Assembly: GCA_008080745.1 (NCBI GenBank)
Contig: SHMX01000009.1
Location: forward strand, 42,381-74,380
Reading direction: 5' to 3'
From: Candidatus Thorarchaeota archaeon
Lineage (GTDB): Archaea > Asgardarchaeota > Thorarchaeia > Thorarchaeales > Thorarchaeaceae
Length of the DNA stretch: 32,000 bases
Part shown: positions 1 through 32,000 of the stretch, in pieces
Layout: the number at the start of each line of letters is the position of its first letter
Position numbering within the stretch: position 1 is the stretch's first letter
The notes under the pieces: generated by a model
Database searches by the model: none
What the model was told of the DNA's origin: nothing
Seen by the model: only the letters and a program-made list of their open reading frames with translations
Program-made: the position numbers and the translations under genes

Positions 1-66
1 TCCTGGTCTAAAGATTCTCAAACCATTGAGTGTGATGAAGTAATATACAACGATTCTCGAGGTCGG

Positions 67-690
67 TTGGAGTTCGACATCATGTCGATTCTTCGCCGCC
101 CTCGCAATTTTCTTTCCCTCATGGGGCCACTTCTACTCTCTCATCATCCTTTCTGTTCCGAATTTGAAGAACACAGTCTGTGTATTAGAAATCGTTCTTG
201 GTGCATGGGATGCTTCCTGAATACAATCTTCTTCATTATCTGTTTTGGGGCTCTATTCATTTTCTGGATATTACAACCTGTTCTCTTTGACAGATTTTGG
301 ATGTTTTATGGTGGAATTGCAGGTATGATTTTATACATACTAATCGGGATATCCAGAATTGATGAAAAACGACGAGTTCGTATCGGTAAAAAATTCCTCT
401 TGGGGTTCTCGTTTGCCTGTGTTAGTATATCAATTTTGATCGCAGGTGGATCTATTGAGTACCTTCTTACTGAAAAAATGACCTTGATTTACATTTTATA
501 TCTCGGCTTCATAGTTTTTCTAAGTATAAAACGTGCTTTAGAGATATCAAATACTTGTGAAGCATGCGAGTTTAAAATGAGATGGAGTAGATGTCCGGGT
601 TTTCATGACATTATATGTTCGTTAATCACTCATGGGTATATTCAGCCAAGACCAGCTAATGTATCCGTAGTTTCAAAAGAGGGAATGTAA
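67..690 (+). CDS. Hypothetical integral membrane protein (about 4 TM) with Cys/His motifs at both ends
   Basis: 207-aa ORF with hydrophobic helices; N-terminal HHPFC..H..C..WCMGC and C-terminal CEAC..RWSRCPG motifs. Confidence 0.75.
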   Translation: MEFDIMSILRRPRNFLSLMGPLLLSHHPFCSEFEEHSLCIRNRSWCMGCFLNTIFFIICFGALFIFWILQPVLFDRFWMFYGGIAGMILYILIGISRIDEKRRVRIGKKFLLGFSFACVSISILIAGGSIEYLLTEKMTLIYILYLGFIVFLSIKRALEISNTCEACEFKMRWSRCPGFHDIICSLITHGYIQPRPANVSVVSKEGM

Positions 691-783
691 ACCAAGACGT
701 TTTTTGGTACATCTATCCTTTACTCCTTTCGACAAACTCATTTACCTTTCTGTATTTTATTTGAATATCTTGGTGATCGCAGG

Positions 784-1386
784 TTGAGTAAAATTGTCTT
801 TGAGACCCCGGTTATCCGAATTAGGGCAGAGAAGATTCGTTTTCCGAGGGTATGTCCTGTTTGCACTGCACCCGCAAGAAGCACAACTCGAGTTACAGCC
901 ACTCCAGGAAGAAAAGAATACATCTCACCATCATATCGATTAGGATTTACTCCCTCTGCAAAAAAGAGGCTAGGTATACAACCTCCCGAAAGTCGTACTT
1001 TTCTCGTTCCGGTCTGTTCAGACCATCAATATGAAGGTGGGAATGATTGGCGATTCCGTAGCCTTTGTATGTGTTTCAATGGTATACTGTTTTCAATAGT
1101 CTTCTTCTCAACGTTAATTTTTGGAAGTGACCTATCTATTGGACGTGGAATAAATTTGTGGTATTTCGGATTACTTGGTCTTTTTATCATCTCTCTTATT
1201 GGAAGTGTACTTGCTTTTCGTCCCCAACCTATTCAGGATGCAGTCCGGATTATGGGTTTTGATAGAGGCGCTCGATATGTATGGTTCCAATTCAAAAACC
1301 CCGAGTATCGTGAGAGATTCATTCAAGAAAATGCGATGGATGTCGAATTAGTAAAATGGATTGTAAAGGCACCTCCAAAGAGTTGA
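784..1386 (+). CDS. Hypothetical Zn-ribbon membrane protein (2 TM)
   Basis: 200-aa ORF; FPRVCPVC and VPVCSDH Cys/His pairs followed by two hydrophobic segments. Confidence 0.75.
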   Translation: MSKIVFETPVIRIRAEKIRFPRVCPVCTAPARSTTRVTATPGRKEYISPSYRLGFTPSAKKRLGIQPPESRTFLVPVCSDHQYEGGNDWRFRSLCMCFNGILFSIVFFSTLIFGSDLSIGRGINLWYFGLLGLFIISLIGSVLAFRPQPIQDAVRIMGFDRGARYVWFQFKNPEYRERFIQENAMDVELVKWIVKAPPKS

Positions 1387-1500
1387 ACAATCCGCGCGAT
1401 ACCCGCATTTTTTCATAAAAGATAATACTACAAACGAGGATATATTCTCCTGCCACCACTATCAAATGAGAGAATTGTATGATTTATGGAGTGACTCTGA

Positions 1501-1746
1501 ATGTTGAATAGTGGTCTAGAAGAAATCGAAGTTGTTGGCTTAGTATCTAAGATTAGGAACCAGTATGTTATAACAACTGATGAGGGGATTCAATACGAAC
1601 TTGCTGCAATTAAACCACAAGAGGCAGTAGCTCGTGATTATGATTTGGGTAGCTTTGCCCATTCTCTTGGAAAAAGAATGCTCGTCATTGGTATGACTGA
1701 CGGTGAAACTATCTGGGGTGCTAAATTAGAAGAACAGGCCAGCTAA
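1501..1746 (+). CDS. Small hypothetical protein (beta-rich, possibly OB-fold-like)
   Basis: 81-aa ATG ORF preceded by GGAGTGA RBS; followed by an A-tract. Confidence 0.7.
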   Translation: MLNSGLEEIEVVGLVSKIRNQYVITTDEGIQYELAAIKPQEAVARDYDLGSFAHSLGKRMLVIGMTDGETIWGAKLEEQAS

Positions 1747-1798
1747 AAAAATAGTGGAGTCTGATCTAGTACGCCCAGATCAGATTCGACAATCTATT

Positions 1799-2173
1799 TT
1801 ATAGTTCAAGCTTAGCTTCGTTCTTCCATAGGCCGTGAATATTACAGTATGATGTTGCCATAATGGTACCTGGTTTTTCAGTCTTGAATACAAATACTGC
1901 ATATGGCTCAGAATACATCTTGCTGGTGTCTGCACCTTGTGTTGACTCACCATGATGGTCAAAGGTGTGGTAGCCTATCTCAACAGGAAACTTCTCTCCC
2001 TCGGGTAGGAAGAATGCATCAGCCCATTTAATATGATGTGCGGTTGTATTGGGGTGTGGTATTTCTTTTCCTACTGAAATAGTAATGTGAAACAAATTAT
2101 CTCCTTTCTTCTCGATTTCAATAACGGGTACGTGTTTTTCATTTTTCCAATCATCTGTTTGAATCCAGCTCAT
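1799..2173 (-). CDS. sor: Superoxide reductase (neelaredoxin / class II SORL desulfoferrodoxin-like)
   Basis: EKHVP, HPNTTAHHIKW and SYCNIHGLW iron-site motifs. Confidence 0.92.
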   Translation of the reverse strand: MSWIQTDDWKNEKHVPVIEIEKKGDNLFHITISVGKEIPHPNTTAHHIKWADAFFLPEGEKFPVEIGYHTFDHHGESTQGADTSKMYSEPYAVFVFKTEKPGTIMATSYCNIHGLWKNEAKLEL

Positions 2174-2265
2174 CTCTCTTTCCTCTTTATTTCGACGATG
2201 GGCAAGTAATTAACTGCCCATCAAGAAATACTCAGCGTATGTTAAAATTCTTCGCTTGTCTGACT

Positions 2266-3762
2266 TTATTTTGATATTTCTTCTAAGTGTGAGAGAGTCC
2301 ATCTTCCTCTATCAGTCAAATCATAGTACTTTCGAACTCTCTTTTCATGAGATCTCATTTCTTTTGTTTCTACTATTAGTCCCCCTCTGGCTAACTCACT
2401 AAGATGCTGATATACACTAGGAATTCTAACTTGTATTCCATATTTCTCATCCAACTGCTTCCATATTTCGTATCCGTAATTCTCATTCTTGGTGAGAATT
2501 CGTAATATGCAAACCTTTGTTCTTCCCAATTTTGTTGTGTATTTTCGCCCCTCTAATCTACTCAGAAGATGTACCAAATCTTTCCGTCCCTTCACAAAAG
2601 ATTCTGCAATCTCTGGAGACTTAAGACCACTGCCTGTTATTATGCAGATTACCGTATCAGTAGGGTCAATAATACCCTGGTCTACAAGTTTTTTGAGGGC
2701 AGCTATAGTGGTTGCAGATGCAGGCTCAGCAAAAACGCCTTCAAGTTTAGCCAACCGCCTTACACTATCTAATATCTCACTGTCCATAACAGTGATTCCC
2801 CTCCCTTTGGATTCTCTAAGTGCACGTAATGCTTTACTGCCACATACCGGATTGGCAACACCAATATCCATTGCCAATTTTGGTTTGCCTGTCGAGGGCT
2901 TGACCTCCGTATCTCCCCTTCGATATGCGTCTACTATTGGTGAAATCCCTTTGACCTGCGTTCCGATGAGTCGAGGAAGATTCCCCTCAATAAGACCCAA
3001 TTCTTGGAACTCTATGAGGCCTTTCCATATCATTGAAAGATTTCCTCCACTTCCCATAGGTGTGAGTATCCAGTCTGGTAGTTTCCATTCCATTTGTTCA
3101 CAGATATCAAATATCATGGTCTTTGTTCCTTCTAGGAAGGGAGGATTGTTGGAAGTTATGGGATGATATGTTGGTTCTCGTTGCATGGCGAGTGAGATAG
3201 CTTCTTCTCTAGTCCTTACAATCTCAACATCTGCACCATAAGCAAGTATTTGGTAGAATTTACCTATGTCAACTCGTCCTCTTTGTGCCATGAATACCTT
3301 TGCATCAATTGCTGCTTTCGCTGCGTATGCTACTACAGAAGCTGCAAGATTTCCCGTTGAACCACAACAAATCTTGGTTCTATTGTTCTCTAAGGACACG
3401 GATACCTCAACACTACTTCCTCTATCCAAAAATGAACCTGTGGGATTTGTGGTTTCATTTTTCAAAAGAAGATTTCGAACACCTATTTCAGATGAGAGCA
3501 AATTGGCTGGATGCAGATAGGTATTGCCTTCTCCTAATGAGATGATATGTTTCTGATCCATTATGGGTAACAGCTCAGCATATTTCCAGACCCCACTAAC
3601 TCTTTTCTTCAATGCCTTTTTGTCAAGTTTCCCCTTTAGAATCTCAAGATCATATTCTATTTCGAGAATCTCTCCACATTTATTGCAGGTTCTTAGAGAT
3701 GATGTGCTTGGGTGTGTTCTTCCACACTTTGAACATGCAAGACCTCTTACAAAAGATGCCAT
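2266..3762 (-). CDS. Threonine-synthase-fold protein lacking the catalytic Lys, fused to a C-terminal PadR-type winged HTH
   Basis: N-terminal CxxC..CxxC ribbon; NPTGSFLDRG (canonical SFKDRG), STGNLAAS, EPASA and TGSGLK motifs; C-terminal NYGYEIW..SVYQHL..L...G..RKYYDLTDRG. ATG at 3762 follows a GGTGA RBS (ORF track start is 3771). Confidence 0.88.
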   Translation of the reverse strand: MASFVRGLACSKCGRTHPSTSSLRTCNKCGEILEIEYDLEILKGKLDKKALKKRVSGVWKYAELLPIMDQKHIISLGEGNTYLHPANLLSSEIGVRNLLLKNETTNPTGSFLDRGSSVEVSVSLENNRTKICCGSTGNLAASVVAYAAKAAIDAKVFMAQRGRVDIGKFYQILAYGADVEIVRTREEAISLAMQREPTYHPITSNNPPFLEGTKTMIFDICEQMEWKLPDWILTPMGSGGNLSMIWKGLIEFQELGLIEGNLPRLIGTQVKGISPIVDAYRRGDTEVKPSTGKPKLAMDIGVANPVCGSKALRALRESKGRGITVMDSEILDSVRRLAKLEGVFAEPASATTIAALKKLVDQGIIDPTDTVICIITGSGLKSPEIAESFVKGRKDLVHLLSRLEGRKYTTKLGRTKVCILRILTKNENYGYEIWKQLDEKYGIQVRIPSVYQHLSELARGGLIVETKEMRSHEKRVRKYYDLTDRGRWTLSHLEEISK

Positions 3763-3840
3763 CGTTCTCACCTATATATAGGCCTAGGGTTATATATTCC
3801 TAATCAATCGCAAGCTCGTCCAGTATTGGTGGTATTTCCT

Positions 3841-4428
3841 ATGGAAAAAATAAGTTCGAGCACAAAGAATTCAACAGTCTACATTGCCTTATTAGCAATA
3901 TTTACTGCCCTTACTGCGGTCATAACTGCAGTAGTTGCAATCCCTTTTCCTACAACATCCGGATATCTTAATATTGGAGATATGATGGTCATGTTGAGTG
4001 GAATGCTTCTCGGTCCTGTTGGTGGATTGATTGCTGGAGGAGTGGGTTCAGGCATGGCTGATGTTGCTTTGGGATATTTGCCCTTTGCCCCAATTACGCT
4101 GATAGTAAAGGGGTTTGAGGGTTTCATTGTTGGATTGTTTAGTCTAAAATCGAAAAAGGCACAAAACCTCACAAGAATGGATGCAATTGGAATCGTCCTA
4201 GCCGCAATAGCAATGCTCCTAGGATACTTTGTATTTGAGAGTATATTATTCGGGCCAGTTGCAGCTTGGGAGGAGTTAGTTAGTATCAACTGGATTCAAG
4301 TTACTGTTGGCGGAATATTTACAGGATTATTTGGTCCGAAGATTCGTTCATATTTGCATAATGCCTCAGTAACATTGGCAGAACCAGGCGAATATGAAGA
4401 GCTAGAACTTTCAGAAATCGACGCTTGA
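3841..4428 (+). CDS. ECF transporter S-component (vitamin-binding membrane subunit; substrate uncertain)
   Basis: GYLNIGD..LLGP.GG.IAGGVGSGMADV.LGY..FAPITLIVKG.EG signature; about 5-6 TM. Confidence 0.88.
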   Translation: MEKISSSTKNSTVYIALLAIFTALTAVITAVVAIPFPTTSGYLNIGDMMVMLSGMLLGPVGGLIAGGVGSGMADVALGYLPFAPITLIVKGFEGFIVGLFSLKSKKAQNLTRMDAIGIVLAAIAMLLGYFVFESILFGPVAAWEELVSINWIQVTVGGIFTGLFGPKIRSYLHNASVTLAEPGEYEELELSEIDA

Positions 4429-4585
4429 AAACTGAATCGTTTTAGATATCGGAATTTGCAGTTTTCAAGATACTTCTGGAATGAAGATAGAAAACGAATA
4501 TGTTCTTTCAGAATCGTTTTTTAATAATCAAGTATTGGACTATCTTGGCTTACTATCAGAGTCGAATTGATTGGAAGGTCTTGAA

Positions 4586-5863
4586 ATGGACAGAGAAAAG
4601 TTACGAATTGATGCCAAACAACTCGAAGCCATAAACGATTTTCTCCTGAATGAAGATAATCCTTTGATTACTGATTTATTGGAGGTAATTGAAAAGTATG
4701 GTGGTGTTGATGAAATTAATGGAAAAGCCGAGAAAGCAAGAAAGTTAGAGAATCTCCTAGCTATGTTAGAAGAGAAGGATTCTCCCTATTTAGAGGATCT
4801 TAGATGGCTTCAAGAACAACGTGACAATGGTGCTTTCATTAGTATTTCCGATTATAGACGAAATGTTCTGGGCGATAAAGCTGACTCGGTGGAATTTGAT
4901 GAAAGTTTTGCAGTCACCCTTGAGATTAGCGCCTGTCAATATTTCCCATGGCTCATTGAACAAGCTAAACAGGCAATTGAAAATCAAGAACTTATGCCTG
5001 CCCGCTTTATCCGCGTTAGAAAGATGAAGGAACAAACAGAAGATGATGATATTATTGCTTTTGCTGCTGCTATGCAGATTTTAGGAGCTTCATATGTCGA
5101 AACTTTGGATACAAAAGGTACGGCCCCTGGACCTGATGGGGCACCTGTGAACATTCACCTCGGTGGTCCTGAGACCATCACTGGTTATTTTGGTGGAGTT
5201 GGTATGCCAAATGATTTTGTCATCAGGTGGGCAGATGAATTCCTTCACTACTATACCACTTATGGTGTAAAACAGGTTTTGAATATCAACCCTGGTAGTG
5301 TCCTTATCGGGTATATGATGCACAAAATGGGCATCGATATAGAGTTCAAAATATCGGTCTATATGGGAAATGATAATCCTTATGCATGTCTGTGGACTCT
5401 ACTAACTGCCAAGTTATTCAGTCGTCCTGATGGAACCACATCTCTGATTGGTTTCAACCTATCTAACAGTGTTGACAATACCACTATTGAACTTGCATCC
5501 TTCATTCGGGGTGAGTTTGGTTTTGAAGATGTAGTACGACTAGAACATCATATCACTGAAACCTACAAGTCCATTGTCAGACAGCCATATGATAGGACCG
5601 AAGAACTCGTGGAGCTTGCGGATCATGTTAAGAACATAAGTGCCAAACACGAGGGTGGCATTCCTGAAATTGATGTCACACGTGAGCATCCAAGTGATAT
5701 TCTCGATTACTTCCGTGATAAGAGTGAAATTGTAGAGTCTGGTGATATGCCTAAGATGCTGCGAAACTATCTTGACAAGCATCATGCTCTCAATCGCACT
5801 GCAGAAGAGTTGACAAAGAAAGGTCTTACCTTTATCGCAGCTCCAAAGCTGCACAAGAAATAG
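4586..5863 (+). CDS. Conserved-looking hypothetical protein (about 425 aa, enzyme-like)
   Basis: Long ORF with dense Gly/His/Asp motifs (DTKGT, NIHLGGPETITGYFGG, KISVYMGNDN, EHHITE, AKHEGG); family not identified. Confidence 0.8.
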   Translation: MDREKLRIDAKQLEAINDFLLNEDNPLITDLLEVIEKYGGVDEINGKAEKARKLENLLAMLEEKDSPYLEDLRWLQEQRDNGAFISISDYRRNVLGDKADSVEFDESFAVTLEISACQYFPWLIEQAKQAIENQELMPARFIRVRKMKEQTEDDDIIAFAAAMQILGASYVETLDTKGTAPGPDGAPVNIHLGGPETITGYFGGVGMPNDFVIRWADEFLHYYTTYGVKQVLNINPGSVLIGYMMHKMGIDIEFKISVYMGNDNPYACLWTLLTAKLFSRPDGTTSLIGFNLSNSVDNTTIELASFIRGEFGFEDVVRLEHHITETYKSIVRQPYDRTEELVELADHVKNISAKHEGGIPEIDVTREHPSDILDYFRDKSEIVESGDMPKMLRNYLDKHHALNRTAEELTKKGLTFIAAPKLHKK

Positions 5864-5873
5864 TATTGGTTAG

Positions 5874-5897
5874 AAGTAAGGGCAAACGCCCTTACTT
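5874..5897. terminator. Perfect 10-bp hairpin between convergent genes
   Basis: AAGTAAGGGC-AAAC-GCCCTTACTT. Confidence 0.6.
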
Positions 5898-6367
5898 TAC
5901 ATATCTGGTTGGAATATATCATCATACATTTGTTGTAGACGATCTTTGTGTTTTTGTTCTTCCTCTGCCAATGTTTCAAAGATAGTTCTGTGTTCTGCTA
6001 CACTGGTCAATTCGGATAATGCTTTGTAGAAGTTATATGCTCCTTCTTCACGTTTGATTGCTACTACAAGGATATCTTGGGGCGAAGAGTCTGGTTTCAG
6101 TGGGACATCAACCAGATATTTTCCTAAATCCAATTTATCCAGCTCTTCTTCCGTCTTACACTCAAAGGTATCACAGACCCCCTCACTTAGGGCCTTCTCA
6201 AGCTTTTCTTTGTGAGTTACTTCTTGATGTGCTAAATCTTCAAGTAGTTTTGCAGATGAGGAGAGAGTCGCCTCTTCTGCGGCGTTTTTGTAGAATTCGT
6301 AAGCCTCTTCCTCCCTCTGAATTGCAAGGGAGATTAACCTCTCAAATGATTTCTGAACTTCTGTCAA
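5897..6367 (-). CDS. Rubrerythrin/ferritin-like di-iron protein
   Basis: Two repeats of AIxREExAYxFY...LAxxExxH. Confidence 0.9.
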   Translation of the reverse strand: MTEVQKSFERLISLAIQREEEAYEFYKNAAEEATLSSSAKLLEDLAHQEVTHKEKLEKALSEGVCDTFECKTEEELDKLDLGKYLVDVPLKPDSSPQDILVVAIKREEGAYNFYKALSELTSVAEHRTIFETLAEEEQKHKDRLQQMYDDIFQPDM

Positions 6368-6418
6368 TGGCTATAACCCATTGGCTTTTCGGCTAAGTCT
6401 GTTTTAAGGATGATGTTT

Positions 6419-7585
6419 CTAGGAGCTTAACATCGATACTATCTCGTTATGACCATTAATTTCTGCATAATTAATTGCTTGTTTTTCAGAATTGTCATAT
6501 AGTTCAGCTATTGCACCATTGTCCAGCAGAATTCTGACTATCTCAACATGACCTCTCTGTGCTGCAATCATAAGCGCTGTAGCTCCCGTATTCGATTGTC
6601 TGTTTACATCCACTCCTCGTTTGAGTAAAAAGATTACAAAATCTGTTAGCCCTCCTTCTGCAGCTGACATAAGAGTGGTGTATCCGTCGTTTCTTGTTAT
6701 GTGAATATTTGCACCATTTTCTAACAATGTGTCAACAATCTCTTGGTTACCACTTGAAGCGGCTGTCATGAGATTGGTCTGGCCCGAATTTAATTGTATA
6801 TTCACCTTTGCTCCATTCTCAATAAGAATTTGAACGATTTCTTTCTCTCCTTTTTGTGATGCTAGGGTGAGTGCTGTCCATCCTGTTCCATATTGTGTGT
6901 TAACTTCAGCTCCTGCTTCAATGATGACTCGAACTATTTCAGGTTCCTTTTTCTCAACTGCAATTACCAAGAGGCTGTATCCATTCTGATCCTTCCAATT
7001 TGGGTCTGCATCGTATTCTAAGAGTGTTTTCACCACTTCGTTATTTCTGGATTCTACTGCATATCTCAGAGCATTCCAGCCATCTGGTTGTTCACGCTTA
7101 ATTTCCACTTCATGTACTTCTACAAGCTCACGAACTAGCTCGACCACGCCTCCCTGTGCAGCTGCCATCAATACGGTGTACCCATCATTTCTCACATATT
7201 TTGGATCTGCACCCCTCTTAATTAGAATCTGTGCAATTTCGAGGTTTCCTTTTGCTGCTGCAAGTTGGAGTATTGATTGGCCGTTGTTTGTTTGACCCGT
7301 AACATCTGCTCCCTCCTGAATTAAAAATCTAGCAATATCTTGATGCCCCTCATGGATAGCAACCATCAGAGGACTCCAGCCGGTTTCATCCTTGTCATCT
7401 AAATTTGCTCCTGCAACTATCAGTTTCTTGACAATTTGTAGCGATCCTTGTGTGGCAGCATAAAGAATAGCTGCCCGTCCCATATGGTCTCGAAAATTGG
7501 GATTTGCTCCATTGTTTAGCATCTCTTGAACGTCGTCTTGGTTTCCAGCAATCACTGCATTGATGAGAAGTGTAGAGTCAATCAT
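6419..7585 (-). CDS. Ankyrin repeat protein (about 12 repeats)
   Basis: Repeated G.T.L..AA..G..EIV..LL..GA..N units every 33 aa; ATG at 7585 follows a GGAGAGG RBS (ORF track start is 7633). Confidence 0.93.
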   Translation of the reverse strand: MIDSTLLINAVIAGNQDDVQEMLNNGANPNFRDHMGRAAILYAATQGSLQIVKKLIVAGANLDDKDETGWSPLMVAIHEGHQDIARFLIQEGADVTGQTNNGQSILQLAAAKGNLEIAQILIKRGADPKYVRNDGYTVLMAAAQGGVVELVRELVEVHEVEIKREQPDGWNALRYAVESRNNEVVKTLLEYDADPNWKDQNGYSLLVIAVEKKEPEIVRVIIEAGAEVNTQYGTGWTALTLASQKGEKEIVQILIENGAKVNIQLNSGQTNLMTAASSGNQEIVDTLLENGANIHITRNDGYTTLMSAAEGGLTDFVIFLLKRGVDVNRQSNTGATALMIAAQRGHVEIVRILLDNGAIAELYDNSEKQAINYAEINGHNEIVSMLSS

Positions 7586-7675
7586 TCTGACCTCTCCTTT
7601 GTAAAGAATGGAATATTTTTGAGTAGAAGCCAACCTTTTTGATGTCTATGTTATGGACCTTGAAGTGGGATTAAC

Positions 7676-8131
7676 ATGGAAACGGCAAATGGGAACACAT
7701 TGAACTGTGCTGAAAGTGTTATTGTAAGAGTCGATAGGAATTATCCTCTATCGGCACTCAATGACTCTGTTATGCGAATCGCCTCAATGTGTGGAGGTGG
7801 AATATGTGGAAGTGGCCAAATCTGTGGTGCTGCCAATGGGGCAACGATTTGTTTAGGTTTGGCTCTAGGCACCGATGGCACGGAGGAATCGGACTTGTTC
7901 AAAGAACGTAGGGCCTTTGCAAGAAATATCGGAAATCAGTTTCTTCAGGAGTTTGTCGAGGCATGGGGTACTACTGATTGTCGGCATCTCAAAGCTATGG
8001 ATAGTGGGGCGATGAATCCTGCAGGAACATTACGGATACAACAAGAACCTGTCAGGGATCGGTGTGACGAGTACGTCCAATGGTCTGCGGAAAAGATAGT
8101 GGAAATTCTTTCCAAGATTAAAGAAGAATAA
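7676..8131 (+). CDS. C-GCAxxG-C-C family putative redox/Fe-S protein
   Basis: NCAES, GGGICGSGQICGAANGA, TTDC and final RC motifs. Confidence 0.85.
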   Translation: METANGNTLNCAESVIVRVDRNYPLSALNDSVMRIASMCGGGICGSGQICGAANGATICLGLALGTDGTEESDLFKERRAFARNIGNQFLQEFVEAWGTTDCRHLKAMDSGAMNPAGTLRIQQEPVRDRCDEYVQWSAEKIVEILSKIKEE

Positions 8132-8215
8132 AGACACAATTCTCCCTTAATAATCGAAGTTTGCCCCATTCAAAGTCTTTTATAATTAACAATAATTAAT
8201 ACGGGGTGGGGACAT

Positions 8216-8995
8216 ATGTACATGACACCACTACTCGAAATCCAAGATCTCAAAGTTAGTATTGATGGGTCTCAAATTCTAAATGGGGTAAGCCTTCAAT
8301 TCGAAGCTGGCAAGGTATATGCTGTCCTTGGACCCAATGCCTCAGGAAAATCAACTTTGGCAAAGGCCATAATGGGACTTCCCGAGTTCAATATTACTAG
8401 TGGAGATATTCTTTACAATGGCGAGTCCATTCTTGACGATAATATTACTGAGCGAGCTAACATGGGTATTGCATACGCATTTCAAATCCCTCCTGCTATT
8501 CCCGGGGTAAGATTTGATGACTTTATTTGTCGAATATGTCCAGAATACCAGTGCAAAGAACCCGAGGGGCATTTTATGGGGAAAGCGTGCTCTTGTAGAA
8601 TGGAATTATACGATGATTTTGAACGATTGGGAATTTCTAATCTAGCATACCGTGATCTAAATGAAGGTTTTTCTGGAGGCGAACAAAAAAGATCTGAGTT
8701 GTTTCAGGTACTAGCTATGCAACCCCAAATCATGTTTCTGGATGAGCCCGACAGTGGGTTAGATTATGACTCACTGAAACTGGTTGGTCGTGAATTGAAA
8801 TCCATTCGTGAAAAGGGAACCACCACCATGGTTGTGATTAGCCATCACCGATACATACTTGAGTTCCTAGAAGTTGATGTAGTCTATATTTTGCAGGGTG
8901 GTAGATTGGTTTATACTGGTGACATGGAGGATATTCCCGTATTGGCTGAGAAGGGCTATGAACGATTTCTCTCCGAAATGAAGGAGGCTGCATAG
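8216..8995 (+). CDS. sufC: Fe-S cluster assembly ABC ATPase SufC (SmsC-type)
   Basis: Walker A GPNASGKS, AYAFQIPP Q-loop, GFSGGEQKR signature, FLDEPDSGLD Walker B; adjacent to sufB-like gene. Confidence 0.92.
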   Translation: MYMTPLLEIQDLKVSIDGSQILNGVSLQFEAGKVYAVLGPNASGKSTLAKAIMGLPEFNITSGDILYNGESILDDNITERANMGIAYAFQIPPAIPGVRFDDFICRICPEYQCKEPEGHFMGKACSCRMELYDDFERLGISNLAYRDLNEGFSGGEQKRSELFQVLAMQPQIMFLDEPDSGLDYDSLKLVGRELKSIREKGTTTMVVISHHRYILEFLEVDVVYILQGGRLVYTGDMEDIPVLAEKGYERFLSEMKEAA

Positions 8996-8998
8996 AGG

Positions 8999-10222
8999 AT
9001 GACATCATCAGAACGTAAAGAACAAGCAGAAGCAGCAAAAGATCGAAAAGCAACGTATGGGGCTGATATTGACCTTGATGAGTATCAATTCGGTGGTAAT
9101 CCACAAAAAATGGCGGCTGACCAGATATCTGAGGATGATAAAGATCTGGTGGAAGAGGTAGGATTCCGTACCGATCAGAAGGGTGTATCTGGCTCTTTTG
9201 CACAATTTGATAATGAAAGCATTCTTGCCGATGTACTGATGAGCCAAGAAGGGCTAGAAGTTATGCCCATTTCTCAAGCTCTTACGAAATATGATTGGTT
9301 ATCAGACTACTTATGGAACGCAGTTTCGGTAGATACAGACAAATATACTGCTAGGAGTGAACTTGAATCCTACGATGGCTACTTCATTAGGGCTTTGCCT
9401 GGTCAAAAGATTAGGATGCCCGTTCAAACTTGTCTTGTTATGAAGAAGAAGCAATTTGCACAAAACGTCCATAACATTCTCATTGCTGAAGAAGGTTCCG
9501 AATTACATATTGTGACTGGATGTGCTACCCCCTCCACTGTAGAGCAGTCTCTTCATCTGGGAGTGTCAGAGTTTTATGTGAAAAAGGACGCCCGAATGAC
9601 TTTTACCATGGTACACAAATGGAATGAGGCTGTTGATGTCCGACCGCGTTCTGCTGCCATAGTTCAAGAAAATGGCGTGTTCGTTTCTAGTTATGCTATA
9701 TTAAGTCCCATCAAATCCATTCAGACCTATCCAAAAGTTAGATTGGTTGGAAAGAACGCTCGAGCTGAGCTATACTCAGTTGTTTACGGTACAAAGGATT
9801 CTGTTTATGATATTGGTGGTTCTCTTATGTTAGAGGCTGAGGGCAGTAGCGGAAAGGTGATTTCCAGAACTATTGCTACAGAAAACTCCGAGATTATCGC
9901 AAGAGGCGATTTACAGGGACGGGTCGCAGGAGTGAAAGCTCGACTTGAATGTAATGGACTTTTGCTAAGCAAGTCTGCAAAAATTGTAGCTGTACCCGTT
10001 CTTGACGCATCTGCAGAAGGGGTAGAACTCAGTCATGAAGCCACCGTTGGAAAAGTAGGTGCTGATCAGCTGAATTATCTTATGAGTCGAGGTCTAACCG
10101 AAGATGAAGCAACTTCCCTAATTGTCCGAGGCTTCATTAAATTACAGGCTCCTGATTTACCTCCCGCACTTCAAAGGACGATTGATGAAGCTGTACAACT
10201 AACATTGGAACAAGGTCTCTGA
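8999..10222 (+). CDS. sufB: Fe-S scaffold SufB/SufD family protein (SmsB-type)
   Basis: QNVHNILIAEEGSELHIVTGC, ECNGLLL and SHEATVGK..QLNYLMSRGL.EDEA.SLIVRGF motifs. Confidence 0.92.
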   Translation: MTSSERKEQAEAAKDRKATYGADIDLDEYQFGGNPQKMAADQISEDDKDLVEEVGFRTDQKGVSGSFAQFDNESILADVLMSQEGLEVMPISQALTKYDWLSDYLWNAVSVDTDKYTARSELESYDGYFIRALPGQKIRMPVQTCLVMKKKQFAQNVHNILIAEEGSELHIVTGCATPSTVEQSLHLGVSEFYVKKDARMTFTMVHKWNEAVDVRPRSAAIVQENGVFVSSYAILSPIKSIQTYPKVRLVGKNARAELYSVVYGTKDSVYDIGGSLMLEAEGSSGKVISRTIATENSEIIARGDLQGRVAGVKARLECNGLLLSKSAKIVAVPVLDASAEGVELSHEATVGKVGADQLNYLMSRGLTEDEATSLIVRGFIKLQAPDLPPALQRTIDEAVQLTLEQGL

Positions 10223-10363
10223 TTCCCCTTGTTCTGTTGTTCAGTTATCACATTTGTCTACATACTCTCTATTCAGTACCTGTATTGATGGAGAAACTAG
10301 TGCAATCGTGTGAAGTATGTATCAATCTGGTGTAAGCAAAAAGAAGACTGGAGTAAGAGGTTC

Positions 10364-11662
10364 TTACTCTTCTTCTTTGGGAACTATCTCTTTCATGCCT
10401 GCTGGAAGGAATTTATGGAGTGCTTTTGGAATCTCTATTGAACCATCTTCCCTCTGATAGTTCTCCATAATCGCCACAATAGTTCTGGGGTTCGCCATCA
10501 TTGTATTATTTAGAGTATGAAGATAATCCTTTTCAGTTCCACCTTTTTCTATTCGATATTTTATGCCCAGTCGTACAGCTTGATATGATGTACAATTACT
10601 ACAAGATCCTACCTCTCTATATCGTTCCTGCCCAGGGAACCACGCTTCCAAATCGTATTTCTTTGAAGCAACTATTCCAATATCGCCTGTACAAACATTC
10701 ACTACCCGATATGGTATTTTTAGAGCTTGGAAAAACTCCTCCTCGTTTTTAAGCAGTTCTTCATGAATCTTCCAAGAATCATCCGGATGGCTAAACACGA
10801 ATTGTTCAACCTTGTTGAATTGATGTACTCGGAATATTCCTTTGGTGTCTTTGCCGTGACTTCCTGCTTCTTTTCTAAAACAAGCACTAACACCTGCTAG
10901 TTTGATTGGTAACTCGGTAGGTTCGAATATCTCTCCCATATACATTGCGGCCATCGGGTGCTCTGCTGTAGCAATTAGATATAGGTCCTCGTCTTCAATT
11001 TTATACATAACATCTCCAAAATCTGCAAGGTCCGTCACCCCCTCATAGGGCTCTCTTCGCATCATAAATGGGGGGTAAATCGGTGTGTAGCCCTTTTTTA
11101 CAAGTATCTGCAATGCCATTTGCTGCATAGCAAGATCCACCAGTACTAGTTCATTCTTTAGATAATAGAATCTTGAACCTGCAATTCTTGCAGCTCTTGG
11201 TATATCTGCAATGTCAAGTGGTTCTAAAAGATCAACATGACTCTGGATGTCGAAGTCAAAGGTTGGTCTTCCTCCCCATTCCCTAACCACTACATTGTCC
11301 TCTTCGTCCTCGCCATAAGGAACACTCTCATGGAGCAGATTTGGAATACTCATCTGAATCTCTAAGAGTTCGTTTTCCAGTTTCTCAGCTTCATCTTCTG
11401 TTAGTTTGATATCTTCATTTACTTTGTTAACCCTGTCAATTATCGATGATGCATCTCCTCCTGACTTCTTGATCTTGCCAACCTCTCTTGAGAGTTTATT
11501 TCTCTGTGTTCTCAAATCTTGAATCTCTCTTTTTAGTGCCCTAACTCTTTCATCCAAGTCAAGTAGTCTTTCAAAGTCTTCAAGTTTGGCAAAATCTCTT
11601 CTTTTTCTCAGATCCTTTTTAATCATGTCTGGATATTCACGAATGAATTTGATGTGTATCAT
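10364..11662 (-). CDS. serS: Seryl-tRNA synthetase (type 1)
   Basis: N-terminal coiled coil; IPNL.HESVP, LIATAEHP, FRKEAG..G.DT.GIFRVHQF.KVE, KYDLEAW and LHTLN motifs. Confidence 0.97.
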   Translation of the reverse strand: MIHIKFIREYPDMIKKDLRKRRDFAKLEDFERLLDLDERVRALKREIQDLRTQRNKLSREVGKIKKSGGDASSIIDRVNKVNEDIKLTEDEAEKLENELLEIQMSIPNLLHESVPYGEDEEDNVVVREWGGRPTFDFDIQSHVDLLEPLDIADIPRAARIAGSRFYYLKNELVLVDLAMQQMALQILVKKGYTPIYPPFMMRREPYEGVTDLADFGDVMYKIEDEDLYLIATAEHPMAAMYMGEIFEPTELPIKLAGVSACFRKEAGSHGKDTKGIFRVHQFNKVEQFVFSHPDDSWKIHEELLKNEEEFFQALKIPYRVVNVCTGDIGIVASKKYDLEAWFPGQERYREVGSCSNCTSYQAVRLGIKYRIEKGGTEKDYLHTLNNTMMANPRTIVAIMENYQREDGSIEIPKALHKFLPAGMKEIVPKEEE

Positions 11663-11746
11663 CAGATAATCTCCTTTGGATTATTCTATCAAGAGGTATG
11701 TATTGTGAGAAATCAAGTCCCTTTTCAGTTTCACGTCTTGACTATA

Positions 11747-12385
11747 TTATTGAATCTTTGCAGAGGGACAGAGATGATTTACAGTACAATTTTTACAGTC
11801 TGGAGACCGAGCATGACATGTCTGTCTACCATGGGCCCCCATTAGTCTAGCATATTCATACCATTGGTTTTTTGCTATCAGATCCATCAGATCTTGTTCT
11901 ATTTTTTTTGGATATTTTTCTTGAGTGAAACCGAGTCTTTGAGATACTCTCTTGACATGTGTATCCACTACTATCCCCTCCTGGATATCAAATGCTACGG
12001 AGAGTACAACATTAGCAGTCTTTCTGGATACGCCTTTCAATTTCACCAAATCAGTCATATTACGTGGAATCTCTCCGTTGAATTCCTCCACGATGGTTTT
12101 TGCACTACTTATGATGTATTCGGATTTTCGATTGTATGTCCCACAAGGTCTAATCAGCTCGATAACATCATTTTTAGATGCATTCATGAGGTCTTTAGGT
12201 GTTGGATATCTCTCGAAAAGTTTTGGTGTTATTTTGTTAACACAGGCATCTGCAGTGTGAGCAGATAATATTGTAGCTATCGTTAACTGGTAAGGGTTAT
12301 CCCATCTAAGATATGTTTTAGGCGCATCTGGATATGTGCTATCAAGAATTTGTATAACTTTTTGAACTCGCTTCTCATCATCCAT
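11747..12385 (-). CDS. nth: Endonuclease III (HhH-GPD DNA glycosylase/AP lyase)
   Basis: LKGVSRKTANVVL HhH with Lys, VVDTHVKRVS.RLG, and C-x6-C-x2-C-x5-C [4Fe-4S] motif. Confidence 0.95.
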   Translation of the reverse strand: MDDEKRVQKVIQILDSTYPDAPKTYLRWDNPYQLTIATILSAHTADACVNKITPKLFERYPTPKDLMNASKNDVIELIRPCGTYNRKSEYIISSAKTIVEEFNGEIPRNMTDLVKLKGVSRKTANVVLSVAFDIQEGIVVDTHVKRVSQRLGFTQEKYPKKIEQDLMDLIAKNQWYEYARLMGAHGRQTCHARSPDCKNCTVNHLCPSAKIQ

Positions 12386-12442
12386 TACAATCTCTCAGCC
12401 TACGTTTAGGTGATGTAACGGTTTATTGAATACCATGATAAA

Positions 12443-13828
12443 TCAGTCGTTTGTGCTTTGGTTATTTTCAAGAGGCACCTTACATATCACTGCAATTATT
12501 ATTAGATTCAATCCAATCACCACTAAAAATAACATAATGGGACTAAAGTATGTGAAGAGAAAACCTCCTATAGAAGGCGCGATAGCACTTGCGAGATAAC
12601 CAACAATAGTCACCACTCCTAATGTTTTGGCTGTATCTTCTTTTGGTAGATTCTTTTGAATAATTGCAAAGATGATTACTCCCCATAAGATATCATTTAA
12701 TGACTTGAGGGTAAGGGCCAAAAACGGTGTAGTGAAAATAACTTCGAGGCCAAATATTAGATTAAGAGATGAAATGCTGAAAAATGGTATCCATATTGGG
12801 ATCACGGGTGCGATGATGAGTAACATAGCGCAAATAGGCATGATGACATAGACTCGCATAGCTGCCTTCTTGATGCCTTCTTTATCTGTGAATCTGCCTA
12901 TTTTCAGAAGTAGAGGGATTGAAACAAAAAGAGGAAGCAATACCATTAGATTGATAGAATCTACGGATACACCCAGAAATTCGTTTGTGTAAATTAGGGC
13001 TGCAAAACGGAACAAGTTGTCACTTGTAGCATCAAGCGCCATAATGATGAGAACTCCTGGCATTACTTTCATAGCTAAAACTGCTGCGCGTTTATTCTCG
13101 CTGACAAAATCCCTCAAAATAGACATCTTGTGCGAAATTTTTGGCTTCTCACCCCCTTCAAGGTATTTTGCTCTTATGCAACTACAAAGTAGAAGTAAGA
13201 CTCCACCAGTTATGTAAATGAGTCTGAATCCGTCAACGAACCCTATGATTGGGATTAACATACCAAAAACAAGAAGTGTAACTATCCCAAGAGCACTACC
13301 TACCTTGAACATCGAAATTGCCAATCCACCATGATTCTTTGGAATGTTTTCCATTATGTATGCAGAGGATCCTCCTCGGGCAATATCTTGCATTGAGAAT
13401 ACCAATAATGCTCCAAATACCATGAAAAACTCCGTGGATATTCCCATCATCACATAGTGAATCCCCATCATGACCATGGCCATAACAGATAGCATTCTTC
13501 TATCCATAGTGTCTCCTACATATCCACTCAGAAACCGTGTTACTGTTATTGCAAGAATAGCTATAGAACTGACTATCCCTATGGTCATATAGTCCCAGCC
13601 AATATAACGTAGGTAGAGATTCAGATAGACCTGCATGACGAAAAAGGCATTGAACACCCATGCCGTACCAACATAGATTCTATAATTCTTCCAGCCAAAA
13701 ATATCTCGTAAAGCTTCACGAAAACTTGCATCTTCCTTTTCTCTTTCTGGAATGGACTCGCCCGGAATTGGTGCTTTTGAGTCATTCTTAATGGGTTTTT
13801 GTATTGTTTCTTGTGCAAGTTCTGTCAT
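12443..13828 (-). CDS. MFS transporter
   Basis: About 12 TM; GYVGDTMDRR and GRFTDKEGIKK motif-A-like loops in both halves. Confidence 0.88.
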   Translation of the reverse strand: MTELAQETIQKPIKNDSKAPIPGESIPEREKEDASFREALRDIFGWKNYRIYVGTAWVFNAFFVMQVYLNLYLRYIGWDYMTIGIVSSIAILAITVTRFLSGYVGDTMDRRMLSVMAMVMMGIHYVMMGISTEFFMVFGALLVFSMQDIARGGSSAYIMENIPKNHGGLAISMFKVGSALGIVTLLVFGMLIPIIGFVDGFRLIYITGGVLLLLCSCIRAKYLEGGEKPKISHKMSILRDFVSENKRAAVLAMKVMPGVLIIMALDATSDNLFRFAALIYTNEFLGVSVDSINLMVLLPLFVSIPLLLKIGRFTDKEGIKKAAMRVYVIMPICAMLLIIAPVIPIWIPFFSISSLNLIFGLEVIFTTPFLALTLKSLNDILWGVIIFAIIQKNLPKEDTAKTLGVVTIVGYLASAIAPSIGGFLFTYFSPIMLFLVVIGLNLIIIAVICKVPLENNQSTND

Positions 13829-13950
13829 ATTGCTGTCAGTTCCAAAGTTGATGCTTACGGATGGTTAACTAGATTATCTGAAAGCTCATGATTGAGTCTG
13901 ACTTGAACTATTTATGCTCCACTCGCTAGATCAATCCAAAATTTGAGAAC

Positions 13951-13974
13951 CCCAGGAGAGATTCCTCTCCTGGG
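13951..13974 (-). terminator. Perfect 10-bp GC-rich hairpin downstream of the small-ORF cluster
   Basis: CCCAGGAGAG-ATTC-CTCTCCTGGG, 16 nt past the stop of the 84-aa ORF. Confidence 0.55.
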
Positions 13975-13989
13975 TCTATCTAATTATGT

Positions 13990-14244
13990 TCAGTTGTCAA
14001 AAACTATTATCTGTACATCACCATTCTTTTTTGGCATTGCTAGCAATCGATGAGTGCAAATATCTGCAGTCAGAATTAGGCATTCTGGTGAAGAATTCGA
14101 TGCCATCAGATTCTTCACAGCAAGTTCTAGATTCAAAGCTACCAATCTAACAACTTCTGGGTCCTCATAGATATCGATTTCTCTTCCATTTTCTTGCATA
14201 TCCGCACTAAGGATTGGATCCAATGCTAGGTCCGATCTTATCAT
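13990..14244 (-). CDS. Small hypothetical protein (84 aa)
   Basis: ATG with GGAGTGA RBS; globular composition; terminator hairpin downstream. Confidence 0.75.
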   Translation of the reverse strand: MIRSDLALDPILSADMQENGREIDIYEDPEVVRLVALNLELAVKNLMASNSSPECLILTADICTHRLLAMPKKNGDVQIIVFDN

Positions 14245-14306
14245 TTAATCACTCCATTTTTCTTCTTTTTCTCGTTTTCACTTCTTACCATGGCTCAGTT
14301 TCTGGA

Positions 14307-14561
14307 TCATCTTCTGGATACATCTTCTTCTCTCCTCCATTCAAAATTTTGTACCCCGAACAGGTAATCGAACAGCAAACCCGCAGGTGTCATATACACA
14401 TTAACACAATCTGATGATTTACTTCAGAAGGGACAGGTTTCTTCACACGGGACTTGCACGATTCTTGCAATGCCCTTAACTATCCCAATAGAAATCAATC
14501 GTAGAAGAGCACGATTTTGTGTCATCTCTTCGTACGCGGATTTGATATGATCAATCGCTAT
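14307..14561 (-). other. Unannotated 84-codon reading frame with ATA start and in-frame TGA in a Cys cluster (candidate selenoprotein or pseudogene)
   Basis: GGAGGTGA RBS 6 nt before ATA; frame reads ...VPCEETCPF(TGA)SKSSDCVNVYMTPAG... and continues open to a TGA at 14307-14309. Confidence 0.45.
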
Positions 14562-14815
14562 TTCTGTTCACCTCCTCCGATTACCTCTCCGGAGCTACCG
14601 TATTCTTCTTGGCTAGGGTCTTTTATCCCTTCCAAGAATCGTGTTACACTAGAATAGAGGGTTTCTGATACTATAATGAGTCGATTATCACCACTCCTTG
14701 AAATAATGGGCAGAAACAGCCTCTCCATGATGTCTGTGAAGGCATTAAAATAAACGTGATCTTGAACATTAGCAATGGGACAATTTATATGAATGATGTC
14801 TAAACAAATGGCCAT
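14558..14815 (-). CDS. Small hypothetical protein (start uncertain, 56-85 aa)
   Basis: ORF whose TAG overlaps the ATA of the next frame; no clear RBS. Confidence 0.4.
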   Translation of the reverse strand: MAICLDIIHINCPIANVQDHVYFNAFTDIMERLFLPIISRSGDNRLIIVSETLYSSVTRFLEGIKDPSQEEYGSSGEVIGGGEQK

Positions 14816-14858
14816 CTAAGGTGGTTGTACCATTACTACATTTCTTTCCTCTGCAGAA

Positions 14859-15896
14859 TTGAAATTACTCAATCGTGTTGCATTGGACCCCGCTCAAAGG
14901 AAGAGTTCTCTCTCTAAACAGCTAGGAGTTACTCGTTCTGCTGTAAACCAGATATGGACACGACTAGAAGAGCGAAATAATCTCTCCGTACGGAGCATGA
15001 TTGATTATGGAAAAATTGGTCTTATTCCAGTCATGGGGTTAGTATCAACACATGATGAACCACAAAAGCTCAAAGAACTTAGTGGGTGGTTTCAAAACAA
15101 TCCCTTTGTTGTATCTCTTAACGTGTCAACTGTTGCCGCATCTGTTGAGTCAGTTCTTCTATTTGAAGCTATTTTTCCTGTTGGTCCACAATTATCAAAA
15201 TTCAAATCGTATATTGAAACATCGAAAGAATCTGAATCCACATCTGCATTCATATCCCCCATAACTCATCAGGACTATACTCTCAATATTGGAAACTTTA
15301 GTGGGTCTCAATGGGATCTTGCTGACCCCTTTCGACTTGAAGCTGTAATTAGTGCTACTAAAAAATTTGCAGATGTACTTCCAGAGGATTTACCAATGGC
15401 AATCAGCCCTCCTGTTTCAGGTGATGTGGAATCTGCAATTATTGTAGGGGCACTTGAGAATAGTTATTTTGCAACTACAAATGAGGTCTTGACCCTATTT
15501 CGAAAACTAAAGTTTCCACACCCATCAGGTCGCACAATACGTCGCAGAATGAAGACACTCAGAAAGAGTATTGTACAACCCTACGTTGACATCGACGGAT
15601 TGGGTCTGACACAAAAAGTAGCATTGGTGGTTAAAGCCTCGCCAACCTCGGACATAGTAAAAACCCTGATTGCGCAATCTACTAGTTTTCCGAAAACCTG
15701 GGTAGCATGTGGTACTTCCTTGACCCTAATCTATCTTGATTTACCTCCGTCCGTTGATTGGTTTGCTATTTCAACAACTCTTTCAATCCTTGACTCATCC
15801 GGCTCTATCATCTCTCCCTTCATAATTTCAGATGGCTTGATTAGAAAAGGCTTAGAAGGGGTATTGCCTTCTCTTATTCATAAAAATCATACTTAA
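14859..15896 (+). CDS. Tandem (double) Lrp/AsnC-like transcriptional regulator
   Basis: N-terminal HTH (SLSKQLGVTRSAVNQIWTRLEE..IDYGKIGL) and a second HTH (SGRTIRRRMKTLR..VDIDGLGL), each followed by an alpha/beta segment. Confidence 0.7.
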   Translation: MKLLNRVALDPAQRKSSLSKQLGVTRSAVNQIWTRLEERNNLSVRSMIDYGKIGLIPVMGLVSTHDEPQKLKELSGWFQNNPFVVSLNVSTVAASVESVLLFEAIFPVGPQLSKFKSYIETSKESESTSAFISPITHQDYTLNIGNFSGSQWDLADPFRLEAVISATKKFADVLPEDLPMAISPPVSGDVESAIIVGALENSYFATTNEVLTLFRKLKFPHPSGRTIRRRMKTLRKSIVQPYVDIDGLGLTQKVALVVKASPTSDIVKTLIAQSTSFPKTWVACGTSLTLIYLDLPPSVDWFAISTTLSILDSSGSIISPFIISDGLIRKGLEGVLPSLIHKNHT

Positions 15897-15915
15897 CATA
15901 TAGTGAGACGAGGTT

Positions 15916-17364
15916 ATGCCCTTGTCAAAAAGAGGGAAAAAAGAATTGACAACTGATAGTCTTCCGGAAAACTACAGTACCCCCTATGACCATCTTATCC
16001 CCTCTGTTGAAGATCCCTCTGCAAATTTCTATCTTGATTTGATGAGAATCTATCTAGCAATATATTCTGGAACGCTCTCCCTAGAAGATGCCGTTAGGAT
16101 TTTTGAAAAACAAAAATCAAATCCCGAATCTGTAAAAGTGCTAATCGATCCTACAATCATCCCTCTTCGAGAAACATATATCAGAAAGATACTATCCAAC
16201 CTCGAAACTTTACAGAAATATGAATTGAAGTCTCTCGATGCAATTCGTTCAGCTTTCAATTTTGCTTTCTTAATGGAAGAATCACCTATTTCTCCTCTCG
16301 ATCTTGACATGCTGAAATACTTCCTGAAGAACCCTCTAAGTACTATATCAAAAGCTGCCTCCATGCTATCTGTAGCTTCAAGAACGGTTTCACGTGCACT
16401 AAAGAGGCTTAGAGAGAGGCATTCTGTTCGCTTTCAATCCCTGCATGATCCAAGTGCATTTGGTGTCCAGTCAGCTTTATTCTTCTTTCGCCTCCAGAAT
16501 ACTGTGTCTTGGGATTTTGTTGAAGATGGATTAGCCAGATTTCCTCATACGAAATCCATGCTTAAGACCCCCATGTCTGATTATGGATATGCAACTTTCA
16601 TGTTTCCATATAGTTCCTCTAACTTGTCACGTTTTCTTAGCAGTATAGAACAACTTCAGGATGAAACCTTTGAACATACAAGTGTACACCTCATGCGTGC
16701 TTCGGGCACCCATTTTAACATGGATTTGTTCTCAAACGAGCAATGGAGATTTCCTGACCAAGCTACTGGTTTTCTACATCCGGGTGCTCCATTACCTACT
16801 GGAATCGAACCTTCACTTTTGTATTGTAAAGGGAGAAACCCAAAGGTAGCACCCTATGATTTTGAAATAATTTCCCAATATCGTCTTGATATTCGTGCAT
16901 CTCCAAGTACTATCCAGAAATTCCTCTCTCTTCGAAATATAGAATATGATGTACGTTACATATCCCGATCAATTAAGAGATGTAGACGCAACAATTTGCT
17001 ATTACCTAATGTTTCCTGGGGTAGTCTCGGACTACCAAATAACTTCTGCTTCGAGATTCTTTGTAATGGTGAATGGGTACAACGAATAACTCATGCACTT
17101 GAATTATTCCCAAATAGCCTCTCATATATTTCAGACCGTGGTATTGTTATTTGGATTCAGGTACCTGGATACCATCAGGTGGATTATTATCAAATGATAC
17201 GCAATCTGGAGCGTTATGAGAGCGTAGAATCTGTTGAATCGATTATGACCCTCAAGCAGAAGGGTTCACGTTCTACATTAGACTTGCTGAAAAACTGGAG
17301 AATAGAAAAAGGGGAATGGACTACTAATCCCGATAGTTTAGATCTTGGAGAATACATTTGCTAA
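15916..17364 (+). CDS. Tandem (double) Lrp/AsnC-like transcriptional regulator with N-terminal extension
   Basis: HTH1 TISKAASMLSVASRTVSRALKRLRE..DPSAFGV; HTH2 VRYISRSIKRCRRNNLL..SWGSLGL. Confidence 0.7.
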   Translation: MPLSKRGKKELTTDSLPENYSTPYDHLIPSVEDPSANFYLDLMRIYLAIYSGTLSLEDAVRIFEKQKSNPESVKVLIDPTIIPLRETYIRKILSNLETLQKYELKSLDAIRSAFNFAFLMEESPISPLDLDMLKYFLKNPLSTISKAASMLSVASRTVSRALKRLRERHSVRFQSLHDPSAFGVQSALFFFRLQNTVSWDFVEDGLARFPHTKSMLKTPMSDYGYATFMFPYSSSNLSRFLSSIEQLQDETFEHTSVHLMRASGTHFNMDLFSNEQWRFPDQATGFLHPGAPLPTGIEPSLLYCKGRNPKVAPYDFEIISQYRLDIRASPSTIQKFLSLRNIEYDVRYISRSIKRCRRNNLLLPNVSWGSLGLPNNFCFEILCNGEWVQRITHALELFPNSLSYISDRGIVIWIQVPGYHQVDYYQMIRNLERYESVESVESIMTLKQKGSRSTLDLLKNWRIEKGEWTTNPDSLDLGEYIC

Positions 17365-18353
17365 TCTTTGCTCTTCATTCGATATTCAAGTTCCTTAAAC
17401 ACCTCTGATGTAGCTTTCCGCCAATCGCCTACAAAAGGAGGTCCAAAAACAACTTCATTTACTCCCATTTTCCAAAGATCTTCGTATTGGTCTATCATAT
17501 GGTCTGGTGTTCCACTGATAGCAAATGTATCAAGAATTTCCGCTGTTATTAGTGATACTCCTGCTTCAGCTCCATTCTTTTCTACAGCTTGCCTAATCTT
17601 TTCAATTCTGTCTCTATCAATATCAAGCTTATCTGTCACACTCTCAGGTGTATCTGCAATTATCAAGGACACCACTCTTTTTGCTAGTTTGTTGTCCTCG
17701 GTTTGTGATGTTGGGATGGTAGCTAACCAGACCACTTTGTATGGTGGAGACCTATTATTCTTCTGCGCTGATTGATTAACGGATTTGATTGCATCTCTCA
17801 AATACCCTCTAGGGCCGGATAGAATCACCCCGTCTGCATATTCCCCTGCTAATTTCAGCATCTGGGGTCCGCGCACTCCAAGAAAAATTGGCACTTCTTC
17901 AAGTTTTTTCATCCTTAGTTTAAACCCATCAAGATGAAAATATGCGTTTTTGATCGTTACAATTTCTCCTCTCCACAGAGACCGCAATGTTTCAATAGCG
18001 TCTTCTAAAGCAGAAACTGGTTTCTCCAAGGAGATTCCCTTTTTCTTAAGATCCTGAATTCCTCCAATACCAATTCCTAGAATGAACTTTCCTTCATTTA
18101 GTTCGTTAAGTGTGATTGCCGCTCTAGCAATTGTCGAGATGTTATGAATGGTAATTGGAACTATTGCGGTACCGACCTGGACATTCTCTGATTGTACTAT
18201 TGATGCGCTTGTGAGAGAGTATATTTCCTGTCCCAGATCGATATCCTCTCCTATCCATATTCTATGAGCTCCAAGATCCTGAGCATTCTTTGCAATCCAT
18301 GATGTTGCGGATAGATGCATATTTGTTGTTATTCCCAAGCTTACTCCTTTCAT
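17361..18353 (-). CDS. LLM-class (luciferase-like) oxidoreductase, Mer-like (F420-dependent methylene-H4MPT reductase family)
   Basis: IWIGED, VQVGTAIV, FILGIGIGG, PIFLGVRGPQMLKLAGEYADGVIL and AISGTPD motifs. Confidence 0.85.
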   Translation of the reverse strand: MKGVSLGITTNMHLSATSWIAKNAQDLGAHRIWIGEDIDLGQEIYSLTSASIVQSENVQVGTAIVPITIHNISTIARAAITLNELNEGKFILGIGIGGIQDLKKKGISLEKPVSALEDAIETLRSLWRGEIVTIKNAYFHLDGFKLRMKKLEEVPIFLGVRGPQMLKLAGEYADGVILSGPRGYLRDAIKSVNQSAQKNNRSPPYKVVWLATIPTSQTEDNKLAKRVVSLIIADTPESVTDKLDIDRDRIEKIRQAVEKNGAEAGVSLITAEILDTFAISGTPDHMIDQYEDLWKMGVNEVVFGPPFVGDWRKATSEVFKELEYRMKSKD

Positions 18354-18448
18354 TTTCACTCATACTATTCATACATACCAGTTAGATAATTCATTCCATC
18401 CAATACGTAGATATTTCTGTGTACGTTCCATCATCATTCTGATGAATA

Positions 18449-19003
18449 TTGAAGATTGCATGGGGTATCACTGGTTCAGGTGACAAAATCAATGAAACCA
18501 TTGATAGTATGGTCAAATTGGTCGAGTCTTCTGGTTACCAGATTGATGTTTTTATCTCAAAAGCTGGTAAACAAGTTCTTGGTTGGTACAAATTATGGGA
18601 TAGAATCAGAGGCTCGTTTGAAACTGTAAAAGTAGAGATTGATGCTAATGTCCCTTTTATTGCAGGTCCTCTCCAAATTGGAGCCTATGACTTGTTGGTT
18701 GTTGCTCCGCTTACTGCCAATTCTGCTGCAAAAATAGCATATGGTATCGAAGACACGCTTCTAACTAATGCCGTTGCTCAAACGTTGAAAGGTAGCACTC
18801 CTGTCATCCTCTTCCCAGTCGATCAGTTCCCAGGAACCGTAGAAACTATAGCTCCAGATGGACGAGTGGTTTCAATACGAACTAGACAGATAGATTTAGA
18901 CAATGTAGAACGATTACGACAAATGAAAGGTGTGACAGTGGTCAGTTCAATCAGTGAGATCATTGCACTTGTTAAGGAATATCTCCCACACACCGATTTC
19001 TGA
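18449..19003 (+). CDS. Archaeal flavoprotein AfpA-like (HFCD family)
   Basis: KIAWGITGSG, FISKAG, YDLLVVAPLTANSAAKIAYGI.DTLLTNAVAQ motifs. Confidence 0.88.
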   Translation: MKIAWGITGSGDKINETIDSMVKLVESSGYQIDVFISKAGKQVLGWYKLWDRIRGSFETVKVEIDANVPFIAGPLQIGAYDLLVVAPLTANSAAKIAYGIEDTLLTNAVAQTLKGSTPVILFPVDQFPGTVETIAPDGRVVSIRTRQIDLDNVERLRQMKGVTVVSSISEIIALVKEYLPHTDF

Positions 19004-19012
19004 GGTAACAAG

Positions 19013-19663
19013 ATGTGCACGCATCGTCTATCCAAAGAGCGAATGAATGAAATCCAGAGCTTGATAATATTATGGTATAATTCCGCTGGTCGTTTCTTTG
19101 CATGGCGAAATTCTTCAAATCCATTTCACATTCTCATAGCTGAGATGATGTTGCGTCGCACAACTGCAAAAGCAGTTGAAAAAGTCTATCCCGATTTTAT
19201 TCGAAAATATGATACCTCTGCAAAATTATCGTCTGCCAATCTTGAATCCATCACCAAGCTAGTGTCATCTTTAGGACTCCAAAATACTCGTGCACAACAT
19301 CTAAAGTCCACAGCACAAATACTCGAATCGGATTATGAAGGCATAGTTCCCTCTGAAAAGAAACAGCTACTAGCCCTGCCGGGAGTAGGCAGATATGTGG
19401 CATCTGCAGTACAAAACTTTGCATATCATCTACCTGTACCGTTAGTCGATGGAAATGTTCTTCACTTTCTGAAACGAGTTTTTTCTTTGACATTCACGGG
19501 CTCTGATGACCCCGATGCCTGGAACTTCATGGATTTGTTTGGCCCTCCTCATCCTCCTGAGTTCTATTTTGGTATAATTGACCTGGTAGCTAAAATCTGT
19601 CTTAGACTTAATCCCAGATGTGATGAGTGTCCCCTATTCCATTCATGTGATTATAATATATGA
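19013..19663 (+). CDS. HhH-GPD mismatch DNA glycosylase, MIG (T/U:G)-type rather than MutY
   Basis: IAEMMLRRT (MIG-type LRRT versus MutY LQQT), LPGVGRY with Tyr, VDGNV, C-terminal [4Fe-4S] Cys motif; no MutT-like C-terminal domain. Confidence 0.8.
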   Translation: MCTHRLSKERMNEIQSLIILWYNSAGRFFAWRNSSNPFHILIAEMMLRRTTAKAVEKVYPDFIRKYDTSAKLSSANLESITKLVSSLGLQNTRAQHLKSTAQILESDYEGIVPSEKKQLLALPGVGRYVASAVQNFAYHLPVPLVDGNVLHFLKRVFSLTFTGSDDPDAWNFMDLFGPPHPPEFYFGIIDLVAKICLRLNPRCDECPLFHSCDYNI

Positions 19664-19724
19664 TTGTTGAGAAAAAGAAAAGAAAAGTGGCTGTACCTAT
19701 CTTACAGACCACTTGTTTTGTCAA

Positions 19725-20099
19725 TCAGTCCAAGTCAGGAATCTGGATGTCTATTGCGAATTTTGTGCCACAGGGACAAGCCGCATTTATGGGGAATCTA
19801 TCAGGTGTATCGATACTTATTCGTGCTCCCTGTTGAGCTGCTTTGTCTATCATTGCTTGCATATTGTGGACCATGTATTTCGCAAAGCCTTGGATTAGGT
19901 TCGGAATATGTAGATCGTCGATCCAATAGACATACTGATTGGCGCAATTAGGGCAGTGACTAACAAGTACGCGTGTACCATCTCCGCAATTGCTACAGGT
20001 GAGATCCTGATGGTGATAAGCTGGAGCATTCGGTGCGGGGAGATTCAGCGTGTTTTTTCCTCCGCAACGGTAACAGTAGTATGTAAAATCCACACTCAT
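19725..20099 (-). CDS. Multi-Zn-ribbon hypothetical protein
   Basis: CYRC, CSNC, CPNC and CPC Cys pairs; ATG at 20099 follows AGGATGA (ORF track start is 20153). Confidence 0.8.
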   Translation of the reverse strand: MSVDFTYYCYRCGGKNTLNLPAPNAPAYHHQDLTCSNCGDGTRVLVSHCPNCANQYVYWIDDLHIPNLIQGFAKYMVHNMQAMIDKAAQQGARISIDTPDRFPINAACPCGTKFAIDIQIPDLD

Positions 20100-20226
20100 T
20101 TTGGTCATCCTAACTGGAATTCCAGTCGATAAAAAATCAGCCACTCTATACAAAAGTATGTCGGGTATGTATCATTTTGTTGGGGCTAATAAGGCGTAGT
20201 AAGCACTATTCTTCGGATGTGATCAT

Positions 20227-20418
20227 ATGCAAATTGTCAACTCTCGAACAAAACTAGTATCGTTACTTCTCGTTTATCTCACAGAAAATTATGAGAGCCG
20301 ATTCCATTCTTGTGACCGATGCGGCGTAAGTTCCCCTCCTTTTGGTAGGACCTTTTTCGTCAATGGCAAATGGGTTTGTGTCCATTGTATCATCTCTAGA
20401 ATTGAGAATTCTTCTTAG
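20227..20418 (+). CDS. Small Zn-finger protein (63 aa)
   Basis: CDRC...WVCVHC pairs; fills the intergenic gap. Confidence 0.55.
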   Translation: MQIVNSRTKLVSLLLVYLTENYESRFHSCDRCGVSSPPFGRTFFVNGKWVCVHCIISRIENSS

Positions 20419-20488
20419 TGTTTGGAGTAAAATGATACGAGCCTAAAAGTCAAAAGCAGGTATTTCTATCAATTATGCTGTGGTACAG

Positions 20489-21259
20489 ATGAAACGCAGA
20501 ATACAACCTCATCTGAGAGTTGGTGAAGGTGATGTGGAGCAATTTGCTATTATCACCGGCAATCCTGATAGGGTCCCCAAGATAGCTGCTGAGATGAAAG
20601 ACGCAAAAGAAATTGTACGCTACAGAGGATTTGTGACTTATCGTGCATACACTCCCAAAGGGAATCCTGTCACAATTTCTGGAACCGGCATAGGCACCCC
20701 CTCAACACACATCTGCATTGAAGAGTTGGCAAATCTAGGTGCGCAATATCTCATCCGTGTTGGGTCATGTGGTGGAATCGATCCCGATGTTAAGACTGGT
20801 GATGTCGTTGTTCCAACAGGATGTATTCGCGATGAACGTACTAGTCTAAATTACGCTCCCATCGAGTTTCCAGCTGTTCCCTCACCCATGATTTTCAACT
20901 CGTTGTTTACTGAGCTCAAAAAAGTACTTCCTGAAGATCGTGTACATCAGGGGATATGTTGGACCAGCGATGTATATTATGCATCCAAACACTCAGATCA
21001 ACTTGATCTCTGGACTCGTGCGAAGGTAAAATGTATTGAGATGGAGAGTTCTCTTTTGTACACTTTTGCATACACTAAGGGACTGTATGCAGGTTCAATT
21101 CTTGCTGTTGATGGAAATCTGCACTCCGATCCAAAGGTTGAGCAAGAGGATACATCTGAGAAGTCTGGTGAACAACATCCTCTATTGATTGAGGCTGTTA
21201 AGAAAGAGATAGAGGCAACTGTAAATGCAATCGATTATATTGTAGATACACGAAAATAA
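20489..21259 (+). CDS. Nucleoside phosphorylase (uridine phosphorylase / PNP_UDP_1 family)
   Basis: IITGNPDRV, GTGIGTPS..I.IEEL..LG, IRVGSCGGI, IRDERTS, SDVYY and IEMESS motifs. Confidence 0.92.
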   Translation: MKRRIQPHLRVGEGDVEQFAIITGNPDRVPKIAAEMKDAKEIVRYRGFVTYRAYTPKGNPVTISGTGIGTPSTHICIEELANLGAQYLIRVGSCGGIDPDVKTGDVVVPTGCIRDERTSLNYAPIEFPAVPSPMIFNSLFTELKKVLPEDRVHQGICWTSDVYYASKHSDQLDLWTRAKVKCIEMESSLLYTFAYTKGLYAGSILAVDGNLHSDPKVEQEDTSEKSGEQHPLLIEAVKKEIEATVNAIDYIVDTRK

Positions 21260-21308
21260 TCGGTAGATTGTTATCCAAAAACGTCTATTGTTCTATGGAG
21301 ACTATCAT

Positions 21309-21944
21309 ATGCCGCCATCCGACCAGCAAGCTGTCACCCGCTCATATCTTATAATGAAGGCTGATGCAAAAGAAGCCCTAGAATTAGCTGAGGAGTGGTG
21401 GGACAACAAAACAATCCCCAACTATATTCATGTAAGAAAACTCCTACGTGAGGACCTTGAGGAATTTGTTGACCTTTACAACAGATGCTTTCTCGCTTCT
21501 CCCGATCCCTTTTGTCCCATCGATCTGGAACAGGCCAAAAAGCTTGATACCGAGGGTATTTTTGTAGCTGAACTATGGAACACACTCTCTGGTTTTATTG
21601 CATGTTTTGTTGAGAAGGATGAGGACTCCATCTATGGTGAAATTACGGGGATTGGTGTATTACCCTCCCGACGAAGAAAAGGTATAGCGACAGCCCTGAT
21701 TAAACGTGCTTCCCAATACTTCCTTGATGCTGGAGTAGAAGAGGTTTATTGTGAAGTCTATGAGGAGAATACTCCCTCTCAGTTGTTGATTCAGGCATAT
21801 GGTTTTGAGCAGGTGGGAACGAGAGAAGTAGATGTTCAGATGAGTGCCGAAGGTCAAGAAGAATCAGATTTACCCGGTGGAAAAATTATGCGCAGACTTG
21901 GTCTTCGCCCTCGTGCAGGATGTGAGACCTGTCGTGATATATGA
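21309..21944 (+). CDS. GNAT family N-acetyltransferase
   Basis: GEITGIGVLPSRRRKGIATALI acetyl-CoA motif A; N..SQ.L..AYGF motif B. Confidence 0.9.
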   Translation: MPPSDQQAVTRSYLIMKADAKEALELAEEWWDNKTIPNYIHVRKLLREDLEEFVDLYNRCFLASPDPFCPIDLEQAKKLDTEGIFVAELWNTLSGFIACFVEKDEDSIYGEITGIGVLPSRRRKGIATALIKRASQYFLDAGVEEVYCEVYEENTPSQLLIQAYGFEQVGTREVDVQMSAEGQEESDLPGGKIMRRLGLRPRAGCETCRDI

Positions 21945-22028
21945 TAATGCCAAACTTTTTAGCATTCCATGAAGATTTTCTTTCGTTGATTTATCAATAA
22001 TATACACGATAGAATAGGAGGTCTGTCT

Positions 22029-23264
22029 GTGTCTGATTATGATGTTATTGTAGTAGGAGCGGGTCCAGCAGGAACCATTGCAGCCTATGAGTGTGCTAAG
22101 CGTGGGCTTGATACTGTTTTGCTTGAGAAGTTTGCATTGCCAAGGGAAAAACCCTGTGGTGGTGCAGTGATGTATCGTGGTGTCCGGGTGGTAAACGGTG
22201 AAATCCCCGCGCATCTTATTGAACGCAAGATTTACGGACTAAGTTTTACTTTGCCAAAATTGGGAGCGTTTGAATTCGTTACCGATAAACTGATTGGAAT
22301 AACAGTATTCAGAGAATATTTTGATGAATATCTCGCTCGGCGAGCATCCGAATCTGGAGTAACTCTTATTGAAGAAGCACGAGTTGTTGATGCCCATACC
22401 TCATCTGACTCGGTCAGTGTAACATTAGAAGACAGATCCGAATATAGCGGATCTTTTCTAATTGGTGCTGACGGGGTGAATTCTATAGTAAGCCGGTCTC
22501 TAGGTCTTCGTCCAAAAAGAAAAGATCTGAATCGTCATGGTATCGGTATGGAGGCCGATTTCCATGTGGGCGAAGCTGGTGTGGAGAAAGCAACTGATGG
22601 CAACCCTCACATTCTGTCAATTCTTCCTGTAAAGGGTAAACTTGGTTATGGGTGGGTCTTTCCAAAAAGAGAACATCTAGCTATAGGCGTTGCTGGGCCT
22701 GCTGCTGATATGCTACCTCTTCGCCCCTCTTTCGAAAGGTTTTGTGAACTGATTGGATGCGATAGAGAAGTAGAATTAGTGCCAGAAAAGATCAGGACCT
22801 ATTTTCTGGGTGCCGATGGCCTTCAGAACAAAAATGTCTTGGACCGCGTGATTCTTGTTGGAGATGCAGCTGGTTTTGTTGACCCAATGATGGGAGAGGG
22901 AATCGCATATGCTATGCAATCGGGAGTTTTCGCTGCTGAGGTGATTTCTAATGCAATGGAAACGGGTCAATATAATGAGAGGTATCTTTTCCGATACCAA
23001 AAATTATGTGATGCTGAATTTGGATCAAGTTTTGGGATGGCTGAATGGGCCGGCTCTCAGGGTTCGGTACTTGCGGAGCGACTCCTTCCTAAGATTAACG
23101 GGCATCCTCTCGCCGCTCAAATTATGGCACAGGTTGCCCGAGGTGAAATAGGGTATTGTGATATTCCCGCAACAGTACTCCGTATTCTCCCACAAGAGCT
23201 GCCTAGCATTTTACGCAGTCTAATCAGGTCTAGAATTAGTGGAGCAAGTCAAAAAGATTCATAG
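22029..23264 (+). CDS. Geranylgeranyl reductase family FAD-dependent oxidoreductase
   Basis: VIVVGAGPAG, REKPCGG, LIGADGVNS, GYGWVFPK and LVGDAAGFVDPMMGEGI motifs. Confidence 0.93.
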   Translation: MSDYDVIVVGAGPAGTIAAYECAKRGLDTVLLEKFALPREKPCGGAVMYRGVRVVNGEIPAHLIERKIYGLSFTLPKLGAFEFVTDKLIGITVFREYFDEYLARRASESGVTLIEEARVVDAHTSSDSVSVTLEDRSEYSGSFLIGADGVNSIVSRSLGLRPKRKDLNRHGIGMEADFHVGEAGVEKATDGNPHILSILPVKGKLGYGWVFPKREHLAIGVAGPAADMLPLRPSFERFCELIGCDREVELVPEKIRTYFLGADGLQNKNVLDRVILVGDAAGFVDPMMGEGIAYAMQSGVFAAEVISNAMETGQYNERYLFRYQKLCDAEFGSSFGMAEWAGSQGSVLAERLLPKINGHPLAAQIMAQVARGEIGYCDIPATVLRILPQELPSILRSLIRSRISGASQKDS

Positions 23265-23296
23265 GCTACCATGTCTCTCGCTTAGATGGTGGAATT

Positions 23297-24292
23297 TTGA
23301 AAATCGCTTCGATCCTCGTCATTCTCTTACTGGGAATCCCTTATGTTCCAGTTGTTATTGGTGATGATTACAGTCCGGTTTTCAATGGAGATGAAGCACT
23401 TCAGTATATTGTAGAACAGTGTGCCTTTGGTCCCCGTCCACCGGGCTCAGAGAATCTCAGTGCTTGTCGGTCGTATATCGTTGACAAACTTGAGCTAAAT
23501 GGTTGGCTGGTCACCTTACAAAACTTCACCTATCGTGAAACCAACTGCAGTAATATCATTGCAAGATGGGGCCCTGTGGTCAACTCAACAATGATTCTTG
23601 GCGCTCATTACGATACCCGCCCAAAGGCAGATAACGATCCTAATCCATCCAATCGCAATAAACCAGTTTTGGGAGCTAATGATGGTGCAAGTGGGGTAGC
23701 GGTACTTCTTGAACTGGCAAAAGTATTGCCTGAAGATGTACGATCTTATGTTGAATTGGTCTTCTTTGATGCTGAAGACTCTGGGTATATTGATGGTTGG
23801 GAGTGGATTGTTGGGTCAACCTACTATGTGAATCAGATGACATCTGAAAGAATCAATTCAATTTCCGCCATGATTCTTGTGGACATGGTGGGTGACGCAA
23901 ATCTTCGGATACCTAAAGAGATCAAGTCTACGGATTCCCTTCAAAACTTGATATGGTCCATTGCCCATGAGTTCAACTATGGTAACATATTTCTCAATGA
24001 AACGGGGGGTTCCATAACTGATGATCATGTGCCCTTCCTGAAGGCTGAGATTCCATCAGTTGACCTGATTCATTACCCCTTTCCAGATTCTTGGCATACT
24101 ATAGAAGATACTCCTGACAAATGCAGTGCAGCTAGTCTTGAAGCAGTGGGTCGTGTAGTAGAAGTATTCGTTGTGGATTATCTGCCAGATGTGTCTGATC
24201 TTCCAGATGATATACCTCTTGATTTCCTTGTGGTTATCTTTGCAATCCCCCTTGTGCTCCTAGTATATTTTGCCATCCGTCGTAGACATTAA
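23297..24292 (+). CDS. M28 family metallopeptidase / glutaminyl-cyclase-like, secreted with C-terminal membrane anchor
   Basis: Signal peptide; LGAHYDTRP, GANDGASGVAVLLELA, FFDAED, DMVG, DDHVPF and WHT motifs; C-terminal TM followed by RRRH. Confidence 0.9.
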   Translation: MKIASILVILLLGIPYVPVVIGDDYSPVFNGDEALQYIVEQCAFGPRPPGSENLSACRSYIVDKLELNGWLVTLQNFTYRETNCSNIIARWGPVVNSTMILGAHYDTRPKADNDPNPSNRNKPVLGANDGASGVAVLLELAKVLPEDVRSYVELVFFDAEDSGYIDGWEWIVGSTYYVNQMTSERINSISAMILVDMVGDANLRIPKEIKSTDSLQNLIWSIAHEFNYGNIFLNETGGSITDDHVPFLKAEIPSVDLIHYPFPDSWHTIEDTPDKCSAASLEAVGRVVEVFVVDYLPDVSDLPDDIPLDFLVVIFAIPLVLLVYFAIRRRH

Positions 24293-24347
24293 TTACTTAG
24301 ACTTTTATCTTAGAAATGTATATTCTATACATTGATATAATACATCG

Positions 24348-25241
24348 GTGGCATCTTTGCTAGAAACTACTCTGTACCATCCTTCTGGTTCTCAATCACC
24401 CCCTCTGACATGTGTATCAGTCAGTCCATCCAAAGACATAGTTGCAGTTGGTACACTAGACGCTCAGATTATTCTTTTTAACACCAGGACCCGGAAACTC
24501 CGTCGTTCTCTTAAAGGTCATGAAAAACTAGTATCCTCGCTCATGTTTCTAGATGGCGGAGATTATCTTCTATCTAGCAGTTGGGATGGTACCACAAAAA
24601 TGTGGTCGTCGTCAAAAAAATTTGAAGAAAGTTATACCCTTCGTCATAGTACCGACATCAAGGTTCTGGCTGTGGATTCTACGTTTTCAAAAGGTGTCGC
24701 AGGGACACGTGACGGTTTAGTAAAGCTATTCTCACTCAAGAAGCTAACCTGTATCAGAAACCTGCAATTTCATCAACGCGATATCTCCGGACTAGCATTT
24801 TATGCTGGAGATACAAAACTGATTACGACATCTTGGTCGGGCAAATGCAATCTGTGGGACCTGTCCTCTTACGATTTGGTGGAAACGATTTTTCAGACAG
24901 ATAAACGAATTCGCTCCCTTACAGTTTCCCCGGATGATACAAAGGCAGCTCTGGGTCTTCACGATGGTACTGTTGTGATTCTTGACCTTATTGGTGATAT
25001 CAAACCACAAACTCTCGATGGCCATAACGATGTCGTGGGATCATTAGCGTTCAATCCATCTGATTCCACTCTTCTCACCTCGAGTTGGGACACCACCATT
25101 CGGTTATGGTCCAACGATTTCAGCCAATATGAAGAAACAAAATTACCAACCGGGGTGACCGACATAACTTGGGATCAAAGAGGAAAGAAGTTCTTCACCT
25201 CTGATTTCTCAGGCTCCTTGAAGTGCTGGACTATTTCTTAA
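24348..25241 (+). CDS. WD40 repeat beta-propeller protein
   Basis: GH...V.SL.F..LLSSSWDGTTKMW and GHNDVVGSLAF..LLTSSWDTTIRLW; about 7 repeats. Confidence 0.92.
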   Translation: MASLLETTLYHPSGSQSPPLTCVSVSPSKDIVAVGTLDAQIILFNTRTRKLRRSLKGHEKLVSSLMFLDGGDYLLSSSWDGTTKMWSSSKKFEESYTLRHSTDIKVLAVDSTFSKGVAGTRDGLVKLFSLKKLTCIRNLQFHQRDISGLAFYAGDTKLITTSWSGKCNLWDLSSYDLVETIFQTDKRIRSLTVSPDDTKAALGLHDGTVVILDLIGDIKPQTLDGHNDVVGSLAFNPSDSTLLTSSWDTTIRLWSNDFSQYEETKLPTGVTDITWDQRGKKFFTSDFSGSLKCWTIS

Positions 25242-25773
25242 ACACTCTAAGATCTATGTTGAAGTAGCCCTCTTTATTCCACCTTAGTCGAACTCTATCC
25301 AACCTTTCTGGATTTTTTACAATGGCGGATAGGATTTCTGCATTATTATTTCTACTATGTTTGTCAAATGGTATTACTCTCTCTCCACCACTTTTGACAG
25401 TAAGGACAGCAGCCTTGTGGGTAATCTGTATTAGTGGAGGTGAGAAAATCATGATATCCTGCTTGAACTTTGGCATCTTCCCTCGCAGGTCTCTTCTCCA
25501 TTTAGCTTTATGCTTGTGTTCCCCAATAGTTACTCGGGCAGTCTTTACAACATCTTTCAGGTAGGCTAGACGTGGGTCGAAGCTTTCAGCAAAATCTTCT
25601 CGAATTTCTTCTATTATTGTATGGGCTTTCTTCTTCTTGAGTTTGAGAATCTGCTTAATCACATAGTTTGTTGCCTTATGATATTCTTCAAGTTCTGCTT
25701 CAAGCACTAATTGCTTTTCATGAGTCAAAGCCACACTTAGCAGTTTCACCACATCTACTTCCAGCTCAGACAT
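25231..25773 (-). CDS. Basic hypothetical protein resembling the N-terminal WED/REC half of TnpB/Cas12f, with no RuvC domain
   Basis: Pattern VVKLLSV..QLVLE..LEEY..A.NYVI / helical REC-like segment / MPKFK / beta strands / RVRL...EGYFNIDL.V, ending where RuvC-I would begin. Homology judged by eye. Confidence 0.6.
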   Translation of the reverse strand: MSELEVDVVKLLSVALTHEKQLVLEAELEEYHKATNYVIKQILKLKKKKAHTIIEEIREDFAESFDPRLAYLKDVVKTARVTIGEHKHKAKWRRDLRGKMPKFKQDIMIFSPPLIQITHKAAVLTVKSGGERVIPFDKHSRNNNAEILSAIVKNPERLDRVRLRWNKEGYFNIDLRVFKK

Positions 25774-25777
25774 ATTA

Positions 25778-25791
25778 ACCACTGATGTGGT
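25778..25791 (+). repeat. 14-bp imperfect palindrome ACCACTGATGTGGT, copy 1
   Basis: Identical to 26958-26971; 4 nt upstream of the ATG of the TnpB-N-like gene on the minus strand. Confidence 0.8.
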
Positions 25792-25822
25792 GAAAAATAC
25801 TATGCCATATCAATCTTCAGTC

Positions 25823-26845
25823 TCAGAGCCGTTTTGCTAAGAATTCCGCTTCGCCGATACTGCGTTTTACACCCTTTGGATGGAATTCATATGCTCCATA
25901 TTTCACAAGAACCCTCTCAAAGAACTCTGGTTCGTGCTCCTTGATGTCTTGGATGAATGTTCTCGGATTGAGTGAAACTTCCCCTGAGATTGCCAACAAT
26001 GCTTCTCCAAGTTTGCGAATGGACTGTCTCAATTCGAATACTGCTAGCTCATAATCACCATTAAGAGTGAGATTCACTGCACTATAGGCTGCCCTCTGTG
26101 CATCCGATAGAATGATTGTTGCTGTAACATCCGCGGACTCGGCATCAAATGCTCTCTCAGCTTTGGCAATCCACATCTTGATTATATCCGAAATCTCCAG
26201 AAGTTCGTTTTCATTCTTACCCTTGAGTTTGAACGTTCTCAAAAATAGCTGATAGGTCATAGGATCCATTATTCTAATTTCAGTAAGAATCTCTGCAGGT
26301 TTTATCACACAGAAATTATTATTTTTCATGAGTACAGCCCTTCCCAGTTCGAAGAGCCCCACTTGAATCTCATGGACTGCACTAATTATATCGTCTTTTT
26401 CTGCAAAAGTAGTTGCACTCTCAAGCGCCTCTAATGCCTTTGTCTTGACGGACTGGATTGTTTCTGGTGGCCATTGGTATACCGCGACCTCTTTTTGCCA
26501 GCCTTTGAGTTCCCCTTCCTTGTCATAGAGCACCTCTGCTTTTCTTAACTGACTAACAACGGAAGCTATCTTAGAAACATCGATTGTTTTCCCCTCAATG
26601 ACATCCTGAACATCCTTTGGTGTGAGAAAAGTCATGTCTATCATGACATTCTTATGTTTTGCTAGAAGTTGTGCAGGGGCCTCATCAGTTTCCATTATCA
26701 CGCACAGGTCGAGGTCGGAGTTAGCGGTTATGATTCCATTAACATAGGATCCATGCACGTATACACCTATCACGTTGTCTTTCTTCTTCCATTCTTCAAC
26801 GGTTTCTTTCAGGACTGTGTTGAAACGGCCACGAACATCCATCAT
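25823..26845 (-). CDS. Nucleotidyltransferase (Pol-beta/MNT fold) with two C-terminal helical (KNTase/HEPN-like) bundles
   Basis: VYVHGSYVNG....SDLDL motif and third Asp in IDMTF; ATG at 26845 follows GGAGTGA. Confidence 0.82.
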   Translation of the reverse strand: MMDVRGRFNTVLKETVEEWKKKDNVIGVYVHGSYVNGIITANSDLDLCVIMETDEAPAQLLAKHKNVMIDMTFLTPKDVQDVIEGKTIDVSKIASVVSQLRKAEVLYDKEGELKGWQKEVAVYQWPPETIQSVKTKALEALESATTFAEKDDIISAVHEIQVGLFELGRAVLMKNNNFCVIKPAEILTEIRIMDPMTYQLFLRTFKLKGKNENELLEISDIIKMWIAKAERAFDAESADVTATIILSDAQRAAYSAVNLTLNGDYELAVFELRQSIRKLGEALLAISGEVSLNPRTFIQDIKEHEPEFFERVLVKYGAYEFHPKGVKRSIGEAEFLAKRL

Positions 26846-26957
26846 TCTTTTATTCACTCCGATATTATCGCATCAATACCATTGTATGCACTTGCTCTTT
26901 TATCAATAAAGCTATCTCGTTACTACGTCAATAGCGTTAATAGCAAACATTTGTGAT

Positions 26958-26971
26958 ACCACTGATGTGGT
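26958..26971 (+). repeat. 14-bp imperfect palindrome ACCACTGATGTGGT, copy 2
   Basis: 4 nt upstream of the rph ATG (26976). Confidence 0.8.
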
Positions 26972-26975
26972 TTAC

Positions 26976-27686
26976 ATGACCCGATCTGATGGTAGAATGA
27001 ATGATGAACTTAGACCCGTTGTGATTTCACGAGAGTTCCTAAAGCATCCTGAAGGATCCGTTTTGATTAAGACAGGTGATACACAGGTAATCTGCACTGC
27101 AACTGTGGAGACCGATGTTCCTAGCTGGCTAAATGGTACCGGAAAAGGTTGGGTGACTGCAGAATATGGCATGTTACCCAGAGCAACTAACGACCGTACC
27201 AACCGATATCGGGTTAGTGGACGCAATCAAGAAATTCAAAGACTAATAGGACGTTCACTTCGAGCAGCAGTCAATCTATTTGAGCTTGGCGAGAACCAAA
27301 TCCGTATAGACTGTGATGTTATTCAGGCTGATGGAGGCACACGAACCGCTTCCATAACCGGAGCATACGTGGCATTATGTGATGCTCTTCAATATATGGT
27401 GGACTTGGATATTATTCAGGAACTGCCTCTTATTGGGCAAGTAGCTGCGGTCAGTGTTGGAGTAGTCGAGGATGAGAGCCTGCTTGATCTATGCTATATT
27501 GAAGATTCTTCTGCATCCGTGGATATGAACATCGTAATGCGTGATGATGAATATGTTGAAGTACAGGGGACAGGAGAGGATGGCACCTTTAATCGTGCTG
27601 CATTGGATGAACTACTTGACCTTGCAGAAAAGGGAATATTCGAGCTTCAGCAGCTACAGAAAGATGCATTATCCATTCAACTTTAA
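26976..27686 (+). CDS. rph: Ribonuclease PH, bacterial type
   Basis: [72 protein letters not shown] and EVQGTGE motifs. Confidence 0.95.
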
Positions 27687-27727
27687 TTACTCGAAAGAAT
27701 CAAATCATTGAGACCAGTACATAGTGT

Positions 27728-28120
27728 ATGGTCTGGTCTATTGATTCTCTAACAACCTCTGGCATCCTTTTTCTGATTGCACTTCTTCAATATGTTCTTG
27801 GTACCCTTATTCATGTAATGCAGAGAGCATATATTTCTCGACTGAATGGAACAGAGGTTGCTGTTAGTGTCCTTGGTTCAATGGCTAAATGGGCACGTGC
27901 AAGGAGTGATTCCGATATCACTCTACGGATATTATCTCTCTTGGGTTTGATCTTACTCCTTTCTTCGGTGCCTCTGGTTTCTTTTCTTATCCTATATCTC
28001 GGCCAATCGATTGATCTATTGTTGATCATTGCTTTTCTCGCTTGGATATTCTCTCTCGTTGGACTGGTCAGACGTTCTGTATCTGCCTTTCTTACGGTAC
28101 GAGGTCATCTTCCCAGCTGA
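27728..28120 (+). CDS. Hypothetical membrane protein (about 3 TM)
   Basis: 130-aa hydrophobic ORF downstream of rph. Confidence 0.65.
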   Translation: MVWSIDSLTTSGILFLIALLQYVLGTLIHVMQRAYISRLNGTEVAVSVLGSMAKWARARSDSDITLRILSLLGLILLLSSVPLVSFLILYLGQSIDLLLIIAFLAWIFSLVGLVRRSVSAFLTVRGHLPS

Positions 28121-28382
28121 ATTGGCATTTGTGTTACCTTTACAATGCTCTTGTGTTACTTTATTCATATATCATCTCCTAAATCGACGTCTTATACACC
28201 TCAAATCTATGGTCGCGACGCAAGCTTTATTTTGAAATAATACGCAGTTAGTTTGCTTGCATTGGTTAGAGAGGCCTTTTGCGACGTGGCATCTATTGCC
28301 GGCAAATTCGTCGTGGGGTTATTCTGGTTTAGCGCCAAACTGATGTTGGCTTATTACAAATCGGTCGTGACAGATAGCAACG

Positions 28383-28390
28383 TTTAAATT
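28383..28390 (+). promoter_or_regulatory. Candidate TATA box of the 23S rRNA transcript
   Basis: TTTAAATT immediately before the structured leader region. Confidence 0.5.
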
Positions 28391-28737
28391 GCTACTTCGG
28401 TTCGACCGACGAGCGCACACCTCTAATGATTTGTGTGCATGTCCAAAGACCCCGCTAGGGGCTCCGCCGAGAAGATCTATGTCACTTCTGTGACCCTGAT
28501 TCTTCGATGAGGGGATTCATCAGGACGGATCATATGCCGAGAGATCAAACACGCTTCATGCGGTTTCCTGATGGAGGACAAGTTGATGCATCGGCTCAGG
28601 TACCGTGCGTAATGCCATCTGTTTTTACAGATGTGTACCTCGTTCACTGAACGCAAAAAGAGTGCGTGCAAAGACTGCAGAGGATGATGATAAACATAAC
28701 ATACACAACTATGAAGTAGAAATGAAGTAGATACACT

Positions 28738-28770
28738 CCTTGGTAACAGGCAATACTGTGCCGGTTACAT
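28738..28770 (+). other. 5' arm of the pre-23S processing stem (pairs with 31891-31922; BHB-like)
   Basis: CCTTGGTAAC/GTTGCCAAGG, AGG/CCT, ACTG/CAGT and GGTTACAT/GTGTAACT complementarity with opposing 3-nt bulges. Confidence 0.8.
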
Positions 28771-28775
28771 GAGTA

Positions 28776-31887
<3,112 letters not shown>

Positions 31888-31890
31888 AAA

Positions 31891-31922
31891 GTGTAACTCG
31901 CCAGTACCTAGAGTTGCCAAGG
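31891..31922 (+). other. 3' arm of the pre-23S processing stem
   Basis: Complementary to 28738-28770. Confidence 0.8.
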
Positions 31923-32000
31923 GTAGAACGTGTAACTACGTGTTGTGCAAGTCATCATCTTCGCAGGCTATTTTGTTTTGCATTGCTTTTCTCTGATGAG

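Follow-up and report, generated by a model that had tools for sequence, protein, structure and literature searches.

A threonine synthase fold without its Schiff-base lysine, fused to a PadR winged helix, as a probable vitamin B6-sensing regulator in Asgard archaea

Main finding

The window analysed here, a stretch of 32,000 nucleotides from a Candidatus Thorarchaeota contig (SHMX01000009.1), carries a gene whose product combines the fold of threonine synthase (ThrC), with the pyridoxal 5'-phosphate (PLP) Schiff-base lysine replaced by leucine, and a C-terminal PadR-type winged helix-turn-helix (wHTH). Judging from its sequence, its relatives and its neighbours, we consider it probable that this protein is not a threonine synthase and that it acts as a non-catalytic one-component regulator, which would sense PLP or another B6 vitamer and control the adjacent B6-uptake gene. 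Our direct observations concern the sequence features, their conservation across the family, the gene neighbourhoods, the co-occurrence of a DNA repeat with the regulator and the missing PLP synthesis genes. A literature search returned no description of the fused lysine-less family and no archaeal protein described in a B6-sensing or B6-gene-switch role.

Architecture of the fusion protein

The features of the locus are collected in Table 1. The protein opens with a Zn-ribbon whose four cysteines are each at least 90% conserved in a 66-sequence alignment (A1), and clustered cysteine pairs likewise begin the lysine-bearing ThrC paralogues of the host. The Pfam PALP domain follows (E 4.4e-59), and residues 419-490 match the PadR domain with 59.8 bits where the cut-off is 27 (E 2.6e-16), which bears out the C-terminal PadR fusion proposed in the first-pass annotation. 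In the AF2 model (pLDDT 91.7) the wHTH consists of helices 414-425, 430-441 and 447-459, a beta wing at 463-482 and a last helix at 484-497, and its residues K416, Y451 and H453 are invariant in alignment A1. The model is confident except around the linker, where pLDDT lies at about 50-64 over residues 381-410 with a minimum (<50) at 405-410.

Table 1. Positions, in the window, of the fusion gene, its neighbours and the elements discussed in the text.
Feature	Position	Strand	Basis or remark
Superoxide reductase gene sor	1799-2173	-	downstream of regulator
ThrC-fold/PadR fusion gene (P0001)	2266..3762	-	498-aa ORF, stop-free in translation; stop codon 2266-2268
C-terminal PadR-type wHTH, residues 414-497	2272..2523	-	Pfam PF03551
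Linker from sensor domain to wHTH, residues 385-412	2527..2610	-	low pLDDT
Fold-type-II PLP-enzyme (threonine synthase) domain, residues 74-377, presumed ligand sensor	2632..3543	-	Pfam PF00291
TTG codon, Leu112, at the PLP Schiff-base lysine position	3427..3429	-	direct reading (3429-3427) and alignment
N-terminal four-cysteine Zn-ribbon, C10, C13, C26, C29	3676..3735	-	Cys conservation
Divergent intergenic region with both promoters	3763..3840	.	sequence
12-bp perfect palindrome CCTATATATAGG, proximal arm + AGG	3771..3782	.	genome-wide site count
Candidate operator, 24-bp inverted repeat, 9-bp arm/6-bp spacer/9-bp arm	3774..3797	.	ends 11 nt upstream of regulator ATG
ECF S-component, PdxU/HmpT family (PF07155 / COG4720), presumed target	3826..4428	+	likely start ATG 3841
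Conserved 430-aa protein, function unassigned	4571..5863	+	downstream of S-component

The best Foldseek matches of the model are ThrC structures, with target TM-scores of 0.80-0.88 among the top ten (2zsj, 0.88). A symmetric homodimer was predicted with a score of 0.82, against 0.01 for the best of three controls; 20 of the 30 proteins solved as one-chain pairs attained this mark, as did 1 of the 23 with single-chain structures. Three runs agreed in at least 76% of the contacts with a partner pLDDT of at least 82, and the helices 383-390 and 394-403 of the linker region form part of the predicted interface. Since ThrC dimers have already been solved, this result may reflect likeness to them.

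The motif NPTGSFLDRG occupies residues 106-115, and its Leu112 aligns with the Schiff-base lysine of SFKDRG in the four threonine synthase structures compared (Lys61 of the T. thermophilus enzyme, 1UIM). The first-pass annotation had read this replacement from the TTG codon and judged a base-call error unlikely. Both statements hold: the codon was read directly, and the replacement is not a sequencing error, because all 120 closest homologues carry isoleucine (101) or leucine (19) at this position and none carries lysine. The same 2.3 kb also occurs, with zero differing letters, in two separately assembled Logan contigs (depth 48x and 128x), both of which probably come from the source samples and hence are not independent of the record.

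Gene neighbourhood and B6 metabolism

Divergent from the regulator, as the first-pass annotation had seen, lies the gene of an ECF S-component (PF07155, 118.4 bits against 26.7, E 4.3e-34), whose likely start codon has GGTGG 9-13 nt upstream. PdxU and PdxU2/HmpT have been assigned to this family (PMC9997740), which is named for 'riboflavin' and probably comprises several specificities. The first predicted cargo of HmpT-type S-components was hydroxymethylpyrimidine, and the substrate of HmpT is pyridoxamine (PMC4860826). HmpT (4HZU chain S) is the sole solved relative of the S-component (E 1.9e-11), and its pocket residues E41, H84, Q87, Y120, N140 and Q143 correspond here to D52, K95, E98, Y134, N155 and Q158, so that three of the six are identical, two are conservative and one is changed (His to Lys). 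With E values up to 1 allowed, none of the remaining solved S-components, RibU, FolT and ThiT among them, was matched. Among profile models, the S-component falls below the cut-off of every characterised equivalog, with weak matches of the folate and riboflavin types.

The survey of ECF S-component synteny suggested in the first-pass annotation showed this synteny to be conserved across Asgard classes. The regulator stands head-to-head with a PdxU/HmpT-type S-component in 16 of the 21 loci examined, which belong to many Asgard families; two further loci (L017 and L018), from lineages with a PLP synthase, have pdxS-pdxT beside the regulator instead, and the remaining three have neither. Within the window's own family, a PF07155 S-component lies beside all 22 regulator copies of the 21 genomes for which both positions are listed. 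About 20 of 43 other genomes sampled from this family keep the S-component without the regulator, so the regulator is dispensable.

As for the other neighbours, sor does lie downstream of the regulator on the same strand, as first annotated; its membership in the system did not stand, since it stays beside the S-component in relatives without the regulator. It is downstream of the regulator in some lineages only, it was rejected as a target gene and it is a bystander. The gene of the 430-residue protein, found at the same position in six loci (L006, L009, L010, L034, L035 and L037), is possibly co-transcribed with the S-component; its product matched nothing in Pfam, NCBIfam or Atlas, and its AF2 model has a pLDDT of 53.5.

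Neither pdxS nor pdxJ was found in the host genome, which is 98% complete, and pdxS was found in none of the 61 genomes of the window's family, the host included; the host is therefore probably incapable of B6 synthesis. The genome contains two EcfT genes. A canonical pyridoxal kinase was not found in the host, which leaves the conversion of imported vitamers to PLP unexplained. The data indicate that the host's Asgard family as a whole has no PLP synthase and relies on B6 taken up from outside, which bears on its syntrophic lifestyle and on attempts at culturing.

A candidate operator between the divergent genes

AGGTGA lies 6 nt ahead of the regulator's ATG, and a candidate operator, with the consensus ATATATAGG-N6-CCTATATAT, is located in the intergenic region. 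The 9-6-9 repeat, with a spacer of exactly 6, was found in 16 of 17 subfamily-A loci (the subfamily of the fusion protein), both pdxST loci among them, and in none of the six loci of the sister subfamily B. In the 3.16-Mb host genome it is the only site that matches at 15 of 18 positions or better. Mononucleotide-shuffled genomes give about 6 sites per genome at this threshold and about 0.7 at 16 of 18 or better, so the single-genome match is weak when taken alone; the weight lies in the position, the fixed spacing and the conservation across loci.

The palindrome formed by the proximal arm and AGG has two sites in the host genome. This 12-mer, the core of the repeat, occurs about once per genome; 31 sites were counted in the 61 family genomes, and 29 of these are at the regulator/S-component locus, whereas a reversed control pattern of the 12-mer gave 10 sites in the same genomes. 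Of the family genomes that have the regulator, 17 of 21 contain the exact core, versus 0 of 17 that lack the regulator, and in relatives that lack the regulator the sor/S-component junction is intact and contains a single TATA-like box only. The second host copy of the 12-mer (genome C7:32394), upstream of a TrpB2-like PALP gene, has no second arm, and the scan of the host genome for the complete 24-bp element yielded the site in the window alone; this gene was not retained as a regulon member. The repeat arms resemble archaeal TATA boxes, and their conservation could in part be due to promoter rather than operator function.

Selective changes in the pocket and the nature of the ligand

For the description of the pocket we take T88, N154, R160 and N188 of ThrC (T. 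thermophilus numbering) to be the residues that hold the phosphate of the substrate, O-phosphohomoserine, and N87, the glycine loop and T317 to be the positions that contact PLP. In subfamily A, almost no variation is seen at the positions aligned to presumed cofactor contacts of ThrC (F111, D113, R114, G137, N138, G237, G239, T376 and E346). Those aligned to T88, N154, R160 and N188 are L139, T203, F209 and S238 in the fusion protein; across subfamily A, the T88 position is leucine in 46 of 58 sequences, the R160 position is Phe, Leu, Tyr or Ile in 55 of 58 and arginine in none, and the N154 position is variable. By this alignment the pocket has changed selectively, with the presumed cofactor contacts kept and the presumed substrate-phosphate residues turned hydrophobic. 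The first-pass annotation had suggested PLP/B6 vitamers or phospho-amino acids as ligands. The former suggestion gains from the adjacency of pdxST elsewhere and the lack of pdxS and pdxJ here; the latter is less likely in view of the hydrophobic residues at the positions that align with the substrate-phosphate residues of ThrC.

The same regulator design could serve a ligand other than B6, namely an amino acid or phospho-amino acid as a legacy of ThrC chemistry, the thiamine precursor hydroxymethylpyrimidine, or riboflavin/FMN, imported by the S-component. We regard this as unlikely. It would fit the descent of the sensor domain from an amino-acid enzyme, the early hydroxymethylpyrimidine prediction for HmpT-type proteins, the riboflavin name of PF07155 and the sub-threshold equivalog matches of the S-component; however, it is hard to square with the pdxS-pdxT adjacency and the same inverted repeat in two separate lineages, and the pattern of pocket conservation and the missing matches to RibU, FolT, ThiT and the other solved S-components also speak against it.

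Loss of the lysine across the family

The first-pass annotation had called for a survey of whether the lost lysine and the HTH fusion go together, and the outcome was positive: the loss is fixed throughout a fused clade. Among the 148 representatives, obtained by clustering at 50% identity, from which the tree was built, the lysine is present in none of the 53 fused subfamily-A members versus all 84 full-length unfused relatives. The lysine-less proteins form a single clade of 55 rows (support 99), 53 of them with the HTH and two without it in the alignment, one of the two being a 362-aa fragment. In the sister subfamily B, lysine or arginine is still found at the Schiff-base position (lysine in two of eight representatives). 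An alignment of subfamily A with canonical ThrC revealed no subfamily-specific lysine anywhere in the sensor domain. A substitute lysine was considered and rejected, as every conserved lysine of the domain is equally conserved in canonical ThrC; the gains specific to subfamily A are Tyr170 and Asp299.

A further reading, to which we give still less credence, is that of a bifunctional enzyme-regulator like RbkR or BirA, with catalysis by another base or by PLP-independent chemistry. An archaeal precedent exists in RbkR, an active riboflavin kinase with a wHTH (PMC5397151), and the well-preserved fold, the many invariant active-site positions and the lysine kept by part of subfamily B are compatible with such activity. 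Against it stand the complete loss of the lysine in the fused representatives and the 120 close homologues, without a new conserved one, and the replacement of the positions aligned to substrate-binding residues. The host genome also contains two intact, lysine-bearing ThrC paralogues besides the fusion gene, which suggests that the threonine synthase job is covered elsewhere. An artefact, either a sequencing or assembly mistake in the lysine codon or a thrC pseudogene in decay that happened to become joined to a neighbouring regulator gene, would follow only from the prior expectation that one record may contain errors, and it is already refuted by the intact reading frame, the two identical deep assemblies and the recurrence of the same architecture and lysine replacement, with both domains strongly conserved, in hundreds of proteins at 35-66% identity.

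The HTH-fused lysine-less clade spans Asgard archaea and Bathyarchaeia, and all its members are named "threonine synthase". That automated annotation would call the gene thrC had been foreseen in the first-pass annotation, and indeed the fusion protein scores 195.2 bits against the TIGR00260 'thrC' cut-off of 167.1, stays narrowly below that of NF006050 (300.4 against 303) and has homologues whose public records carry the enzyme name. Hundreds of such proteins are probably not enzymes, which would amount to a systematic annotation error and distort reconstructions of threonine synthesis. A separate locus search with the fusion protein alone matched only two distant bacterial ThrC loci.

Proposed mechanism and implications

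Returning to the B6-sensing regulator as the preferred reading, we infer the identity of the ligand from gene context only; that the protein binds DNA, in which direction it regulates and that it does not catalyse a reaction are likewise put forward as parts of a model. The sensor domain, having lost the Schiff-base lysine and the aligned substrate-phosphate site and kept the presumed contacts of the PLP ring and phosphate, would for these reasons most likely sense PLP or another B6 vitamer reversibly and without a covalent bond. Dimerisation through the enzyme-fold domain, as predicted, would offer two C-terminal PadR winged helices to the 24-bp inverted repeat, which by its conservation seems to overlap the core promoters of both the regulator gene and the divergent S-component gene. 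With ample B6, the liganded dimer would sit on the candidate site and switch off the importer and the regulator itself; under B6 shortage, the dimer would leave the DNA. In PLP-making relatives the same regulator would act at pdxST instead.

We lean, by a little, towards the wider proposal that Archaea possess a regulator of B6 homeostasis that arose when a PLP-dependent enzyme became a lysine-less, non-covalent sensor of PLP or a vitamer and was joined to a PadR domain, and that the family records the steps of this conversion. Subfamily B, with lysine or arginine, would represent an earlier step, and subfamily A, with isoleucine or leucine, a hydrophobic former substrate site and the gained Tyr170 and Asp299, a later one. 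If true, the family would play in Archaea the part for which MocR/PdxR is missing there, and would provide a natural scaffold protein for reading the level of free B6. In evolutionary terms, a cofactor-dependent enzyme would have been recruited to sense its own cofactor, convergently with PdxR.

Comparison with known systems

The fusion protein shares with ThrC (TIGR00260, PRK08197; 2ZSJ, 2D1F, 6CGQ, 1UIM) the fold and most framework motifs at 34-38% identity, target TM-scores of 0.84-0.88 to bacterial enzymes, a predicted dimer through the enzyme-fold domain and an N-terminal Zn-ribbon resembling that of the archaeal ThrC paralogues. It differs in that it lacks the catalytic lysine, carries a wHTH and lies in a B6-gene rather than a threonine-gene context. 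Only one library model, NF004170 / PRK05638 'threonine synthase' (442 positions, profile 3-441 matched), covers the enzyme fold together with the C-terminal winged helix, so the fused architecture is already in databases under the enzyme name. With 295 bits against a cut-off of 421, which none of the control genomes reached, the fusion protein is not a member, and the name implies a catalysis that, from the alignments, subfamily A very probably lacks.

Canonical PadR proteins have an N-terminal wHTH and their own C-terminal helices for dimerisation and ligand binding. The fusion family resembles the PadR repressors (PF03551; PadR, LmrR) in a winged helix far above the cut-off, an inverted repeat as candidate target and likely autoregulation; however, its wHTH lies at the C-terminus, and the ThrC-fold domain is predicted to provide dimerisation and sensing.

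Two archaeal vitamin regulators are also built on enzymes. ThiR, which joins a ThiN-like domain to a DNA-binding domain, shares with the fusion family an enzyme-derived sensor coupled to DNA binding. RbkR, riboflavin kinase plus wHTH, has in common with it a vitamin-pathway enzyme fold joined to a wHTH, palindromic sites, and both synthesis and ECF-type uptake genes, and Archaea are without the bacterial riboswitch solution for such vitamin genes (PMC5397151). RbkR and ThiR differ from the fusion family in vitamin, enzyme fold and HTH family alike, RbkR retains its kinase activity, and the sensor here descends from an enzyme with the vitamin as its cofactor and not from the vitamin's own pathway.

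Characterised MocR regulators bind PLP through a Schiff-base lysine, which is lost in the fusion family. The bacterial PdxR/MocR proteins are, like the present family, one-component regulators with a sensor of PLP-enzyme fold, and their operators are repeats of the dimer type, as is the candidate here. The reconstructed PdxR regulon comprises pdxST and the transporter gene pdxU, PLP binding is described for characterised members of MocR, and Archaea are reported to have no MocR regulators (PMC5320631); pdxST and pdxU are the genes beside the fusion family. The sensor is, however, of fold-type II (threonine synthase) here and of the fold-type I, aminotransferase-like kind in MocR, and a C-terminal PadR domain takes the place of the N-terminal GntR wHTH. 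On our best reading of these comparisons, the fusion family is not a member of MocR/PdxR and would be an archaeal functional analogue of PdxR assembled from unrelated parts.

The fused gene carries leucine in place of the Schiff-base lysine

Direct reading of the sequence places a TTG codon (3429-3427) at residue 112 of the regulator, the fused threonine synthase (ThrC)-fold and PadR gene, within the motif NPTGSFLDRG. The first-pass annotation had described a Lys-to-Leu change at the PLP lysine together with a fused PadR helix-turn-helix (HTH), and both stand, the latter by a Pfam match well above its cut-off (Table). Four solved threonine synthases align with residues 58-389 at 34-38% identity, and in this alignment Leu112 faces their Schiff-base lysine (Lys61, T. 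thermophilus numbering). An assembly slip at the locus is argued against by two separately assembled marine-sediment contigs (depth 48x and 128x) in which 2.3 kb is identical, although these contigs probably come from the source samples and thus are not independent of the sequence record. The expectation that automated annotation would call the gene thrC was correct, since it exceeds the TIGR00260 'thrC' cut-off (195 against 167 bits) and 'threonine synthase' is the name given to all its named homologues.

The same genome holds two further ThrC-like genes, both of which keep the lysine, so that the regulator is not needed for threonine synthesis. These paralogues sit in different tree clades.

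Table. Coordinates of the features (window coordinates unless a locus, contig or residue range is named)
Feature	Location	Strand or orientation	Evidence or remark
sor (superoxide reductase)	1799-2173	-	
Regulator ORF	2266-3762	-	498 residues
Fold-type-II PLP-enzyme domain	residues 74-377		Pfam, E 4.4e-59
PadR winged helix	residues 419-490		Pfam, 59.8 bits, cut-off 27
Perfect 12-mer CCTATATATAGG	3771-3782		extends the proximal arm
24-bp element	3774-3797		candidate operator
ECF S-component	3826/3841-4428	+, divergent from regulator	PF07155, 118 bits
Gene of 430-aa protein	4571-5863	+	
ThrC-like paralogue, contig C2	L002 1273-2586		NPSGSFKDRP
ThrC-like paralogue, contig C1	L003 1321-2505		NPTQSFKDRG
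Phos_pyr_kin match, own genome	C3:326804-327097		22 bits
Second CCTATATATAGG copy, own genome	C7:32394-32405 (L032 2895-2906)		outside the window
Third bipartite element, genome G131	L033 2920-2961 (G131:C14:60949)		
GNAT gene	L007 4010-4270		
GNAT genes	L008 2947-3438 and 6507-7007		
GNAT gene	L009 4302-4904		between S-component and regulator
Junctions of sister genera	L034 2641-3761; L035 2038-3671		compared with window 1799-4428

Lysine loss accompanies the HTH fusion across the family

Both Pfam domains are present in all 120 of the closest database proteins (46-66% identity), which are named as Loki-, Thor-, Hod-, Sif-, Promethearchaeota and Bathyarchaeia. The lysine position is occupied by Ile in 101 and by Leu in 19 of them, and the surrounding N-P-T-G-x-F and D-R-G are invariant or almost so. 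The best 150 matches of an exhaustive search among cluster representatives (50% identity) left 148 rows for a FastTree tree of the enzyme domain alone, whose root is not established. In this tree the fused proteins form two sister clades (support 81): subfamily A, which holds the regulator (55 rows, support 99; HTH in 53, Lys in none), and subfamily B (8 rows, support 100). In the alignment, an HTH is lacking from two subfamily-A rows, the 362-aa fragment P0174 and P0152. Subfamily B has the motif NPTNSF-[R/K/S]-DRA and a shorter winged helix, and its members come from Odin-, Baldr-, Hel- and Lokiarchaeota and Bathyarchaeia. Among the fused rows, the lysine position holds I/L/V/M/T/N/F, apart from a smaller set with R/K/S. 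The suspected co-occurrence of lysine loss with the HTH fusion was therefore borne out, Lys being found in 0/53 fused subfamily-A rows and in 84/84 full-length unfused rows. One fusion followed by lysine loss would be the most economical history.

The pocket is compatible with non-covalent cofactor binding

We mapped the pocket, by alignment to T. thermophilus ThrC numbering, in 58 diverse subfamily-A members. Position K61 is never Lys, D62 and R63 are invariant and F60 is Phe in 56; G86, G187 and T317 are each kept in 57 and N87 in 54, position A189 of the glycine loop is Gly in all 58, and the Glu-Pro of the EPAS motif is retained. At T88, 46 members have Leu; at R160, none has Arg and 55 have Phe, Leu, Tyr or Ile; N154 and S155 are variable, and N188 is Ser, Asn or Thr. 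In ThrC, we take N87, the glycine loop and T317 to contact the PLP ring, O3', N1 and phosphate, and T88, N154, R160 and N188 presumably bind the phosphate of O-phosphohomoserine. Tyr170 and Asp299 are specific to subfamily A. A replacement lysine, which would have spoken for an active enzyme, is not apparent in the enzyme domain: its conserved Lys residues (101, 168, 214, 247 and 381) are equally conserved in canonical ThrC. We infer that catalysis has been lost. Because PLP enzymes whose Schiff-base Lys has been mutated retain non-covalent cofactor binding, the lysine-less pocket is compatible with reversible binding of PLP or PMP.

The AlphaFold2 model of the regulator, built from a 66-sequence alignment, has a pLDDT of 91.7 and a pTM of 0.79, with low values (about 50-64, minimum at 405-410) in the linker between enzyme fold and winged helix (residues 381-410). 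In Foldseek, the leading matches were ThrC structures, whose target TM-scores within the top ten were 0.80-0.88. The homodimer prediction reached a score of 0.82, with 0.01 in the best of three controls; the level of 0.82 was attained by 20/30 proteins solved as one-chain pairs and by 1/23 solved as single chains. Three runs agreed in at least 76% of contacts, with a partner pLDDT of at least 82, and the predicted interface is symmetric (residues 76-181, 334-344 and the linker helices 378-404). Since ThrC dimers are already solved, the score may reflect resemblance to known complexes rather than the regulator's own behavior.

Gene neighborhood points to vitamin B6

The sole solved relative of the divergent S-component is HmpT (4HZU chain S, E 1.9e-11), whose substrate has been identified as pyridoxamine (PMC4860826); of six conserved HmpT pocket residues, three are identical, two conservatively changed and one different. 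The known B6 importers PdxU and PdxU2/HmpT are members of COG4720/PF07155 (PMC9997740), and the S-component is likewise expected to be specific for B6. The proposed synteny with an ECF S-component was found in 16 of 21 loci, a non-random sample picked to span families, where a homologue adjoins the fused gene, mostly head-to-head. Within the window's own taxonomic family, the regulator adjoins a high-scoring PF07155 gene in 22/22 copies (21 genomes with both positions listed). Most telling for B6 are two lineages with PLP synthase: in L017 pdxS comes 44 bp downstream of the fused gene, with pdxT next, and in L018 the fused gene lies head-to-head with pdxS-pdxT. Neither an S-component nor pdxST lies beside the regulator in three of the 21 loci (L021, L022 and L027). 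In two S-component loci (L023 and L031), three extra genes follow the S-component, and the one scanned, in L023, encodes an ABC ATPase. In loci of Hod-, Thor- and Sifarchaeia, the pair of regulator and S-component repeatedly has GNAT acetyltransferase genes beside it (Table).

Neither pdxS nor pdxJ was found in the window's own genome (98% complete), and pdxS was found in 0/61 genomes of its family. The pyridoxal kinase family gave a weak match only (Table); the genome yielded no canonical pyridoxal kinase, leaving a gap in the proposed B6 salvage route. Two EcfT genes are present. Taken together, these findings make the host probably reliant on imported B6, with gene absences from metagenome-assembled genomes never being certain, although the junctions without regulator are intact in L034 and L035. 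The whole family would seem to be obligately auxotrophic for B6, presumably with a non-canonical vitamer kinase.

The 430-aa protein encoded 3' of the S-component in several lineages, regulator-less relatives included, has no Pfam or NCBIfam match and no Atlas match, and its AlphaFold2 model reaches a pLDDT of just 53.5. Its predicted strands and helices alternate, E values below 1e-5 were obtained for at least 8000 homologues, and its 76-89% identity among Loki-, Thor- and Sifarchaeia homologues is far above the conservation of its neighbors. Since the search for a canonical pyridoxal kinase came back empty, this protein might conceivably act in B6 salvage.

An inverted repeat co-occurs with the regulator

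An inverted repeat with the consensus ATATATAGG, six bases, CCTATATAT is common to the regions upstream of subfamily-A genes. When spacers of 4 to 8 were allowed and matches to the 18 consensus positions were counted, 16/17 subfamily-A loci had their best match at a spacer of exactly 6, with scores of 13-18. The repeat ends 11-43 nt ahead of the start codon (87 nt in one case) and is found at both pdxST loci too, while six subfamily-B loci and L027 gave background matches only. The element in the window is the only site of at least 15/18 in the 3.16-Mb genome; as shuffled genomes yield about 6 such sites each, the evidence is its position and recurrence, not this lone match.

The 12-mer that extends the proximal arm occurs at 31 sites in 28 of the 61 family genomes, 29 of them at the regulator/S-component locus, compared with 10 sites for a reversed control pattern. 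Among genomes common to both samples, it is present in exact form in 17/21 with the regulator and 0/17 without, counts that are not independent trials because the genomes are related. Two of the four exceptions were inspected and have the element with a non-palindromic core. The association is also seen inside single genera: in g9 the palindrome is confined to two genomes, and these are the two that bear the regulator.

In relatives without the regulator, the S-component comes straight after sor, and the junction has one TATA-like box and lacks the repeat, which speaks against the repeat being just the TATA box of the importer. The repeat arms do resemble TATA boxes, however, and part of their conservation could reflect promoter function. 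The natural reading is a candidate operator that overlaps both divergent core promoters. In sister genera (L034 and L035) regulator and repeat are missing together, and the S-component and 430-aa gene are retained; the flanking sor is kept in L034 and not seen in L035, and a rubrerythrin-like gene is likewise still in place in L034. Regulator and candidate operator show a clean polymorphism of joint presence or absence.

The only other CCTATATATAGG copy in the genome has no second arm; it directly follows three ATGTACA repeats resembling a separate operator, and a PALP-domain ORF of 472 aa, TrpB2-like at its N-terminus, lies about 200-270 bp downstream. In one relative (G131), which has two copies of the regulator/S-component pair, a third complete bipartite element lies next to an Asp/Glu racemase gene, flanked by an HTH_10-domain gene and a gene for a GNAT acetyltransferase; this element may mark an extra regulon member in that genome.

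Proposed mechanism and comparison with known systems

We propose that the enzyme-fold domains would hold the regulator dimer together, that its two PadR domains would bind the 24-bp repeat, and that the bound dimer would keep the transcription machinery from assembling on either of the divergent promoters. A B6 vitamer held non-covalently in the former cofactor site, with PLP or PMP the likeliest, would set the occupancy. The logic of vitamin homeostasis favors the ligand as co-repressor; the opposite, a PadR-like response with the ligand as inducer, is possible.

The regulator is not a member of ThrC, because the defining lysine is missing. The NCBIfam model NF004170/PRK05638, named 'threonine synthase', already covers both domains, so the architecture is in the databases, read as an enzyme. 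In the literature, with most subscription journals outside our reach, we found no description of the regulator family or of any archaeal B6 regulator. The design presumably resembles that of ThiR. Within Archaea it is similar to that of RbkR, a riboflavin kinase joined to a winged HTH, which controls riboflavin synthesis and ribU (PMC5397151). The nearest functional counterpart appears to be bacterial PdxR, of the MocR subfamily, which is reported absent from Archaea and in which the reconstructed PdxR regulon includes pdxST and pdxU (PMC5320631). By analogy, the regulator would work like PdxR without being a member: it has fold-type II where PdxR has fold-type I, a C-terminal PadR instead of an N-terminal GntR domain, and has lost the Schiff-base lysine that PdxR retains.

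Follow-up and report, generated by a model that had tools for sequence, protein, structure and literature searches.

In ISDra2 TnpB, the WED domain comprises residues 1-12 and 117-176, the REC domain residues 13-116, and RuvC begins at residue 185; the TAM cleft is formed by WED and REC only, with K76 reading the guanine of the TAM (PMC10097598). Immobilised TnpBs are known to have been exapted (PMC10691335), and the domestication products include Cas12 effectors, Cas12k, the TldR repressors and sigma-factor-linked dCas12f, all of which, as far as the accounts cited here describe them, keep a bilobed protein and a guide RNA. The inactivated TnpB and Cas12 cases covered in these sources likewise keep a (degenerate) RuvC fold together with an adjacent guide RNA (PMC10691335; bioRxiv 10.64898/2026.09.22.753285). 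TldR, for example, is bilobed, has a degenerate RuvC and an adjacent guide RNA and represses promoters, and its REC and WED groove has been described as an inherited DNA-recognition module (bioRxiv 10.64898/2026.09.22.753285). In the full-text literature searched, neither a natural RuvC-less TnpB derivative nor a TnpB in Thorarchaeota was described. Here, we report a gene of a Candidatus Thorarchaeota archaeon that is very probably a selected, nuclease-less derivative of TnpB.

The gene lies in a 32,000-nucleotide stretch of DNA (the window; GCA_008080745.1, contig SHMX01000009.1, positions 42,381 to 74,380), at positions 25231..25773 of the reverse strand, and its ORF, translation, predicted structure, orthologues and selection all bear on its identification as a stand-alone WED and REC ("recognition lobe") protein. 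The ORF is intact, with an ATG start and a stop codon at 25231-25233, and encodes 180 aa, including 24 Lys and 13 Arg (pI 9.8). The start agrees with those of the orthologues, which read MS(E/D), and is preceded by a GTGG-type ribosome-binding site of a class common genome-wide; the intact, Lys/Arg-rich ORF with a ribosome-binding site that a preliminary description of this DNA had reported was hence confirmed. The same description had placed the ORF 32 nt downstream of a nucleotidyltransferase gene, a distance that has to be corrected to 49 nt (40 nt when counted from an alternative GTG). This upstream neighbour (25823..26857, reverse strand) encodes a 344-aa KNTase-like nucleotidyltransferase (NTase), assigned from Pfam, a predicted structure and Foldseek, with a pol-beta NTase domain in Pfam and a helical C-terminal domain; the model has a pLDDT of 90.3 and its Foldseek matches are ANT(4')/KNTase, 3c18 and Hailong HalB. 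On the other side, an intact convergent WD40 beta-propeller gene (24348..25241, forward strand) overlaps the ORF by 11 nt at its 3' end. The stop codon of the ORF falls within the last codons of the WD40 gene, so no decayed RuvC region can come after it, and the proposal that there is no space for such a remnant holds. The WD40 gene is missing from the deepest-branching orthologous loci. No TnpA or other IS-associated gene adjoins the ORF among the called genes of the window or in seven orthologous loci with gene tables, as the preliminary description had also stated for TnpA. An Rfam scan of positions 23000-29000 matched the start of a 23S rRNA alone and nothing close to the ORF. A search for RNA sequencing runs that contain the locus listed none.

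The AlphaFold2 model of the 180-aa protein (pLDDT 94.7, pTM 0.88) has a strand at residues 6-13, three long helices within residues 18-92, six more strands and a flanking helix. All 27 Foldseek matches in the PDB with E ≤ 1e-3 were Cas12f or ISDra2 TnpB, and the best ~45 PDB matches as well as all 30 AFDB matches belonged to a single superfamily (TnpB/Cas12), which bears out the suggested structural match to TnpB WED/REC. With VIA-align, a Z score of 14.7 was obtained over 171 residues to residues 3-213 of SpCas12f1, and one of 11.2 to residues 2-176 of ISDra2 TnpB, covering residues 4-180 of the model; the structural matches all share about 10% sequence identity with the protein. A second, independent model from the ESM Atlas and the AFDB clusters likewise point to TnpB families.

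In the model, a WED OB-fold beta-barrel is present, and a helical REC domain interrupts it between strands 1 and 2. Residues 1-13 (25735..25773, reverse strand) hold the first WED strand (model residues 6-13 by DSSP) and are followed by a conserved LxSVxLTxEKQ block; residues 14-100 (25474..25734, reverse strand) make up the predicted helical REC insertion, with helices at 18-45, 50-64 and 69-92; and residues 101-180 (25234..25473, reverse strand) would, from the model and the motifs, form the remainder of the WED barrel. The last segment holds PKFK (101-104) and a conserved IPFDKxSRN block (134-142) that is overlapped by a family-specific two-helix segment (138-153), and it carries a terminal hairpin, RVRLxWNKEGYxxIDxR (160-176). 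The RuvC RNase-H-fold domain with its D-E-D triad is absent from this protein and from all orthologues, no Pfam match to the TNB/zinc-ribbon domain PF07282 was found in any of 19 family members, and the PF07282 matches in the window's genome all map elsewhere. The modelled fold supports a protein that matches exactly WED plus REC and ends where RuvC would begin.

The motifs agree with this layout. Their order (a first strand, a Q..Y..A.NY helix, a helical region, PKFK, strands and a terminal strand pair) is the one that had been described by eye and likened to the N-terminal half of ISDra2-type TnpB, and the parallel stands. In ISDra2-like TnpBs from related genomes, P[KR]FK precedes the RuvC-I motif G[VL]D[LV]G by 79-85 residues, and the ORF ends 79 residues past its PKFK, i.e. 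at the expected start of RuvC-I; the earlier claim that it stops just before this point is consequently borne out by the spacing in local TnpBs. The most conserved block of the family, Y71-L-x-D74-V-V-K77-T78-A79-R80 (YLxDVVKTAR), is situated inside the REC helices and aligns with the helix by which ISDra2 TnpB reads the TAM, W70-L-S-E-V-D-K76-F77-A, in a numbering recovered from a separate alignment. The invariant K77 corresponds to K76 by motif and a loose hhalign comparison, as opposed to a per-residue superposition. A [WY]Lx[ED]VxKxA block is common to the family, ISDra2 TnpB and local TnpBs, and the other TAM contacts of ISDra2 (Y52, S56, Q80, T123 and N124) have no conserved counterparts in the family.

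At the level of sequence profiles, the similarity of the family to TnpB is marginal. The TnpB N-terminal domain model TIGR01765 matched 4 of 19 members (best E 0.0066) and a Cas12f2 model matched 3 of the 19 (best E 0.0017), hhalign comparisons of the family with three local TnpB clusters and with trimmed TnpB N-termini gave E values of 0.2-0.4, which are not significant, and searches of Pfam and PDB sequences with the protein and the family profile returned nothing meaningful. As the profile-profile match is not significant, the case for homology is built on the predicted structure and on weak motif echoes.

A copy of the gene was detected in 79 of the 85 species genomes of the GTDB family to which the window's genome belongs, spanning 16 genera of this one Asgard family, and in none of the 315 other Asgard genomes searched. 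There is one match per genome, including the window's own, except in two: one genome (G328) has two full-length matches on separate contigs, and in another (G314) a single gene is split over two contigs. Matches to full TnpB (TNB-domain) proteins, by comparison, range from 0 to 45 per genome. The arrangement in which the NTase gene stands head-to-head with rph and is followed by the ORF was kept in all 35 other loci examined (31 checked by tblastn, and four on deep branches for which gene tables were available, with identities as low as 31%), the NTase is co-distributed with the ORF in 80 of 85 genomes, and synteny extends over the entire ~10 kb around them throughout the family. Each of the 31 ORFs that were reconstructed is intact, with a length of 176-240 aa, and their dN/dS is 0.05-0.23. 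Among the eight loci in which gene ends were read, the 3' end of the ORF overlaps the convergent gene in four and is separated from it by 31-65 nt in the other four, and there is no room for an adjacent guide (omega) RNA gene at any of these. When 1.84 billion representatives were searched exhaustively and without a profile, only 19 relatives were recovered, among them no full-length TnpB; neither this search nor the family-profile search produced a longer relative, fused or full-length, and the extra length of the one 377-aa protein among the 19 is a C-terminal repeat tail only. The same-length orthologues, conserved synteny and dN/dS below 1 that had been looked for are therefore all observed, whereas the traits of an IS200/IS605 mobile element (multiple copies, variable location and a nearby TnpA) are not those of this ORF. 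Fold, orthologues, synteny and selection together uphold the RuvC-less TnpB derivative that the preliminary description had proposed: an ancient, immobilised TnpB-type gene that is now a vertically inherited core gene under purifying selection.

Compared with ISDra2 TnpB (PDB 8EXA, 8H1J and 8BF8), the protein has the same WED OB-barrel with REC after strand 1, and both share the PxFK and [WY]Lx[ED]VxKxA motifs with the K77 and K76 counterparts. It differs in having no RuvC, TNB zinc finger or C-terminal domain, in the absence of an adjacent omega-RNA locus or TnpA, in being mostly single copy at a fixed site with vertical inheritance and ~10% identity, and in a helical segment of its own with an invariant DKxSRN block. 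The best structural matches are to Cas12f (type V-F; PDB 9I8Y, 8J12, 7WJU and 8DZJ; Z 13-14.7), in which the second protomer of the dimer is often resolved as WED/REC alone, the closest resemblance to the 180-aa protein; unlike Cas12f, however, the protein lacks the zinc-finger insertion and RuvC, and no CRISPR array or tracrRNA is nearby. With TldR, Cas12k, Cas12m and the sigma-factor-associated dCas12f it shares descent from TnpB and the surrender of cleavage, but in contrast to TldR it has neither the RuvC lobe nor an adjacent RNA locus. With the nuclease lobe and the guide locus gone, any targeting must be protein-based or rely on an RNA from an unlinked locus. Short "transposase (fragment)" ORFs, such as MJ0857, of the Pfam 38 families with TnpB N-terminal domains MJ0013 (PF27234), Aq_aa04 (PF27142) and SSO2105_N (PF27229) are similar in size and fold, yet they are annotated IS fragments, whereas the present family, set apart from them by annotation, is core, syntenic and selected. 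A more distant parallel is Nop5, a descendant of IS110 recombinases (bioRxiv 10.1101/2024.06.21.599552), which differs in transposon family and fold and still uses guide RNAs.

Two explanations would do away with a functional TnpB derivative altogether. A convergent fold or a modelling artefact, in which an unrelated protein combines an OB-fold with a helical bundle, is what the non-significant sequence-level tests and the ~10% identity might suggest; nevertheless, we consider it very improbable, given that two independent predictors (AF2 and ESM Atlas) agree, that the match extends over the whole chain and includes the unusual topology of a REC bundle after the first barrel strand, that the best ~45 PDB matches and all 30 AFDB matches fall in one superfamily, that the TIGR01765 and Cas12f2 matches are weak but repeated, and that the PKFK, YLxDVVKTA and terminal-hairpin motifs are colinear. 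A decaying, functionless insertion-sequence fragment might be expected, as databases contain great numbers of "transposase (fragment)" ORFs of 150-300 aa that share this fold. This reading is scarcely credible here and is effectively refuted by the occurrence at a single syntenic position in 79 of the 85 species genomes, the 31 of 31 intact ORFs and their dN/dS, and a conserved promoter-like element upstream also speaks against it.

It seems that the host has reused the recognition half of a TnpB nuclease as a nucleic-acid-binding protein, which would have kept the complete recognition lobe, i.e. the WED OB-barrel with helical REC after its first strand, and lost the entire nuclease lobe (RuvC, TNB zinc finger and C-terminal tail) along with any neighbouring guide-RNA gene. 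In TnpB and TldR, the TAM duplex is held by the WED-REC cleft on its own, while RuvC is also required for the guide scaffold and the heteroduplex channel; guide-free action is thus most likely. The basic protein would grip duplex DNA in the retained TAM cleft without a guide, through contact surfaces that may comprise the invariant YLxDVVKTAR helix (K77, counterpart of ISDra2 K76) and the invariant IPFDKxSRN and RVRL elements. Guide-independent nucleic-acid binding, probably of duplex DNA and in a regulatory role, is accordingly the function we infer as most likely; that the protein is specifically a guide-free DNA binder or regulator is a tentative assignment, and a nuclease-less TnpB derivative acting as a guide-free, duplex-DNA-binding regulator is the best explanation overall, one to which we would still give somewhat less than half our confidence. 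An RNA-binding protein, with a WED/REC surface that takes up a structured RNA from another locus (either a host RNA or what is left of the omega-RNA scaffold), is unlikely but deserves weight, and such a protein may aim or assist the NTase and RNase PH in RNA 3'-end metabolism. In TnpB and TldR, WED touches stems of the guide RNA, and it contacts RNA in Cas12f as well, several Cas12f structures resolve the second protomer solely as WED/REC bound to sgRNA, with such chains (7wju_B, 8dzj_B and 9nzt_B) ranking among the best structural matches, the protein is basic, and its gene always comes after the NTase gene, itself head-to-head with rph. However, the scaffold-binding surface of TnpB consists of WED and RuvC, the latter missing here, the loci with gene ends read leave no intergenic room for an RNA gene next to the ORF, and there is no Rfam match close to the ORF. 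The NTase fold is KNTase-like and unspecific, a genome of the sister family keeps the NTase without the ORF, and since the surrounding ~10 kb are syntenic family-wide, adjacency to the NTase is weak evidence for a functional link. A complex prediction for the NTase and the ORF product, with both chains entered as alignments, scored 0.00 and speaks neither for nor against binding.

Truncated, DNA-binding-only transposase derivatives, such as IS1 InsA and the P-element KP protein, damp activity in other transposon families. The protein could by analogy act in trans on resident TnpB elements, either as half of a split nuclease with its RuvC half encoded elsewhere or as a decoy that lowers IS200/IS605 activity through competition for TAM sites or omega-RNAs. 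The same genomes do carry ISDra2-like TnpBs, with up to 45 matches per genome (the TnpB protein at one locus, L060, matches ISDra2 TnpB with E 3.6e-61), and Cas12f acts as a dimer in which one protomer gives mainly WED/REC. We nonetheless regard such a role as improbable: the gene is kept in four genomes without a detectable TNB-domain gene (G320, G323, G324 and G328), its divergence from the local TnpBs is too great for any match between profiles, and no conserved RuvC-only gene is nearby. Its near-universal single copy and fixed position instead indicate a function for the host that does not depend on the varying number of IS elements.

The family implies that the recognition lobe alone can become a fixed core host gene, and with it the Asgard core gene set gains a transposon-derived protein that is specific to one lineage. 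TnpB surveys based on RuvC or zinc-ribbon models, of the kind found in the accounts cited above, would be blind to RuvC-less genes, and the extent of TnpB exaptation may for this reason be underestimated. If DNA is bound via the TAM cleft, the protein would be a natural minimal TAM-reader and a small DNA-binding scaffold, and could give insight into PAM/TAM recognition without R-loop formation. As a regulator, it would represent a new class of archaeal transcription factor, an RNA-guided nuclease minus its nuclease lobe.

A possible target of such a regulator may be sought upstream of the gene, where a conserved 10-nt motif, ATTGATATGG (25805..25814, reverse strand), lies 40-45 nt ahead of the start codon in a comparison of 31 loci. 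In most relatives the motif takes the form ATTGATTAGG, which contains TTGAT. It is recognisable in all 31 loci, exactly in 16, with one or two changes in 14 and in degenerate form in one (L012), and is located 39-48 nt ahead of the assigned start in 27 of them. It may be either a promoter-like element (an unusual TATA/BRE) or a specific operator. One candidate for the regulatory role would be autoregulation at ATTGATTAGG, upstream of the protein's own start. We think it rather doubtful, though conceivable, that the TAM-reading module has turned into a guide-free, sequence-specific DNA-binding regulator that reads a short motif, possibly ATTGATTAGG, in which case it would use the same helix by which ISDra2 TnpB reads TTGAT.

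The palindrome ACCAC-N4-GTGGT (ACCACTGATGTGGT, 25778..25791) had been put forward as a possible target of the protein, but it is genome-specific, with two copies in the window's genome; it is not kept in the orthologous loci, and its GTGG overlaps, and is, the ribosome-binding site, which discounts it as a family-wide target. As a general promoter word, ATTGATTAGG was ruled out by the lack of positional enrichment upstream of genes, and as a regulon motif it shows no clear genome-wide excess, with 128 matches versus 80 control matches in 31 genomes, about 20 of the 128 being the ORF's own site. ATTGATTAGG can also be explained as the gene's own promoter, a point against autoregulation. In the rph-NTase spacer, a conserved BRE/TATA-like promoter element of the NTase gene, AGATAGCTTTATTGA (26903..26917, reverse strand), is conserved as strongly as ATTGATTAGG.

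The gene under study is an intact open reading frame (ORF) of 180 codons with an ATG start on the minus strand (25231..25773), and its product is basic (24 K, 13 R, pI 9.8), as the preliminary description had stated. The stop codon falls within the last few codons of the WD40 gene that converges on the ORF (24348..25241), so that no same-strand continuation is possible after the ORF; the 11-nt overlap upholds the earlier claim that there is no room for a RuvC remnant. A pol-beta-type nucleotidyltransferase (NTase) gene of 344 aa lies upstream on the same strand (25823..26857, minus), head-to-head with the RNase PH gene (rph). The spacer between NTase and ORF measures 49 nt and not the 32 nt initially reported.

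The structure of the protein was predicted with AlphaFold2 from a 19-sequence family alignment (pLDDT 94.7, pTM 0.88). The model consists of a strand (6-13), three long helices (18-45, 50-64 and 69-92), six further strands and a short helical segment. A Foldseek search of the PDB returned 27 hits at E<=1e-3, every one of them Cas12f or ISDra2 TnpB, followed by Cas12k, Fanzor2, CasLambda and Cas12n. Using VIA-align, the model was aligned to SpCas12f1 residues 3-213 (Z 14.7, 171 residues, rmsd 3.6) and, over its residues 4-180, to ISDra2 TnpB 2-176 (Z 11.2), which agrees with the WED/REC identity without a nuclease domain proposed from the sequence. In ISDra2 TnpB, WED spans 1-12 and 117-176, REC 13-116, and RuvC begins at 185 (Nakagawa et al., PMC10097598). 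As modelled, the protein is therefore the whole TnpB recognition lobe and no other part, because the aligned range matches the WED and REC limits.

At the sequence level, the echoes of TnpB appear colinear though weak. The NCBIfam TnpB N-terminal model matches four of the 19 members (best E 0.0066) and the Cas12f2 model three of the 19 (best E 0.0017). TnpBs from the related genomes, which are close to ISDra2 TnpB (E 3.6e-61), place P[KR]FK 79-85 residues before RuvC-I; in the ORF protein PKFK occurs at 101 and the last residue is 180, matching the early observation that it stops just before RuvC-I. The best-conserved family block, Y71-L-x-D74-V-V-K77-T78-A79-R80, fits the [WY]Lx[ED]VxKxA pattern of ISDra2, where numbering recovered by alignment with a local TnpB gives W70-L-S-E-V-D-K76-F77-A-L-Q80. 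In ISDra2 TnpB, K76 makes a bidentate contact with the guanine of the TTGAT TAM, which is also read by F77 and Q80 (PMC10097598). K77 may thus correspond to K76, judging from motifs and approximate structural register rather than residue-level superposition. Further invariant blocks are LxSVxLTxEKQ (11-21), RVRLxWNKEGY (160-170) and IPFDKxSRN (134-142), the last within a family-specific helical segment.

A word-indexed search found eight relatives (179-236 aa, 35-70% identity), and an exhaustive HMMER search across 1.84 billion cluster representatives yielded just 19, all of identical architecture and none a full-length TnpB; a family-profile search of longer proteins gave no match. The Atlas and NCBI labels indicate an origin in Thorarchaeota-type Asgard archaea. 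The gene was found in 79 of the 85 species genomes of the GTDB family, representing all 16 genera, and in none of 315 genomes from 32 other families of the phylum. The six family genomes lacking it are 65-88% complete; a second match occurs in only two genomes, and the window's own genome has a single one. The family's ancestor probably gained the gene, since the one sister-family genome has the NTase (30% identity) without it, a small membrane protein taking its place downstream. In line with the domestication first proposed, same-length orthologues are conserved in synteny, the order rph, NTase, ORF being preserved in 35/35 other loci down to the deepest branches (31-34% identity), and dN/dS is below 1 (0.05-0.23; Nei-Gojobori, nine pairs with dS 0.23-0.48). 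None of the 31 reconstructed ORFs is disrupted (176-240 aa). By contrast, the genomes of this family differ widely in genes with the TnpB zinc ribbon (PF07282), with 0 to 45 matches each. The gene is a fixed, selected host gene and not an IS fragment. At the deepest-branching loci (L080-L083) the WD40 gene is missing and a converging M28 peptidase gene directly follows the ORF.

About half of the family (the 230-240-aa forms; P0007, P0009, P0011, P0013-P0017) has 50-60 extra residues inserted between REC helices two and three (family alignment A2, columns 100-175), and the protein in the window is the short form without them. One member, P0021 (377 aa), has a C-terminal tail of ~190 aa of helical repeats.

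The protein is very probably a selected, nuclease-less TnpB derivative. With all reconstructed frames intact, the notion that the ORF is junk is scarcely credible. Convergence or a modelling artefact is a highly improbable source of the likeness to TnpB. In its favour, hhalign detected no significant similarity between the family and the N-termini of TnpBs from related genomes; against it, the ESM Atlas prediction for this protein (pTM 0.87) and AFDB clusters each independently led to TnpB families, together with many short 'transposase (fragment)' entries. A role as partner or decoy for resident TnpBs is improbable.

The WED-REC cleft by itself accommodates the TAM duplex in TnpB and TldR, whereas the guide-RNA scaffold lies on WED and RuvC and the heteroduplex channel requires RuvC (PMC10097598; bioRxiv 10.64898/2026.09.22.753285). 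The ORF protein retains the TAM-duplex surface whole and the scaffold and heteroduplex surfaces only by half, and gene ends read at eight loci leave no room for a guide-RNA gene. For these reasons we tentatively favour a protein that would bind duplex DNA without a guide, with a regulatory outcome. It is rather less likely that the protein binds a structured RNA encoded elsewhere, perhaps together with NTase and RNase PH. The NTase and the ORF share their distribution (80/85 genomes), and the NTase is also found, as distant homologues (~24% identity), without the ORF in two other Asgard families. Its model (pLDDT 90.3), an NTase domain with a helical bundle, resembles kanamycin nucleotidyltransferase/ANT(4'), the structural-genomics entry 3C18 and Hailong HalB, a likeness that points to no specific substrate.

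TnpB exaptation itself is known. In the 2023 TnpB/Cas12 census (PMC10691335), many TnpBs are immobilised and inactivated but all keep the RuvC fold, which the ORF protein lacks. TldR keeps a degenerate RuvC and a guide (bioRxiv 10.64898/2026.09.22.753285), whereas the ORF has neither RuvC nor room for a guide gene. As a conceptual precedent, Nop5 has been proposed to descend from IS110 recombinases (bioRxiv 10.1101/2024.06.21.599552). A full-text literature search found no description of a natural TnpB derivative without RuvC, nor any account of TnpB in Thorarchaeota; a stand-alone exaptation of this kind appears to be unpublished.

Upstream of the ORF lies a 10-nt motif, ATTGATTAGG (ATTGATATGG in the window; 25805-25814, minus), which includes TTGAT, the ISDra2 TAM. 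It is recognisable in 31/31 loci compared (L001, L002, L009-L037), exact in 16 and degenerate in L012; in 27 it stands 39-48 nt ahead of the assigned start. No genome-wide excess was seen, and it does not serve as a general promoter word in the window's genome, where promoters resemble canonical TTTAWA boxes. Its simplest reading is the gene's own, unusual promoter, since the BRE/TATA-like element of the NTase, AGATAGCTTTATTGA (26903-26917, minus; followed by C in conserved form), is equally conserved; an autoregulatory operator is a possible alternative. In many loci a short hairpin comes after the motif, its stem showing compensatory changes (GGTGGA/TCCAC, GGCGGA/TCCGC, GGTGA/TCACC).

The 14-bp palindrome ACCACTGATGTGGT (ACCAC-N4-GTGGT), earlier suggested as a target, did not hold up in that role. 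Its identical copies before the ORF (25778-25791) and rph (26958-26971) are the only ones in the genome, and the GTGG arm of the former is the ribosome-binding site. Its lack of conservation at orthologous loci in other genera marks it as a recent, genome-specific feature. The rph-NTase spacer (26858-26975) is a divergent promoter region strongly conserved across genera, with AGATAGCTTTATTGA serving the NTase gene and CTATTAAT/CTATTATTT on the other strand for rph.

Besides ordinary ~400-aa ISDra2-like TnpBs, the family's genomes repeatedly encode large TNB-domain proteins whose open frames span ~550-735 aa (G000:C1:300752-300985, G000:C2:479634-479777 and many relatives, among them loci L007, L008, L065, L070 and L078).
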